A DNA stretch of 64,000 nucleotides. Origin: Rickettsiales bacterium (lineage in GTDB: Bacteria; Pseudomonadota; Alphaproteobacteria; Rickettsiales; UBA6187). Under the pieces are notes generated by a model. That model was not told the origin of the DNA. It saw only the letters and a list, made by a program, of their open reading frames with translations, and did not search any database. The stretch lies in the NCBI GenBank assembly GCA_028223895.1, contig JAOIVE010000002.1:1463-65462 (forward strand). Reading direction: 5' to 3'. A program made the translations under genes and the position numbers. Shown one piece after another: positions 1 through 64,000 of the stretch (its first letter is position 1; each line of letters starts with the position of its first letter).

Positions 1-1
1 A

Positions 2-202
2 GGGGCTATATATTTATCAGCGATTTGTGTATTGCCGGAATTGTTAATATCGAATTATTCTGTGCCTTTTTACCTTGGTGGTACGAGTCTTTTGATTGTT
101 GTTAATGTTTTACTTGATACAATTACTCAGATTCAAACGCACCTTTTTGCTTATCAGTATGAAGGTTTAATTAAAAAATCTAAACTAAAAGGGCGACGTT
201 AA
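2..202 (+). CDS. secY: Preprotein translocase SecY, C-terminal fragment (5' end lies outside the window)
   Basis: Frame open from the window edge. It translates to ...[44 protein letters not shown], a typical SecY C-terminus. Stop overlaps the adk ATG (TAATG). secY-adk-rpsM synteny. Confidence 0.85.
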
Positions 203-855
203 TGAGGTTGATTCTTTTGGGTCCTCCTGGAGCAGGTAAGGGAACTCAGGCTTCTTATATAGAGAATAAATATTCAATAATTCAGCTCTCTACAGGAGAC
301 ATGTTGCGTAGCGAAGTTGCCAATTTAACTGATTTGGGTAAGCAGGCTAAGAAAATTATGGATGCTGGTGAGTTGGTATCGGATGATATTATGATATCTA
401 TGATACGCAACAGAATAGTGGCTGAAGATTGTAAAAACGGTTTTATTCTTGATGGCTTCCCAAGGACTACAGCTCAGGCAGAGGCTCTTGATGTGATGTT
501 AAGGGAAGAGTCCATGGGGCTTGATTGTGTGATCGAAATTAAAGTTGATGATGAAGCTTTAATAGAGCGTATAGTTGGAAGGTTTACTTGTGCAGCTTGC
601 GGAGAAGGTTACAATAATAAGTTTAAGAAGCCTGCAAAAGAAGGTGTTTGTGATAAATGTGGATCAACAGAATTTAAGTCTAGAGATGATGATAATGAAA
701 AAACAGTGCGTTCGAGGTTAGAGTCATATCATAGGCAGACAGCTCCATTAATACCTTATTATAAGGAAAAAGGGGTGTTAAAGACTGTTGATGGCATGCT
801 TTTAATAGATGAAGTAACAAAAAATATAGATTATTTATTAAAAAGATTGACTTGA
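202..855 (+). CDS. adk: Adenylate kinase (zinc-lid type)
   Basis: P-loop GPPGAGKGTQ at the N-terminus. Lid has CAAC...CDKC cysteine pairs. Position between secY and rpsM. Confidence 0.97.
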   Translation: MRLILLGPPGAGKGTQASYIENKYSIIQLSTGDMLRSEVANLTDLGKQAKKIMDAGELVSDDIMISMIRNRIVAEDCKNGFILDGFPRTTAQAEALDVMLREESMGLDCVIEIKVDDEALIERIVGRFTCAACGEGYNNKFKKPAKEGVCDKCGSTEFKSRDDDNEKTVRSRLESYHRQTAPLIPYYKEKGVLKTVDGMLLIDEVTKNIDYLLKRLT

Positions 856-920
856 TAGAAAATGTTTTTATCATTGCCGATCTTGTTTAATAGTGATGTT
901 TGTTTTCAAGGAGTTAGATA

Positions 921-1289
921 GTGGCGAGAATTGCCGGGGTAAATATACCGACACAAAAAAGAATTGATATTGCTTTAACTTATATATATGGGATTGGTCG
1001 CAGTTCTGCGCGTAAGATTCTTGATAAGGTTAAGGTTGATGCTTCAAGGAGAGTTCATCAGTTGAGCGATCAGGATCTTATGCTTATCCGTGAGCTTATT
1101 GATGCTGAAATCACTGTTGAGGGTGATTTGCGCAGAGAAGTTTCTATGAATATAAAAACTATGATGGATTTGGGTTCTTACAGAGGCCTTAGACATCGTC
1201 GTAGACTTCCTGTTCGTGGTCAAAGAACTCATACTAATGCAAGAACAAGAAAAGGCAAGTCTAAGCCGATTACTGGTAAGAAGAAATAG
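921..1289 (+). CDS. rpsM: 30S ribosomal protein S13
   Basis: GTG start. [11 protein letters not shown]-terminus and basic C-tail typical of S13. Synteny. Confidence 0.97.
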
Positions 1290-1300
1290 ATAGGGAAGAT

Positions 1301-1696
1301 ATGGCTGTTAAAGAGACCGTTATAAAAAAGAAGCGTAAAGATAGAAAGAATATTGCTGTGGGTGTTGTTCACGTATCAGCTACTTTTAATAATACAATAA
1401 TTACGATTACAGATCTTCAGGGCAATGTTGTGTCCTGGTCGTCTTCTGGAGCTCATGGATTTAAAGGTTCTAGAAAATCTACTCCATATGCTGCTCAGGT
1501 TACAGCAGAACATGCTGGTAAACTGGCTAAAGAGCACGGCATGAAGACAGTTTCAGTTGAAGTTAAAGGTCCTGGGTCAGGCAGAGAGTCTGCTTTGCGT
1601 GCTTTGCAAGCGGTTGGCTTTACTGTTACATCTATAAAAGATGTAACTCCGGTTCCTCATAATGGATGTCGTCGTCGTAAGCGTCGTCGTGTGTAA
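1301..1696 (+). CDS. rpsK: 30S ribosomal protein S11
   Basis: [18 protein letters not shown] core and basic RRRKRRRV end. Follows rpsM. Confidence 0.97.
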
Positions 1697-1756
1697 TAAT
1701 TTTTTATATACTGCTAATTTTATGTATGTAATTAACCCTAATTTAAGGATAGCGTT

Positions 1757-2770
1757 GTGATTTCTAAAAACTGGGATAACTTAATTAAACCTTCGAAAGT
1801 TCAAGTTGAGCCTGGAAGTGCTAGTAATTCTAGGGCTAAGATTGTTGTTGAGCCTTTAGAAGGTGGATTTGGTTTGACTCTTGGTAATGCCTTGCGCAGA
1901 GTGTTATTGTCTTCTTTGCAAGGTGCTGCTGTGACTGCTGTTAAGATAGACGGCGTTGTTCATGAGTTTGATACTATTGAAGGTGTTCTTGAGGACATAA
2001 CTGATGTAGTTCTTAATATTAAATCTATAGTTTTTGCGATGCCAACAAATGATCGCAGACGCTTATCTGTTAATGCAAAAGGTCCTTGTGTGGTTACCGC
2101 AGGCATGATTGAGTCTACAGGCGGCATCGAGGTTGTTAACAAAGATCAGGTTATTTGTCATCTTAATGAAGGTGGTGAGTTTAATGCAGAATTTACAGTT
2201 GAAAGTGGTAAAGGTTATGTTCCTGCAAGCCAGAACAGGCCTACAGATGCTCCAATAGGCTTGATACCTGTTGATTCTTTGTTTAGTCCGGTTAAGCTTG
2301 TATCTTATAAGGTTGAAAATAGTCGTGTTGGTCAGATTACTGACTATGATAAGCTTTATCTTGATGTGACTACCGATGGAACTATTGATCCTGAAATGGC
2401 AGTTTCTTTAGCAGCCAGAATATTGCAGGATCAATTGAAGCCATTTATTTCTTTTGAAGAAGTTGAAGAAGATAAAGAAGAAGAAGAAGAAGAGCTTCCA
2501 TTTGATAAGAATTTACTTCGCAAGGTTGATGAGTTAGAGCTGTCTGTTCGTTCTCAAAATTGCCTGAAAAACGATAATATTGTTTATATTGGTGATTTGG
2601 TTCGTAAAACAGAAGGTGAGATGCTTAAAACTCCTAACTTTGGTCGTAAGTCGTTGAATGAGATTAAAGAAGTTCTTGCTAATATGGGGCTGAGATTTGG
2701 TATGGAAGTTGAAGCTTGGCCACCAGAAAATATAGAAGATCTTGCTAAGAGATATGAGGATCCATACTAG
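1757..2770 (+). CDS. rpoA: DNA-directed RNA polymerase subunit alpha
   Basis: GTG start. N-terminal and C-terminal domains joined by a poly-Glu linker ([13 protein letters not shown]). Lies between rpsK and rplQ. Confidence 0.97.
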
Positions 2771-2821
2771 GATTTTTGATTATAATTTAAATTTTTTAGA
2801 GTTAATTACGGGTAGAAGAAA

Positions 2822-3244
2822 ATGCGTCACGGTATAAAAGGACGGAAGTTAAATAGAACTAAAGCACATAGAAGAGCTTTATTTGCTAATGTAGCAGCTG
2901 CTTTGTTGAAGCATGAGCAAATTAAAACTACACTTCCAAAAGCTAAAGAGATACGTCCAATAGTTGAGAAGCTTATAACATTAGGTAAGCGTGGTGATTT
3001 GCATGCCAGGCGTCAAGCTTTAGCTTTTATTTATGATGAAGCGCAAGTTAATAAATTGTTTGATTCTTTGGCAAAACGCTATAAAGATAGAAATGGCGGA
3101 TATACTCGTATTATTAAAGCTGGTTTCAGATATGGAGATGCGTCTCCTATGGCGATCATAGAGTTGGTTGACAGAGATGAGTCTGAAAAAGGTAAAGATT
3201 CAGGACCTGTTCTTGTTGATGAGTCGCAAGAGGAAGCTGCTTAG
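2822..3244 (+). CDS. rplQ: 50S ribosomal protein L17
   Basis: [21 protein letters not shown]-terminus. Acidic C-terminal extension ending ...SQEEAA. Confidence 0.97.
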
Positions 3245-3273
3245 ATAATTTTAAATTGTTTGGGGGAATTTTA

Positions 3274-3828
3274 ATGCGATTATTTGCTGTTATAAAGTTT
3301 TTTATAATTTTTATATTAATATCATTTGGTGCTATGGCTGAAGTTGATTTAGAGAATACTTTAATATTAAAGCTTAAGGATGGTGACGTTCTTATAGAGA
3401 TGAGACCTGACCTTGCTCCAAAGCATGTTGCTCGCATTAAAGAATTGGCCAGAGAAAAATTTTATGATGGTGTTCCTTTTCATAGGGTTATAGAAGGTTT
3501 TATGGCTCAGACTGGTGATCCTACTGGCACTGGTATGGGTGGTTCTGATAAGCCCGATCTTCCTGCAGAGTTTAACGATAGTGAATCTCATGTTCGCGGC
3601 TCTGTTTCTATGGCTCGTTCTCAAAATCCAAATAGTGCAAATAGTCAGTTTTTTATAGTATATGAAGAATCTTCGTTTCTTGATGGGAAATATACTATAT
3701 GGGGAAAAGTTGCAAGGGGCATGGAGTTAATAGATAATATCAAGAAAGGTGATCCTGCTGAAAATGGTACTGTAGTTGATCCTGATAAAATAATTAGTGT
3801 TCGTGTGGCTGCAGATACTAAAAATTAG
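3274..3828 (+). CDS. Cyclophilin-type peptidyl-prolyl cis-trans isomerase with N-terminal signal-like helix
   Basis: The ORF-track start at 3256 is TTG. The ATG at 3274 follows a GGGGGA Shine-Dalgarno. FHRVIEGFMAQTGDP and NSANSQFFI cyclophilin motifs. Confidence 0.9.
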   Translation: MRLFAVIKFFIIFILISFGAMAEVDLENTLILKLKDGDVLIEMRPDLAPKHVARIKELAREKFYDGVPFHRVIEGFMAQTGDPTGTGMGGSDKPDLPAEFNDSESHVRGSVSMARSQNPNSANSQFFIVYEESSFLDGKYTIWGKVARGMELIDNIKKGDPAENGTVVDPDKIISVRVAADTKN

Positions 3829-3850
3829 TTTTGTGAATATTTTTATCTTA

Positions 3851-3881
3851 AAACCGGGGCTTTCTGCACCCGGTTTTTTTA
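3851..3881 (+). terminator. Rho-independent terminator after the PPIase gene
   Basis: AAAACCGGG / CCCGGTTTTTTT hairpin followed by a T-run, 23 nt after the stop codon. Confidence 0.75.
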
Positions 3882-3902
3882 TGTTAGAAGCGGTTTTATT
3901 TA

Positions 3903-4931
3903 ATGTTAGTTAGTGACTTTCAGTTTGATTTACCTAATGATTTGATAGCTCAAGACCCGGCATCTAAAAGGGATGAAGCCAGGATGCTGCATATCTCTTC
4001 CTCAAATATTGAAGATAAGATGATAAAAGATTTATCAGATTTAGTTGTTCCTGGAGATTTATTTATTTTTAATGATACGAAAGTTATTCCAGCCAGAATG
4101 ACAGGAAATACTACCAGCGGTGCAAAAGTTGAGATAACCCTCCATAAAAAGGAATCTTCAAATAGATGGAAGGCGTTTGCCAAGCCGGCTAAAAAATTGA
4201 AAGTTGGTGATAAGCTTATAATTTCAGATGATTTTTATGCTACTGTTAAGAGTAAGGATGAAGGCGATATTTTATTTGAATTTTCTGTTGCTGATGAGGA
4301 TTTATGGAAAAATATTGATAAATACGGCTCTCTTCCTTTGCCGCCTTATATTGATAGAAAAAAAGGTTTGAAGGAAAATGACGAAGATCGCTACCAAACT
4401 ATTTATGCTAAAAATCCAGGAGCGGTTGCAGCTCCAACTGCTGGCCTTCATTTTACAAATGAAATGATCGATGAGCTAAAGCAAAAAGGTGCAAATGTTG
4501 CTTATGTGACTTTGCATGTTGGCGCAGGAACATTTTTGCCGGTTAAGGTTAATGATACTAAAGACCATGTAATGCATTCTGAATATGGAATTATATCTGA
4601 ATCTGTTGCAGATTTAATAAATCAAACTAAAAAAAATGGGAAAAGAGTAATTGCAGTTGGAACTACATCATTGCGTTTGCTGGAAAGTGCTGCAACTGAT
4701 TTTGGGAAAATTGCTCCGTTTAATTGCGAAACTGATATTTTTATTACTCCTGGTTATAAGTTTAAAATAATTGATGCTTTGGTTACAAATTTTCATTTGC
4801 CCGGATCAACTTTATTTATGTTGGTTAGTGCTTTGGCCGGACTGGAGAAAATGAAAAAAGCTTATAATTATGCAATAGAGAAAAAATATCGCTTTTATTC
4901 ATATGGCGATGCATCATTTATAGAAGGTTGA
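3903..4931 (+). CDS. queA: S-adenosylmethionine:tRNA ribosyltransferase-isomerase
   Basis: N-terminus [26 protein letters not shown] and C-terminal [10 protein letters not shown] motif typical of QueA. Adjacent to tgt. Confidence 0.95.
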
Positions 4932-4935
4932 GTTT

Positions 4936-6048
4936 ATGAATAAATTCTCATTTGAAATTAAGGCAGTTGACGGCAAATCAAGAATGGGGGTTGTAAAAAC
5001 TGCTCATGGTGAGATACAAACTCCGGCTTTTATGCCCGTTGGAACTGCAGCTACTGTAAAAGCAATGTTTCCAGAGTCGGTCAAGCAGACAGGTGCTGAT
5101 ATAATTTTAGGCAATACATATCATTTGATGCTCAGACCCGGCGCTGAGAGAGTTAACCGCTTGGGCGGATTGCATAAATTTATGAATTGGGATGGTCCAA
5201 TTTTGACAGATTCCGGTGGTTTTCAGGTTATGTCGCTATCGAAAATCCGTAAATTATCTGAAAAAGGTGTTGAATTCAGGTCTCATATAGATGGTAGCAG
5301 ACAAATGTTAACGCCAGAAAGGTCTATGGAAATACAGCATCTTCTGGGTTCTGATATTACCATGATTTTCGATGAGTGTACTCAATATCCTGCAACAAAT
5401 ATTGAGGCTGCAAAATCTATGAGATTATCTTTGCGTTGGGCGCAGCGCTCTAAAAATTCATTCATTGAGCGTAAAGGATATGGGCTTTTTGGAATTGTTC
5501 AGGGCGGAATATATGAAGATCTTCGTGCAGAGTCGGCAGAAGGTTTAAAAGAAATAGGCTTTGATGGGTATGCGATCGGAGGCTTAGCAGTAGGTGAGGG
5601 GCAGGAATTAATGTTTTCTACGCTTGATTTTACAACGCCAAATCTTCCTGAAGATAAGCCAAGATATTTGATGGGAGTAGGAAAGCCAGATGATATTGTT
5701 GGTGCTGTTTTAAGAGGTGTCGATATGTTTGACTGTGTTTTGCCTACAAGGTCAGGGCGTAACGGTCAGGCATTTACTCGCAATGGCACGATAAATATTC
5801 GCAACTCTAAATATGCTGAAGACGATTCTCCACTGGATAATTTATGTTCTTGTCCGGCCTGTAGCTCATATAGCCGAGCTTATTTGCATCATCTTGTTAA
5901 GGCTAAAGAAATATTGGGATCTATGCTTATGAGCTGGCATAATATCCATTATTATCAGGACTTAATGAGAGATATTAGAAGTTCTATATTAAGTAATTCT
6001 TTAGAAGATTTTGCCGTTAAGTTTTTTTCTGTTTATAATGCAAAATAA
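4936..6048 (+). CDS. tgt: Queuine tRNA-ribosyltransferase
   Basis: [24 protein letters not shown] and the zinc motif CSCPAC...H. Follows queA. Confidence 0.96.
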
Positions 6049-6151
6049 CTCCAAAAATTCTTTTTTACTTTGCATAAAAGATTATAATGTGCATACTCGT
6101 GGGCGTACAAACATACAATCCTATGTTTAATTATAGAAAGGATAAGCTCAA

Positions 6152-6637
6152 TTGTTAAACGCATTGATTCTCTTTTTGATGTTGCTTGTTACATGGCTTC
6201 TTCTGTCTGGTTTTTTTACTCCTTTTTTTATTATTTTGGGAGTTGTAAGCTGCGCAATTACTGTTTTTGTAAGTATAAGGATGTATGCAGGCTTTCCTAA
6301 AATAAATGGTTTGTTGATTAAAATAATAAAGATGCCAATTTATCTTATATGGCTTATTAAAGAGATAGTAGTGTCTTCGATTTCTGTTTCTCTTAAGGTC
6401 TGGCAGGTTAAACCTGATATTTCTCCTAAGACTGCGTGGGTTTCAAACCGTCAGATTGATGATTTGGGAATGGCAGCTTTGGCTAATTCTATTACTTTAA
6501 CTCCGGGTACTGTCGCTATATCTGTACGCAAAGGCCTTGTTCAGGTGCATGCTTTGGAGGAAAAATCTATTGATGAGCTTCGTCAGGGTGGTATGGATAG
6601 CAAGGTTGGCTGGTATATTAATGGGTGGAGAGATTAA
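6152..6637 (+). CDS. mrpE: Mrp/Mnh cation:proton antiporter subunit E
   Basis: TTG start after an AAGGA SD. Two N-terminal TM helices plus the ITLTPGT motif typical of MnhE. First gene of the Mrp cluster. Confidence 0.8.
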   Translation: MLNALILFLMLLVTWLLLSGFFTPFFIILGVVSCAITVFVSIRMYAGFPKINGLLIKIIKMPIYLIWLIKEIVVSSISVSLKVWQVKPDISPKTAWVSNRQIDDLGMAALANSITLTPGTVAISVRKGLVQVHALEEKSIDELRQGGMDSKVGWYINGWRD

Positions 6638-6891
6638 TGCTTGAAGGTGCTATTATTGCAGTTTTAATTAGCATGGGGATGATAATATTGAGGTCTATAT
6701 TTGGCCCGACAATATTTGATAGAATTCTGGCTGTTAATAGCTTTGGAACGAATGTTGTTGTTTTAATTGCAATGATTGGGCATTTTATAGGAACGGCATT
6801 TTTTCTTGATGTTGCAATTACATATGCGTTGATAAATTTCATAACCACTATTGCTTTATTGCGTTATTTTAAATTTGCTGATGAGGTTTAA
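6625..6891 (+). CDS. mrpF: Mrp/Mnh antiporter subunit F
   Basis: 88-aa three-TM protein with GPTIFDRILA motif. Overlaps the mrpE end. Confidence 0.8.
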   Translation: MERLMLEGAIIAVLISMGMIILRSIFGPTIFDRILAVNSFGTNVVVLIAMIGHFIGTAFFLDVAITYALINFITTIALLRYFKFADEV

Positions 6892-6895
6892 TTTA

Positions 6896-7213
6896 ATGGA
6901 TCAGTTACTAGAGATTGCAAGTTGGTTTTTTATGATAGCAGGGGCATTTTTTGTTCTGACTGGATCTTTGGGGCTTCTTAGAATGCCTGATTTTTATACC
7001 AGATTACATCCGGCTGGGGTGACTGATTCATTTGGAGCGCCTTTGATATTGGTTGGTATTGCTCTGCAATCAAGCGATTCTGTATTTATTGGTAAGATAG
7101 TTCTTCTTATTATATTCCTTTTTCTCACAGGTCCAACATCTACTCATGCAGTTGCAAAGTCGGCTATGTTAAGTGGCGTTAGACCTATTGGTAAGGGGGA
7201 TGATAAGTTATAA
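6896..7213 (+). CDS. mrpG: Mrp/Mnh antiporter subunit G
   Basis: The ATG at 6896 follows a GAGG SD (ORF-track start 6851 is probably too long). LGLLRMPDFYTRLH motif typical of MnhG. Confidence 0.8.
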   Translation: MDQLLEIASWFFMIAGAFFVLTGSLGLLRMPDFYTRLHPAGVTDSFGAPLILVGIALQSSDSVFIGKIVLLIIFLFLTGPTSTHAVAKSAMLSGVRPIGKGDDKL

Positions 7214-7758
7214 TGACTCTGGAGTTGATACTAAATTTCGTAGTTCTTTTTCTTTTGCTTATAACTGCAATCGCAGTTGTTCGCACCAGAAATCTTCTTC
7301 CTGCAACTATATTGCTAAGTGCTTTTAGTTTGCTTATGGCGACGCAATATTTGATTCTTGGCGCTCCTGATGTTGCTATAACTGAGGCTGCTGTGGGTGC
7401 TGGAATTAGTACTATATTACTATTGCTGGCATTATTCATGGTTGGCGATAAGGAAGAAAAATCTAAAGAAAAAAGCATTATTCCGGCTATAGTAGTTTGT
7501 TTTGTGGCGGTTTCTTTGATCTATGTTGTTATTGACATGCCTGCTGTTGGTGATCCTAATTCTCCTGCAAGTTTATATCTTTCTCCATACTATATAGAAA
7601 AATCTGCGAGCGAAATTGGTATTCCTAATATAGTTACCTCTATTTTAGCAAGTTATCGTGGCTATGATACTTTTGGCGAGACAATTGTGATTTTTACTGC
7701 GGCAGTAGCAATATTAATGCTGCTTGGTAAGTCTGGTAATAAGGGGCGTAAATCATGA
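7213..7758 (+). CDS. MrpA-C-terminal/MbhD-like (DUF4040) fused to MnhB-type segment
   Basis: ATGA overlap with mrpG. Polytopic. SYRGYDTFGETIV motif characteristic of the MnhB family. The N-terminal half resembles DUF4040/MbhD. Confidence 0.65.
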   Translation: MTLELILNFVVLFLLLITAIAVVRTRNLLPATILLSAFSLLMATQYLILGAPDVAITEAAVGAGISTILLLLALFMVGDKEEKSKEKSIIPAIVVCFVAVSLIYVVIDMPAVGDPNSPASLYLSPYYIEKSASEIGIPNIVTSILASYRGYDTFGETIVIFTAAVAILMLLGKSGNKGRKS

Positions 7759-8171
7759 ATGATCATGTGGTTCTAAGAGTAATCAGCAGAATTTTGATAC
7801 CATTTATTTTTATGTATGGTCTTTATATTCAGCTTCATGGTGAATATAGCCCTGGGGGTGGTTTTCAGGCTGGTGTGATATGTGCTTCTGCGTTTATTTT
7901 ATATGGAATTATAAATGGCCTTGAAGAAGTAATGAAAGTTGCACCTTTGCCTGCAATTAAATTTCTTAGTAGCTTCGGAGTTTTACTTTATGCCGCTGTT
8001 GGATTTTTTGCGATGTTTAAGGGTGGTAATTTTCTTAATTACTCGGCTATTTTGTCAGACCCGGTTGCTGGTCAAAAACTTGGAATAATAGTTATTGAAC
8101 TTGGTGTTGGGATAACTGTATTTTCGGTTATTATGTTAATTTTTTATATATTTGGTGCAAGGTCTAGCTAG
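7755..8171 (+). CDS. mrpB: Mrp/Mnh antiporter subunit B-like membrane protein
   Basis: 138-aa four-TM protein with GGGFQAGV motif. Overlaps the previous gene. Precedes mrpC. Confidence 0.7.
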   Translation: MNDHVVLRVISRILIPFIFMYGLYIQLHGEYSPGGGFQAGVICASAFILYGIINGLEEVMKVAPLPAIKFLSSFGVLLYAAVGFFAMFKGGNFLNYSAILSDPVAGQKLGIIVIELGVGITVFSVIMLIFYIFGARSS

Positions 8172-8546
8172 GTGGAAATTTTACAGTCATATAACTATTT
8201 AGTAAGTGTTTTGCTGATGATGATCGGTTTCTACGGTGTTATAACCCGAGGAAATCTGGTTAAAAAGCTTATGGGTTTGTCTATATTTCAGGTTTCTGTT
8301 CTGCTTCTTTATGTATCGGAAGGTAAGATTGATGGCGGTTCTGCTCCTATAATTATAGAAAGAGTAGTCAAGTATGTTAACCCTATACCACATGTTTTAA
8401 TGCTTACAGCTATTGTGGTTGGTGTTGCTGTTATGGCTGTGGGTTTAGCTATTGTTGTTCGTATAAAAGAAGAATATGGCACTATAGAAGAAGATGAAAT
8501 TGTCGCAATAGATGCAGAATTTAATCAACAAGAAAAGAAAAAATGA
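8172..8546 (+). CDS. mrpC: Mrp/Mnh antiporter subunit C (NuoK-like)
   Basis: GTG start. Three-TM NuoK-like protein of about 120 aa (LTAIVVG motif). Position before the D subunits. Confidence 0.8.
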   Translation: MEILQSYNYLVSVLLMMIGFYGVITRGNLVKKLMGLSIFQVSVLLLYVSEGKIDGGSAPIIIERVVKYVNPIPHVLMLTAIVVGVAVMAVGLAIVVRIKEEYGTIEEDEIVAIDAEFNQQEKKK

Positions 8547-10036
8547 TTGAAAATAATTTACCAGCTTTGCAGGTTGTTATAACATTGGTGGCGGCTCCTA
8601 TTTGCGCTATGTTACCTCGTGCAAATATTGCATGGCTTTTCACTTCTATTGCAACTGCTTTGGCCTTTGCCGTCTCTATTATGTTGACTATATCGGTTTA
8701 TGGTGGGGAGGTTATTTCCTATGAGATGGGTAATTGGAAGGCTCCTTTTGGAATAGTTTATCAGGTTGATATGCTTTCGGCCTTGATGTTAGTTTTAATT
8801 TCCGGCATGGGTTTTATTGTTGCTTTGTATGGATACTCAAGTGTTAAAGCTGAAATAGAAAAAGAAAAGCGTCCTTTATTTTACTCTACATATCTTTTGT
8901 GCTTATCGGGTCTTTTGGGAATAGTTATAACTAATGATGCATTTAATGTTTATGTATTTTTAGAAATTTCATCTCTTGCCACATATGCTCTTATTGCTAT
9001 GGGTAAGGACAGGCGCGCTTTACTGTCATCTTTTGAATATTTAATTTTGGGAACTATTGGTGCTACCTTTATTCTTATAGGGATTGGCCTGATATATTCG
9101 ATGCTGGGAACTTTAAATATAAATGATATGGCTTCAAAAATATCTTTAGCAGAAGATTCTCTTCCAATAAAAGCTGCGCTGGTATTTTTTGTAATTGGTG
9201 TTGCTTTAAAGATCGCAATGTTTCCTTTGCATTTATGGTTGGTTAACTCCTATACAAATGCGCCGTCTATGGCGAGTTCTTTTCTGTCGGCAACTGCTAC
9301 TAAGGTTGGCATATATGTTTTGATACGTGTGATATACTCAATATTCGGAGCTGAGTATGTTTTTGCAGCTTTCCCATTGGGTAAAATACTTGTGACATTT
9401 GGTGTTCTTGCAATATTAGCAGGATCTATGGTTGCTATGTTTCAGGATAATGTTAAGCGCATGCTTGCATATTCTTCAGTTGCCCAAATTGGGTATATAA
9501 TTTTAGCTATAGGTTTGAAGTCAGAGTTGGCCTTGGCTGCTGCTTTAATTCATATTTGCGCGCATGCAATTTCAAAAGGTGCTTTATTCATGTCGGTAGG
9601 TTGCGTTTCGTTGCAAAAAGAAGGATCAAGATTTAGCGACTTTAAGGGCGTAGGAAAAGAAATGCCTATGACTATGATGGTATTTGTCATTGCCGGTTTA
9701 AGCCTTGTTGGAGTTCCTTTCACTGCCGGATTTATTAGCAAGTGGTATTTATTGCAGGCATCTTTAGGCGTAGATTTATGGCTGGTGTTTATATTGCTTA
9801 TTTTTAGCTCTCTTTTGGCTTTAATATATATTTGGAGAGTAGTTGAATATGCTTTCTTTATGGAGCCTGATAAAGGAAGCGTAGTTGCTAAAGAATCAGG
9901 GTTTTCTCTTTTGATTCCTATGTGGGCTTTGATAGTTGCGATAGTATTTTTTGGAGTATATTCATCACCAATTACTAAGATTGCTATGAGTATTGCTCAA
10001 TCTTTAATTGGCATAAACATATCAAATCAAGGATAA
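8543..10036 (+). CDS. mrpD: Mrp antiporter subunit D (NuoM/N-like proton-conducting subunit)
   Basis: 497-aa polytopic protein. PLHLWL...AP...S..LSA...K.G motif and the AYSSVAQIGY signature of complex-I antiporter-like subunits. Confidence 0.85.
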   Translation: MIENNLPALQVVITLVAAPICAMLPRANIAWLFTSIATALAFAVSIMLTISVYGGEVISYEMGNWKAPFGIVYQVDMLSALMLVLISGMGFIVALYGYSSVKAEIEKEKRPLFYSTYLLCLSGLLGIVITNDAFNVYVFLEISSLATYALIAMGKDRRALLSSFEYLILGTIGATFILIGIGLIYSMLGTLNINDMASKISLAEDSLPIKAALVFFVIGVALKIAMFPLHLWLVNSYTNAPSMASSFLSATATKVGIYVLIRVIYSIFGAEYVFAAFPLGKILVTFGVLAILAGSMVAMFQDNVKRMLAYSSVAQIGYIILAIGLKSELALAAALIHICAHAISKGALFMSVGCVSLQKEGSRFSDFKGVGKEMPMTMMVFVIAGLSLVGVPFTAGFISKWYLLQASLGVDLWLVFILLIFSSLLALIYIWRVVEYAFFMEPDKGSVVAKESGFSLLIPMWALIVAIVFFGVYSSPITKIAMSIAQSLIGINISNQG

Positions 10037-10051
10037 GGGACGAAAAGGACT

Positions 10052-11536
10052 ATGGAAGAAAATATAGTTCAGTTAGGTTGGGTTTTTGCATTTCCTTTGG
10101 TTGCATTTCTTGTTGCATCAATCATAAGGAACGCCAATCTTCGTGATGCATCTATAATATTAATTGCAGTTGGTATGTTTGCCTATGTGGTTAATATATT
10201 ACTGGCATTTAACAGTGGTAGCTTATCCGAATTTATTTTGTGGGATATGCTGGGCGGCATACAGATAGCATTTTCTGTTGAACCTCTGGGGATGATCTTT
10301 GCGCTTGTTTTGTCATTTTTATGGGGCGTCACTAGTCTTTATTCTATAGGATATATGCGCGGTAATAAGGAAAAAAGTCAGGGGCGTTTTTCTGCATTTT
10401 TTGCGTTATCTATATTTGCAGCTCTTGGTATAGCTTTTGCAAAAAACATGTTCACATTATTTATATTTTATGAATTGCTGACTTTATGTACATATCCGCT
10501 TGTAACTCATCATGGTAACGATGAAGCAAAGCGAGGAGGGCGGGTATATCTTGGTATATTAATATTTACTTCTGTTGTACTTTTATTACCGGCGATAATA
10601 ATTACATATAATGTTTCTGGAACGTTAGACTTTGCAGAAGGTGGTATTTTAGCAGATAAAATTACACCAATAATGACGGGTATATTGCTGGCGTTATATA
10701 TGTTTGGAATAGGCAAGGCTGCTCTTATGCCTATTCATCGCTGGCTGCCTGCTGCTATGGTTGCCCCAACTCCGGTTAGTGCGCTTCTTCATGCGGTGGC
10801 GGTTGTTAAAGCGGGTGTATTTACAATTTTAAAGGTGATAATTTATATATTTGGTTATGATAATTTATATAAATTAATTCAGCAGGAATTCTGGAGCGCG
10901 GGGTGGCTGATTTATATATCAGGTTTTACCATAATTGCTGCCTCTGTAATTGCATTAAATCAGGATAATTTAAAAAGGCGTCTGGCATATTCGACTGTTA
11001 GCCAGCTATCTTATGTTATTATGGCCGCTGCTATATTGGTGCCAAAATCGATAGTTGCCGCAGCATTTCATATAGCTGCACATGCATTTGGTAAAATTAC
11101 ATTATTCTTTGCTGCTGGTGCTATATATACTGCTTCAAAGAAAAAGAAGGTTAGTCAGTTATCGGGAATAGGAAAGCGCATGCCAATTACTATGACTGCA
11201 TTTGCTATTGCATCTTTTTCGATGATAGGAATACCGCCAACAGTTGGTTTTTTATCTAAATGGTATATGTTAGGCGGCGCATTGGAGCAGGAGCAGTTTT
11301 TTGTTTTGATAGTCATTGCGGCAAGTACGATTTTAAATGCTGGTTATTTTCTTCCGATTGTTTACAAGGCATTTTTTGAGAATGAAAAGCAAAGTAGCGG
11401 TGTTGCTAACTATAAAAATCATGGTGAGGCGCCGATTGCTATATTGATAGCAATTTCTATAACCGCTTTTGCAGTGTTAGCGTTATTCTTTGTTCCGGGA
11501 TATTTCCTTGATTTGGCAGGTGATTTAGCAAAATAA
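10052..11536 (+). CDS. mrpD: Second MrpD/NuoM/N-like proton-conducting subunit
   Basis: HRWLPAAMVAPTPVSALLHAVAVVKAG and AYSTVSQLSY motifs. 494 aa, polytopic. Confidence 0.85.
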   Translation: MEENIVQLGWVFAFPLVAFLVASIIRNANLRDASIILIAVGMFAYVVNILLAFNSGSLSEFILWDMLGGIQIAFSVEPLGMIFALVLSFLWGVTSLYSIGYMRGNKEKSQGRFSAFFALSIFAALGIAFAKNMFTLFIFYELLTLCTYPLVTHHGNDEAKRGGRVYLGILIFTSVVLLLPAIIITYNVSGTLDFAEGGILADKITPIMTGILLALYMFGIGKAALMPIHRWLPAAMVAPTPVSALLHAVAVVKAGVFTILKVIIYIFGYDNLYKLIQQEFWSAGWLIYISGFTIIAASVIALNQDNLKRRLAYSTVSQLSYVIMAAAILVPKSIVAAAFHIAAHAFGKITLFFAAGAIYTASKKKKVSQLSGIGKRMPITMTAFAIASFSMIGIPPTVGFLSKWYMLGGALEQEQFFVLIVIAASTILNAGYFLPIVYKAFFENEKQSSGVANYKNHGEAPIAILIAISITAFAVLALFFVPGYFLDLAGDLAK

Positions 11537-11551
11537 TATTGGCAGAGTTTT

Positions 11552-11809
11552 ATGGGTAAAAAAACTAAAAATAGTAATTCAAAGATCAGGCCGATAATTC
11601 TGGCCTGGGTTTTATTTATTGTTATTTTGCTTTTAAGTCTTGTAGCTGAGCATGCTACTCATCCGCATGTTGTTTTTGGAATTGAAGATATTCCGTATTT
11701 TAATGCAATATTTGGCTTTTTATCGTGTGTGGCAATAGTTTTAGTATCGAAAATATTAGGTGTATTCTTGAAAAAACCGGAAAATTATTATGGAGGTGAT
11801 GATGCCTGA
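11552..11809 (+). CDS. Small two-TM membrane protein of unknown function embedded in the Mrp cluster
   Basis: 85-aa ORF with two hydrophobic helices flanking a His-rich loop (EHATHPH). Tightly packed between two antiporter-like subunit genes. No family recognised. Confidence 0.5.
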   Translation: MGKKTKNSNSKIRPIILAWVLFIVILLLSLVAEHATHPHVVFGIEDIPYFNAIFGFLSCVAIVLVSKILGVFLKKPENYYGGDDA

Positions 11810-13556
11810 TTTGTTTTCTTCTGTTCCTCCAGGGTTGATATTGATAATAGGTAGTCTTTTTTTGCCTTTATTTAAGGGTAATTTACGCCATATTTTAGTT
11901 ATAATTCTCCCTATCTTAACTTTAGCGCAAGTTTGGAATGTTCAGTTTGATCCTGAGGATTTATACAGTGTTCCGGTAGCAGGGTTTAATTTATATCCTT
12001 TATATATGCATTCATATACACTGGTTTTTGCAACGGTGTTTTCAATAGCTGCTTTTGCCGGTGGCCTTTATGCTTTAAAGCAGGCTAAAGTTACGGAACT
12101 TGTGGCGGCATATATTTATGCGGGAAGCGCTATCGGAGTTACTTTTTCAGGTGATTTTCTGAGTTTGTTTTTCTTTTGGGAGCTTATGGCTATTGGCTCT
12201 ACGATCGTTATATTTGTATCTAGCAGTAAAGAATCAAATAAGGCTGGCTTGCGCTATGCAATGATGCATTTCTTTGGCGGTGTCCTGCTTATGGGCGGCA
12301 TTGTAGTTCATATTATAATAAGTGGCGGTGATGTTATGATTAGGCATCTTGATGCTGATTTAACATTCTTGCTGCCATTAAGTCACCTTGATATGAACGG
12401 AATATCTCTTTGGCTAATGCTTATTGGAGTTTTGATTAATGCTGCTGCTCCGCCATTTTCTGCATGGCTTGCGGATGCCTATCCGGAGGGCTCTCCTTCA
12501 GGCTCAGTGTTTTTATCTGCTTTTACTACTAAAACGGCAGTTTTTGTTTTATTAACAGTTTTTGCCGGAGCTAAGTTGCTTATAATAGTTGGCTTATTCA
12601 TGGTTTTCTATGGCATTATAATGGCGATATTAGAAAATGATATGCGTCGTATATTGTCTTATAGTATTGTCAATCAGGTTGGTTTTATGGTGACGGGCAT
12701 AGGTATTGGAACAACCCTTGCTCTAAATGGTGTGGCAATGCATGCTTTTTGTCATATTATTTATAAGGCGCTATTATTTATGTCGGCAGGTTCAGTTTTA
12801 TATATGACTGGCAAAAGCCGTTGTACTGAGCTTGGTGGTTTATATAGAACTATGAAATTAACGGCGATTTGTGGAATCATTGGTGCGCTTGCGATTTCGG
12901 CTTTTCCTTTAACTTCTGGCTTTGTTAGTAAGTCGTTAATTGCCTCTGCTGCGCAAAATGAAAAATTAGGTTTAGTTTGGTTGTTGTTATTAATGGCTTC
13001 TGCTGGTGTGTTTTTACATGCCGGAGTTAAGTTTCCGTGGTTTGTATTTTTTCAAAAAGATTCAGGAATGCGTCCGAAAGATCCCCCTTGGAACATGAAG
13101 CTGGCGATGATTTTATTTTCAGCTTTATGTATAATCCCGGCGATTCCTGGTGTTGCTGAGCAAACAATTTATAAGCTTCTTCCAAATGAAGTAACTTATC
13201 AATCTTATACTCCTGAACATGTTGTTGGGCAGTTACAGCTGTTGCTATTCTCTGGCTTTGCATTTTTCCTGATGTTACCTTTATTGAAACGCACAAAAAC
13301 AATAAGCCTTGATTTTGACTGGTTTTATAGAGGTTTAGCCTATTATTTTTATGCTATGTTTAAAGTTCTTTCAAAAAGACCTGTGCAATATTTGAGGATT
13401 TTAGGAAGAAAGGCGTTAAGGAAATCTTACTTTATAATTTGCCATGTTAATGGCCCGGGTGGTGTTTTGGCAAGAAGTTGGTCTGTTGGGGTAACTATTT
13501 TATGGGCATTGGTGTTATTTGGAATATATATGAGCCTATATTATATAAAGTTCTAA
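11802..13556 (+). CDS. Third antiporter-like subunit (MrpA/NuoL/MrpD family) with extra C-terminal TM helices
   Basis: The ORF track starts at 11790. The ATG at 11802 is better spaced from the GGAGG and gives an ATGCCTGA overlap with the upstream stop. PPFSAWLADAYPEGSPSGSVFLSAFTTKTA and SYSIVNQVGFM motifs. Confidence 0.8.
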   Translation: MPDLFSSVPPGLILIIGSLFLPLFKGNLRHILVIILPILTLAQVWNVQFDPEDLYSVPVAGFNLYPLYMHSYTLVFATVFSIAAFAGGLYALKQAKVTELVAAYIYAGSAIGVTFSGDFLSLFFFWELMAIGSTIVIFVSSSKESNKAGLRYAMMHFFGGVLLMGGIVVHIIISGGDVMIRHLDADLTFLLPLSHLDMNGISLWLMLIGVLINAAAPPFSAWLADAYPEGSPSGSVFLSAFTTKTAVFVLLTVFAGAKLLIIVGLFMVFYGIIMAILENDMRRILSYSIVNQVGFMVTGIGIGTTLALNGVAMHAFCHIIYKALLFMSAGSVLYMTGKSRCTELGGLYRTMKLTAICGIIGALAISAFPLTSGFVSKSLIASAAQNEKLGLVWLLLLMASAGVFLHAGVKFPWFVFFQKDSGMRPKDPPWNMKLAMILFSALCIIPAIPGVAEQTIYKLLPNEVTYQSYTPEHVVGQLQLLLFSGFAFFLMLPLLKRTKTISLDFDWFYRGLAYYFYAMFKVLSKRPVQYLRILGRKALRKSYFIICHVNGPGGVLARSWSVGVTILWALVLFGIYMSLYYIKF

Positions 13557-13651
13557 GTTCTGTTGGTTAATTTTAATAAATTAATAGCAAACTTGCTTTT
13601 TCTCATTAATTGCCTATATTGCAGGCGAAAAACTAATAAAGAGCGCGTGCT

Positions 13652-14959
13652 ATGATTCCTCGTTATTCTAGAGAAGAGATGGTTTCTATATGGGAGCCAA
13701 AGAATAAATTTCGTATTTGGTTTGAGATAGAAGCTTATGCTTGCGATGCGCAGGCAAATTTAGGTGTTGTACCAAAAGAAGATGCGGAAAATATCTGGAA
13801 AAATGCGCCAAAAGAGTGGACTGATGAGGATATAGAAAAAATTGATGCTATTGAAAGAGTAACTAAGCACGATGTGATAGCATTCTTAACTCATCTGGCA
13901 AGTTATATTGGCGATAGTAGCCGCTTTGTTCATCAGGGAATGACAAGTTCAGATGTTCTGGATACTTGCCTTTCAGTGCAGTTAAAGCAGGCGGCAGATT
14001 TGTTGCTTGAAGATATGGATAAGCTACTTGTAGCGTTGGAAAGGCGTGCTAAAGAAACTAAAGATATGGTTTGTATAGGTCGCAGCCATGGCATTCATGC
14101 TGAGCCTGTAACTATGGGGCTAAAATTTGCAAGATTTTATGCTGAAATGAAACGCAATAAAAAGCGTTTGGAAGATGCTCGTGCTGAAATATCTGTATGT
14201 GCGATATCTGGCGCGGTTGGAACTTTTGCTAATATTGATCCATCAGTTCAGGATTATGTAGCGCAGAAGTTGGGTTTATCTTCAGAAACTGTTTCGACGC
14301 AAGTTATCCCGCGCGACAGACATGCTATGTTTTTTGCTGTTTTGGGTGTTATAGCAAGTTCAATCGAGAATGTTGCTGTAGAAATTCGTCATATGCAGCG
14401 TACGGAAGTTTTGGAGGCAGAGGAGTTTTTCTCTAAGGGGCAAAAAGGAAGTTCTGCTATGCCTCATAAGCGTAATCCTGTTTTGACTGAGAATTTGACA
14501 GGTTTGGCAAGGCTTGTTCGCAGTGCTGTAACTCCTGCTTTAGAAAATGTTGCGCTTTGGCATGAGCGTGATATTTCACATTCTTCTGTTGAACGTATGA
14601 TTGGCCCTGATGCTACTGTAACTTTAGATTTTGCATTGGCTCGCTTGACCAATGTTATAGATAATCTGGTTTTATACCCAGAGAATATGAAAAGAAATAT
14701 GGATTCTATGCGTGGTTTGGTTTTCTCGCAAAGAGTATTGCTAGAGCTTACACAAAAAGGTGTGAGCCGTGAGGATTCTTATAAGCTGGTACAAAGAAAT
14801 GCAATGAAGGTTTGGGAAGAGGGTAAGGATTTCTTAACAGAGCTAAAAAGTGATATAGATGTTACTAAATATTTATCTTCTGAAGAATTAACATCGCTCT
14901 TTGATCTTAATTTTCATACAAAAAATGTGGATAATATATTTAATAAGGTTTTCGCATAG
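13652..14959 (+). CDS. purB: Adenylosuccinate lyase
   Basis: MIPRYSREEM...IW N-terminus and the GSSAMPHKRNP signature loop of the fumarase/ASL superfamily. Confidence 0.96.
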   Translation: MIPRYSREEMVSIWEPKNKFRIWFEIEAYACDAQANLGVVPKEDAENIWKNAPKEWTDEDIEKIDAIERVTKHDVIAFLTHLASYIGDSSRFVHQGMTSSDVLDTCLSVQLKQAADLLLEDMDKLLVALERRAKETKDMVCIGRSHGIHAEPVTMGLKFARFYAEMKRNKKRLEDARAEISVCAISGAVGTFANIDPSVQDYVAQKLGLSSETVSTQVIPRDRHAMFFAVLGVIASSIENVAVEIRHMQRTEVLEAEEFFSKGQKGSSAMPHKRNPVLTENLTGLARLVRSAVTPALENVALWHERDISHSSVERMIGPDATVTLDFALARLTNVIDNLVLYPENMKRNMDSMRGLVFSQRVLLELTQKGVSREDSYKLVQRNAMKVWEEGKDFLTELKSDIDVTKYLSSEELTSLFDLNFHTKNVDNIFNKVFA

Positions 14960-14965
14960 TTAGCC

Positions 14966-14995
14966 TTGACAGGTTGGGGTATTTTAAGGTATATC
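14966..14995 (+). promoter_or_regulatory. Sigma70-type promoter candidate for the tRNA gene
   Basis: TTGACA (14966-14971), then an 18-nt spacer, then TATATC. Lies about 20 nt upstream of the mature tRNA 5' end. Confidence 0.5.
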
Positions 14996-15017
14996 CTGCT
15001 CATTAAATTCACCCTGT

Positions 15018-15094
15018 GGCGGGGTAGCTCAGCTGGTTAGAGCGGAGGAATCATAATCCTTAGGTCCGGGGTTCAAGTCCCTGTCCCGCTACCA
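15018..15094 (+). tRNA. tRNA with CAU anticodon (tRNA-Met; a lysidine-modified tRNA-Ile2 cannot be excluded)
   Basis: A hand-folded 77-nt cloverleaf. Acceptor GGCGGGG/TCCCGCT, D arm GCTC-AGCTGGTTA-GAGC, anticodon arm GAGGA-ATCATAA-TCCTT, T arm CGGGG-TTCAAGT-CCCTG, encoded CCA. Confidence 0.9.
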
Positions 15095-15121
15095 TTTCTT
15101 GTAATGGCTATATTGATATAT

Positions 15122-15193
15122 CTAGATAAATGGCACAAAGGGTATGCATGCTGAGATTGCCAGAGCGCAAGCTATTAAAATAATAATTCTCAT
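15122..15193 (-). CDS. Candidate 23-aa lipoprotein-type micro-ORF (MRIIILIACALAISACIPFVPFI)
   Basis: Not in the ORF track (too short). AAGGA SD 7 nt upstream of the ATG. Signal-peptide-like sequence with lipobox ISAC. Same strand as, and just downstream of, the MNIO/DUF2063 pair. Confidence 0.25.
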   Translation of the reverse strand: MRIIILIACALAISACIPFVPFI

Positions 15194-15247
15194 AATTTAT
15201 CCTTAATTTTTTGAAAAAATAAACCCATTCTTTTTAGAATAATGGAT

Positions 15248-16033
15248 TTATTTTTTATTTATATCAAGACTGAAGTCAACTAAGACTCCCATTTGTATAT
15301 ATTTATTTATATTTGTAACCAAATCAAAATTTTCATTTATATCAGTTGCTGAATCAAATGCTTGATATAAGTTATTGTTATTAGATAATTTATCTAAGAA
15401 GTTATATTCGCAATCTTTTAATATTATAACATTTACCTGCATATCAGGGCGGGTGAGCATAAGTTTGATATTATCATCTTTTTTAAAATTATTATCTAAT
15501 TCTCCACTCATATCTTTTCTTGAAACATGCCATTTATGAAAAACTTTATAATCGCAAGAAAAAAACCTGGTAGATGGATTTAGTGTAAATTTGAGTTCAG
15601 AGTAGTCATCGGGTAATATTTTTGAGAATTTATCTACATCAAATGAAGGTGATTTATCGCAAAATATACTTTCTTGATAGAGACATTCAAGCCTTGCTAA
15701 GTTTGCAATATATTCTAAATCTCCCACCGGTTCAAAATTATCTAAAAAATCAGGAAAGTCACTCCCATATTCATACATATTAGGCTTTCTAGGAGGGTTT
15801 TTTTTAATATATTCTCTGCATGTAAAGTCAAAAAATTCTTTTCCGAGAGTTTTTTCTACCGCCGGAAAAGTCATTTTCATGGGAGATAATATATTACCAA
15901 TGCAGCTATCTTGATATATTCCAATTAAACTTTTAGCGCTAATATATTTGCTATTAAAATAATCTTTTGTAGATAATTTTTCATCTAATATATCATTTAT
16001 AAAATTTTGCTGAATTTTTTTTAGGCTTGTCAT
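15248..16033 (-). CDS. DUF2063-family protein (BufC-like partner of MNIO enzymes)
   Basis: Motifs IYQDS, FPAVEKTLGKEFFDF, YEYGSDFPDFL and ANLARLECLY match the DUF2063 pattern. Sits immediately downstream of a DUF692 gene, as in known MNIO operons. Confidence 0.8.
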   Translation of the reverse strand: MTSLKKIQQNFINDILDEKLSTKDYFNSKYISAKSLIGIYQDSCIGNILSPMKMTFPAVEKTLGKEFFDFTCREYIKKNPPRKPNMYEYGSDFPDFLDNFEPVGDLEYIANLARLECLYQESIFCDKSPSFDVDKFSKILPDDYSELKFTLNPSTRFFSCDYKVFHKWHVSRKDMSGELDNNFKKDDNIKLMLTRPDMQVNVIILKDCEYNFLDKLSNNNNLYQAFDSATDINENFDLVTNINKYIQMGVLVDFSLDINKK

Positions 16034-16036
16034 TTT

Positions 16037-16915
16037 TTACGCCGCCTTATTTTTATTTATAATATTTATTATTTTTTCAGCTTTATTTTTTTCTTCTAGT
16101 AAAATATCTAAGTCTGGTATGTCATTATCCCACTCAATCAATGTGGGGGTGTTAGCAAATTTTTTGGCAGCCTTTTTATATAAATCCCAAACTGGCTCAT
16201 ATACAGGACGGCTGTGGGTGTCAATTAACACATCCTGTCCTTCGACTTTTTTTGCTTCAAAGCCGGCAAGGTGCATTTCCTTGACTATATTTACAGGAAT
16301 TTGTTCAAGGTAATTTTCTGCATCAAAATCATGATTATAAGAGCTGACAAAAATATTATTTATATCCAGTAATATTCCACAGCCAGTTTTTTTAGCCAGG
16401 CTAGATAAAAACTCCCACTCATTTATATTAGAGTTTTTATATGAAATATAGGCAGAAGGATTTTCGATCAATATTTGCCGATTTAAAAAATTCTGAACAT
16501 AGTTGATATTTTCTGCAAATATATCAAAGGCTTCCTGTGTGTAAGGTATGGGCAGCAAATCAGGTAAATAGATTTTTTCTTCTGACGTACTCCACGATAA
16601 ATGATCTGAAACTAAAGATGGTTCAAAATAATCGATCGTAGCCTTAATTTTCTTTAAATGCTCTTTGCGAATTGAACAATTGGTTGATGCTGATCCTAAA
16701 GACATACCTATAGAATGGGCTGATATAGGGTAATCTCTTCTGATTTTTTCAAGATGTTTAGAAGGAGGGCTTCCTAAAGCAAAATAGTTTTCTGTGTGAA
16801 TTTCAAGCCATGGGACATTTGGCTTATCTTCTATGAAATTTTTAAAATGCTGATGACGCAGCCCAAGGCCAACACCTGAGATATTATTTTTACAAAAAAT
16901 GGCTTCGTCAATCAT
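16037..16915 (-). CDS. DUF692 / MNIO-family (MbnB/BufB-like multinuclear non-heme iron oxidative) enzyme
   Basis: GVGLGLRHQHF, WLEIHTENYF, SAHSIGMSLGS, VSDHLSW, LIENPSAYI, GCGILLDINNIFVSSYNH and HLAG motifs typical of UPF0276/DUF692. Confidence 0.88.
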   Translation of the reverse strand: MIDEAIFCKNNISGVGLGLRHQHFKNFIEDKPNVPWLEIHTENYFALGSPPSKHLEKIRRDYPISAHSIGMSLGSASTNCSIRKEHLKKIKATIDYFEPSLVSDHLSWSTSEEKIYLPDLLPIPYTQEAFDIFAENINYVQNFLNRQILIENPSAYISYKNSNINEWEFLSSLAKKTGCGILLDINNIFVSSYNHDFDAENYLEQIPVNIVKEMHLAGFEAKKVEGQDVLIDTHSRPVYEPVWDLYKKAAKKFANTPTLIEWDNDIPDLDILLEEKNKAEKIINIINKNKAA

Positions 16916-17060
16916 GAAAATCTCTTTTTTATAAGTAAGTTAGGTATAACTTATAAATCTATCAATTAACAAGTTTTATATAATTTATTTTCTTCAAAGA
17001 TACTTAATTTATAATGTTTAGCTATTGTTGAAATGCTTAAAGATAAGTGATAGTTAATAT

Positions 17061-18395
17061 ATGTTCAAAAAAATTTGTTATTGGTCAGTGAAAAACTTAT
17101 TTGAAGATAATATAGTTGAAAATGATAATTTGGCTCGCCCTTTAGCCGATTGTGTGCGTCCATCTTCTTTGGATGAAATATTTGGTCAGGATCATTTATT
17201 GGCAAAAGATGGTTCATTATCCAGATTGTTAGATAAGGGCTATTTGCCTAGCATAATATTATGGGGAACTCCAGGCTGCGGAAAAACAACTTTAGCAAGG
17301 CTTTTAGCTGATAAATGCGGATATAAATTTGATAGTGTATCTGCTGTTGCAAATGGTGCTGCTGATTTGCGTAAAATATTTCAGAAAGCTCAGGACTATA
17401 AAAAAATAGGTGAGCAGACCTTATTAATGGTAGATGAGATTCACCGTTTTAATCGTGCGCAGCAAGACTTATTTCTGCCATATGTTGAAGATGGAACAAT
17501 AATATTAGTTGGGGCGACAACGGAAAACCCATCATTTGAATTAAATGCGGCATTATTATCAAGATGTAAAGTTCTTGTTTTAAATGCTTTGGATGTTGAT
17601 TCTTTAAAAAAATTAATAAGCCGTGCAGAAGAATTTAAGGGTAGGGAGCTGCCTTTGGATGAAGATGCGCGACAAATTTTGTGTGAAATGGCCGATGGCG
17701 ATGGCCGTTATCTTCTGGGTATGTGTGAAGAATTATTTTATATAAAGAATGATAAATTAATTTCTCCTGAAGAACTGCCTGGCATTATTCAAAAGCGCTT
17801 TCCTATATATGATAAGAATCATGATGGGCATTATAATTTAATCAGCGCGTTACATAAATCATTGCGAGGGTCAGACCCTGATGCTGCGTTATATTGGTTT
17901 GCAAGAATGGCAGATGCCGGTGAAGATATGTTATATATAGCAAGGCGTCTTGTGCGGTTCGCTGTTGAAGATATAGGGCTTGCTGATCCACAAAGCCTGG
18001 TTCAGGCAAATGCAGCTAAAGATGCTTATCAGTTTTTAGGATCGCCTGAAGGTGATTTGGCAATATCTCAGGCTGTAGTTTATTTGGCAACTGCTCCAAA
18101 ATCTAATGCTGTATATAAGGCGCATAATGAAGTTATGCGTGATGCAAAACGTTATAGTTCAATTATGCCACCAAAACATATTTTAAATGCTCCAACTAAA
18201 TTAATGAAAGAGCAGGGATATAAAGATGGTTATATATATGATCATGATACGCCAGAATGTTTTTCCGGTCAGGATTATTTTCCAGAAGATATGGGGAGGC
18301 GTGAATATTATCTGCCAGTAGAGCGCGGTTATGAGCGCGAGATAAAAAAGCGTGTGGATTATTGGAACAAATTGAGGCAAAAAAAATCATGTTAA
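17061..18395 (+). CDS. rarA: Replication-associated recombination protein A (AAA+ ATPase)
   Basis: Walker A GTPGCGKTTLA, Walker B LLMVDEIHRFN, and the C-terminal MgsA motif SALHKSLRGSDPDAALYW. Confidence 0.93.
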   Translation: MFKKICYWSVKNLFEDNIVENDNLARPLADCVRPSSLDEIFGQDHLLAKDGSLSRLLDKGYLPSIILWGTPGCGKTTLARLLADKCGYKFDSVSAVANGAADLRKIFQKAQDYKKIGEQTLLMVDEIHRFNRAQQDLFLPYVEDGTIILVGATTENPSFELNAALLSRCKVLVLNALDVDSLKKLISRAEEFKGRELPLDEDARQILCEMADGDGRYLLGMCEELFYIKNDKLISPEELPGIIQKRFPIYDKNHDGHYNLISALHKSLRGSDPDAALYWFARMADAGEDMLYIARRLVRFAVEDIGLADPQSLVQANAAKDAYQFLGSPEGDLAISQAVVYLATAPKSNAVYKAHNEVMRDAKRYSSIMPPKHILNAPTKLMKEQGYKDGYIYDHDTPECFSGQDYFPEDMGRREYYLPVERGYEREIKKRVDYWNKLRQKKSC

Positions 18396-18769
18396 CTTTT
18401 CTTTTGGTTGGTTTAGGCGGAGCAATAGGTGCTATGGGGCGATATTTTACTGTAAGTAAAATAAGTAATATTGCAGGACATGGTTTTCCTTATGGAACTT
18501 TATGTGTAAATGTTTTTGGGTCACTTTTTATGGGTATGCTGATCGCTTATCTTGTAAAAACACTACCTCACTCAAATGAGCTAAGAGCATTTTTGGCAGT
18601 GGGAATACTTGGCGGCTTTACAACATTTTCTGCTTTTTCGCTTGATGCTATATCTTTGTTTGAAAAAGGTCTTATATTACAGTCGGCTATATATGTTATA
18701 TCATCTGTAGCATTATCTATTTTTGCGGTATTTTTAGGTCTTTATATGGTTAGGTTTATTTCTATATGA
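18389..18769 (+). CDS. crcB: Fluoride ion channel CrcB/Fluc
   Basis: The ATG at 18389 (MLTFLLVGLGGAIGA) is more plausible than the track start 18362. GTLCVNVFGS and GGFTTFS motifs. Overlaps the rarA end. Confidence 0.9.
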   Translation: MLTFLLVGLGGAIGAMGRYFTVSKISNIAGHGFPYGTLCVNVFGSLFMGMLIAYLVKTLPHSNELRAFLAVGILGGFTTFSAFSLDAISLFEKGLILQSAIYVISSVALSIFAVFLGLYMVRFISI

Positions 18770-19707
18770 CAAAAGTTGAAATGGTAAAAGTATCAGATGA
18801 TGATGGTGATATCAGGGTTGATCGCTGGTTTAAGCGTAACTATCCGAATATATCTCATTCTGCTATAGAAAAAGCCTTAAGAAAAGGCCAGATAAGAGTT
18901 GATGGCAAGAAAACTAAATCAAATGAACGTGTACAAGCAGGGCAGGAAATAAGAGTTCCTCCATTTGATAGTAAGGTTAAGGCACATAATGAGTCAGAAA
19001 AGAAAATATTAAATTTATCTAAAAAGCAATTAGATGAATTTAATTCATGGGTGATATTTGAAGATAGTGACATTTTGGTTATAAATAAGCCTTCAGGTTT
19101 GTCCGTGCAAGGCGGAACAGGAGTAGGGAAGTCGGTAGATACTTTTTTATCTAACCTGTCAAAAGATGGTATTCAGTTGCGATTAGTTCATCGCCTTGAT
19201 AAAGATACGAGCGGGGTTTTAATAATTGCTAAAAATGCTAAAACAGCAACTTGGTTGACAGAATATTTTCGTACAAAAAAAATAAAGAAATATTATTTAG
19301 CTGTAACCAAGGGTATTCCTAAGCCTTTAAGGGGAGCGATTAATCAGCCTATTAAAAAAGACGATCAAGGCGCTCGCGAAAAAATGATATGTGCTGTAGA
19401 TGGAAAAAAATCTTTAACAAATTATATTACTATAGATAAGTCAAAAGATGTGGCTTTATTGCAACTTGAGCCTGAAACTGGCAGGAAGCATCAGATAAGG
19501 GTGCATTTATTATCAATAGGTTGTCCTATTTTAGGAGATGGAAAATATGGCGGGCGTGACGCTTTTATTGATAATTTAAGTAATAAGCTGCATTTGCACG
19601 CGCAAAAAATTGAATTTAAAAATCCGCATGGAAAAAAACTTTCTTTTACAGCTGGTTTGCCATATCATATTAAGGAGACCATAGGGAGGTTTGGCTTTAA
19701 AATATAA
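18766..19707 (+). CDS. RluA-family rRNA pseudouridine synthase (RluC/RluD-like) with S4 domain
   Basis: HRLDKDTSGVL catalytic motif, KxY and GRKHQIRVH motifs. N-terminal S4-like RVDRW segment. Confidence 0.9.
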   Translation: MTKVEMVKVSDDDGDIRVDRWFKRNYPNISHSAIEKALRKGQIRVDGKKTKSNERVQAGQEIRVPPFDSKVKAHNESEKKILNLSKKQLDEFNSWVIFEDSDILVINKPSGLSVQGGTGVGKSVDTFLSNLSKDGIQLRLVHRLDKDTSGVLIIAKNAKTATWLTEYFRTKKIKKYYLAVTKGIPKPLRGAINQPIKKDDQGAREKMICAVDGKKSLTNYITIDKSKDVALLQLEPETGRKHQIRVHLLSIGCPILGDGKYGGRDAFIDNLSNKLHLHAQKIEFKNPHGKKLSFTAGLPYHIKETIGRFGFKI

Positions 19708-19785
19708 TCTAATTTTAATTGGATTTTGTAAGAGATATGTGGCATTGTGTGCCTTCGGTTTTTGTTTAACAGTTTTTGGGTATTT

Positions 19786-20961
19786 ATGTTTTCATATAGA
19801 TTTTTACCTATATTATTTTTGTTAATATCGCTAATTGCAAATGATGCTCAGGCTAACCCAAAATATGCATCACTTGTTATTGATGCTGATACTGGTGTTG
19901 TTTTGCATCAGGAAAATGCTGGAAATTACCGATATCCTGCCTCTTTAACAAAGATGATGACTTTTTATTTAACTTTTCAGGCTCTGGAAAAAAACAAGCT
20001 AAGGATGAATCAGCGTTTAAGGATTTCATCAAGAGCTGCTGCTCAGCCGGCAAGTAAAATGGGCTTGAAAAGAGGAGGCAGGATTACTGTAAGAGATGCT
20101 CTGATAAGTACAATTGTTAAATCGGCGAATGATTCTGCGGTTGTTCTGGCTGAAGCTATTGCAGGAAGCGAATGGCAATTTGCACTGATGATGAACAGAA
20201 TGGCTCGCAGGTTGGGAATGAATCATACTCATTTCCGTAACGCAACAGGATTACATGATCGCAAGCAAAGAACCACTGCTTATGATATGGCGCGCCTTGC
20301 GGTTGCTCTGCGTCGTGATTATCAGAAATATTACTATTTATTTGATAGAACTAAATTTTTCTATAAGGGAAAAACATATTATAGCCATAATAATGTTGCT
20401 AAAAACTATAGAGGTGCTGATGGTTTAAAGACAGGGTATGTAAGAGCTTCTGGATTTAATTTGGTTACAAGCGCCAGAAGAAATGGAAGAAATATAGTTG
20501 GTGTTGTTATGGGTGGAAGATCAACTAAGCGCCGTGACAGACATATGGTTCAGCTATTAGATAGGGCATTTTATAAATTAGCCAGAGCTGAGCCGGTTAG
20601 AAGAAAGGTTTATGCAGGTTTTGTTCCTGTTCCCAAATTAAAGCCTAAAAAATATGATGAGGTTGCATCTTTAGCAGATGATAGTGCTGAAAAAGCTTTT
20701 AGAGAGCCTGATATTTCAAAAGTTCAAGAATCAGGCAGGGTTATTTCTTCTGCGCCAGAGGATGCTTTGTTTATGTCAAAAGAGGATGTGATGGGCTTGG
20801 AATTGATTTCTAAAGAGCCTCCATCTTCTGTAGCAAAGGAAAAAGATGAGGAATACCAAACGCGCTGGAAGCGGGATAAAAAGGGAGAAAAAGTTCCTAT
20901 GCCTTTTTTAAAGCCTGAAGTTTCTATTAGAAAGCCTTTCGGCAGAGTTGCCATAGGTTAG
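19786..20961 (+). CDS. D-alanyl-D-alanine carboxypeptidase (PBP5/6-type, peptidase S11) with long disordered C-terminal region
   Basis: Signal peptide from the ATG at 19786. SxxK (ASLTKMM), SxN (SAND) and KTG (LKTGY) motifs. The last ~120 aa are low-complexity. Confidence 0.88.
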   Translation: MFSYRFLPILFLLISLIANDAQANPKYASLVIDADTGVVLHQENAGNYRYPASLTKMMTFYLTFQALEKNKLRMNQRLRISSRAAAQPASKMGLKRGGRITVRDALISTIVKSANDSAVVLAEAIAGSEWQFALMMNRMARRLGMNHTHFRNATGLHDRKQRTTAYDMARLAVALRRDYQKYYYLFDRTKFFYKGKTYYSHNNVAKNYRGADGLKTGYVRASGFNLVTSARRNGRNIVGVVMGGRSTKRRDRHMVQLLDRAFYKLARAEPVRRKVYAGFVPVPKLKPKKYDEVASLADDSAEKAFREPDISKVQESGRVISSAPEDALFMSKEDVMGLELISKEPPSSVAKEKDEEYQTRWKRDKKGEKVPMPFLKPEVSIRKPFGRVAIG

Positions 20962-21012
20962 TTAAAATTATTTTAAAGTTAAAAAAAAGTCGCCTATCAT
21001 CTTAATAACAAA

Positions 21013-21036
21013 GCCCGAGATGTTTAATCGTCGGGC
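21013..21036. terminator. Hairpin between convergent genes (candidate bidirectional terminator)
   Basis: GCCCGA-N12-TCGGGC stem-loop between the PBP stop and the DAHP synthase stop. The flanking T/A runs are weak. Confidence 0.45.
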
Positions 21037-21075
21037 ATTTGTCGTTAATTTAAGTTTTAATACGCTATATTTAGG

Positions 21076-22449
21076 TTAACTTCCTCTTAGTTCTTCTGCT
21101 AGTAGGAATGCTAGCTCAATACTTTGTGAAGCATTTAATCTTGGATCGCAATGAGTGTGATAACGATCTTTTAAGTTAACTTCAGATATCGCCTGCGCTC
21201 CACCCACGCATTCAGTCACATTCTGGCCTGTCATTTCTATATGGATTCCGCCAGCATAGGTACCTTCAGATTTATGAATGTCAAATACACTCTTAACTTC
21301 TGCAAGTATCTTGTTAAATGGACGAGTCTTGTATCCATTTGGTGATTTTATGGTATTTCCGTGCATAGGATCACTTGACCATATGACATTGCGCCCTTCT
21401 GATTTTACTTTGCGAAGCAATGGAGGTAAAATTTTTCCAACATTGTCAGCGCCCATCCTTGAAATTAAGGTTAGTTTTCCTGCTTCATTTTCTGGATTTA
21501 GAACATCAATGATGCGAATCAGATCATCTGGATTCATAGTTGGGCCAACTTTCATACCCACAGGGTTTATAATTCCGCGCATGAATTCTACATGAGCTTC
21601 GTCAATTGCACGAGTTCTGTCGCCAATCCATAGCATATGGGCGGAGCCACAGAAATATTCATTAGTATGGCGGTTTTTGCGAGTTAATGCCTGCTCATAA
21701 TTTAATAGCAAGCCTTCATGTGAAGTATAAAAATCAGCCTGATTTATCTGGTCAACATTTTCAGGATTCAGGCCAAAAGCTTCCATGAAAGCCAGGCTTT
21801 CTTCAATGCGACCTGCAAGATCCTGAAATAGCTTTTTCTGTGGAGATTCAGTAATAAACTCATTATTCCACTGCGTTACATTTTGTAAAGATGCATATCC
21901 GCCATTAGTCAGCGCTCTTAAATAGTTAAGAGTTGAAGCCGATTGGTTATATGCTTTTATTAATCGTTTTGGGTCAGGAACACGAGATTCATCATCGAAA
22001 TCGATTCCATTAACCATATCTCCGCGATAGCTTGCTCTTTCTTGTCCATCGATAACTTCAGTATCTGCAGAACGAGGTTTGGCAAATTGCCCGGCAATTC
22101 TTCCAACTTTAACAACAGGTTTGCCAGCGCCATACATTAATGCAACAGTCATTTGTAGCATAACACGCAGATATTTGCGTAAATTCGCATCGCTATGCTC
22201 AGCAAAGCTTTCTGCGCAATCTCCGCCTTGCAATAAAAATGCTTTGCCATTTGCAACATCAGCCAGCTTTTTCTTTAGGGAATTTATCTCATGATAATGA
22301 ACCAGCGGAACTTTACCAGCCAGCTCTTCTTCAACTTTCTGTAAAGCTTCTTTGTCAGGATAGTTTGGCTGTTGCTTAATTGGAAGCTTCTTCCAGGAGT
22401 CAATTTGCCATTCTTTATCTTGTTTTTTAGTTTTTGCTTTACTACTCAT
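21076..22449 (-). CDS. 3-deoxy-7-phosphoheptulonate (DAHP) synthase, class II
   Basis: 457 aa. W..KP..QQP.YPD N-terminus, GDCAE, KPRS and DPMHGN motifs typical of plant-like class II DAHP synthases. Confidence 0.93.
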   Translation of the reverse strand: MSSKAKTKKQDKEWQIDSWKKLPIKQQPNYPDKEALQKVEEELAGKVPLVHYHEINSLKKKLADVANGKAFLLQGGDCAESFAEHSDANLRKYLRVMLQMTVALMYGAGKPVVKVGRIAGQFAKPRSADTEVIDGQERASYRGDMVNGIDFDDESRVPDPKRLIKAYNQSASTLNYLRALTNGGYASLQNVTQWNNEFITESPQKKLFQDLAGRIEESLAFMEAFGLNPENVDQINQADFYTSHEGLLLNYEQALTRKNRHTNEYFCGSAHMLWIGDRTRAIDEAHVEFMRGIINPVGMKVGPTMNPDDLIRIIDVLNPENEAGKLTLISRMGADNVGKILPPLLRKVKSEGRNVIWSSDPMHGNTIKSPNGYKTRPFNKILAEVKSVFDIHKSEGTYAGGIHIEMTGQNVTECVGGAQAISEVNLKDRYHTHCDPRLNASQSIELAFLLAEELRGS

Positions 22450-22527
22450 TATTCCTCGCTAATCTACTTATTCCTTTTATAGGCGGTGAGAATCTACTAC
22501 TTTTATTTTAGTTTTGGAAGGTTTTTA

Positions 22528-23376
22528 ATGATAAAAAAGACAAATAAGATTGTATTTCAGGGTGTTCACGGTGCTCATTCGGACTTGGCTTGCCGAAAAG
22601 CATTCCCTTATATGGAGACAATAGCGGTTAATTCTTTTGATAAAGCAATGAAAATGGTTGAGGATGCAGAGGCAGATTTATGCATGATTCCTATTGAAAA
22701 TTCTCAAGCCGGCAGGGTTGCTGAAATACATAATCTTTTGCCAGAGACTAATTTGCATATAGTTGGAGAATATTTTCAGCGTATTGAGCATCATTTAATG
22801 GCGCCAAAAGGTGCAGATATAAAAAAAATTAATAAAGTTTTTTCTCACCCGCAAGCTCTTATGCAATGTCGTAAAAATATTAATCAATTAGGTTATGAAA
22901 CTGAGGCTTTTTATAATACGGCAGGAGCAGCTGAACATGTTGCAAAGTTAAATGATCCAAGTAATGCCGCTTTGGCATCAGAACTTGCGGCAGAATTATA
23001 TGGCCTTGAGATACTTAAAAAAGATATGCAAGATGCCGATGATAATATAACAGTTTTTGTTGCAATGTCAGCAGAGCCTGCCGATGTGGATTATAATCCA
23101 AAATCTAAGGAAAAAATAATTACCAGTATTTTATTTACGGCAAGAAACATTCCCGCAGCTCTTTATAAATCTTTAGGTGGTTTTGCAACAAATCATGTTA
23201 ACCTATTGAAAATAGAAAGTTATATTCCTGCAGGGTCGTCGAAGACTGCGCAGTTTTTTATAAATTTTGAAGGGCATCCGCAAAAGAAATCTGTTCAGTT
23301 GGCGCTTGAAGAGTTGGGATTTTTCAGTAAGAAAATTAAAGTATTAGGTGTTTTTCCAGCATCAGAAGACAGGTGA
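22528..23376 (+). CDS. pheA: Prephenate dehydratase
   Basis: ATG at 22528 (the track start 22486 adds an unlikely leader). GVHGAHSDLA, IPIENSQAGRV, and a C-terminal ACT-like TSILFTARNIPAALYKSLGGFA. Confidence 0.9.
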   Translation: MIKKTNKIVFQGVHGAHSDLACRKAFPYMETIAVNSFDKAMKMVEDAEADLCMIPIENSQAGRVAEIHNLLPETNLHIVGEYFQRIEHHLMAPKGADIKKINKVFSHPQALMQCRKNINQLGYETEAFYNTAGAAEHVAKLNDPSNAALASELAAELYGLEILKKDMQDADDNITVFVAMSAEPADVDYNPKSKEKIITSILFTARNIPAALYKSLGGFATNHVNLLKIESYIPAGSSKTAQFFINFEGHPQKKSVQLALEELGFFSKKIKVLGVFPASEDR

Positions 23377-23379
23377 ATA

Positions 23380-24540
23380 TTAAAGTGATTTAATTATATT
23401 GCTATATGATTCCCGGCATTTTTTTAGCTCGGAAATTAGCTTTGTCCTGTCATTTTCTATTATAGTTTTCTGGATGGTTTTTACCTCTTGCATGATTAAT
23501 TGCCGGAATGTTTCAACCTGATTCCAATCTATGTTGGAATAGTCGTATAATAATGTTGATGTGGAGTCTTTATATCCACTGCCTGCAAATAGATTTATAT
23601 ATTCAGGTTTGCTGCCAAGATATGCCATTGCAACGCTCGATGCTATGCAAATTAATGTGGCTTTGGAAGGTGATGATATAGTTTGAGGTAAAAATTCATT
23701 CCCCTCCATTGTTCTTCGTGGTTTTGTGCTATAACCTATTAGCTCATTTGTTGATATATCAAGAAGATTTGTTATTTGCTCATTCAGGTTGTTTTTATTG
23801 TATAATAAAATGTCAGCCCACATATCAGGCGAAGATCCTGCTATTCTGAGTGATCTTTTTATAAGCTCTTTCTCCTGATCGCCAATTTCTTTAGGGACAA
23901 GCTTTTTCTCATATATTATTTTTGCTGCACAATATGTGAAAAACTGTGGCAGGTGAGAATAGGTCATATATAGATGGTCATGGGTTTGCGCGCCAATAAA
24001 ATATGTGGTGCAGGATTTTCCAGCCTTTTCCCATAAATTAACTATTTTTTTTACAGATTTGTTTTTTTCATCTGCCTCATCAACGGTTATAAAGACTTTT
24101 TTATCGTCGAAAAGTTCGGCATATCCAGCTTCAACTCCAGTTTTTTCAGATCCTGCTATTGGATGGGCTGGAACAAAATTTTCAAATTGCTGGTGAGTTA
24201 AATTTTCCTTAGCGTCATTTATTGTACATTGTTTTACTGATCCGACATCGCTGATAATTGTGCCTTTTTTTAAATGTGGACTAATTTCTTTGAAGATTTG
24301 TCTGTAGGTGCTAAGTGGAGTACATATTATAACTATGTCTGACTTATTAACTGCTTCTTGTAAATCAGTGGTACCTTTGTCAATAATACCCAATTCCAAT
24401 GCTTTTGTAATAGCCTGATCCTGGTGGTTATAGCCAATAACTTTCCTGGCAATTTTTTGCCTTTTTATCGCGCGTGCCAAAGAGCTTCCTATTAAGCCAA
24501 GTCCGATTATTGATATATTGCCAAATGGTCTGCCAAACAA
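23380..24540 (-). CDS. tyrA: Prephenate/arogenate dehydrogenase
   Basis: Rossmann GLGLIGSSLARA at the N-terminus, HPIAGSE catalytic motif, SSPDMWADILLYN. Longer than typical TyrA at the C-terminus. Confidence 0.85.
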   Translation of the reverse strand: MFGRPFGNISIIGLGLIGSSLARAIKRQKIARKVIGYNHQDQAITKALELGIIDKGTTDLQEAVNKSDIVIICTPLSTYRQIFKEISPHLKKGTIISDVGSVKQCTINDAKENLTHQQFENFVPAHPIAGSEKTGVEAGYAELFDDKKVFITVDEADEKNKSVKKIVNLWEKAGKSCTTYFIGAQTHDHLYMTYSHLPQFFTYCAAKIIYEKKLVPKEIGDQEKELIKRSLRIAGSSPDMWADILLYNKNNLNEQITNLLDISTNELIGYSTKPRRTMEGNEFLPQTISSPSKATLICIASSVAMAYLGSKPEYINLFAGSGYKDSTSTLLYDYSNIDWNQVETFRQLIMQEVKTIQKTIIENDRTKLISELKKCRESYSNIIKSL

Positions 24541-24659
24541 AATAAAACCTCAAAATTATATGAGCATTACATGCTAACATATCTTAAAAAAGATTAGGAG
24601 AAAAAAAACGTGAGTAAAAATTACTAAGATGTTACAATAGGTTATGTTTAGGGGGAGAT

Positions 24660-25418
24660 ATGAAAAAATATAATGATTTTTCCAAAGGTTTTTCGCTATT
24701 AGAGTTATCTATCGTTTTGGTTGTTATCGGGCTTTTATTTGGTGGTATATTGGCAGGTAAGTCACTTGCAAGAAATGCTGCTATTAAGTCCATGATATCT
24801 GAGGTGAATAACTTAAAGTCAGCAATTGGCCAGTTTAAATTGATTTATAAGGGGCTGCCTGGTGATATTACAAATGCTACGGGTGTTAATGGCTATTGGT
24901 CATCTGGAACGATGAATGGCGATGGTGATGGCCAAATAGATATAGAAACCAGTAATGAGCCTTTTGCAGCTTTAGATCAGCTGAATCTTGCTAATTTATT
25001 ATCTTCTGTATATGCAGGAACCTGGGGCAGTGGTTTTGTTCTTGGCGCAGCTTCTGGCGATAATGTGATTAGCTCAAAATTGCCGCAGGCTGGAATATAT
25101 GCAAGATGTTGCAGCACAACCGATTATTCAAGAAGTTTAGATTTTAAAAATCATGTAAATGTTTTTGCTGTATATACTGGTGATGCTACAAGAAGGATGG
25201 GTGTTGTAAGTCCGGTTGAGGCATATTCTATTGATGTAAAAATGGATGATGGAAATCCGGATTTGGGTTTTGTAGGAGGAAGTGGTTCATGGACAGGCGC
25301 TGCATATGCGGCAACTGATTGCTATACAAATACCGGTTCAAGTGCTACATATGATACAGCAGTTGCAAATAAGAAAAATCTTTTAGGGTGTCAGATGCAT
25401 TTTGCCTATGATTGGTAG
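24660..25418 (+). CDS. Type IV pilin / pseudopilin-like protein (prepilin-type N-terminal methylation domain)
   Basis: A GGGGGAG SD precedes the ATG. Leader MKKYNDFSKG|FSLLELSIVLVVIGLL with Glu at +5. C-terminal Cys pair (DCYTN...LLGC). Confidence 0.85.
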   Translation: MKKYNDFSKGFSLLELSIVLVVIGLLFGGILAGKSLARNAAIKSMISEVNNLKSAIGQFKLIYKGLPGDITNATGVNGYWSSGTMNGDGDGQIDIETSNEPFAALDQLNLANLLSSVYAGTWGSGFVLGAASGDNVISSKLPQAGIYARCCSTTDYSRSLDFKNHVNVFAVYTGDATRRMGVVSPVEAYSIDVKMDDGNPDLGFVGGSGSWTGAAYAATDCYTNTGSSATYDTAVANKKNLLGCQMHFAYDW

Positions 25419-25471
25419 ACTATTAATAGCTTTTCTGCTATTTGTCTTTCGATTATTTAGAAAAGAGAGCT

Positions 25472-26065
25472 ATGTTTACTGGTATAATCACAGATATAGG
25501 TACAATTATTTCCGTTGATGGCGATGGAGATATTTCCTTAAAAATTAAAACTAAATATGATGTTGATAATATAGATATTGGGGCATCTATAGCATGTTCT
25601 GGTGTTTGTCTTACGGTTGTGGATAAGTCTGAGGATAATTTTGTGGTTAATGTTTCAGCAGAAACTTTGTCATGCACTAATGTTGGTCAGTGGGAAAAAG
25701 GTAGTAAGATAAATTTGGAGCGTGCATTATCGGTGGGTGATGAGCTTGGCGGCCATATAGTTTCCGGGCATGTTGATGCTTTGGCAGAAGTTATATTAAT
25801 AGAAGAAATAGGTGATTCTCATAAAATTGGCTTTAAAGTTCCGGATAATTTAAAGCAATATATAGCAGCAAAGGGTTCTATTACTTTAGATGGGGTTTCT
25901 TTAACAGTTAATGCTGTGGATGATAATGTTTTTTATGTGAATATTATTCCGCATACATTTAAGGAAACAACTTTCAGCCTTTTGGCTATTGGTTCAAAAG
26001 TAAATCTGGAAATTGATGTTTTAGCGCGCTATGTTGCTCGCATGAGAGAAGTTGCAGGAAATTAA
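25472..26065 (+). CDS. ribE: Riboflavin synthase (alpha chain)
   Basis: ATG at 25472 gives the canonical MFTGII.DIG start. Duplicated lumazine-binding halves (GASIACSGVCLTV / GSITLDGVSLTV). Confidence 0.94.
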   Translation: MFTGIITDIGTIISVDGDGDISLKIKTKYDVDNIDIGASIACSGVCLTVVDKSEDNFVVNVSAETLSCTNVGQWEKGSKINLERALSVGDELGGHIVSGHVDALAEVILIEEIGDSHKIGFKVPDNLKQYIAAKGSITLDGVSLTVNAVDDNVFYVNIIPHTFKETTFSLLAIGSKVNLEIDVLARYVARMREVAGN

Positions 26066-27171
26066 TGACTTATAAAAAATATTTATCAAAGATCGAAGAT
26101 ATTATTGATGATGCATTTCATGGCAGGATGTTTATTCTTGTTGATGATGAAAGTCGTGAAAATGAAGGCGATTTGGTAATTCCTGCAGAAATGGCCGACG
26201 CAAAGGCCATAAATTTCATGGCAAAATATGGTCGAGGGTTGATTTGTCTGCCTCTTACATCAGATCGTATACGCCAGTTGGGTCTTCCGCCAATGGCGCA
26301 ACATAATAGCTGTCGTCATCAAACTGCTTTTACTGTGTCTATTGAAGCAAGGGAAGGCGTGACTACCGGAATATCAGCAGCGGACAGGGCAACAACCATT
26401 GCTGTTGCAATAAATGAGCAGAAATCTGCTCAAAATATAGTTTCTCCCGGTCATGTATTTCCTTTGGAGGCAAGAGATGGTGGTGTTTTGGTAAGGGCAG
26501 GGCATACGGAAGCTGCAGTTGATATATCGCGTATGGCAGGATTAAAGCCAGCGGGAGTTATTTGTGAAATCATGAATGATGATGGAACGATGGCACGCTT
26601 GCCTGATTTGGTTAAGTTTGCTAAGGAGCATGATTTAAAAATAGCAACAATTGCCGATTTAATTGCATATCGCCGTAAACATGAGAAATTAGTTGAGAGA
26701 ACTCTGACAACCAAGCTTTCGAGCCGTTATGGTGGAGAGTTTGATATGCATGTATATATAAATAAAATTGAATATGCCGAGCATGTTGCCCTGGTTAAGG
26801 GTGATATAGGTGGAAAATCTCCAACTATGGTAAGAATGCATGTATTGGATGTTATGTCTGATGTTTTAGGCGATAATAATAAATATCAAGACAGCGTTTT
26901 GCAGCGTTCTATGCAGATGATTTCAGAAAATGGCAGTGGAGTTGTGGTATTGCTGCGTGAGCCTAACCGCCATAGTCTTTCTGAAATAGTTAAATTACAT
27001 CTTGGCGATAATTCAGGATCTTCCAATAGGTTGCGTGATTACGGAATCGGCGCGCAAATACTACTTGATTTAGGCGTTAGGGACATGAATTTACTGACAA
27101 ACTCTCCTCGTCCTGTCGTTGGTCTTGATGGCTATGGACTATCTATAAAAAGCACAATTTCCGTTAAATAG
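26065..27171 (+). CDS. ribBA: 3,4-dihydroxy-2-butanone-4-phosphate synthase fused to a GTP-cyclohydrolase-II-like domain that lacks the zinc cysteines (RibBX-type)
   Basis: The RibB half is intact (DDESRENEGDLV, GHTEAAVD). The C-terminal half keeps RDYGIGAQILLDLGV. Where GCH-II carries its Cys zinc ligands it reads MVRMHVLDVMSDVLGDNNKYQDS. Confidence 0.88.
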   Translation: MTYKKYLSKIEDIIDDAFHGRMFILVDDESRENEGDLVIPAEMADAKAINFMAKYGRGLICLPLTSDRIRQLGLPPMAQHNSCRHQTAFTVSIEAREGVTTGISAADRATTIAVAINEQKSAQNIVSPGHVFPLEARDGGVLVRAGHTEAAVDISRMAGLKPAGVICEIMNDDGTMARLPDLVKFAKEHDLKIATIADLIAYRRKHEKLVERTLTTKLSSRYGGEFDMHVYINKIEYAEHVALVKGDIGGKSPTMVRMHVLDVMSDVLGDNNKYQDSVLQRSMQMISENGSGVVVLLREPNRHSLSEIVKLHLGDNSGSSNRLRDYGIGAQILLDLGVRDMNLLTNSPRPVVGLDGYGLSIKSTISVK

Positions 27172-27179
27172 TTAATTTT

Positions 27180-27208
27180 TTAACCTTTTGTAATAAAATG
27201 GTAATAAT
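27180..27208 (+). promoter_or_regulatory. Promoter candidate upstream of the 940-aa ORF
   Basis: TTAACC-N17-AATAAT. Shares ACCTTTTGTA...GTACATA blocks with the promoter region at 30113. Confidence 0.4.
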
Positions 27209-27261
27209 TATAGTACATAATTATCCTTGGATTATATAGAATTTATTTTTAAGGAAGTATT

Positions 27262-30084
27262 ATGAGTGGTGGTAAAGAGTTTGGTTCTGAAGATGTGCGT
27301 GAAGAGGGAGCTGGTGTCGGCGGTGGTGTTAATTCTGAAGCTAGGCAGATAGCAGTAGAAATTCCTGATGAACAAGACCAACCAGATGTAGATCTTGAAC
27401 AAGTTGTAGCTCAGGAACGGGAAACTGGTGGCCATGTTGCGATTGAAGTTGATCATTCTGCTGCAACCTTAGAAGAGTTATTAAAAAGGCCAAAAGGTGA
27501 CCATGGTGCATTTATTAATAAACTAAGATCTTACTCAAAAGATGATGGTGAAGAGCTTGTTGCGGCTGCAAAGAAGATTTTAGAAGCATCAAAAAGCTTT
27601 GCTGTAGCGTCATATGGTTATGCTAGTAAGAAAATTTCAGAATACAAATCGGGTGTTAAGCCTGTAGGTGATCTGAGTGAGCCTTTAATTGATGATGATT
27701 ATGATTATGATGAAGTTGAGTTGGAAGAAATTGTTTCTAGTTATCCAGAGTATAGTGAAGAAACAAAGGTAAAAACTGAAGATTATGTTGTTGGAGTAAT
27801 AAACCCTGATAAGCAGCAAGAATTGCTTGAATTATTAAAAGAAGCAAAAGAGATTAATAAGGAAGGTGGCGGCAGAGGTAAGCGCATAGCGCGAGAAGTG
27901 CTTAAAAGCTTTGGGCCTTCATTTTATTTTGGGCGTGCAGGTGTGTTTGCAGGTTTTTCGTCTGCTGGTGTTATAGGTAGTATGATGGGTGGTATTGCTG
28001 CGACGACAGCGGGTTTAGAGGCTTACGAATATTGTAAATATAAATTTACTGTAGAAGAAAATGAAGAAAATTTCAAAAGAATGAAAGGTCTTATCAATAA
28101 AGGATATTTAACTCGTGATACATTAGAGTTCCTTACGCAGGCTGAAATATATAAGAAGCCATTATATCCATATTCTTTTGACGCTAAAACAAGAGTAGAT
28201 ATGGTTAAAAATGCATTGTCAGTATTTTTTACGGCAGTAGGTGGCCCTTCTGCTTTTCTAAAAGCAGGAGCGCTTGCTAACATTGGAAGGTTTTTTAAAG
28301 ACAAGGAAATAGGCAAGCGTGTAGATGAAATGACATTGGATATGGGATCTATATTGGGAGAATATTGTACAGATCTTGTTTTATCTGAATCTGGTGTGGA
28401 TGAAGATGAAATTGAAAATAAAAAAGTTCCAATAGAAAGATTAGGGTTATTTTCACAAATCATGCAGCTTATGCGTACTGCGGAAATCGTTCAGGCTCTT
28501 AAAAAAGGGGATGAAGAAGAAAAAGATGTTAAGCCTTCAGGTGATGAGTTAGATGTTGAAGAAGACGCTAAACTTTCAGATGCTAAACTTAAGCTCAGAC
28601 CTGGTTTCTCCGGACATCTTGATCAAAAAGATAATCCTAAGAATGCGCTTTCATCTATTTTAGATGATACTTTAGCTAAGGTAGGTGACGAAGGGTCTTA
28701 TTTTGCAAAAGTCATTAATTCATCTACTAGATCTTTACGCACGTGGGGTAATATTTCACTTGTGTTATCACAATTATTAAAAACGACAATTTCTTATGCA
28801 GAGGAGAGCACTCTTTTAAAAGTTTCTCCTTTGCTTGCGTCTATAGGAGCAACTTTAGTTGGAGCTTTAGTTAATTATAACAAAGATGAGAAGCAATATA
28901 GTAAAGAAATAACTGCGGTGATGGAAAAAGTACACAAAGAAGGAGGTGGTGCTGTAACTCTTAAAGATTTATCTACTTTATCTAGATTGGATGAATATAT
29001 AGACCTCGAAGAATCAGGTGTTCAGGCCGCAGGTGACTTTACTCTTGCTGCTGCTATTTATAGTTTGGATAATTTTCTCTCTAGCAGTCCTTCAAAGCTT
29101 GGTTTTCTAGGAGAATTGGGTGCCACAGTAGCATCTGTTCCTTCTTATTCAGAAAAATCACATTTTGATGAAGCACTTTCCAGATTAAATACTCAATTGG
29201 CAACAGTTGCCGCCACTGATGATAGTGTTTTTGATAGCTTAGCTGAAGAAAAGGAAACAATAGAAAAAGATTTTGTTCAGCAGTTAAGGAATAATCCGCA
29301 AGTTGTTGAGAAGATCAAAAAAAGCATGCAAAATTCAAAATATCGTACCAGCTCTTCTATGGTTGCAGGAATTGTTGGTGAGATAGTTAGCAATGGAATT
29401 TTAGGAGAGGATTCTGCGTTGCCGCCTATAATAGGTGGTGCGTCAACGGCAGGTGTATTTGCTCTGTTTGTGGTAGGAAAAGTCTTAAAAAATTCACTTT
29501 ATAAAGAGGACTCAGATTCAGAGCTTCACTTTGATAATGAAGTAGATCGAGTTCTTTCTTCTAAAGATTCTATTAAGGAGTTTTTAAAGGAAATTGATAT
29601 TGCTAAACTACATAAGCAAGAAGTTATAAATCCTAACCTTAGCAGAAGTGAAAAGGCGGCTGATCCATTAACGCTTAAGGGTCTAGCCTTGCTTGCTGGG
29701 TTTGTTGCGGTCGGGTTTACCGGAACTTCAGTTGCATTGGAGGCTTCTGGTGTTTCTGATAATTCTTTTGATCCAAGTTATTCAATTTCAATGATTAACG
29801 CCTTACCATTTTATCATGGAAGTTTGCCTCTAATGCAAGATAGGGTTGATCCTTCGCTTAGAAGAATGGAGCATCTTGCAAATTCAGTTGTTCGTGGGTT
29901 AGAAAAATCTAAATTATCTGAAGCTGACATCACTCCGGCTCCAAGTGAAGCGAGTCTTTCTGATGTTGATGTTTCTAGTGATATTGGCGAAGAAGGTGAA
30001 GAACTAGGTGCTGGTGTTGGTTTCGCTGCTGTTGAAGAAGAAAAGCGAGCGGGAAGGTCGGATTCTAGCCAAATAATGCCGTAA
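27262..30084 (+). CDS. 940-aa protein of unknown function; acidic termini and several Gly/Ala-rich hydrophobic (possibly bilobed TM) segments; effector/membrane-protein candidate
   Basis: A strong AAGGAAG SD. Long uninterrupted ORF with no family recognised and no N-terminal signal peptide. Hydrophobic blocks include GRAGVFAGFSSAGVIGSMMGGIAATTAGL and SSMVAGIVGEIVSNGILGEDSALPPIIGGASTAGVFALFVVG. Confidence 0.7.
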   Translation: MSGGKEFGSEDVREEGAGVGGGVNSEARQIAVEIPDEQDQPDVDLEQVVAQERETGGHVAIEVDHSAATLEELLKRPKGDHGAFINKLRSYSKDDGEELVAAAKKILEASKSFAVASYGYASKKISEYKSGVKPVGDLSEPLIDDDYDYDEVELEEIVSSYPEYSEETKVKTEDYVVGVINPDKQQELLELLKEAKEINKEGGGRGKRIAREVLKSFGPSFYFGRAGVFAGFSSAGVIGSMMGGIAATTAGLEAYEYCKYKFTVEENEENFKRMKGLINKGYLTRDTLEFLTQAEIYKKPLYPYSFDAKTRVDMVKNALSVFFTAVGGPSAFLKAGALANIGRFFKDKEIGKRVDEMTLDMGSILGEYCTDLVLSESGVDEDEIENKKVPIERLGLFSQIMQLMRTAEIVQALKKGDEEEKDVKPSGDELDVEEDAKLSDAKLKLRPGFSGHLDQKDNPKNALSSILDDTLAKVGDEGSYFAKVINSSTRSLRTWGNISLVLSQLLKTTISYAEESTLLKVSPLLASIGATLVGALVNYNKDEKQYSKEITAVMEKVHKEGGGAVTLKDLSTLSRLDEYIDLEESGVQAAGDFTLAAAIYSLDNFLSSSPSKLGFLGELGATVASVPSYSEKSHFDEALSRLNTQLATVAATDDSVFDSLAEEKETIEKDFVQQLRNNPQVVEKIKKSMQNSKYRTSSSMVAGIVGEIVSNGILGEDSALPPIIGGASTAGVFALFVVGKVLKNSLYKEDSDSELHFDNEVDRVLSSKDSIKEFLKEIDIAKLHKQEVINPNLSRSEKAADPLTLKGLALLAGFVAVGFTGTSVALEASGVSDNSFDPSYSISMINALPFYHGSLPLMQDRVDPSLRRMEHLANSVVRGLEKSKLSEADITPAPSEASLSDVDVSSDIGEEGEELGAGVGFAAVEEEKRAGRSDSSQIMP

Positions 30085-30112
30085 TATTAATGAAATATTA
30101 ATAAATTAACTA

Positions 30113-30141
30113 TTGACCTTTTGTACCAAAAATTGTACCAT
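30113..30141 (+). promoter_or_regulatory. Promoter candidate for the 35-aa peptide gene
   Basis: TTGACC-N17-TACCAT. Followed by the perfect inverted repeat TACAGTA-CA-TACTGTA (30147-30162) and an AAGGA SD. Confidence 0.45.
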
Positions 30142-30184
30142 AATGATACAGTACATACTGTAAAATATATAAGGATGTATCATT

Positions 30185-30292
30185 ATGAAAAATAAAATAT
30201 TTTTGGCACTTTCTTTGGCCGTATTGGTAGCTGTAATAGCTGAACCTTCATTAGCTAAAGATGGTTGCGGATTTTTAGGCTGCGGTTGGTAG
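30185..30292 (+). CDS. 35-aa secreted Cys-containing peptide precursor candidate (MKNKIFLALSLAVLVAVIAEPSLAKDGCGFLGCGW)
   Basis: Below the ORF-track length cut-off. AAGGA SD 9 nt upstream. Textbook Sec signal (n-region MKNK, h-region, c-region SLA|K). Own promoter-like element and a strong terminator directly downstream. Confidence 0.6.
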   Translation: MKNKIFLALSLAVLVAVIAEPSLAKDGCGFLGCGW

Positions 30293-30316
30293 TCCTATAA
30301 ATTTGAAAAATAAAAG

Positions 30317-30348
30317 AGCCTGGCTATTTATTTAGCCGGGCTTTTTTA
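30317..30348 (+). terminator. Rho-independent terminator after the 35-aa peptide ORF
   Basis: AGCCTGGCTA-N6-TAGCCGGGCT stem (one G-U pair) followed by TTTTTT. Confidence 0.8.
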
Positions 30349-30491
30349 CATCTGTAACAATCTAAATATTATTCTGATATTTACTAAGCATTTTCCTGTG
30401 GAAAACTAAAATTATAAGGTTGTCGTCAGGCTATATTAATTATAGTCTGTTTGATACTGCCTTGTTTTTTAAGTTACATGTGAGTTACATA

Positions 30492-31217
30492 ATGCAAGAT
30501 CTTGTGAAGATTGAAGAGGTTAGTAGGTCATTTGGGGATATTCTGGCCGTAAATAATATATCTTTATCGGTTAAAAAAGGTGAAGTTCTGGGTTTTTTAG
30601 GGCCAAATGGAGCTGGTAAATCTACAACTATGCGCATGATTACAGGTTATATCTCACCAACCAGTGGAAAAATATCGGTTTGTGATCGTGACATTTGTGA
30701 AGATCGTATAAATGCCCAAAAACATATAGGCTATCTTCCTGAGGGCGGCCCTCTATATGAAGATATGACGCCTGCTTCGTTTTTATCTTTTGTGGCAGAT
30801 GTGCGTAAACTGGATAATCAGTTAAAAAAGGCACGTATTGAGTATGTTGTAGAAAACCTGCATCTGTCAAAAGTCTGGTATCAGAATATTGATACTTTAT
30901 CTAAGGGTTATAAAAGGCGGGTTGCTTTGGCGCAGGCAATTTTGCACGACCCTGATGTGTTAATACTTGATGAGCCAACTGATGGGCTGGATCCAAACCA
31001 GAAATATGAAGTTCAGAATCTTATTTCTTCAATGTCTGCAAATAAATCAATAATAATATCAACTCATATTTTAGATGAGGTTGAGGCATTATGCTCAAGG
31101 GCAATTATTATTGATAATGGTAAAATTGTAGCTTCTGGGACTCCTAAGCAGCTGGTTGGAAAATCAAAAAATCTGACTGAATCATTTAGAAAAATAACAA
31201 GTAAAAAAGTGGCATGA
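30492..31217 (+). CDS. ABC transporter ATP-binding protein (ABC-2/GldA-like)
   Basis: ATG at 30492 (the track start 30420 is too long). Walker A GPNGAGKST, signature LSKGYKRR, Walker B LILDEPTDGLD. Confidence 0.92.
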   Translation: MQDLVKIEEVSRSFGDILAVNNISLSVKKGEVLGFLGPNGAGKSTTMRMITGYISPTSGKISVCDRDICEDRINAQKHIGYLPEGGPLYEDMTPASFLSFVADVRKLDNQLKKARIEYVVENLHLSKVWYQNIDTLSKGYKRRVALAQAILHDPDVLILDEPTDGLDPNQKYEVQNLISSMSANKSIIISTHILDEVEALCSRAIIIDNGKIVASGTPKQLVGKSKNLTESFRKITSKKVA

Positions 31218-31951
31218 TTAAAGATATAAAAGTTATATTTAACAGGGAGTTAAGGGGGTATTTTGATACTCCGGTTGCATATGTGTTTGTTGCAATATTT
31301 ATTTTGCTATCAGGCATTTTTACATTTTATCTGGGAGGGTTTTATGAGTCAGGGCAGGCGGATTTAGCTCCGTTTTTCATGTGGCATTTATGGCTTTATC
31401 TATTTTTAGTGCCGGCAATTTCAATGAGATTATGGGCAGAGGAAAGACGTTCGGGCACTATAGAATTTTTAAATACTTTACCAATTTCGACTTTGGACTG
31501 TGTTATTGGTAAATTTTTTGCCGCCTGGGCGTTTTGCGCGATTGCATTATTTTTAACATTGCCGATCTGGATAACAGTTAATTATTTGGGTGATCCTGAC
31601 AATGGCGTGATTATTGCCGGATATATCGGCAGTCTTCTTTCAGCCGGTGGCTTTCTGGCGGTTGGCTCTTGTATGTCGGCAACTACACGCAATCAGGTGG
31701 TAGCATTTGTTATTAGTATTACAGTTTGCTTCTTATTTATAGTTAGTGGTTTTCCTATGGTTCTTGACTTTTTTACAGGCTCCGGGATGCCGCAATTAAT
31801 CATAGATATGGTAAGTTATTTTAGTTTTTCCGTACATTTTGACGATATATCAAAAGGTATTATATCGATCAGTTCAATTATATATTTTGCATCTTTCATG
31901 GCGTTCTGGCTTTTTGTAACAGCCGTAATAATAGATAGTAAAAAGGCGTAA
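31214..31951 (+). CDS. ABC-2 family permease (GldF-like)
   Basis: ATGA overlap with the ATPase gene. Six-TM protein of 245 aa. The RE.RSGT.E motif (EERRSGTIEFL) is typical of ABC-2 permeases. Confidence 0.85.
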   Translation: MIKDIKVIFNRELRGYFDTPVAYVFVAIFILLSGIFTFYLGGFYESGQADLAPFFMWHLWLYLFLVPAISMRLWAEERRSGTIEFLNTLPISTLDCVIGKFFAAWAFCAIALFLTLPIWITVNYLGDPDNGVIIAGYIGSLLSAGGFLAVGSCMSATTRNQVVAFVISITVCFLFIVSGFPMVLDFFTGSGMPQLIIDMVSYFSFSVHFDDISKGIISISSIIYFASFMAFWLFVTAVIIDSKKA

Positions 31952-31958
31952 TATCAAT

Positions 31959-33818
31959 ATGTTAAAAGAATATTTTAAATCAAAACATTCAAGCTATATA
32001 ATTTTGGCAGCGTTCATATTATTTTTTTCTATAAATATAATAGGGCGTTATGGTCTTGATAAATATGACTTTGACTTTACAGAAGAGGGGATATTTACTC
32101 TTTCAGATGGAACAAAAAATATATTAGCTAAAGTTGAAGAACCAATTAAATTCAGATTGTTTTTTTCAAATAAGCTGGCAAATGGAATTCCTAACTTAAA
32201 GAGCTATGCTTTGAGGGTCAGGGGTATTTTAGAAAAATATGCCAGCTATTCTAATGATAATATAACGCTAGAAGTTATAGATCCTGAGCCATTCTCAGAT
32301 GAGGAAGATCTGGCTGTTTCCTATGGTTTGAATGGGGTGAAAATTGATCAGATTGGAACTAAATTATATTTTGGATTAGTTGCAACAAATTCAGTTGATG
32401 ATGTTCAATCTATACCTTTTTTTCATTTTAACAGAGAAAAATTTATTGAATATGATTTAAGCAGGTTGGTCTATGAGCTTGCAAATCCTAAAAATATAAA
32501 AATAGGAATATTATCAACAATTCCAATGCAGGGCAGCCCTATGATGGGAATTCCTGGTATGGGGGGTAAGGATTGGGGGATTTTAAGTCAGTTAAGAAAA
32601 ATGTTTTTGGTAGAAAATATAGCCCAAAATACAGAAGAAATTTCTAAAGATATAGATGTTTTAATGCTGGTTCAGCCGCAAAATTTATCTGAAGAAACAC
32701 TATATGCAATTGATCAATATGTTTTGAGCGGTGGCAAGGCAATGATTTTTGCTGACCCTAATGTTGAATTAACATCTATTGAGCCTGATAAAAGGGGTTT
32801 CTCTAAAAATATCAATAGGTTATTTTCTTCCTGGGGTGTGGCTATAAGTCCAGAGACAGTTGTTGGTGATCGCTTATTGGTGCGTGATGTTAAATTTGAC
32901 TCTGTTGCTAAAGGAGTGGTTGGCAATATAACTAATATTGCACTTACTCAAGATAATATAGACAGAGAAGATATTACAACAAGCATGCTCAAAACCATAA
33001 TAATGTCTTCTGCAGGAGCCATAAGGGAAACTAAAAATCACGAAACTAAAATAACTCCGCTTTTATATAGCAGTAATGAGGCGATGGAGGTGTCTGTAGA
33101 TAAGGTTGTTGGCGCTTCTGACTCTAACTTGCTTTTAAGAGAATTTGCTGCGCAAAATGAGTCATATGTTATGGCTGCAAGGATTACTGGGCCGGCATCT
33201 ACCGCTTTTCCTCATCATAATGTGAAGGCAAATCATATTTCTAAATCGAAAACACCTATAAATGTTGTTTTGATAACTGATGTGGATATGTTGCGCGATG
33301 ATTTGTGGGTTGAATATCAACGTTTCTCTGATTTTACTATTGCAAGGCCGATTTCTGATAATGGTGCTTTTGTGGTTAATTTGGCAGATCATTTATCAGG
33401 TAGTAGTGATTTGATAGGGCTGCGCGGAAGAGCTGTAACAACAAGACCATTTGATGTTGTTGACGATTTAAAGCGTAAAGCAGAAAAGAAATTTTTAGCA
33501 AAAGAAGATGAGCTGAAAATAAAGCTGGCGCGCACTGAAAGGCGTTTGGCGCAAATACAAAAAGATGCTCAGAATTCTTCCGGAGGAATTTCTGTATATA
33601 AAGCCAAGCAGCAAGATGCCATAAAGCAATTTACCGATCAGATGACAGATATTCGCAAAGAGTTACGAGGAGTGCGTGGAGAATTGCGCAAAGATATAGA
33701 GTCTCTTGGAGATTGGCTAAAATTTATAAATATTATATTAGTTCCTCTTTTAATTTTAATTGGCGCTATGTCTTTTGGTATTTATCGTCAAAAAAAGAGA
33801 AAACAGCAATCATTATAG
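31959..33818 (+). CDS. GldG-like ABC transporter auxiliary component
   Basis: 619 aa with N- and C-terminal TM anchors and a large periplasmic region. Gene order ATPase-permease-GldG-DUF4340 as in GldA/F/G-type clusters. Confidence 0.7.
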   Translation: MLKEYFKSKHSSYIILAAFILFFSINIIGRYGLDKYDFDFTEEGIFTLSDGTKNILAKVEEPIKFRLFFSNKLANGIPNLKSYALRVRGILEKYASYSNDNITLEVIDPEPFSDEEDLAVSYGLNGVKIDQIGTKLYFGLVATNSVDDVQSIPFFHFNREKFIEYDLSRLVYELANPKNIKIGILSTIPMQGSPMMGIPGMGGKDWGILSQLRKMFLVENIAQNTEEISKDIDVLMLVQPQNLSEETLYAIDQYVLSGGKAMIFADPNVELTSIEPDKRGFSKNINRLFSSWGVAISPETVVGDRLLVRDVKFDSVAKGVVGNITNIALTQDNIDREDITTSMLKTIIMSSAGAIRETKNHETKITPLLYSSNEAMEVSVDKVVGASDSNLLLREFAAQNESYVMAARITGPASTAFPHHNVKANHISKSKTPINVVLITDVDMLRDDLWVEYQRFSDFTIARPISDNGAFVVNLADHLSGSSDLIGLRGRAVTTRPFDVVDDLKRKAEKKFLAKEDELKIKLARTERRLAQIQKDAQNSSGGISVYKAKQQDAIKQFTDQMTDIRKELRGVRGELRKDIESLGDWLKFINIILVPLLILIGAMSFGIYRQKKRKQQSL

Positions 33819-33826
33819 GGATTTAA

Positions 33827-34855
33827 ATGAATCAGAAATACCAGCTTCGTTTATTTATAATAGCTATAATTTTTGGATTATTATCGCTTGTAATAGTTAG
33901 CAACTATAACTATTTGGCAAAAGAAGAAGATTCAGGAAAAATTTTTAACGAGCGCCTTGCAAAAAATATAAAAGATGCAAGCGGCATTAAAATAAGTCAT
34001 AAGGGTAAGGGCTTCAGCATCAAGATTGAAAATGGAGTTTGGGTTTTACCCGCTAAATATAACTATCCTGTTAAGGCCGACAAAGTTCATAACTTGATAT
34101 TAAGGGCTTCGCAATTAGTAATTCTTGAGAAAAAAACTGCTGATCCATCAAGATTTGAAGATCTTGATTTGGGAGATTCTAATAGCGACAAGTCAGAATC
34201 TATAACTGTTCATATCACAGCTGAAGATGGAAAAATAACTCTAGCTGATTTTATTGTTGGTAAATTAAGAAAAGGAGCTGGTGGTAATAAAATAGATTCA
34301 TCATTTTATGCAAGACATTCTGGCAAAAATCAAACATGGCTTGTAAAAGGTAATTTGGATGTTGATTTAGATGCCGATGCTCTTCTTGACACTAAATTTA
34401 TAAGGATTGCAAATCACAGAGTTAAAAGTGCTGATATAAATATAGTCAGCGGTAGAAAGGCGGTCAAAATATCACGCCAGGAAGCATCGGAAAATGACTT
34501 TAAGCTTAATAATATAGGCAAAAACGAGATAAATTCGCAAACTGCTATAAATAATATAGCCTATATTCCTGCGCGTTTAAGCTTTAAAGATATTATTCCT
34601 GAGGAGGATTTTAAGGCAAAAAAAATCTCTGTTGCAACATATAAGACATTTGATGGTTTGCGGCTGGAAATTTCTAATTATAAGAAAAAAGATAAATATT
34701 GGGTGAAGATAAAAGCCTATGCTGATAAAGAATCTTCTAATGAAGTTAAGGAAGAGGTTGTAAAAATAAATAAACTTGTTAATAAATGGGTATATCAAAT
34801 TGATGATAATATTGGTAAGGAGTTAGCTCCTGAGAGAAAATATTTAATAAAATAA
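33827..34855 (+). CDS. DUF4340-like anchored periplasmic protein
   Basis: Single N-terminal TM, 342 aa. Conserved position after the GldG-like gene. The family call is by context only. Confidence 0.5.
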   Translation: MNQKYQLRLFIIAIIFGLLSLVIVSNYNYLAKEEDSGKIFNERLAKNIKDASGIKISHKGKGFSIKIENGVWVLPAKYNYPVKADKVHNLILRASQLVILEKKTADPSRFEDLDLGDSNSDKSESITVHITAEDGKITLADFIVGKLRKGAGGNKIDSSFYARHSGKNQTWLVKGNLDVDLDADALLDTKFIRIANHRVKSADINIVSGRKAVKISRQEASENDFKLNNIGKNEINSQTAINNIAYIPARLSFKDIIPEEDFKAKKISVATYKTFDGLRLEISNYKKKDKYWVKIKAYADKESSNEVKEEVVKINKLVNKWVYQIDDNIGKELAPERKYLIK

Positions 34856-34868
34856 GAAGTAGTTTGTT

Positions 34869-35558
34869 ATGGCAGGTAAAGGCGGCGTACCACAAAATAT
34901 TTGGGATAATATAGATTTGAAAGTTCCTGGCGGCAGAAGGAAGATACTTCTTCACACTTGTTGCGCTCCTTGTTCAGGTTTTCTGGTCGAACTTATGCTC
35001 AAGAAGGATCTTGATATAACGGTTTTATTTTATAATCCCAATATCCATCCTAAAAAAGAATATGAAATTCGTAAGCAGGAAAATATACGTTTTGCTGAAA
35101 AATTTGGCCTTCCATTTGTTGATGGCGATTATGACGTTGATAATTGGTTTGATAATACTGAAGGTATGGGAAATGATCCTGAAAGAGGTCGCCGCTGCGG
35201 TGTGTGCTTTGATATGCGTTTTTTATATACCGCAAAATATGCAGAAGCTAATGGCTTTGAAATATTTACAACATCTCTTGCTATTTCACGTCATAAGGAC
35301 AAAAATCAGGTTGATGCGTCCGGGCATTTAGCTGCATCTATGGTTAAAGGTGTTGAATATTGGGATTATAATTGGCGTAAAAAAGGTGGTAGTAACCGCA
35401 ATCAGGAAATTTCAAAAGAGCAGGGTTTCTACAGGCAACAATATTGTGGTTGCGTATATTCTTTAAGAGATGCAAATAACTGGCGTAAAGAAAAAGGGCT
35501 GGAACCTTTAGCTATCGGTACAAATGCGCAAATTATAGCTGAAAGCAAGACTGTATAA
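34869..35558 (+). CDS. queH: Epoxyqueuosine reductase QueH (DUF208)
   Basis: LLHTCCAPC, NPNIHP..EY, RCGVCF and YCGCVYS cysteine motifs characteristic of QueH. Confidence 0.88.
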   Translation: MAGKGGVPQNIWDNIDLKVPGGRRKILLHTCCAPCSGFLVELMLKKDLDITVLFYNPNIHPKKEYEIRKQENIRFAEKFGLPFVDGDYDVDNWFDNTEGMGNDPERGRRCGVCFDMRFLYTAKYAEANGFEIFTTSLAISRHKDKNQVDASGHLAASMVKGVEYWDYNWRKKGGSNRNQEISKEQGFYRQQYCGCVYSLRDANNWRKEKGLEPLAIGTNAQIIAESKTV

Positions 35559-35636
35559 CGAAATACAGCAATTTTGATTTATATTTGCTTTGCCGTGTGT
35601 TACAATAAAGTTATATAGATTTTTATTGGGGTTTTT

Positions 35637-36005
35637 ATGGCAGAAGGTTGTCTTATAGTTGAGGATAATGATCTGATTCGCGAGATATTGGAAGAATATA
35701 TCGAGCGTTTGGATTTGCCATACAGATCGGTTCGCAATGGCATAGAAGCTATGGATGCTTGTAATGATTATATACCAAGCTGTATCATTCTTGATTGGCA
35801 TATGCCAAATATGGATGGTGTTGAGTTTCTCACAAGATTAAGAAAAATGGAAGGCGGAAACCGTCCGCATATCATATTTTGTTCGTGTGATGATTTAAGT
35901 GGTCATAGGTCAATGTTAAAAGAGTTCGGTATTAGCGCCTATATTATAAAACCCGTTAAATTTAACGATATTGAAGATGTTATGAAAAGGTTGAATGTTT
36001 TATAA
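35637..36005 (+). CDS. Single-domain CheY-like response regulator
   Basis: Acidic pocket (VEDND), phospho-acceptor in ILDWHMPNMDG, and conserved KP near the C-terminus. 122 aa with no output domain and no adjacent kinase. Confidence 0.88.
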   Translation: MAEGCLIVEDNDLIREILEEYIERLDLPYRSVRNGIEAMDACNDYIPSCIILDWHMPNMDGVEFLTRLRKMEGGNRPHIIFCSCDDLSGHRSMLKEFGISAYIIKPVKFNDIEDVMKRLNVL

Positions 36006-36113
36006 TTATGATGCTTATGTAAAAAACTCTTGTACCAAAAAACATTTAGTCTAGAGTGCATCTTATTTTTTAATGTTATTTTTATATTGCTGTGTGTTTA
36101 GAAGGATAAAAAT

Positions 36114-36473
36114 ATGAAATTGGAAAAAGCATCAAAGATGCTATCTGCTTTGGCTCAAGAGACTAGAATTCAAATTTATAAGTTATTGGTGCAAGAAAGT
36201 GATGATGGTCTTTCTGCCGGTTCTATAGCAGAAATATTGCAGATTCCTTCGGCGACATTATCTTTTCATTTATCTCAATTAACAAATGCCGGATTGTTAA
36301 AAGCTCGTAAAGACGGGCGCACAATATATTATGCGGCAAAATATAAGGCAGTTAAAAAACTAATGAAGTTCTTAAATGAAAACTCATTTAAGAAAAGGGA
36401 AGTTGCAGCTGCTATGAATTCTCAGCTATCTTCATCATATTCTCAAGATGAAGAAAATGACGAAGATCTTTAA
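36114..36473 (+). CDS. ArsR/SmtB-family transcriptional regulator with acidic tail
   Basis: LSALAQETRIQIYKLL...SAGSIAEILQIPSATLSFHLSQLTNAGLL winged-helix pattern. Confidence 0.88.
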   Translation: MKLEKASKMLSALAQETRIQIYKLLVQESDDGLSAGSIAEILQIPSATLSFHLSQLTNAGLLKARKDGRTIYYAAKYKAVKKLMKFLNENSFKKREVAAAMNSQLSSSYSQDEENDEDL

Positions 36474-36482
36474 GTATTTTTT

Positions 36483-37277
36483 CTAAGAAACTCTGGCTCT
36501 TACCCATACAGGTGCATGGTCTGAAGGTTTTTCAAGGCCGCGTATTTCCTGATTTACTCCTGACGTTGTAACCATATCAGCAGCTTCTGGTGATAATAAT
36601 ATGTGGTCGATACGCATACCTTTATTTTGCTGCCAACTGCCTCCTCGGTAATCCCACCAGCTATATTGCTGAGTATGTGGGTTTGACAGGCGAAAAGCAT
36701 CTATCATGCCTAGACCGGTAAGTTTGCGAAATTTTTCACGTTCTTGTCGATGGCAGCAAATAGTTCCTTCTAGCGATTTTGGTGCATAAACATCAAGCTC
36801 TGGATATGGAGCAACATTATAATCGCCTCCAATCAAAAAAGGCTCTTCATATGAAAGACATTTTTTCGCATATTCATAAAGACGATCAAAAAAGCGCATT
36901 TTATATTGAAATTTTTCAGAGTCAGGGCTCTGTCCGTTTGGAACATAAACATTTGCAACCCTTATTGCTTTTTGTCCGGCGCAAATAACGGCCTCTATAA
37001 AACGTGCCTGTTCATCCTCTGGCTCTCCTGCAAGTTCAGTATTTACATCTTCTATTGGATATTTTGATAAAATTGCTACGCCATTATAGGTTTTTTGCCC
37101 GTGAACAGCAATATTGTAACCGCAATCTTCCACTTCCATAGAAGGAAAGGCTTCGGTTATGCATTTTATTTCTTGCAGAAGTAAAATATCCGGCGCTTCA
37201 TCGCTGCGAAGGTAATCAAGAAGATGTTGTATGCGTGATTTTACAGAATTAACATTCCATGTGGCTATGGTAATCAT
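36483..37277 (-). CDS. xthA: Exodeoxyribonuclease III
   Basis: The start at 37277 (MITIATWNVNS) forms an ATGA overlap with the upstream SBP stop. LLQEIK, GDYNVAP and SDHAPV motifs. Confidence 0.93.
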   Translation of the reverse strand: MITIATWNVNSVKSRIQHLLDYLRSDEAPDILLLQEIKCITEAFPSMEVEDCGYNIAVHGQKTYNGVAILSKYPIEDVNTELAGEPEDEQARFIEAVICAGQKAIRVANVYVPNGQSPDSEKFQYKMRFFDRLYEYAKKCLSYEEPFLIGGDYNVAPYPELDVYAPKSLEGTICCHRQEREKFRKLTGLGMIDAFRLSNPHTQQYSWWDYRGGSWQQNKGMRIDHILLSPEAADMVTTSGVNQEIRGLEKPSDHAPVWVRARVS

Positions 37278-39088
37278 TTTATCTCCTTTAACTTTTCTTC
37301 TTTTTTGGGATCTATCCACCAGCTATCTATGAAACCAAGGGAGTAGGGGGCGACAACTTCTGGTCGGCCAAATTTATTCCAGTAAATAACTCTATGGCTG
37401 CGTGAATACCATTGCGGTATAACATAAAAATTCCATAATAAGATTCTGTCTAATGCCCTTGTTGCTGTAATTAGTTCATCTTTGTTTTTTGCATTTATAA
37501 TTTTATTAACCATAAAATCAACAGCAGGATTTTTTATACCAATCAAATTGCGACTGCCTTTTTTATCTGCCCTTGATGAATGCCAGTAGTCAAGCTGTTC
37601 ATTGCCTGGAGACGGGCCTTGCGTGAACCAGTTTACAATGATATCAAAATCAAACTCCTCGCGGCGCTTTATATATTGAGAAGAGTCAACTGACCTTATA
37701 GTTCCTTCAATGCCTAGCTTTTTTAAATTACGTATAAATGGCGCAATAACTCTTTCAAATGCCGGAGAGGCAATAAGAAATTCTATTTTTACCTGCTCAC
37801 CAGTTTCTGGATTAATCCTTTTCATATTAACAAGAGGCCATCCTGCTTCATCAAGAAGTTGCTGGGCTTTTATAAGATTTGGACGAGAATTTCCATCTCC
37901 TTCTGTGGTTGGAGGTGTGTATATTTTATTAAACAGCCTATCGGGCAATTTATCCTTAAACTGATTTAATAATTTTAATTCCGCAGCAGATGGAAGCCCT
38001 GTGGCGCCAAACTCAGAATTGCCAAAGAAGCTGCTATTGCGAGCATATGCGCTAAAAAATAACTGCTTATTTGCCCATTCAAAATCATAAGCATAGCTTA
38101 AAGCTTCGCGTATTTTAGGATTCTTAAAATTAGAGCGCCTCGTATTAAAAGCAAAGCATTGCATTCCAGTTGGAGTGCCGTCAACCAGCTCTTCCTTTAT
38201 CATGCGTCCATCTTTTATCTGCTCGATATTGTAGGCATTTGCCCATGTTTTTGAGATATTTTCGCGGCGGAAGTCATATTCTCCTGCTTTTAGAGCTTCA
38301 ACTGCGACGGTTGCATCTCTGTAATAATCAATATTTATTTGGTCAAAATTATAACGACCCTTATTTACAGGGAGGTCTTTTGCCCAATAATCCTCATATC
38401 TTTGATAAGAAATTGAACGCCCGGCCTCAACTTTTAAAACTTTATAAGGACCGCTGGTGATGGGCGGGTTTAATGTTGTTTTAGTGAAATCATTATTTTG
38501 ATAATATGCTTTAGATATAATCGGTAACTGCCCAATAATTAAGGGTAATTCTCTGTTTCCGCTATTTTTAAATGTAAATTTAACACGCTGATCGTTAATC
38601 TCTTCAGCTTTGGATATTTCAGCATAATATGACTTGTAATATGGATGACCTTTTTCTTTTATCGTATTAAACGAGAAGACAACATCAGAGGATGTAATTG
38701 CAGATCCATCATGCCATTTAGCCTCTTTACGTAAGTTGAATATTACGCTTCCTCTATCTTCTGCAACCTCAATTGACTCTGCAATTAGCCCATATTCTGA
38801 AAATGTCTCGTCAGCCGAATTAGTTAAAAGAGTATCATATGTAAGTTCCAACCCTTCAGCGGCCACCCCTTTTAATATATAGGGGTTTAAATTATCGAAA
38901 GTGCCAATTGCAGCAATTGTTACTTCTCCTCCTTTTGGAGCATCGGGATTTACATAATCAAAATGAGCAAAATCTTTATCATATTTTAAGTCACCAAACA
39001 TTGAAATTCCATGCATGGGAGCAGCATTTGAAGCTGATGTAAGGAAAAATATCAGATATAAAAAACTTGTAAGGCGACTTATTTTCAT
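37274..39088 (-). CDS. ABC transporter substrate-binding protein, family 5 (YejA-like peptide-binding protein)
   Basis: Signal peptide ...TSASNA|AP. HGISMFGDLKYDKDFAHFDYVNPDAPKGGEV N-terminal block typical of YejA-type SBPs. 604 aa. Confidence 0.85.
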   Translation of the reverse strand: MKISRLTSFLYLIFFLTSASNAAPMHGISMFGDLKYDKDFAHFDYVNPDAPKGGEVTIAAIGTFDNLNPYILKGVAAEGLELTYDTLLTNSADETFSEYGLIAESIEVAEDRGSVIFNLRKEAKWHDGSAITSSDVVFSFNTIKEKGHPYYKSYYAEISKAEEINDQRVKFTFKNSGNRELPLIIGQLPIISKAYYQNNDFTKTTLNPPITSGPYKVLKVEAGRSISYQRYEDYWAKDLPVNKGRYNFDQINIDYYRDATVAVEALKAGEYDFRRENISKTWANAYNIEQIKDGRMIKEELVDGTPTGMQCFAFNTRRSNFKNPKIREALSYAYDFEWANKQLFFSAYARNSSFFGNSEFGATGLPSAAELKLLNQFKDKLPDRLFNKIYTPPTTEGDGNSRPNLIKAQQLLDEAGWPLVNMKRINPETGEQVKIEFLIASPAFERVIAPFIRNLKKLGIEGTIRSVDSSQYIKRREEFDFDIIVNWFTQGPSPGNEQLDYWHSSRADKKGSRNLIGIKNPAVDFMVNKIINAKNKDELITATRALDRILLWNFYVIPQWYSRSHRVIYWNKFGRPEVVAPYSLGFIDSWWIDPKKEEKLKEIK

Positions 39089-39094
39089 AGTCTC

Positions 39095-40105
39095 CTAGTC
39101 CTCTTCCCACGGGCTTGGGCTTATTTCAATATCTCTTTTTTCCTTAGATGATTCCTTTTTATATTCATCCTTTTTTATATTTTTTAATGCAGAAGCTTTA
39201 TTATAAATTGTCATAGCCTGCGCTACCATAGAGCCTATATCATTGCTATTTGCAGGAAGTAAAATTGTAGTACCTTCTTTGGCTAACTGCTTAAATGCTT
39301 CAACATATTGCTCTGCTATTTTAAATGAAACAGCTTCGTTTCCGCCTTCTGTGGTAATAGATTTTGAAATCTTACTAATTCCCTCTGCAGTTGCTGTTGC
39401 AACAGATAAAATAGCTTCAGCTTCACCTTTTGCTAAATTAACCTGTTCGGTCATATTGGCTTCTGATGCTAAAACTATGGCTTTTTTATCGCCTTGAGCG
39501 CGATTAATCTCAGCATCACGTTTACCTTCAGATTCTAATATCTCAGCGCGTTTTTGTCTTTCTGCGGCAACTTCAAGCTCCATTGCTTCGAGAACTGAAG
39601 CCGGAGGAGTTATATCCTTTATTTCATAGCGCATGCACTGAATACCCCATGCGTTGGCCGCTTCATTTATAGCTCTTACTATGTTCACATTTAAGGCTTC
39701 TCTTTCTTCAAAAGTTTTATCAAGAGTTATCTTACCTATCTCTGAACGCATAGTTGTTTGGGCAAGTTGAGATATAGCATAATATGGATCGCTAACACCA
39801 TAAGATGCATTAATAGGATCAACTATCTTTAAATATAAAACACCATCAATACTAAGAGTAACGTTATCTTTGGTAATAGCTGTCTGTTGCTGGACGTCAA
39901 TGGCATCTTCTTTTAAAGAATGTTTGTAAGAAACCCTTTGTACATATGGTATTATAATATTTAATCCAGGGCTTAACACGCTGGTGAATTTTCCTAAAGT
40001 TTCTATAACCCATGCCTGTTGTTGAGGAACAATTTTTATTCCTTTAAAAACTGTCAGAACGCAAATAAATGCTATTACTGCACCAAAAATCGTAGAATCA
40101 TTCAT
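39095..40105 (-). CDS. SPFH/band-7 (stomatin-like) membrane protein
   Basis: N-terminal TM, then GIKIVPQQQAWVIETLGKF and the SPFH core. Ala/Glu-rich coiled-coil tail. Downstream of an NfeD gene. Confidence 0.9.
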   Translation of the reverse strand: MNDSTIFGAVIAFICVLTVFKGIKIVPQQQAWVIETLGKFTSVLSPGLNIIIPYVQRVSYKHSLKEDAIDVQQQTAITKDNVTLSIDGVLYLKIVDPINASYGVSDPYYAISQLAQTTMRSEIGKITLDKTFEEREALNVNIVRAINEAANAWGIQCMRYEIKDITPPASVLEAMELEVAAERQKRAEILESEGKRDAEINRAQGDKKAIVLASEANMTEQVNLAKGEAEAILSVATATAEGISKISKSITTEGGNEAVSFKIAEQYVEAFKQLAKEGTTILLPANSNDIGSMVAQAMTIYNKASALKNIKKDEYKKESSKEKRDIEISPSPWEED

Positions 40106-40127
40106 TTGCAGCTCCTTAATGCTGAAG

Positions 40128-40601
40128 TTATTTGTTTTTTGAACTCACAATTAAAGTATTGCCATCAACTTTTATTATTTTCACCTCTTGTCCAACTTCA
40201 ACTTCTTCTTTTTGAACTTTGGGCTCTAGCCTTGCATTCATTATAGTTCCAGACCATTTAACCTGACCTTCTTTGTCGCATGTTAGGGCAGAATCTACAA
40301 CAATAGCTGTGCCTCCTTCAACATCTTTATAGTTAATGTCAGAAGAAGAGTTTAAAAGTTTCTTCAGAGGCTTCCATAAAAACGATGCCCAAACGGAAGT
40401 TAATATAAGAAAAAATAAAATCTGCTGCCAATAGTTACTACTATCAGATATTTGCATTATTATTAGTCCGCCTACACTTACAGCTCCTAATCCTGCAAAT
40501 AAAAAACCTATACCTGGGGTAAAGAATACTTCGATAATAATAAAAATCGCCCCTAAGGTGAGCCATATTATTGATATATGTTCAGTTAGGAGCGATTGCA
40601 T
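40128..40601 (-). CDS. NfeD-family membrane protein
   Basis: Three or four TM helices plus a C-terminal OB-like GQVKWSGTIMNARL...VKIIKVDGNTLIV. Classical NfeD-SPFH operon. Confidence 0.85.
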   Translation of the reverse strand: MQSLLTEHISIIWLTLGAIFIIIEVFFTPGIGFLFAGLGAVSVGGLIIMQISDSSNYWQQILFFLILTSVWASFLWKPLKKLLNSSSDINYKDVEGGTAIVVDSALTCDKEGQVKWSGTIMNARLEPKVQKEEVEVGQEVKIIKVDGNTLIVSSKNK

Positions 40602-40624
40602 CTGTTAAATTCCTCGAGCTTTTA

Positions 40625-41164
40625 TTATGGCAACTCTATCGGATTGTCACTATTTTGACGTAAAAATGCTATCAGATTAGCTACGTCTTCGGGTTTTCTA
40701 AGGCCTGCGAAGCTCATTTTAGTTCCTGGAGCAAACTCTTTAGGCTTTTTCAGGAATGCAAATAGAGAGTCATAATCCCACTTTCCACCTTTTTCACTTA
40801 AAGCTGATGAATATTGATATCCATCTTTCTTAGCTTTTTCAGCGCCAACTATGTCATACAAGTTTGGGCCAACTCTGTTTTTATCGCCTTTATCAATAGT
40901 GTGGCAAGTTGCGCATTTTTTGAATATTTTCTTACCGGTTTCAGCATTTGCTAAAGACATTAATTTAGATATATCTATAACTTCGGGAGCAGAATTTGCC
41001 TCTCCACCTGGTTTTTCAGATGATTGAACGCTGGCCATTTCCTCTTCAGAATGTTCAAACTTTTCTGTTTTATATAATATATCAGCTGCTTTTCCTGCAA
41101 CAGTTGCCAATAATCCCGCAACTAAGATTGATGCTGCTATCTTATTAAATTCTAAGTCTTTCAT
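40625..41164 (-). CDS. Membrane-anchored class I cytochrome c
   Basis: N-terminal TM anchor. CATCH heme-binding motif followed by GPNLYDIVG, and the distal Met in GTKMSFAGL. Confidence 0.9.
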   Translation of the reverse strand: MKDLEFNKIAASILVAGLLATVAGKAADILYKTEKFEHSEEEMASVQSSEKPGGEANSAPEVIDISKLMSLANAETGKKIFKKCATCHTIDKGDKNRVGPNLYDIVGAEKAKKDGYQYSSALSEKGGKWDYDSLFAFLKKPKEFAPGTKMSFAGLRKPEDVANLIAFLRQNSDNPIELP

Positions 41165-41338
41165 AATAACTCTCGATAAAATAATTTTGGTTATACCTTA
41201 TAGTACTAATTATATGTTAGACGCAATATAATTTTCATGATTTTTTGCATAATAGAAATATGAGTTATTTACAGTTATTGTTAAAAAAGATTATAATAGA
41301 CAGCGTTTTATAAAAAGTTTTTTGAAAGGTTCTTTAGA

Positions 41339-42688
41339 ATGTCGCACGTCTTTCCTCGCAATAACAAGGCTTCTTATCCTGTAGCAGTTAAAGGAGATGG
41401 CCCTTATATAATAGATAGTAATGGAAAAAAATATTTTGATGGATGCTGTGGGGCGGCGGTTTCTTGTTTGGGGCATAATAATAAATCTGTTGTAGATGCC
41501 ATAACTAGTCAGATAAATAAAATAGCGTATGCGCATACAGGTTTCTTCACAAATGAACCGGCAGAAGAATTAGCTGATTGGCTTATTCAAAGAGCCCCTG
41601 AGGGTCTTGATCGTGTATATTTTGTTTCTGGTGGATCAGAGGCGGTTGAAGCTGCTATAAAATTATCAAGACAATATTTTCTTGAAAAAGGTAAAAGCAA
41701 TAAGCGCTATGTTATTGCTCGCTGGCAGAGTTATCATGGAAATACTATAGGCGCTTTATCTGCTGGTGGCAATTTGTGGAGAAGAGAAAAATTTAAACCT
41801 TTATTGGTGGAAATGAGTCATATTTCAGCCTGCTATGAATATAGAGGAAAAAAAGATGGTGAAAGCTCATTTGAATATGGTCAAAGGGTTGCTAATGAGT
41901 TAGAAGACAGAATTCTTGAGCTTGGCGCGGATAATGTAATGTCATTTATTGCAGAACCAGTAGTTGGCGCAACAATGGGGTGTGTTCCTGCGGTTGAGGG
42001 TTATTTTAAAAGGATAAGGGAAATTTGTGATAAATATGAAGTTTTGCTTATTTTAGATGAGGTTATGTGTGGAATGGGTCGTACCGGAACTTTGTTCGCG
42101 TGTGAGCAAGATGGTATTACTGCAGATATAATGACAATAGCAAAAGGTCTTGGTGGAGGATATCAGGCCATTGGAGCTACTTTGGTTTCTAAAGAGATTT
42201 ATGAAACTATAACTCAAGGCAGCGGTTTCTTTCAGCATGGGCACACTTATATAGGTCATGCGACAGCTTGTGCTGCATCTTTGGCAGTTCAAAAGGAAAT
42301 TGAGAAAGAGGGTCTTCTTCAAAATGTTGTTGAAAAAGGCGATTTGCTTAGATCTGCTTTGCAGGATCGCTTTTCAAATCATAAAAATGTTGGCGATATA
42401 AGAGGTAGGGGGTTGTTTTTAGGTGTAGAATTTGTTAAAAATAAAGATACTAAAGAGCCATTTTCTGCTGATGAAAAAATAAATGCTAAACTTAAAGCTG
42501 CTGCTATGGAAGAAGGCTTAATGTGTTATGCTATGGGAGGCACTATAGATGGTAAATCTGGCGACCATGTCATGTTTGCTCCTCCTTTTATAATTACTGA
42601 AAGCAATATTAATGAACTAGTTAATAAATTTGATATTGCTTTTGCTAAAATATTTGGTTCTAGGCGTGGTAGTGAGGAGGCTGCTTAG
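41339..42688 (+). CDS. Class III PLP-dependent aminotransferase (omega-aminotransferase family)
   Basis: SGGSEAVEAAIKL, ILDEVMCGMGRTG and the PLP lysine in DIMTIAKGLGGGY. Ends ...GSEEAA. Confidence 0.9.
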   Translation: MSHVFPRNNKASYPVAVKGDGPYIIDSNGKKYFDGCCGAAVSCLGHNNKSVVDAITSQINKIAYAHTGFFTNEPAEELADWLIQRAPEGLDRVYFVSGGSEAVEAAIKLSRQYFLEKGKSNKRYVIARWQSYHGNTIGALSAGGNLWRREKFKPLLVEMSHISACYEYRGKKDGESSFEYGQRVANELEDRILELGADNVMSFIAEPVVGATMGCVPAVEGYFKRIREICDKYEVLLILDEVMCGMGRTGTLFACEQDGITADIMTIAKGLGGGYQAIGATLVSKEIYETITQGSGFFQHGHTYIGHATACAASLAVQKEIEKEGLLQNVVEKGDLLRSALQDRFSNHKNVGDIRGRGLFLGVEFVKNKDTKEPFSADEKINAKLKAAAMEEGLMCYAMGGTIDGKSGDHVMFAPPFIITESNINELVNKFDIAFAKIFGSRRGSEEAA

Positions 42689-42867
42689 TTTTCTGTAGAT
42701 TGCAACAGGTTGTTATATAAGAATATTTTTATTTTAATTATATCTATGGTTTAAAATATTACAAAATATTCTTGTAGGTATATTAAATCTGTGTTACCAA
42801 CTTTCTTCTGCGATTTGCAGTAGTTAGATTATTGACGAATATTAAAGACTAAAAGAGGTAAGTTTTC

Positions 42868-43851
42868 ATGAGTTCATTAAAGATATTTTCCGTCATTGCT
42901 ATGGTGGCTTCGGTATTTTTTGCTTATAATTCAAATCAGGCTGAGGCTTCTGATAAATTTGTTACTATAGGTACTGGCGGTGTTACGGGTGTTTACTACC
43001 CAACAGGTGGCGCTATTTGTCGCTTAGTAAATCGTGGGCGTAAAGATCATGGTATTCGTTGCTCTGTTGAGTCTACGGGTGGTTCTGTATATAACCTTAA
43101 TGCATTGCGTGAAGGCGGTATGGATCTGGCTGTTGCTCAGTCTGACTGGCAGTATCATGCATATAACGGATCAACAATTTTTGCAGCACAAGGGCCTTTT
43201 AAGGATTTGCGCTCAGTTTTCTCTCTTCATACTGAGGCTTTCACTTTAGTTGTAAGGGATGATTCTGGAATTAACAAGCTTACTGATTTGGTTAATAAGC
43301 GTGTTAATATAGGAAATCCAGGTTCTGGTAACCGTGCTACTATGGAAGTTGTGATGTCTGCGATGGGATGGACAAAAAAATCTTTTAAAATTGCCTCTGA
43401 GTTAAAAGGTTCTGAGCAGCCTCAAGCTCTTTGTGATAATAAAATAGACGCTATGGTTTATAATGCTGGTCATCCAAATGGAGCTGTTCAGGAAGTTGCT
43501 ACTTCTTGTGAGGTTAAAATAATTCCAGTTTCTGGAGAAGCTATAGATAAGTTGGTTGATAGCAATCCTTATTATGCTTACACTACTATACCTGGCGGTA
43601 TGTATGCTGGTAATCCTGAAGATGTTAAGACTTTTGGTGTTAAGGCAACTTTCGTTTCTACCAGTAAAGTAGATGAAAATGTTATTTATCAGGTTGTTAA
43701 AGCTGTTTTTGATAATTTTGATAACTTTAAGACTTTGCATCCTGTATTTGTAAATCTTGATCCAAAGCGTTTGGTTAGAGAAGGAAATGCAGCTCCATTG
43801 CATAGGGGTGCTGCTCGTTATTTCAAAGAGCGTGGTCTTCTTGAGGAATAA
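42868..43851 (+). CDS. TAXI-family TRAP transporter solute-binding protein
   Basis: Signal peptide. TIGTGGVTGVYYPTGGAIC and HRGAARYFKE motifs typical of TAXI (Imp-like) SBPs. Followed by a fused TRAP permease. Confidence 0.9.
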   Translation: MSSLKIFSVIAMVASVFFAYNSNQAEASDKFVTIGTGGVTGVYYPTGGAICRLVNRGRKDHGIRCSVESTGGSVYNLNALREGGMDLAVAQSDWQYHAYNGSTIFAAQGPFKDLRSVFSLHTEAFTLVVRDDSGINKLTDLVNKRVNIGNPGSGNRATMEVVMSAMGWTKKSFKIASELKGSEQPQALCDNKIDAMVYNAGHPNGAVQEVATSCEVKIIPVSGEAIDKLVDSNPYYAYTTIPGGMYAGNPEDVKTFGVKATFVSTSKVDENVIYQVVKAVFDNFDNFKTLHPVFVNLDPKRLVREGNAAPLHRGAARYFKERGLLEE

Positions 43852-43877
43852 AGAGTTTTATAGTTAATTTCTTAAAA

Positions 43878-43906
43878 AAGGGAGCTTTTTAAGTTCCCTT
43901 TTTTTG
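43878..43906 (+). terminator. Rho-independent terminator after the TAXI SBP gene
   Basis: AAGGGAGCTT-TTT-AAGTTCCCTT hairpin (one G-U pair) followed by TTTTTT. Confidence 0.75.
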
Positions 43907-44095
43907 TATCCAAAGTAAGCCTTCATGTCAGGTGGATGTCTTTGCTGTTGTAATTTTGCGCAAGCGTTGTTTGGTTAATGTTACATATGTGTGTAAATAC
44001 CTGAAGTTTGTTTTTGTATTATATAAATATTACTTTTCGTTTGCTTTTTTTTTGATATAGTCTCTGGACTTTTTGTTAATTACAAGAGAGGTTGT

Positions 44096-46717
44096 ATGAG
44101 CGCTAATGTTAAAAATGGTAAGGCAGCTTCAGCAGAAGAATTAGAAGATCTTGTTATAGAAAGTGATAGTGGCGCAAGGAAGCCTGGCGGTAATGTTGGT
44201 AAGTTACTTTTATTCTCGGCATTATTCTGGTCGATTTTTCAAATTTGGGTTTCTTCACCTTTGCCATATACTAGTATAGCTAGTTTTCTTCATATCCCTA
44301 TATTTAACAGTACTGAGTCAAGATTTATACATTTGGCGTTTGCTTTGTTTATTGCTTTTTTAGCTTACCCTGCGACAAAAAACTCACCTCGCGACTATGT
44401 TCCCTTGCAAGACTGGTTGTTTGCTCTTATTGGAACCGCTTGCGTTTTATATTTATATTTTTTCAGGGATGACTTGGCTGTTCGTACAGGTTTGCCGAAT
44501 AACTTTGATATATTAATTTCTGCTGTAGGAATATTATTGTTGTTAGAGGCTGCAAGGCGTGCCTTAGGTCCTCCGCTTGTTATAATTGCTTCTATATTTT
44601 TGTTTTATACTTTTGCCGGCAGTATGTCTTTTATGCCTGATGTAATTGCTCATAAGGGGCAGTCAGTGGCAAAAGTTGCTTCGCATCAATGGTTAACAAC
44701 AGAAGGCGTTTTTGGTATAGCTATTGGCGTATCTACAGATTTTGTCTTCTTGTTCGTTTTATTCGGCGCTTTGCTTGAAAGGGCAGGTGCGGGTAACTAT
44801 TTTATTAAATTAGCATTTTCTATGTTAGGTCATTTTAGAGGTGGACCAGCTAAGGCAGCTGTTTTATCTTCTGCGATGACTGGTTTGATATCTGGTTCTT
44901 CAATTGCAAATGTTGTTACAACTGGCACATTTACAATTCCTTTGATGAGAAGGGTTGGTTTTAGCCGTGAAAAGGCGGGAGCTGTGGAGGTTGCATCTTC
45001 AGTTAATGGTCAGATAATGCCTCCGGTTATGGGAGCGGCAGCATTTTTAATGGTTGAGTATGTTGGAATTAGTTATGTAGAGGTAGTAAAAGCTGCTTTT
45101 ATTCCGGCTGTTATTTCTTATATAGCCTTGTTATATTTAGTGCATTTGGAAGCTCTTAAAGCTGACATGAGGGCTATTCCAAAATCTGTTAATGGTACTT
45201 TGGTTCAATCTTTGATTTCCGTAGGCCTTACGGTTTCCAGTATTATTATACTTGCAGGTGTAGTGTATTTTGGAGTTGGCTGGGTAAAGGATCTTTTCCC
45301 TAAATATGCCTCTTATATTTTGGCTTTATTAGTTACTCTGGTATATGTTTTGTTACTTTGGTATGCTTCAAAAGTTCCGGATCTTGAGATGGATGATCCA
45401 AATGCACGTATAGTTAAACTTCCTGAGACTGGACCAACTGCCAAGACTGGATTTCATTATATCTTACCAATAGTTGTTTTGGTTTGGTGTTTGATGGTGG
45501 AGCGTTTATCTCCTGGTTTATCAGCTTTCTGGGCCACTATATTTATGGCCTTTATAGTCATAACTCAAAAGCCAATAAAGATGTTATTTAGAAAAGCTGG
45601 GAATATTAAAGAGGGATTTGTTGATGGATCTTATGACTTACTAGACGGTCTTGTAACTGGCGCACGCAACATGGTTGGTATTGGTATAGCTACTGCTGCT
45701 GCCGGTATAATAGTTGGATCTGTTTCATTGACTGGTGTTGGTCAGGTTATGACTGAATTGGTTGAGATAATATCTGGCGGTTCTTTTGTATTAGTTTTGA
45801 TATTTACTGCTATGATATGCCTTGTTTTGGGAATGGGTCTTCCAACTACAGCAAATTATATCGTTGTGGCTAGTTTAATGGCTTCTGTTATAAGAGACTT
45901 GGCTGCGCAAAATGGAATGGATATTCCGTTGATTGCAATACATCTTTTTGTATTTTACTTTGGTATAATGGCTGATGTGACTCCTCCTGTGGGATTGGCT
46001 TCTTTTGCGGCGGCGGCTGTTTCTGGTGGGGACCCCATAAGAACTGGTGTGCAGGCCTTTTTATATAGTATCAGAACGGTTATTTTGCCTTTCATATTTA
46101 TATATAATACGGAGCTGCTGCTTTATGGTGTTGATAGCTGGATTGTAGGAATGTGGGTATTTATTAAGGCAACTGTAGCGATATTAATATTTGCAGCTGC
46201 AACTCAGGGATGGTTGATTATTCGCAGCAAGTTGCATGAGTCTTTAATATTGCTTGTAGTGGCATTTGCTTTGTTTAGGCCAGGTTTCTTTGTCGATTTA
46301 TTCACTCCTCCTTATGTAACTGTTGGAGCTACTGAAACTGAGAAAGTAGTTGGTAAGATGAAAGAGGGCGAAGTTCTTAAATTAAGTGTTCTTGGTGAGA
46401 ATCGTTATGGTGATCCTAAATCATTTGTAGTACACATGCCAATTACTAAGGGTGGAAGTGGTTCTGAGCGTTTGGAGCGTTTCGGTATAGTGCTTTCTAA
46501 AGAAAGTGGAAAAATGGTTGTTAGCGATGTTTTGTTCAATAGTGAAGCTGAAAAATCAGGACTTGATTTTGATTTTGTTATTACATCAATTGATGTTCCG
46601 CAGCCTCAATTTGACAAAAATTGGATATATGTGATTGCTTTAATAGGGTTTTTTGGTGTAGTAATTGCTCAGCGCTCAAGAAAGTCTATGTTTGTATCTG
46701 TACAGCAAGCAGCATAA
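44096..46717 (+). CDS. TRAP transporter fused permease (TAXI type) with C-terminal soluble extension
   Basis: 873-aa polytopic protein. Position after the TAXI SBP. The C-terminal ~130 aa are non-membrane, like the DUF3394 extension of TAXI permeases. Confidence 0.85.
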   Translation: MSANVKNGKAASAEELEDLVIESDSGARKPGGNVGKLLLFSALFWSIFQIWVSSPLPYTSIASFLHIPIFNSTESRFIHLAFALFIAFLAYPATKNSPRDYVPLQDWLFALIGTACVLYLYFFRDDLAVRTGLPNNFDILISAVGILLLLEAARRALGPPLVIIASIFLFYTFAGSMSFMPDVIAHKGQSVAKVASHQWLTTEGVFGIAIGVSTDFVFLFVLFGALLERAGAGNYFIKLAFSMLGHFRGGPAKAAVLSSAMTGLISGSSIANVVTTGTFTIPLMRRVGFSREKAGAVEVASSVNGQIMPPVMGAAAFLMVEYVGISYVEVVKAAFIPAVISYIALLYLVHLEALKADMRAIPKSVNGTLVQSLISVGLTVSSIIILAGVVYFGVGWVKDLFPKYASYILALLVTLVYVLLLWYASKVPDLEMDDPNARIVKLPETGPTAKTGFHYILPIVVLVWCLMVERLSPGLSAFWATIFMAFIVITQKPIKMLFRKAGNIKEGFVDGSYDLLDGLVTGARNMVGIGIATAAAGIIVGSVSLTGVGQVMTELVEIISGGSFVLVLIFTAMICLVLGMGLPTTANYIVVASLMASVIRDLAAQNGMDIPLIAIHLFVFYFGIMADVTPPVGLASFAAAAVSGGDPIRTGVQAFLYSIRTVILPFIFIYNTELLLYGVDSWIVGMWVFIKATVAILIFAAATQGWLIIRSKLHESLILLVVAFALFRPGFFVDLFTPPYVTVGATETEKVVGKMKEGEVLKLSVLGENRYGDPKSFVVHMPITKGGSGSERLERFGIVLSKESGKMVVSDVLFNSEAEKSGLDFDFVITSIDVPQPQFDKNWIYVIALIGFFGVVIAQRSRKSMFVSVQQAA

Positions 46718-46748
46718 TAATGGTTTTATATTAAATAGGATTTTTTAT

Positions 46749-47189
46749 ATGTATAAGGATATTTTGTTTCCAGTTGATATAACAGAGAATGGCTCTTGGA
46801 AAGAATCTTTGCCGGTTGCCTTGGAATATATAGAGGCTTTTGGTGCAAAGTTGCATGTTATGACGGTTATCTCTGATGGAAGTATGAGTCTTGTGCAGCA
46901 GTATTTGCCTCGTGGTTCTGTAGAAACTATGGTTGAACAAACAAGTAAAGGGTTGCATGAATTTGTTAAAAAGCATGTTCCTTCTTCTGTTCAGGTTCAG
47001 CATATAGTTGCAAAAGGTTCTGTTTATGAGTGTATAATAAAAACAGCCAATAAGGTTGATGCTGATCTTATAATAATGTCAGCGCACAGGCCGGAGCTGA
47101 AAGATTATCTGCTGGGGCCTAATGCGGCTAAAGTTGTTCGTCATTCTAACCGCTCTGTTTTGGTTGTACGCGGCGCGGGCAAAAACTAA
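46749..47189 (+). CDS. Universal stress protein (UspA family)
   Basis: ATG at 46749 (MYKDILFPVD). C-terminal LLGPNAAKVVRHSNRSVLVVR ATP-binding-type motif. Confidence 0.85.
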   Translation: MYKDILFPVDITENGSWKESLPVALEYIEAFGAKLHVMTVISDGSMSLVQQYLPRGSVETMVEQTSKGLHEFVKKHVPSSVQVQHIVAKGSVYECIIKTANKVDADLIIMSAHRPELKDYLLGPNAAKVVRHSNRSVLVVRGAGKN

Positions 47190-47224
47190 TATAAGAATAT
47201 AAAATCCAATAAGGGGGATAAGGC

Positions 47225-48100
47225 GTGGCATCAAACTTAGAAGCAGTACTTCAGGAAACTTCGGAGCTTCTTTATGAAAAGATGGATGATTTACTTCCTG
47301 CTGTTGATGCCTCAGGCGAGCACAGGCTTTTAGAGGCTATGAGATATGCAGCTCTTGCTCCGGGTAAGCGCTTGCGCCCGTTTATGACGGTTGCAACTGC
47401 TAACCTTTTTGGGGTTAGTAAGTCTTCTGCATTGCAGACTGCTGCTGCTATAGAATTTGTTCATACATATTCTCTTATTCATGATGATTTACCAGCAATG
47501 GATGATGATAATGTGAGGCGCGGTCAGCCCAGTACTCATGTGAAATATGACGAAGGTACGGCGATTTTAGCTGGAGATGGTCTTTTATCTTATGCTTTTG
47601 AGGTTTTGGCTGACAGGAGTACTCATAGTAGCAATGCTGTTCGTTGTGAACTTATAAAAGCAATAGCAAAAGCAGCTGGCCCTCGCGGTATGGTTGGCGG
47701 TCAAATGATGGATTTAGATTCTGAGCATGAAAATCTGAGTATAAATCAAATTATAAGATTACAAAGGATGAAAACAGGCGACCTTTTTGCAGTTTCATGT
47801 GAAGCCGGAGCGATATTGGGAAATGCATCTGGCAATTTAAGAAGTCTTCTTAGAGGATATGCGCATGATATAGGGTTGGTTTTTCAAATAACTGATGATT
47901 TGTTGGATGCAAAGTCCGATGGTGACAGATCTGATAAGGCTGCTGGTAAGGCGACTTTCATAAGTTCTTTGGGAATTAGTAAAGCTAAAGAGCAAATAAA
48001 AATATTATCTGAGCAAGCTGTAAGGCATTTACATGTTTTTGGTAAAAAAGCTGATCTTTTAAGGGAGTTGGCTGATTATATTGTTTCGCGGAAGCAGTAA
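47225..48100 (+). CDS. ispA: Polyprenyl (farnesyl/geranylgeranyl) diphosphate synthase
   Basis: GTG start after an AAGGGGGA SD. First Asp-rich motif LIHDDLPAMDDD and second motif FQITDDLLD. Confidence 0.92.
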   Translation: MASNLEAVLQETSELLYEKMDDLLPAVDASGEHRLLEAMRYAALAPGKRLRPFMTVATANLFGVSKSSALQTAAAIEFVHTYSLIHDDLPAMDDDNVRRGQPSTHVKYDEGTAILAGDGLLSYAFEVLADRSTHSSNAVRCELIKAIAKAAGPRGMVGGQMMDLDSEHENLSINQIIRLQRMKTGDLFAVSCEAGAILGNASGNLRSLLRGYAHDIGLVFQITDDLLDAKSDGDRSDKAAGKATFISSLGISKAKEQIKILSEQAVRHLHVFGKKADLLRELADYIVSRKQ

Positions 48101-48102
48101 AA

Positions 48103-48525
48103 ATGGAGCTTTCTGAAGCATATAGTTATCTTTTTTTTGATAGTTTCATGTCTGCTATTATTTTACCTCTGCAGACAGAAATAGTTTTTCCAGCCATGAA
48201 GATTTTTGGAAATTATAATATGATATTTGCAGCTTTTCTTGCTGTAATAGCTGTTACTATTGGTTCTTTAGCTAATTATGGTATTGGCGAATTAATTAAT
48301 ATTGCCAGCAATAAATATCGTGAGGGTAAATTAGAGGAATCTACTGTAAAAATTTCTCAGTTTCTAAATGGGCGAGGGAAGTTTTTACTTTTATTTTCCT
48401 GGGTCCCTTTGATTGGCGCGATTTTATTAATGATTGCGGGATTTTGTAAGGTAAAAATAAAAACAGTATTTTTATTTATATTTGTAACTAATATATTTTA
48501 TTACCTGGCAAGAGTGTATTACTAA
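48103..48525 (+). CDS. YqaA/DedA-related small membrane protein
   Basis: 140 aa, four TM helices. SAIILPLQTEIVFPAM resembles the YqaA (COG1238) N-terminal motif. Moderate certainty only. Confidence 0.5.
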   Translation: MELSEAYSYLFFDSFMSAIILPLQTEIVFPAMKIFGNYNMIFAAFLAVIAVTIGSLANYGIGELINIASNKYREGKLEESTVKISQFLNGRGKFLLLFSWVPLIGAILLMIAGFCKVKIKTVFLFIFVTNIFYYLARVYY

Positions 48526-48539
48526 AAAATAGTTTCTGA

Positions 48540-49613
48540 TTAACCGCACTGAGCACGATGCAGTAACATGTGATCTGCAAGGACGCAAGCAACCATAGCT
48601 TCACCAACTGGTACAGCCCTTATTCCAACGCATGGGTCGTGACGGCCTTTTGTTATGATATCGGTTTCGTTGCCAAATTTATCTATAGTTTTTCTGGGAG
48701 TTAATATAGAGCTGGTTGGTTTAACGGAAAATCTGGAGATTATAGTTTCTCCTGTTGATATACCGCCTAATATTCCTCCTGCATGATTTGACAAAAATTT
48801 AGGATTTCCATTTTCATCATTGCGCATTTCATCGGCGTTTTCTTCTCCTCTTAGGGAAGCAGCATCAAATCCTTCACCAATTTCAACGGACTTAACCGCA
48901 TTTATAGACATTAATCCATTTGCAATATCAGAGCTTAATTTATTATAAATCGGTGCTCCCCAACCTGCGGGAACGCCATCAGCCTGAATCTCAATTATGG
49001 CGCCTATGGAAGAGCCTGATTTGCGTATTTTATCTAAATATGATTCCCAGTTTTTTGCTTCTTTTTTGTCAGGACAAAAGAATGGATTGTTTTCAATTTC
49101 ATCCCAGTCCCATTCATTGCGATCAATGGACTCAGTTCCTATTTGAATTAAAGCGCCTCTTATGGAAATAGAGTCTCCAAGTATTTTGCGAGCTACAGCG
49201 CCGGCAGCAACTCGCATTGCAGTTTCTCTGGCACTGGATCTTCCTCCGCCTCTATAGTCGCGAATCCCATATTTCTTTTCATATGTATAGTCAGCATGCC
49301 CTGGGCGAAATTTGTCTTTAATATCGCCATAATCACGGGAGCGCATATCCTGATTATAGATTATAAGGCTAATAGGTGTTCCCGTCGTTTTGCCTTCAAA
49401 AACTCCTGATAAAATTTCAACTTTATCAGGTTCTTTTCTTTGAGTTGTATGTCTGGATTGGCCAGGCTTCCTCTTGTCAAGATATGGCTGTATATCCGAC
49501 TCTGACAAAGATATACAAGGGGGAACTCCATCGATCACACAACCTATGGCCGGACCATGACTTTCACCCCATGTAGTAAAACGAAAAATTTTTCCAAAGC
49601 TATTAAAGCTCAT
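48540..49613 (-). CDS. aroC: Chorismate synthase
   Basis: True start at 49613 ([24 protein letters not shown]) after a GGAG SD. The track start 49730 runs into the upstream gene. [10 protein letters not shown] and RHDPCVG motifs. Confidence 0.95.
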
Positions 49614-49632
49614 AAAAGTCTCCAAAAAGGAC

Positions 49633-49995
49633 TTATGCAGCCTCTTGGTCGCCTTTTTTCTCACCAGCAACATTCTCATTGCTAGCAAGATCGCTTGCAC
49701 TAATAGGCTCAATAGATAAGCGATACCCAAGACCTTTTAATATAACTGCTAATGAACGTAATTTTGGATTTCCGTCATTTGCAAATGTACGATAAAGATT
49801 TTGACGATTTATACCAACTTTTTTAGACAAGCGAGACATCCCACCTTGAGCTTTTGTCAGAAGACTAAGTTGATTTAAAAAAGTCTCAGCATCAGAATCT
49901 TTAGCTAATTGAGCAATAGACTCTTTAAGTTTTTTTGTAGCTTCATCCTGGTTGCGAAATAGCTCAATTTCTTGAAATTTGTTGATATCAGTCAT
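49633..49995 (-). CDS. HigA-family (COG3636-type) addiction-module antidote-like HTH protein, no adjacent toxin
   Basis: [46 protein letters not shown] matches the COG3636 antidote pattern. The 40-bp gap to fabI leaves no room for a toxin ORF. Confidence 0.7.
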
Positions 49996-50035
49996 AATTA
50001 GTCAGTCCTTATATTATTAAATTATTACCTATTTT

Positions 50036-50869
50036 TTAAGAAGCTGCAGCAATATCAGGCGCGTCAACAGCTTTCATACCCACAACATGATAGCCGGAAT
50101 CAACATGAAGAACCTCTCCTGTTGTTCCGCTTCCAAGGTCGCTAAGCAAGTATACACCAGCGCCCCCAACATCTTCGATAGTGGTATTTCTGCGCAATGG
50201 AGAGTTGTACTCATTCCATTTTAATATATATCGGAAGTCTCCAATACCAGAAGCAGCCAGAGTCTTTACCGGGCCTGCAGAGATTGCGTTAACTCTGATA
50301 TTGCTTTCCCCAAGGTCTTCAGCAAGATAGCGAACACTAGCTTCTAAAGCGGCTTTTGCAACGCCCATTACATTATAATGTGGAACTACTCTTTCAGATC
50401 CAGCATATGTAAGGGTTATCATGCTGCCGCCATTTTTCATCAAAGGTGCAGCCCTTTTAGCTATGGCAGTAAATGAATAGCAGGAAATATTCATAGTCAT
50501 GGCGAAATTTTCCATACTAGTATCTATATATCTTCCTGTAAGTTCAGTTTTATCTGAATAAGCTATGGCGTGAACAATAAAGTCAATTTCTCCCCATTCT
50601 TTTTCTATAACATCAAATGTGGAATCTATGCTCGCCTGATTTGTAACATCGCATGGTAATATTATTGAAGAACCAACAGATTCAGCCAAAGGCGTAACCC
50701 TCTTTTTTAGGGCATCACCCTGATATGTGAATGCCAGCTCTGCACCTTGGTCAGCAACTGCTTTAGTTATTCCCCAAGCTAGAGATTTGTTATTAGCTAC
50801 TCCCATTATAAGGCCGCGCTTGCCTTTCATAAAAGTACCTTTTTGTGTATAAGCAGAGCTCTCACCCAT
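50036..50869 (-). CDS. fabI: Enoyl-[acyl-carrier-protein] reductase (NADH)
   Basis: GKRGLIMGVANNKSLAWG, catalytic Y...K (YNVMGVAKAALE), and ISAGPVKTLAASGI. An alternative start at 50830 is possible. Confidence 0.94.
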   Translation of the reverse strand: MGESSAYTQKGTFMKGKRGLIMGVANNKSLAWGITKAVADQGAELAFTYQGDALKKRVTPLAESVGSSIILPCDVTNQASIDSTFDVIEKEWGEIDFIVHAIAYSDKTELTGRYIDTSMENFAMTMNISCYSFTAIAKRAAPLMKNGGSMITLTYAGSERVVPHYNVMGVAKAALEASVRYLAEDLGESNIRVNAISAGPVKTLAASGIGDFRYILKWNEYNSPLRRNTTIEDVGGAGVYLLSDLGSGTTGEVLHVDSGYHVVGMKAVDAPDIAAAS

Positions 50870-50895
50870 ATATAATTATCCCTTAGGTTATTGAT

Positions 50896-51378
50896 TTATT
50901 GTGTTATTTGCCATGTTCCATCTGGCATGCGGCAGGCATTACCATATGCTTGCTCTGTTTTTCCGTCAACATTTATTGTCTGAGTATATTCACGGCAATG
51001 AGAGCCAGAACTTGTTTGATATGTGCGTGTAGGAGTCACGCTACCAGAATGACCAGTATCAGGATTTTTCCAACTCATAGAAGTTCCCGTACGATTATTT
51101 TCAAGCGCCTGTTGAGAAGTTCTCTGGTGATAAGCCATATCCGCTTTATCTAATGATGATCCTATAGAGCGCCCAACTGCAGCCCCTGCAAGTGTGCCAA
51201 GTGCAGTTCCAACTAGTTGGCCTTTGCCTTTTCCAAACTGAGAACCAACCACAGCACCGCCAATAGCACCAAGAAATGTGCCCATATCTTCTTTTCTAAG
51301 CGCACCATCTTCTCTGGTTTGGCATGATGAAATTAAAAAAATAGTTGATGTCATTATAATAAATTTCTTCAAAAACAT
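50896..51378 (-). CDS. 17-kDa-surface-antigen-like outer-membrane lipoprotein (glycine-zipper)
   Basis: Lipobox LISSC. Glycine-zipper GAIGGAVVGSQFGKGKGQLVGTALGTLAGAAVG. C-terminal Cys-containing antigen-like domain. Confidence 0.8.
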   Translation of the reverse strand: MFLKKFIIMTSTIFLISSCQTREDGALRKEDMGTFLGAIGGAVVGSQFGKGKGQLVGTALGTLAGAAVGRSIGSSLDKADMAYHQRTSQQALENNRTGTSMSWKNPDTGHSGSVTPTRTYQTSSGSHCREYTQTINVDGKTEQAYGNACRMPDGTWQITQ

Positions 51379-51514
51379 CTCAAAAACCTATAAAAATATT
51401 TAACCACAGTTAAGACATGGTACACCAAGTCCTAACAAAAAAGCAATATGACAAAATGGTATAACAAAAAAAAAATCTAATTCCAGCATAAAATCATGAA
51501 AAAGGAAGAAAATA

Positions 51515-52441
51515 TTGTCTGATTTAAAACTAGAAAGCACTTTGATGAGGCGTGTAACGTTGCTATCTGTGACTATTGCTATAATTATTGTAACTGTAAA
51601 AATAATAGCATGGTTTTTCACTGACTCGCTTAGCCTGCTTTCTTCTTTGGTTGATTCTGTTTTTGATATACTCGCTTCTTGCGTTGGATTCTTTGCTGTT
51701 AGGGTGGCTTTGGAGCCTGCTGATGAAGACCATAGATTCGGACATGGTAAGGCCGAAGATATAGCAGCTTTTTCTCAAAGTGCTTTTATAGCCGGATCTG
51801 GAATATTCATTCTGGGGGAGTCAATCAGGAGGATATTTATTCCTCATAAAATTGATAATACAGATATTGGCATATTAGTAATGCTTATATCGACGTTTTT
51901 AACCTTGATATTAATAACTTATCAGCAATATGTAATAAAAAAAACTAACTCATCGGTTATAAAGGCTGATAACTTACATTATAAGGGTGATCTTCTGGTT
52001 AATTTATTAGTTATTTTTTCATTCTTTTCAGTAAAATTTTTTGATATGCATATTGCCGATCCTTTGTTGGCATTTGTCATAGCGTTATATATTTTTAAAT
52101 GTGCATGGAAGATTGCCATTGAAGCTCTTGATAACCTTATGGACAAAGAGATGGAAGATGTTGAAAAAAAGAAAATTATAGATATTATTTTAGACCATGC
52201 GGGTGTTCTTGGTATGCATGATTTGAAAACCAGGCGTTCAGGAAGGCATCCATTTATACAGTTTCATCTTGAGATCAAAGGAGAGGTGAGCCTAAAAAAA
52301 GCGCATGAAATTAGTGAAAAAGTAGAAAAAAGTTTATTAAAATCTTTTCCAAAGGCCGAGATTTTAATTCATCAGGATCCAAAGGCGGATAAGCCATTAT
52401 CTCTTAATTACAGACAAGTGGTTCCTGTTAAGAGGAGATAA
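51515..52441 (+). CDS. Cation diffusion facilitator family efflux transporter
   Basis: TTG start after AAGGAAG. SLLSSLVDSVFD and HRFGHGKAE motifs, six TM helices plus a cytoplasmic C-terminal domain. Confidence 0.88.
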   Translation: MSDLKLESTLMRRVTLLSVTIAIIIVTVKIIAWFFTDSLSLLSSLVDSVFDILASCVGFFAVRVALEPADEDHRFGHGKAEDIAAFSQSAFIAGSGIFILGESIRRIFIPHKIDNTDIGILVMLISTFLTLILITYQQYVIKKTNSSVIKADNLHYKGDLLVNLLVIFSFFSVKFFDMHIADPLLAFVIALYIFKCAWKIAIEALDNLMDKEMEDVEKKKIIDIILDHAGVLGMHDLKTRRSGRHPFIQFHLEIKGEVSLKKAHEISEKVEKSLLKSFPKAEILIHQDPKADKPLSLNYRQVVPVKRR

Positions 52442-52473
52442 AATTTAACATCTTAAGTTATAAGAGGTCGGTT

Positions 52474-52848
52474 ATGACAAATATTTTATGGGAAGCAAAT
52501 AATTTTACAAATCAAACAGATTCTGAAGATGGTGAAATATCTAATGAAGATATTGAGTCAATAAAAGAGAATGCGCATTCAGGTGATGCTGAATCTCAGT
52601 ATTTTTTAGGTCTTATGCTTGATATGGGAAAGGGGCTGGATCGTGATCCTCAGCAGGCTGTAATATGGTATACAAAAGCAGCAGAGCAAGATCATCCAAG
52701 CGCTCAGTATTTTCTTGGAAAAATGTATGATAGTCAGGAAAGTGGAATTCCAAAAGACAAAGAAAAAGCCATTTATTGGTATGAGCGTGCAAGTGCAAAT
52801 CATAATTTTTATGCAAAAGCAAAGCTTAAGGCTCTGATTGAAGGGTAG
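52474..52848 (+). CDS. Sel1-repeat (SLR/TPR-like) protein
   Basis: Two to three repeats of the A..QY.LG.MY..G.G...D...A..WY.KAA pattern. 124 aa, no signal peptide. Confidence 0.85.
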   Translation: MTNILWEANNFTNQTDSEDGEISNEDIESIKENAHSGDAESQYFLGLMLDMGKGLDRDPQQAVIWYTKAAEQDHPSAQYFLGKMYDSQESGIPKDKEKAIYWYERASANHNFYAKAKLKALIEG

Positions 52849-52965
52849 GTTCTGCAAAATAGCTTATTAGTTTAAGTTTTCTTGCATGGATTAAAAAACA
52901 ATTTTATTGAAAAATGTCTGCAAAATGTCTAAAACTCTCTGTTCTATAAGATTTTAGAGAGAGAT

Positions 52966-55900
52966 ATGAAGCCCTTACCGCAAAAATATGATACGCATGA
53001 AGTTGAAAGCAAATGGCAAAAATTCTGGGAAGAGAATAAAATCTATGCTTGGGATGAGTCTGAAGTAAGAGAAAATACATTTGTTATAGATACGCCGCCG
53101 CCGACAGTATCTGGTTTGTTGCATATGGGGCATGTATTTTCATATACGCAAGCAGATTTTATCGCTCGTTATCAGCGCATGTCGGGAAAAACTGTTTTTT
53201 ATCCTATGGGCTTTGATGATAACGGCCTGCCAACAGAGCGTCTGGTAGAAAAAACAAAAAAAGTTCGCGCATCTAATATGAGTCGTGAAGATTTTATTGA
53301 GCTGTGTAATGGAGTTTCTGAAGAGGCGCGTAAGGAATATAGAGATCTTTTTCAGTCCATAGCTTTGAGTGTTGACTGGCAGCAGGAATATCACACAGTA
53401 AGTGCGGAAAGTCGTAAAATATCGCAAATGTCTTTTCTAGACTTATATAATAAGGGCAGGGCTTATCGTAAATTGCAGCCAATGTTGTGGGATCCGGTAG
53501 ATCAAACAGCCATAGCACAAGCTGAGATTGAAGATAAGGAGATGCCAAGTCAGAAGAATTACTTGCATTTTGGTTTAGTTGATAATGACTCTGATTCCCT
53601 CTCCCGTTTACGGGGGAGGGCTAGGGAGGGGGGTTGGAGAAATTCTGACGAACTCATCAAAAATGCTAGAGAATTAAGACAGAGTCAAACTGATGTTGAA
53701 AAATTACTTTGGTCTATATTGCGTAGGAAGCAAATAAAGGGTTTTAAATTTAGACGACAACATCCAATTGAAAAATATATATCAGATTTTGCGTGTATTG
53801 AGGCCAAGCTAATAATAGAGTTGGATGGTGGGCAGCATGCGGAGCAACAGGAATACGATAAAGCCAGAACTGAATTTTTTCAAAAGGAAGGGTATCAGGT
53901 TTTGCGTTTCTGGAATAATGATTTGCTTAATAATTTAGACGGAGTTTTGGAAACGATTTGGAATGCTTTGCCTGGTGATAGTGACCCCCTCCCTAACCCT
54001 CCCCCGCAAACGGGAGAGGGGAATTCTATCAAAATTATGACTACAAGGCCTGAATTGTTAGGCGCTTGCGTTGCTGTAATATGTCATACTGATGATGCTG
54101 ATAAATATAAAGGAAAGATGGCAGTAACTCCGGTTTTTGGGGTTAAAGTTCCTATTATTGCAGATGATAAGGTTGATAAAGAAAAGGGTACTGGTCTTGT
54201 TATGTGCTGTACCTTTGGTGATGAAACGGATATTGAATGGTGGCGTGAGCATGACTTAAATACGCGCCTGATATTAAATAAATATGGAAAAATTGAAGTT
54301 AATATTTCTCAGTCTTCAATAATATTTAATGATGAGAAAAGCGCTATTAACTCTGAAAATACTATTGATATTGCAAAAACAATTTCTGCATTTGAACAAA
54401 TTCAAAATTTAAAGTCTCGCACGACTGCGCGCGCAAAAATGCTTGAATTATTAGCAGAAGATGGGGCTATATTTAAAGATCCTGAAACTGGTGTTCATGC
54501 TGAGCCATGTGCTGAGCGTTCCGGGTCTCCATTGGAAATACTTCCTACAAATCAATGGTTTGTAAAAATACTTGATCAAAAAGAAGAGCTTAAAGAAAAA
54601 GCTAAAGAATGTAACTGGTATCCAGATTATATGCGCATAAGGGTGGATCAGTGGATTGACGGTTTAAACTGGGATTGGTGTATTTCTCGTCAGAGATATT
54701 ATGGTGTGCCATTTCCGGTTTGGTTCTCAAAAAGAGCTGGCGAGGAGGGGAGGATTATTGTTGCTGATATAGACCAGCTTCCTGTAAATCCTCTTGTTGA
54801 TTTGCCAAAAGGTTATAAGGCTGATGAGGTAATAGCAGAAGCTGATGTTATGGATACCTGGGCAACAAGTTCTGTATCGCCGCAATTGAGCTCTAAAGGA
54901 ATTTCTTATTCCTCCTCCCGCTTGCGGGGGGAGGTTAGGAGGGGGGATTATTCTAATTCTTCCTCTGATGAAAATGCCCCCTCCCTAGCCCTCCCCCGTG
55001 AACGGGAGAGGGAACAAGAAGAGGAAGGATATATGATTGACGAAAATCGTCATGCAAAATTATTTCCGGCCGATTTGCGCCCTCAGGCACATGAAATTAT
55101 TCGTACATGGGCGTTTTATACAATAGTAAAAGCGCATTTACATGAAGATAAAATTCCGTGGAAAAATTTAATGATTTCCGGCTGGTGTCTGGCCTCAGAT
55201 AAGACAAAAATGAGTAAATCTAAGGGAAATGTGATAACTCCTGTTGATTTGGTTGAGTCAAAAGGTTCTGATGTTGTGCGTTTCTGGGCTTCAACGTCGC
55301 GTTTGGGAGCTGATTCTGCGTATTCTGAAGATGTTCTTAAAATTGGAAAAAAACTGGTAAATAAATTATGGAATGCAACCAAGTTTGCTGCCATACATTT
55401 GGATAAAATTGAAGAAAAGCCTGGCACTGCAATAGAAGATATTGAGTCTGGAATAATATCTGAAGAGTTGGATCTGTGGATATTAACAAAGTTAAATAAG
55501 ACTATTAAGAAAGCAACGCAAGAGTTTGATAAATATGAATATTGCAATGCTCGTGCTGCTGTTGAGGATTTCTTCTGGAATGACTTATGTGATAATTATC
55601 TGGAGCTTGTTAAAGTCAGAGTTTATGGCGAGGCTGAGGGTACTAGTAAGGCTGGTCAGAAGAGTGCGGTCTACACAATATATCATTGTTTAGATGGAAT
55701 TTTACGTTTATTTGCGCCGATTGTTCCTCATGTGACTGATGAGCTTTATACTCATATTTTTGAAGAGGAGTCAGAAGCTTTGGGTGGGTCGATAAATTGT
55801 CGTGGAACCTGGCCTATAGCTGATAATTATCCGCAAAATATAGAAGCTGAGCAAGCTGGAATAGCATGTGTAAATATATTAAATGTTATTCGTAAAATGA

Positions 55901-56145
55901 AGGCAGAGCGCAATGTTTCAATAAAATGGCCACTTAATTTTATTGCAATAGAAGGTGATAATAAATTATCTGACTCGGTGCTTAATGAGCTTAAAAATGT
56001 AACAAATGCATTAGAGGTTGTTTTTGCAAATAAAAAAGGGCAATCTGAATTTGAGCAAATAGATAAAACTGATGATGGTAAATTTACTGTAAAGGTTGAA
56101 TTTGCCAGCCAAAGCGAAGATAAAAAATTGGAAGCTGCCGTATAA
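52966..56145 (+). CDS. valS: Valine--tRNA ligase (rickettsial/archaeal type) carrying two in-frame repeat-element insertions
   Basis: DTPPPTVSGLLHMGH (HIGH), FYPMGFDDNGLPTERLVEK, TTRPE, and KMSKSKGN. The N-terminal block resembles the Rickettsia-type ValRS. The ORF stays open through both insertions. Confidence 0.95.
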   Translation: MKPLPQKYDTHEVESKWQKFWEENKIYAWDESEVRENTFVIDTPPPTVSGLLHMGHVFSYTQADFIARYQRMSGKTVFYPMGFDDNGLPTERLVEKTKKVRASNMSREDFIELCNGVSEEARKEYRDLFQSIALSVDWQQEYHTVSAESRKISQMSFLDLYNKGRAYRKLQPMLWDPVDQTAIAQAEIEDKEMPSQKNYLHFGLVDNDSDSLSRLRGRAREGGWRNSDELIKNARELRQSQTDVEKLLWSILRRKQIKGFKFRRQHPIEKYISDFACIEAKLIIELDGGQHAEQQEYDKARTEFFQKEGYQVLRFWNNDLLNNLDGVLETIWNALPGDSDPLPNPPPQTGEGNSIKIMTTRPELLGACVAVICHTDDADKYKGKMAVTPVFGVKVPIIADDKVDKEKGTGLVMCCTFGDETDIEWWREHDLNTRLILNKYGKIEVNISQSSIIFNDEKSAINSENTIDIAKTISAFEQIQNLKSRTTARAKMLELLAEDGAIFKDPETGVHAEPCAERSGSPLEILPTNQWFVKILDQKEELKEKAKECNWYPDYMRIRVDQWIDGLNWDWCISRQRYYGVPFPVWFSKRAGEEGRIIVADIDQLPVNPLVDLPKGYKADEVIAEADVMDTWATSSVSPQLSSKGISYSSSRLRGEVRRGDYSNSSSDENAPSLALPREREREQEEEGYMIDENRHAKLFPADLRPQAHEIIRTWAFYTIVKAHLHEDKIPWKNLMISGWCLASDKTKMSKSKGNVITPVDLVESKGSDVVRFWASTSRLGADSAYSEDVLKIGKKLVNKLWNATKFAAIHLDKIEEKPGTAIEDIESGIISEELDLWILTKLNKTIKKATQEFDKYEYCNARAAVEDFFWNDLCDNYLELVKVRVYGEAEGTSKAGQKSAVYTIYHCLDGILRLFAPIVPHVTDELYTHIFEEESEALGGSINCRGTWPIADNYPQNIEAEQAGIACVNILNVIRKMKAERNVSIKWPLNFIAIEGDNKLSDSVLNELKNVTNALEVVFANKKGQSEFEQIDKTDDGKFTVKVEFASQSEDKKLEAAV
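53596..54022 (+). mobile_element. About 427-bp element: 39-nt GC-rich terminal inverted repeats flanking a DUF559 (Vsr-like PD-(D/E)XK endonuclease) domain, in-frame within valS
   Basis: TIR-L is 53596-53634 (TCCCTCTCCCGTTTACGGGGGAGGGCTAGGGAGGGGGGT). TIR-R is 53984-54022 and is its reverse complement apart from 2 substitutions and 2 one-nt run-length differences. Bases 53665-53970 encode ARELRQSQTDVEKLLW...KFRRQHPI..YI.DFAC...LIIELDGGQH...VLRFWN, the DUF559 pattern. Confidence 0.8.
54910..55013. mobile_element. About 104-bp cargo-less (MITE-like) copy of the same inverted-repeat element, in-frame within valS
   Basis: TIR-like arms at 54910-54947 and 54977-55013 are separated by about 28 bp. 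The right arm's reverse complement is near-identical to TIR-L of the DUF559 element. Confidence 0.75.
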
Positions 56146-56175
56146 ATATAGCTGTATAAATATAAAGGAGCCGAG

Positions 56176-57063
56176 ATGCGTCTTGTTGTGCTTTGTTTAC
56201 TAACTTTGATGCTTTTTTCATGCGTTGCTGATGAGGAAGTGGAAAAGAAAGTTAAGCATAATGGCGTTATAATAACCGGCTGGAATAAAGTAAAAACTCC
56301 TACTCTTAAAAATCCACAAGTTTATGGATCTTACAGTGCTGGATGTTTTGATGGCGCAGAAGCTTTGCCTTCTTCGGGATATGGATATCAGCTGGTGCGT
56401 AAAGGCAGAAATCGTTTTTATGCTCATGAATCAATGATTAATTATTTAGAAAAATTTGCCAAAAAGGTTAAAGATGATAATAATGCCACATTGCTTATTA
56501 GCGATTTATCTCAGGCTCGTGGCGGCCCTCCTGATATTAATAAATCTAAGCATTTAAGTCATCAGACAGGTCTTGATGTTGATATATGGTTCAGATTTTT
56601 AGAAGATGATGAAAAATTAGAAAAAAGCGAAGGTTCTCCATCTGTTGTTAACTGGAATAAAACAAAAATAGATCCTGTCTGGTGGAAAAAAGAGCATCGG
56701 GATATATTAAAATATGCAGCATCATTTCCTGAAGTTGAGAGGATTTTTGTCAATGCTGCAATTAAAAAAAGATTATGTAAATATCATGCGAATGAGGAGT
56801 GGATGGCAAAGATTCGCCCATGGTGGGGGCATTCAAGTCATTTTCATGTGCGTATAGCCTGCCCCGATGATAGTAGTCATTGTAAGGATCAGGCTCCTGT
56901 ACCAAAAGGCGATGGCTGTGATGAAAGCCTTGATTGGTGGTTTTCTCAAGAGGCAAAAAATAAGTTAAAAGAAAGCGCGACTAAAAAACCTAGATATCCT
57001 GTTTTGCCTTATCAATGCAGGAATGTTTATGACTGGGAATCTGAATCTTTGGCAAAAAAATAA
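56176..57063 (+). CDS. mepA: Penicillin-insensitive murein endopeptidase (MepA, peptidase M74)
   Basis: Signal/lipoprotein-like leader (LMLFSC). HLSHQTGLDVDIW and WWGHSSHFHVRIACP metal-binding motifs. Confidence 0.88.
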   Translation: MRLVVLCLLTLMLFSCVADEEVEKKVKHNGVIITGWNKVKTPTLKNPQVYGSYSAGCFDGAEALPSSGYGYQLVRKGRNRFYAHESMINYLEKFAKKVKDDNNATLLISDLSQARGGPPDINKSKHLSHQTGLDVDIWFRFLEDDEKLEKSEGSPSVVNWNKTKIDPVWWKKEHRDILKYAASFPEVERIFVNAAIKKRLCKYHANEEWMAKIRPWWGHSSHFHVRIACPDDSSHCKDQAPVPKGDGCDESLDWWFSQEAKNKLKESATKKPRYPVLPYQCRNVYDWESESLAKK

Positions 57064-57151
57064 GTTTCTGTAATATTTGTTATTGTTGCAAATAAGCTAT
57101 CTTGCTATTGTCTCTTGAGATTTTTATTTTTTCTTAAGGGAGTTTTTGATT

Positions 57152-57457
57152 ATGACATTTTATGGTGGTTTATCTTCTGAGCATTTACTGCAATTTATAG
57201 AGCGTATAGAGCGCTTGGAAGAAGAGAAGAAAAATATAGCAGAGGATATAAAGGAAGTATATGCCGAAGCAAAGTCTACAGGATTTGATGCAAAAGCAAT
57301 GCGCCAGATTATTAAATTAAGAAAAATGGATTCAAGTGAACTTGAAGAGCAGGAATATGTATTGGATACCTATAAAAGAGCTTTAGGAATGTTGCCACAA
57401 CTTGATGAGGATACTAACGATAATACTCCTCAGGAAAAGGCTGTTGAAGTTGCCTAA
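57152..57457 (+). CDS. gapR: GapR/DUF2312-family nucleoid-associated protein
   Basis: ATG at 57152 after [56 protein letters not shown] matches UPF0335/DUF2312. Confidence 0.8.
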
Positions 57458-57494
57458 GGTCAGAATTAAATTATAATTTCTTGATATTTATGCA

Positions 57495-57533
57495 TAAAAA
57501 AAGGGATAGCTTTTTTCAGTTATCCCTTTTTTG
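57495..57533. terminator. Bidirectional rho-independent terminator between convergent gapR and DUF465 genes
   Basis: A-run, then an AAGGGATA-N12-TATCCCTT hairpin, then a T-run. Confidence 0.75.
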
Positions 57534-57551
57534 TTTAGCCTTTGTAATTTC

Positions 57552-57722
57552 CTAAGCGGCTTCTTTTGCCAGCCTCGTCAATTTGTCTTTTATTTTCAGT
57601 TTTTCTTTCTTAATTCTATAAATATCAGATTGTGGCCGGTGATGCGAGTAGGCATCATTCAGCTCTTGTTCAAGTTTTAAGTGTTTTGCATTTAAAAATT
57701 TAACGTGATTATCTAAAGACAT
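57552..57722 (-). CDS. DUF465 (YdcH-like) small protein, 56 aa
   Basis: Not in the ORF track. A GGGGGA SD lies 7 nt upstream. MSLDNHVKFLNAKHLKLEQELNDAYSHHRPQSDIYRIKKEKLKIKDKLTRLAKEAA fits the DUF465 pattern (H..L...I......D...I..LKK.KL.LKD). Confidence 0.7.
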   Translation of the reverse strand: MSLDNHVKFLNAKHLKLEQELNDAYSHHRPQSDIYRIKKEKLKIKDKLTRLAKEAA

Positions 57723-57884
57723 AATTCGATCCCCCGTAGATACGATTTAAGTTAATTAAGATAAAGTTAATTGTACCACTTACTTGCTTCAGGTCAAAAC
57801 AAAAATTATTAAAATTTTGATAAAAAATAATGTAATTATGTCAACATTCTGATATTAAAGGTTTTTTAAAAAGATTGGGATTTT

Positions 57885-58463
57885 ATGTCTTTCGCTAATA
57901 AAATTATAGTCGCAATTAGTGGTGCCTCTGGCGCAATATATGCAATTTCATTGTTAAAAGCCTTAAAAAAATTGAAAGTCGAAACTCATTTAGTGGTTAG
58001 TAAGGCTGGCGGTTTGACTATATCTGAGGAGACTGATTACACCATAAAAGAAGTCAAATCTTTGGCAGATTATAATTATAATGTTGATGATATAGGAGCT
58101 GCAATATCAAGTGGTTCCTTTAAAACAATGGGCATGGTTGTGGTTCCTTGTTCTGTAAAAACTATGTCGGAAATAGCTTGTGGTGTTACTTCAAACTTAG
58201 TTAGCCGTGCCGCCGATGTTCAGCTAAAAGAAAGAAGAAAACTTGTTCTTATGGTAAGAGAAACTCCTTTTCATTTAGGACATTTGCGTAATATGGTGCA
58301 ACTAACTGAAATGGGGGCAATAATTTCTCCTCCTTTGCCGGCTTTTTATCCTCGTCCTGAAAATATAGATGATCTGATAAATCATAGTGTGGGAAGATTA
58401 TTAGATCTGTTTGATTTAGACTCTGACCTTGTTAAGAGGTGGAAAGGCTTAGGAGGGTGTTAA
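57885..58463 (+). CDS. ubiX: Flavin prenyltransferase UbiX
   Basis: IIVAISGASGAIYA, VVPCSVKTMSEIA and RAADVQLKERRKLVL motifs. Confidence 0.93.
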   Translation: MSFANKIIVAISGASGAIYAISLLKALKKLKVETHLVVSKAGGLTISEETDYTIKEVKSLADYNYNVDDIGAAISSGSFKTMGMVVVPCSVKTMSEIACGVTSNLVSRAADVQLKERRKLVLMVRETPFHLGHLRNMVQLTEMGAIISPPLPAFYPRPENIDDLINHSVGRLLDLFDLDSDLVKRWKGLGGC

Positions 58464-58742
58464 TCCTGAACATCTTTTTGTATTTTTAGTTGTTTTTGTT
58501 GACATGAAATACAATTTTGTTAATAAACATGTCGGTTTTATTTTAAACTAACTAATTTTTATGTTATATTAAGGACTAGCCCTCTGGTTTTTTGGTTAGG
58601 GGATTGTTTTGTTTAAGTAAAAAGGATTATTTAACATATAGTTGTTCTGTGCGGGAATATACACATATATTGGTAAATTTGTAACCTTGTGCTTTTGTGC
58701 ATCAGATGGTTACTTTCTTTTAATTTAGGGGATGGAATTAGT

Positions 58743-58943
58743 ATGGGCGAGGAAGAAAAAGTCCAAACAAAGCTTTTAGAGCTTGATAAAGAACATAAAG
58801 ATCTGGATAAAAAGATAACTGAATTAACCAAACAGGGTGTTTTTGACCAGCTTCTAGTGCAGCGTTTGAAAAGACGTAAGCTTACCCTGAAAGACTTAAT
58901 GGCTGACTTAAGACAGTCTCTTTGCGATGATATCATTGCGTAG
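58743..58943 (+). CDS. DUF465-like small protein, 66 aa
   Basis: ATG at 58743 (the track start 58689 is TTG inside a hairpin). LDKEHKDLDKKI...DQLLVQRLKRRKLTLKDLMADL resembles the DUF465 pattern. Confidence 0.6.
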   Translation: MGEEEKVQTKLLELDKEHKDLDKKITELTKQGVFDQLLVQRLKRRKLTLKDLMADLRQSLCDDIIA

Positions 58944-59022
58944 TAAATTTTTATAAACCCCTTGCATTATAGCTATTTAGCTGGATAATATCTCCTTTTT
59001 AAAATTTTACAGAGAAAGTAAT

Positions 59023-59499
59023 ATGCCTGACGTTGGTATAATAATGGGCAGTCAGTCTGACTGGAAAACAATGGAAAATACCAAGGAGTTACTGGATGAT
59101 CTTGGTGTATCAAATGAGGTAAAAATTGTTTCTGCTCATCGCACTCCGGATCGTTTATATGAATATGCAAAAAATGCTGAAGATAGGGGTGTTAAGGTTA
59201 TTATAGCCGGGGCAGGGGGTGCAGCTCATTTGCCTGGTATGGTGGCATCTCTTACATCTTTGCCGGTTTTTGGTGTTCCTATAAAAAGTAAGGCTTTAAA
59301 AGGTCAGGATAGTTTGCTGTCGATAGTTCAAATGCCGGCGGGAATTCCTGTTGGAACATTGGCAATAGGTGATGCTGGAGCAAAAAACGCTGCATTATTG
59401 GCCGCGTCCGTACTTGCTTTAAATAGTGATGATATAAAAAATAATCTAAAGAAATTTAGAGAAAATCAAACTAATTCAGTTGCACAAGAGCCAAAATGA
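59023..59499 (+). CDS. purE: N5-carboxyaminoimidazole ribonucleotide mutase
   Basis: [18 protein letters not shown] and [11 protein letters not shown] motifs. Confidence 0.96.
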
Positions 59500-60599
59500 C
59501 TATCATAAAGCCGCAATCTACAATTGGAATTATTGGTGGTGGCCAGCTTGGACGGATGAGTGCCCTTGCCGCTGCTGCTCTTGGTTTGCGCGTTCATATT
59601 TACTCCGATCATGAAGATAGCCCTGCAGCGCATGTTTCTAATAGTGTTACGGTTGCCGCATTTGATGATATAGAGGCTTTGAAGAGATTTGCTTCATCAG
59701 TTGATGTAGTTACATTTGAGTTTGAGAATATCCCTGATGAAAGCATAAAAGCCATAGAGTCAGTTGCTGAAGTTCGCCCCGGGTCTAATGTTCTTAAAGC
59801 ATCAAGAAACCGGGTCAGAGAAAAAGATTTCCTAAATAACATAGGCGTTAAAACCGCGCCTTATAAAAAGATAGAATCCTTTGCTGATTTACAAAATGGG
59901 GTAAGTGAAATAGGGCCAAAATGCATTCTTAAAACCGCAGAATTGGGCTATGACGGTAAAGGGCAGTATAGAATTAACCCAGAGACACAATTGGATGAAA
60001 TCTGGAGTCAGGTTCAAGGTCAGGATACTGTTCTTGAGGGCATGGTTGATTTTGAAAAAGAAATTTCAGTTATAATTGCTCGTGGAAAAGATGGTGTCGA
60101 TTTGCCGTTTTATCCTTCTGAAAATATACATAAAAACGGCATTTTAGATGTTACTATAGCTCCTGCGCGTATAGAAGATGAGATTGTTGATAAGGCCTGG
60201 AATATAGCAAGAAGCGTTGTGAGTTCTTTGGACTTGGTGGGTATTTTAGCGGTTGAGATGTTCTTGATGAAAAATGGAGATTTGCTTGTAAATGAAATTG
60301 CACCTCGTCCTCATAATTCTGGGCATTGGACAATGGATGCTTGCATTACGAGTCAATTTGAGCAGTTTATCAGGGCAGTATGTGGTATGCCTCTTGGATC
60401 TGCGGAGCATCAATGTAGATCTGTTATGAAAAATCTTATTGGCAGTGATATAGATTTATGGGATAAATATGTTGCTCAGCCAAGTACAAAAATACATCTA
60501 TATGGCAAGAAAGTTGTCAAAGAGGGAAGGAAAATGGGGCATGTTACTCATTTGCTTTTGTCAGATGATGATATTTTAGAAGATATTATTGATCAATAA
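59496..60599 (+). CDS. purK: N5-carboxyaminoimidazole ribonucleotide synthase
   Basis: ATGA overlap with pur[12 protein letters not shown] and the ATP-grasp core with [14 protein letters not shown]. Confidence 0.95.
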
Positions 60600-60714
60600 T
60601 ATCTGTTTTATGTGGCTAATAGCCGATTCCAGGTGTTTTTATACTTGCATTTTTTACAAAAAAATGTTAGAAAGCTCGTCCATGAAAATCATTTTAATGG
60701 ATTGATGGATAATT

Positions 60715-61800
60715 ATGACACACGCAGTTTTAGTAGAGTATATTTGGTTAGATGGAACTCCCAGAGAGCGCAAGTTGCGTTCAAAGGCTAGGGTTATGAA
60801 GCTTTCTGCTTCTCCGAAGATAAAGGATTTTCCGGAGTGGAGTTTTGATGGTTCTTCTACTATGCAGGCAGAGGGTGATGATTCAGATTGCCTTTTAAAG
60901 CCGGTTAATTTTGTGAAGGATCCAATTCGCAATGATGGTGGATATCTGGTTATCTGTGAAGTTTATAGCCCCGATGGAAATCCTCACTGGTCAAATTCTC
61001 GTGCTCAGTTAAGAGAAGTTCTTGATGCAGGAGCTAAAGATCAGGATCCTTACATAGGTTTGGAGCAGGAATATACATTGTTTAAACGTAATATTCCTTT
61101 AGGGTGGCCTGAGCATGGTTTCCCTGGACCTCAAGGCCCTTATTATTGCGGTGTTGGTTCTGAACAGATTTTCGGTCGTGAAATAGCTGAAGAACATGCA
61201 AAAGCTTGTATTGATGCTGGCCTTATAATATACGGAATTAATGCAGAAGTTATGCCTGGTCAATGGGAATACCAAATTGGCTATAGAGGCATAGAAGGCG
61301 AAGATGCTGGTGTTTTGAATATATCTGATCATGCGTGGATAGCTCGTTGGTTATTACACCGTGTAGCTGAAAAATATGGCGTTCATGTTTCTTTTGCTAA
61401 CAAGCCTATTAAAGGTGACTGGAATGGCGCTGGTATGCACTCGAATTTCTCTACAAAGGATATTCGTGACAAGAACAAAGGTCGTAAAGCAATAGATGAA
61501 GCTATTGAAAGACTTAGTAAGAAGCATGAAGATCATATTATTCTTTATGGCGATGGTCTAGGTGAGCGTTTAACTGGGCTTCATGAAACTTCAAGCATGA
61601 ATAAGTTTAGTGCGGGTGCTGCTGATCGTGGAAGCTCTATCCGTATTCCTCAGCCTGTTGAAATCAGAGGTTATGGTTATTTAGAAGATCGTAGACCTGG
61701 TGCTAATGCTGATCCTTATATTGTTTCTGCAAGATTATGCGCAACGATTTGTGGCGTTGAAAATGTTGTGATTGGAGATGGTAGGAAGGAAGCTGCTTAG
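60715..61800 (+). CDS. glnII: Glutamine synthetase type II (eukaryote-like GSII)
   Basis: EYIWLDG, FDGSSTMQAEG..SDC.LKPV, GPYYCGVG, NAEVMPGQWEYQI, WNGAGMHSNFST and GYLEDRRP motifs. Ends ...GRKEAA. Confidence 0.93.
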   Translation: MTHAVLVEYIWLDGTPRERKLRSKARVMKLSASPKIKDFPEWSFDGSSTMQAEGDDSDCLLKPVNFVKDPIRNDGGYLVICEVYSPDGNPHWSNSRAQLREVLDAGAKDQDPYIGLEQEYTLFKRNIPLGWPEHGFPGPQGPYYCGVGSEQIFGREIAEEHAKACIDAGLIIYGINAEVMPGQWEYQIGYRGIEGEDAGVLNISDHAWIARWLLHRVAEKYGVHVSFANKPIKGDWNGAGMHSNFSTKDIRDKNKGRKAIDEAIERLSKKHEDHIILYGDGLGERLTGLHETSSMNKFSAGAADRGSSIRIPQPVEIRGYGYLEDRRPGANADPYIVSARLCATICGVENVVIGDGRKEAA

Positions 61801-61826
61801 TCTTTAAAAAATATTTAAATAAAAAA

Positions 61827-61859
61827 CGCTCTGTAAATCTTTGCAGGGCGTTTTTTTTT
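61827..61859 (+). terminator. Rho-independent terminator after glnII
   Basis: CGCTCTG-N10-CAGGGCG hairpin (one G-U pair) followed by a 9-nt T-run. An A-run upstream makes it potentially bidirectional. Confidence 0.75.
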
Positions 61860-62041
61860 GTGTCTGGTAATGAAAAGTTAAGATAAGGCTGGGCGTTTTA
61901 AGTTCTGGTATAAAATATTGCAGTTTTATCCATATGATATAATTAGTTAAATATATAACAAAATATTTTAGCTGCTGTTGGTAAATGAAAGGTTGTAGGG
62001 TGTTGAGTTTTTATGTTTTGTTGATTGAAAGCAATCTCAAA

Positions 62042-63151
62042 CTAATAAGCTTTGCCTCTGCTGGAAGAGTGAGTTGCGTCTTTAAATGATTCGCCACTTT
62101 TTTTGCTTGCAATAAGTGCCTCTGATATGTAGTGCTCCTTTTTTTCTTCCTTGGTAGCTTTTGTGATATCTGCTGAAATCAATCCAATTTTTTCTGCTTC
62201 TGTAATTGATTCGCTGCGTTCTGGTTCGCGCTTGCTATCTTTTGATACATCAAATTGTTTTAAGCATATTTCTTTTGATAGCTCTTCTAAGAAGCGCTCT
62301 TTTTCTTCTTCTGTAGCGTCTTTTGGTAATCTGTCAAATTCAATTTTTCCATTTTTATAAGAAATTCCAAATTCAGGATCTATTTTTGATATTAGTTCCT
62401 GTTCATTAATTCCTATATCGGCATCGGCTGTATCTTCTTTTTTATTGGCGAACGACGCTTTGTAATATTCGTGAAGCGATTGCGTGCGCTCCTCACTTTT
62501 AGACTCTCCGGGATATAGCAAATCTCTTACTAATTCCATTAGCAAATCTGTAAAGGATTTATTTATATAGCATCCTGCTTTGGTTTTTATGATTTTAGGG
62601 AATTTCTTGTGAATACCTTTTAATATATCAACCTGATTATCGCTTGCGCCTTTTTTGACATCAACGCCTATGTTTTTTAGCACGTCCTGTATTTTAATGC
62701 CGGCATTATGCTGCCTGACTATTTCTGAACATAAAGGGCCGCAGCTTTTTGCATCGTGATTTTCTACTCCAACTTCGGGCCTTGTTCCGTCTCTTTGAAA
62801 CATTGCAAGAGGAACTGGGTTATCATTATATTCCTTAGCAGAAATTTTTTGCCTGTTTTCATCAAGGTAAAATATCTGCTCGTTAGTAATTCCTAATTTA
62901 TTTTGTATGGTTCGTATTTCTTTTTCTTTAAATGGTTCCCCATAAGGATCAATTAAGGTTACAGTTCCATCTGTTTCGGGAATTATGGTTACGAAGTGAT
63001 TATATCCAGGATATCCATTTCTAAAATATACAAAAGCTTCTTTTTTTCCACTGGCAAGCATTCCGCCTAATTGACTTAGGCTGGTAGGAGGCTTTGCTCC
63101 TGTAGCTTCACGTACGTCGCCAGTACTATAGCAGTTTGTATAGTCAACCAT
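62042..63151 (-). CDS. Hypothetical protein with N-terminal CE-clan (Ulp1/SENP/ChlaDub-like) cysteine-protease-like motifs and Lys/Glu-rich C-terminal half; effector candidate
   Basis: His-Asp-Cys order and spacing. NHFVTIIPETDGTVTLIDPYG resembles HW..v.i......y.DS.g. ENHDAKSCGPLCSEI resembles QQ.N..DCG.f.C. No signal peptide. AT-rich flanks. Motif-level call only. Confidence 0.45.
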   Translation of the reverse strand: MVDYTNCYSTGDVREATGAKPPTSLSQLGGMLASGKKEAFVYFRNGYPGYNHFVTIIPETDGTVTLIDPYGEPFKEKEIRTIQNKLGITNEQIFYLDENRQKISAKEYNDNPVPLAMFQRDGTRPEVGVENHDAKSCGPLCSEIVRQHNAGIKIQDVLKNIGVDVKKGASDNQVDILKGIHKKFPKIIKTKAGCYINKSFTDLLMELVRDLLYPGESKSEERTQSLHEYYKASFANKKEDTADADIGINEQELISKIDPEFGISYKNGKIEFDRLPKDATEEEKERFLEELSKEICLKQFDVSKDSKREPERSESITEAEKIGLISADITKATKEEKKEHYISEALIASKKSGESFKDATHSSSRGKAY

Positions 63152-63322
63152 ATTGATACCAAAATTAAATCAATTTTATTATATAATACGATTATTACAA
63201 TTTGATTACAATGATCGCATTAAATAATATGTTATTTAGCCTATATCTTCTTGATAGTATAGCATAGTTTCATTATAGTGTATTTACCTTAAATAACCTT
63301 TATAAAAATGAATTGGTAATAT

Positions 63323-64000
63323 ATGGAACAGCAGCTAAATCAGCCAAAAGAATACGGTGCAGATTCAATTAAAGTCCTTAAAGGTCTGGAAGCTGTTCGT
63401 AAGCGTCCCGGTATGTATATTGGTGATACTGATGATGGTTCAGGCCTGCACCATATGGTGTATGAAGTTTTGGACAATGCTATTGACGAGGCTCTTGCCG
63501 GTCATTGTACGTTGATAGAGATTGTTATAAATGCAAATGGTTCTTGCTCTGTTTCTGATAACGGTAGAGGAATTCCGGTTGATATCCATGAAGAAGAGGG
63601 GGTTTCGGCTGCGGAAGTTATTATGACTCAGTTGCATGCCGGCGGTAAGTTTGACTCTAATTCATATAAGATATCCGGTGGCCTGCATGGGGTAGGGGTT
63701 TCTGTTGTAAACGCCCTTTCAGATTGGCTTGATCTGACTATATGGAGAAATGGCAAAGAATACGCAGCTCGCTTTGAAAATGGTGATACTGTTGAGCATC
63801 TTAAAGTTGTTGGTGATGCTGAAAATAAAAAAGGTACGAGAGTAACCTTTATGCCTTCATCGGAGATTTTCTCAGACATAGTTTTTGTTTTTGCAACTCT
63901 TGAACATCGCATCCGTGAAATGGCTTTCTTGAATTCTGGGGTTCATATAATTTTGCGCGATTTGCGTAATGAAGAGCCAAGCGAGGTTGAGTTTAAATAT
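63323..64000 (+). CDS. gyrB: DNA gyrase subunit B, N-terminal part (continues beyond the window)
   Basis: [42 protein letters not shown] and [15 protein letters not shown]. Open to the window end, so absent from the ORF track. Confidence 0.95.

Follow-up and report, generated by a model that had tools for sequence, protein, structure and literature searches.

A cargo-less double-hairpin element in frame within valS of a Rickettsiales bacterium and its relation to a hairpin repeat family that flanks DUF559 genes

The valS gene of a Rickettsiales bacterium was found to contain a GC-rich double-hairpin element of 117 nt (E2), which carries no cargo and lies 1 kb downstream of a DUF559 element (E1) inserted in the same gene. 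Both are located in a stretch of 64,000 nucleotides, referred to here as the window. E2 has the anatomy of a hairpin repeat family, stands in frame in valS and is absent from most relatives, while its site is occupied repeatedly in others and its arms resemble those of E1 in the same genome. We consider it reasonably probable (approximately 60%) that E2 is a translated insertion resembling the Rickettsia palindromic elements (RPEs), with a REPIN-like architecture and a Vsr-like nuclease gene as its partner, the nuclease presumably acting through conversion or repair.

E2 consists of a pair of inverted 38-nt modules enclosing a 30-nt spacer (Table 1). Each module is a 10-bp hairpin followed by a G-rich tail, and the left arm reads TTCCTCCTCCCG-CTTG-CGGGGGGAGG-TTA-GGAGGGGGG. 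The inverted repeat continues slightly beyond the arms (TCTTAT...ACAAGA), which places the element at approximately 54904-55020, and its length of 117 nt is exactly what the empty valS alleles lack. E2 ends in terminal inverted repeats and folds into a single long hairpin, which as RNA reaches -70 kcal/mol (z = -4.2) and is more stable than 200 of 200 shuffles; the DNA fold reaches -31.5 kcal/mol (z = -3.5). The preliminary description had presented E2 as a cargo-less copy, with two inverted arms, of the repeat flanking the DUF559 gene, and this was borne out. No target-site duplication was seen at either end of E2 or E1 by eye and by comparison with the empty alleles, and inspection of the two insertions revealed no conserved target motif. 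The Rfam search of positions 52500-56500 at permissive thresholds matched no family, including no intron family, and returned only sub-threshold matches of the miRNA hairpin type.

Table 1. Positions of E2, E1 and their host gene in the window
Feature	Position	Strand	Remarks
valS ORF, hosting E1 and E2	52966..56145	+	1059 aa; translation; Pfam tRNA-synt_1, Anticodon_1, internal DUF559
E1 left arm	53594..53633	+	nhmmer E = 1.5e-9; in the DUF559 element upstream of E2
DUF559 (PF04480), Vsr-like PD-(D/E)XK nuclease domain	53653..53970	+	Pfam E = 3.9e-43; in frame in valS, aa 230-335
E1 right arm	53985..54024	-	2 mismatches in arm comparison; nhmmer E = 1e-10
E2, cargo-less two-arm palindromic element	54904..55020	+	Length equals the gap against empty alleles
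E2 left arm	54909..54946	+	Hairpin -19.9 kcal/mol
Parts of the E2 left arm	54911-54920; 54921-54924; 54925-54934; 54938-54946		Stem; loop; stem; G-tail, preceded by the linker TTA
E2 spacer	54947..54976	+	30 nt, AT-rich
E2 right arm	54977..55014	-	Inverted copy of the module

The valS product is identical to an NCBI protein of a Rickettsiales metagenome-assembled genome (P0001), and its catalytic motifs LHMGH and KMSKS are intact. In the valS frame, E2 reads as 39 extra residues (SYSSSRLRGEVRRGDYSNSSSDENAPSLALPREREREQE) and the ORF of 1059 codons stays open, in agreement with the inserted peptide described earlier. Of the six frames of E2, that of valS alone is free of stops. As the length of E2 is a multiple of three and no stop occurs in the host frame, E2 is most likely read through by the ribosome and translated into a 39-residue loop of ValRS. 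The right arms of the two elements are read in different frames, that of E1 at offset 2 (PLPNPPPQTGEG) and that of E2 at offset 1 (APSLALPRERE). The repeat is thus tolerated in more than one frame, as had been proposed, and the constraint therefore lies on DNA or RNA rather than on the peptide. Translational bypassing or splicing of E2 was also considered and set aside, because all filled alleles are open and have lengths that are multiples of three. The Pfam analysis of valS revealed no intein or intron-associated domain.

The site of E2 corresponds to a surface loop in the catalytic domain of ValRS, between the DTWATSS segment and the strand before KMSKS. This is approximately the position of residues 465 to 479 in the T. 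thermophilus enzyme, and the site falls in a loop of the 1GAX structure. The AF2 model of the whole protein was of moderate quality (pLDDT 69.7) and, for E2, was used only for the low confidence over the insert: the E2 residues (approximately aa 647-688) lie inside a segment, 626-691, with pLDDT below 50.

The DUF559 domain of E1 contains all the residues that are invariant in the family alignment, and its core is folded in the AF2 model (pLDDT 70-86). The comparison of the DUF559 profile with the PDB gave 3HRL at 1e-42 and a weak match to 3R3P, annotated as "mobile intron protein" (E = 0.011).

Comparison of the reverse complement of the E2 right arm with the E1 left arm (53597-53632) gave 1 mismatch in 36, which none of 100 shuffles matched, so the near-identity noted previously holds. 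The two arms have 97% identity, and the match extends to 43 nt at 93% complementarity. Meanwhile, the E2 left arm is more diverged, with 76-85% identity to the other three arms of the window. It should be noted that its closest match is to arms from a distantly related lineage (92%) and not to the remaining arms of the window, which fits an old common ancestry as well as conversion. The arms have approximately 80% GC against 37% in the genome, and the four of them are the only places in the whole 64 kb where 36-nt windows reach at least 72% GC. The nhmmer-type profile made of 126 arms from other genomes found no fifth arm in the window.

The preliminary description had regarded E1 and E2 as two independent insertions. 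This cannot be taken as established, since three arms out of the four in the window share 89-97% identity and the right arms of E1 and E2 match within two other lineages as well (93% in L122 and 92% in L124). In general, an arm is mostly more similar to the others of its own genome than to those of different genomes, and the arms group by genome, not by position. The match of the E1 and E2 arms within a genome therefore points to gene conversion or local derivation.

The spacer of E2 had been said to resemble the inner edge of E1, and an origin of E2 by internal deletion, as in a MITE, had been proposed on this ground. For this, the spacer was aligned locally to the interior and the edges of E1, with shuffles and 29-mers of valS as controls. 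The likeness amounted to a 9-nt match and was at chance level (shuffle p = 0.77 for the whole interior and 0.15 for the edges), with 129 of 369 random valS 29-mers scoring equally. The deletion origin loses its basis with this likeness. Moreover, doublets of 103-130 nt with spacers of 26-66 nt occur in many genomes and are standard in the arm family, so a deletion from the neighboring E1 is not needed.

The repeat family is spread widely among bacteria. The 20-mer GGGGGAGGGYTAGGGAGGGG was found in at least 120 genome loci from many phyla with GC contents from 0.32 to 0.74, and among the matches listed it was almost always preceded by its hairpin partner. The modules, 38-44 nt long, share one plan: a C-rich stem, a loop of 3-8 nt, a G-rich stem, a 3-nt linker, and a G-rich tail, the tails of doublets facing the spacer. 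E2 fits this plan of the DUF559-flanking hairpin family. Among the matches listed, 37-39 of 122 arms had an inverted partner within 170 nt, compared with 0 in shuffled controls; about one third of the module copies among these matches are tail-to-tail doublets like E2. A Vsr-type recognition of CTAGG/TTAGG in the linker was dropped as a defining feature, because these three bases differ among family members (CTA, TTA, TCA, TCG, TTG, GCA).

The link of this family to DUF559 was seen both in proteins and in gene neighborhoods. The arm-encoded peptide PxPNPxPxxGEG forms the C-terminal end of at least 65 of the 120 closest free-standing DUF559 proteins, and several free-standing DUF559 proteins start with SPSPLxGEGxGEG. 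A DUF559 gene adjoins the arm in 8 of the 120 genome matches listed and does not in the other 112. The partnership is therefore statistical and not obligatory. In low-GC genomes, 18 of 19 arms lie outside long open frames, which makes coding insertions unusual for the family. The metagenome scan with the "type A" arm, which is not informative on close relatives, listed 120 contigs, mostly GC-rich; none of them had ValRS and 5 had DUF559 adjacent. Vsr, DUF559, and DUF2726 belong to one PD-(D/E)XK clade, which includes a homing endonuclease of a group I intron (PMC3424549).

In approximately 75 related ValRS proteins, the E2 site is an invariant loop of 11 residues, whereas the window ValRS has 50 residues there. 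The insert is therefore not a lineage-conserved ValRS loop. Both filled and empty valS alleles were found among the relatives, and E2 thus has a patchy distribution, at a single conserved position in a gene that is itself conserved. In relatives, the two ValRS loops that host E1 and E2 are occupied repeatedly, whether by DUF559 elements, by doublets, by a solo arm, by an eroded remnant, or by palindromic inserts of unrelated kinds. At the E2 site, doublets stand at the same codon in P0002 and P0020, a doublet of a related variant in P0042, a solo arm in P0005 and an eroded remnant in P0028; the inserts at this site all begin after the same GI[NSC] codon. The hairpins are retained with differing stem sequences across lineages. 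The protein search with the segment of the second site returned only ValRS fragments without inserts. The preliminary description had suggested either target preference or insertion into tolerant loops. Both sites indeed proved to be recurrent hot spots in related ValRS, and this recurrence does not choose between the two alternatives.

The arms are scarce in the sampled DNA of these genomes and lie nearly all in valS. The 64-kb window, the 21 kb from L121 and the 22.7 kb from L123 contain no arm outside this gene, and L122 has a single one, just 3' of valS. The copy numbers in these stretches therefore give no sign of proliferation in the E2 lineage. In P0002, a good doublet is present though its valS has no DUF559, and in L125, the valS of which also has no DUF559, the insert is eroded and truncated. 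Segment-wise identities showed no excess similarity between P0001 and P0020, and co-transfer of the valS stretch lying between the two sites was rejected on this basis. The DUF559 domains found in ValRS share 44-63% identity, which is no more than they share with free-standing domains; the identities form a star-like pattern of 44-66%, which does not discriminate and is uninformative on the monophyly of the ValRS-borne domains.

We propose the following explanation for these observations. E2 would be a non-autonomous doublet with its modules tail to tail around the spacer, belonging to the bacteria-wide repeat family whose single modules also flank DUF559 genes. Read-through would add to ValRS a loop of 39 residues without confident structure in the model, an outcome like that of the Rickettsia palindromic elements. 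The high GC content of the arms in a 37% GC genome and the likeness of the arms suggest that sequence is exchanged between the E1 and E2 copies. This exchange would most likely be gene conversion or repair set off by the DUF559 nuclease at or near the arms, and the same activity may lie behind the recurrence of the arm family at the two valS loops in other lineages. The translation of E2, its mobilization by the DUF559 nuclease, any nuclease activity of the E1 domain, and the mode in which E2 moves or is maintained are inferred.

The alternative that survives best is that of a molecular fossil. According to it, a single ancient insertion of E2 (and of E1) was inherited vertically and mostly lost or eroded, with a weak structural or compositional constraint on the arms, and nothing is mobile now. 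This would account for the derived features CCTCCTCCC, GGGGGGAGG, and TAGG-AGGGGGG, which are common to the window E2 left arm and both left arms of L122 (89-92% identity; 92% to the E2 left arm of L122), and for the inserts at the same codon position in P0001, P0002, P0020, and P0028. The L125 insert does look like an eroded truncated copy and the short insert of P0033 like a scar. The likeness of spacers also agrees with this explanation, although it is marginal (p = 0.05 for the window and L121, p = 0.02 for L121 and L125); orthology of the E2 copies was sought from this likeness and dropped, the values being marginal or non-significant. However, a single insertion would need many independent losses, each back to the exact loop of 11 residues, whereas real decay leaves scars of 18-34 residues. 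Sister pairs differ as well: P0020 has inserts at both sites and P0021, with 85% identity to it, has none at either, and P0005 is filled while P0009 is empty. In addition, the grouping of arms by genome and not by position argues against a fossil, and an arm of 80% GC should erode in a genome of 37% GC, as it does in L125. We regard the fossil as rather unlikely.

The recurrence at the two sites could also reflect a filter only, with palindromic elements inserting at random and in-frame survivors remaining in two permissive loops, without target preference and without any role of DUF559. Unrelated repeat peptides do occur in the same loops (P0028, P0077, P0087, P0111, and P0107, the latter at four places), and the presence of unrelated palindromic families there favors loop tolerance over nuclease targeting. 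The low model confidence over the E2 residues is consistent with such tolerance, and ValRS loop lengths vary elsewhere too. Random insertion fits poorly, however, with an arm family that is nearly missing from the rest of the sampled DNA and yet occurs twice in valS. The rarity of arms in long open frames of low-GC genomes (1 of 19), the start of every insert after the same GI[NSC] codon, and the co-variation of E1 and E2 arms within genomes likewise speak against it, and we consider the filter alone improbable.

It is still harder to believe that E2 was adopted by the host because its mRNA hairpin or the extra loop helps valS expression or ValRS function. The hairpin is more stable than all the shuffles and the frame is kept open, but E2 is missing in approximately 75 relatives, its peptide is not conserved, with arms read in different frames from copy to copy, its residues are not confidently modeled, and the insert is eroding in L125. 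As for an artefact, either a chimeric assembly that produced the GC-rich segments or a valS pseudogene, the source is indeed a metagenome-assembled genome, but alleles with the insert recur in assemblies that are independent of one another and come from different samples and sources (Logan, NCBI, ENA; L121, L122, L124, L126, and L247), the ORF and the catalytic motifs are intact and the length of the insert is divisible by three, so that the probability of an artefact is negligible.

Returning to the nuclease-partnered insertion as the preferred reading, a wider version of it can be put forward only tentatively, and we find it doubtful. DUF559 genes and the conserved G/C hairpin modules might together form an undescribed class of selfish elements spread across bacteria, consisting of a nuclease and REPIN-like doublets. 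The nuclease would act on the modules, drive conversion between copies, with concerted evolution of the E1 and E2 arms inside one gene, and repeatedly reseed the same loops of essential genes such as valS, where the inserts would persist translated; E2 would then be a satellite maintained in trans by the E1 copy.

Among the known systems, the Vsr-like (EDxHD) homing endonucleases such as I-Bth0305I (PDB 3R3P) are distantly related to the nuclease of E1 (E = 0.011; PMC3424549), and, like E1 and E2, they recur in scattered lineages at identical sites of an essential and conserved gene. Unlike homing endonuclease genes, the insert involves no intron or intein; it is kept in the mRNA and, most likely, in the protein as well. 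No nuclease is encoded by E2, E1 encodes DUF559, a putative nuclease, and segment-wise identities gave no sign of co-conversion of the flanking valS. Bacterial MITEs resemble E2 in being short and free of coding cargo, with terminal inverted repeats and ends common to a larger gene-carrying element. The differences are that no target-site duplication was seen by eye, that the internal-deletion origin is unsupported and that the larger element, E1, carries a nuclease domain and no recognized transposase.

The REPIN/REP-RAYT system (PMC3337134; bioRxiv 10.1101/2021.07.10.451892) is similar in architecture, having two inverted short hairpins with a short spacer that form one long hairpin, solo units beside doublets, single units flanking a low-copy partner gene, and long-term, largely vertical persistence. 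Meanwhile, the partner in the E2 family is the Vsr-like PD-(D/E)XK protein DUF559 and not a RAYT (an HUH Y1/tyrosine transposase), E2 is intragenic and read in the valS frame rather than extragenic, and inspection of its module by eye found neither the GTAG nor the CGTC tag of REPs. The literature search on "DUF559" found no paper describing the association of the arms with this protein, which also holds for free-standing genes in many phyla. Should the link prove functional, DUF559, a very common protein without an assigned function, would gain a role, and REP-like repeats would have a second class of enzymes associated with them besides the RAYTs.

The RPEs (Ogata et al. 2000, summarized in the review PMC10969869) are palindromic repeats of Rickettsiales of approximately 100-150 bp, which stand in frame in unrelated housekeeping genes and are translated and tolerated by the protein fold. 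E2 resembles them as a 117-nt palindrome that forms a long hairpin in frame in a housekeeping gene and leaves the ORF intact. RPEs are AT-rich, whereas the E2 family has approximately 80% GC, a composition that would argue against its membership among the RPEs. The E2 family also extends across bacterial phyla and is not confined to Rickettsia; in the DNA sampled it has few copies, and it is tied to a DUF559 nuclease gene. Housekeeping proteins with palindromic inserts read in frame have been described mainly for the Rickettsia RPEs. In E2, an insert of this kind is accompanied by a candidate partner enzyme encoded within valS as well, where DUF559 is bracketed by the arms of the cargo-less copy. 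A functional link would open the origin of RPE-like protein inserts to experiment; even without one, E2 adds a clear new example of a selfish, translated insert, located in an essential enzyme at a spot that is occupied time and again.

The valS gene encodes a valyl-tRNA synthetase (ValRS), P0001, with 100% identity to a 'Rickettsiales bacterium' MAG protein in NCBI. The gene contains two palindromic elements, the DUF559 element E1 and, downstream of it, the cargo-less E2. In each arm of E2, a 4-nt loop separates a C-rich from a G-rich stem, and a 3-nt linker leads on to a G-rich tail; the stem pair forms a 10-bp hairpin (about -20 kcal/mol alone, computed folding energy), and the G-rich tails of both arms point toward the spacer. 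As the inverted repeat extends outward (TCTTAT ... ACAAGA), the element covers about 54904-55020, that is, 117 nt. Of the six frames of E2, a single one is free of stops, namely that of valS. Translation reproduced the inserted peptide and its frame as proposed in the preliminary description, and the right arms of E1 and E2 (E1R and E2R) are indeed translated in different frames, so the repeat is readable in several frames. E2 is most likely translated.

Coordinates of the valS gene, its elements and related features (window positions unless a contig is named)
Feature	Position	Orientation	Description
valS ORF	52966-56145	+	1059 aa, by translation
E1	53590-54030		complete DUF559 (PF04480) domain read as part of ValRS, in the loop starting the editing domain
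E1 linkers	53621-53623 / 53994-53996		between stem and tail
E2 arms	54909-54946 and 54977-55014	mutually inverted	38-nt module each, 30-nt spacer between
E2 linkers	54935-54937 / 54986-54988		between stem and tail
Nested hairpin GGCGCGTTAGCGCC	L124 6893-6906, approximate		left arm of the P0042 doublet

The ValRS loop hosting E2 (site 2) was compared with those of relatives. In about 75 of the 120 closest ValRS proteins, exactly 11 residues (for example, GINAKYAVDAK) lie between SPQLSSK and the 13-residue segment that follows the loop; in the window ValRS the loop has 50 residues, and the alignment thus shows that E2 is not a lineage-conserved loop. The nucleotide comparison, which used DNA of seven relatives, showed that the empty alleles in L123, L126 and L248 are 117 nt shorter, with the gap directly after the GI[NS] codon. 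In the ValRS of T. thermophilus (1GAX), site 2 falls between residues 465 and 479, in the loop joining the DTWFSS segment to the strand preceding KMSKS. The AlphaFold model of the whole window ValRS is only moderate (pLDDT 69.7): residues 626-691, including the E2 insert, have a pLDDT below 50, as do the arm-encoded linkers of the DUF559 domain, the core of which is predicted to be folded (pLDDT 70-86).

E2 was proposed to belong to the repeat flanking the DUF559 gene, and this held: the reverse complement of E2R differs from the left arm of E1 (E1L, 53597-53632) at 1 of 36 positions, while 100 shuffles yielded no match at all. The left arm, E2L, is more diverged, with 76-85% identity to the other three. 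In the 64-kb window, which has a mean GC content of about 37%, these four arms are the only 36-nt stretches with at least 72% GC, and a search using a profile of 126 arms from other genomes found no further arms in it. The proposed resemblance of the E2 spacer to the inner edge of E1 proved to be at chance level, consisting of a 9-nt match only (p = 0.77 against the whole E1 interior and 0.15 against its edges); a third of random valS 29-mers scored as well against E1. The origin of E2 by internal deletion is therefore not upheld. In both elements, one arm has CTAGG at the linker and its partner TTAGG, and pairing of the arms would give a T:G mismatch. A T:G mismatch in the CTAGG/TTAGG-type context is the recognition context of E. 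coli Vsr. Since the linker differs across the wider module family, the likeness may be a coincidence.

The 20-mer GGGGGAGGGYTAGGGAGGGG of the arm was found at at least 120 loci in a collection of species-representative genomes. Among the matches listed, the host genomes span 0.32 to 0.74 in GC, the hairpin partner sits 5' of GGGGGAGGGYTAGGGAGGGG in nearly all loci, and the hosts are mostly Alphaproteobacteria, together with Gamma- and Betaproteobacteria, Melainabacteria, Bacteroidota, Planctomycetota, Chloroflexota, Saccharibacteria and more. An inverted partner lies within 170 nt of 37-39 of the 122 arms (shuffled controls, 0). Where a doublet is clear, it measures 103-130 nt, of which the spacer accounts for 26-66 nt; E2 therefore conforms to the doublet type usual in the family. 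As 18 of 19 arms in low-GC genomes lie outside long open frames, a coding, translated copy is unusual. No Rfam family matches the module. A solo arm occupies apparently the same genomic position in two Melainabacteria MAGs (L007 7716 and L018 5436); in L018 the surrounding frame is open for ~70 codons on each side, and this may be another translated copy. In seven Gamma- and Betaproteobacteria loci (L023, L032, L038, L065, L068, L084 and L092), GTAGAA directly follows the arm, with CTACCCCC and a different second hairpin, CCTTCCCCCTGCAAGGGGGAAGG, about 20-30 nt past it, which looks like a composite doublet variant with a GTAG-like tag.

The domain in E1 matches PF04480 with E = 3.9e-43 and, in the family alignment, has all family-invariant residues. 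Arm-encoded peptides were also found in free-standing DUF559 proteins (110-170 aa) of very different bacteria: among the closest 120 homologues, the PxPNPxPxxGEG-type C-terminus is present in at least 65 and the SPSPLxGEGxGEG N-terminus in several. Among the genome loci listed, a DUF559 gene adjoins the arm in 8 of 120. Taken together, these counts and peptide tails indicate that DUF559 genes are often bracketed by modules, yet most modules stand alone. Against the PDB, the DUF559 profile matched 3HRL (1e-42) and, weakly, the 'mobile intron protein' 3R3P (E = 0.011). According to a survey of PD-(D/E)XK nucleases (PMC3424549), Vsr, DUF559 and DUF2726 belong to a single clade, whose members include a homing endonuclease from a group I intron. 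In Legionella, repeated segments containing DUF559 are reported to be hot spots of intragenomic recombination (PMC12308824). A full-text search on 'DUF559' found no description of its association with the hairpin module. The 132-aa free-standing DUF559 protein P0232 carries the JGI name 'lysyl-tRNA synthetase class 2', which may be an annotation transfer from a LysRS with a DUF559 insert.

Both ValRS loops are filled recurrently among relatives. At site 1, the loop that hosts E1 where the editing domain begins, DUF559 is present in the scattered lineages of P0001, P0003, P0020, P0042 and P0103. At site 2, P0001, P0002 and P0020 have a doublet of the E2 family, P0042 a doublet of a variant module, P0005 a solo arm (its sister P0009 is empty; valS nucleotide identity 82.5%), and P0033 and P0064 short scars; P0028 (L125), with no DUF559 in valS, retains a truncated remnant decayed toward AT. 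Unrelated palindromic-repeat peptides occupy site 2 in P0063, P0077, P0084, P0087, P0093, P0107 and P0111. Filled alleles are scattered on the neighbour-joining tree, and P0021 has neither site filled despite its 85% identity to P0020. The recurrence fits either of the suggested alternatives, target preference or a tolerant loop. Both loops serve as general hot spots, shared by several repeat families. Unrelated repeat peptides occur at these two loops among P0028, P0077, P0087, P0107 and P0111; such peptides include SLRGGEADVAIHEGES..MDCHAALAMT, CHSERSEESH, CHPERSEGS..SPQNDS and LDSRFRGNDN / WIASPSARNDG, and P0107 has SPLEGEQTSTEGVSRGGA-type repeats at four places. Segment-wise identities gave no sign of co-transfer of the valS stretch between the sites along with the elements. 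The ValRS-borne DUF559 domains share 44-63% identity, being no closer to each other than to free-standing ones, and the spacers of different lineages are only marginally similar. The order of genes adh_short, 17-kDa antigen-like, cation efflux, valS (window 50036-52441 plus valS) is common to the window, L121 and L122, rearranged in L247/L248 and different in L123, and may help to place the genome among its relatives.

When 16 arms of six genomes were compared all against all, grouping was mostly by genome: E1L/E2R 97% and E1L/E1R 92% in the window, E1R/E2R 93% in L122 (with an unusual 8-nt loop common to both), E1R/E2R 92% in L124 (a different stem type) and E1L/E1R 85% in L126. The exception is the window E2L, nearest to E2L (92%) and E1L (89%) of L122. 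P0002 (L121) has kept good arms with no DUF559 in valS. As far as the DNA of these genomes was sampled, arms occur almost exclusively in valS. A third family arm lies in the P0020 genome ~40 nt 3' of the valS stop, at the contig end (L122 5867-5898), and in the site-2 doublet of P0042 a small perfect hairpin is nested between stem and tail.

Overall, the results support E2 as a cargo-less doublet of a bacteria-wide, DUF559-associated repeat family that entered a tolerant ValRS loop without breaking the frame. With arms so alike within a genome, the proposal that E1 and E2 are two independent insertions is left in doubt. This likeness, the 80% GC kept in a 37% GC genome, the filling of the same sites in scattered lineages and the invariant length of the empty alleles, where real decay leaves scars, argue that the arms are still exchanging sequence or are locally derived, rather than being inert relics. 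A single ancient insertion followed by repeated loss seems rather unlikely. Filtering by loop tolerance alone is still less probable, given that arms are alike within genomes. Continued exchange or local derivation of the arms is attributed, by inference, to the DUF559 nuclease. E2 is like the Rickettsia palindromic elements (reviewed in PMC10969869) in outcome and like REPINs (PMC3337134) in architecture; however, the partner of REPINs is RAYT, whereas that of the E2 family is a Vsr-like nuclease.
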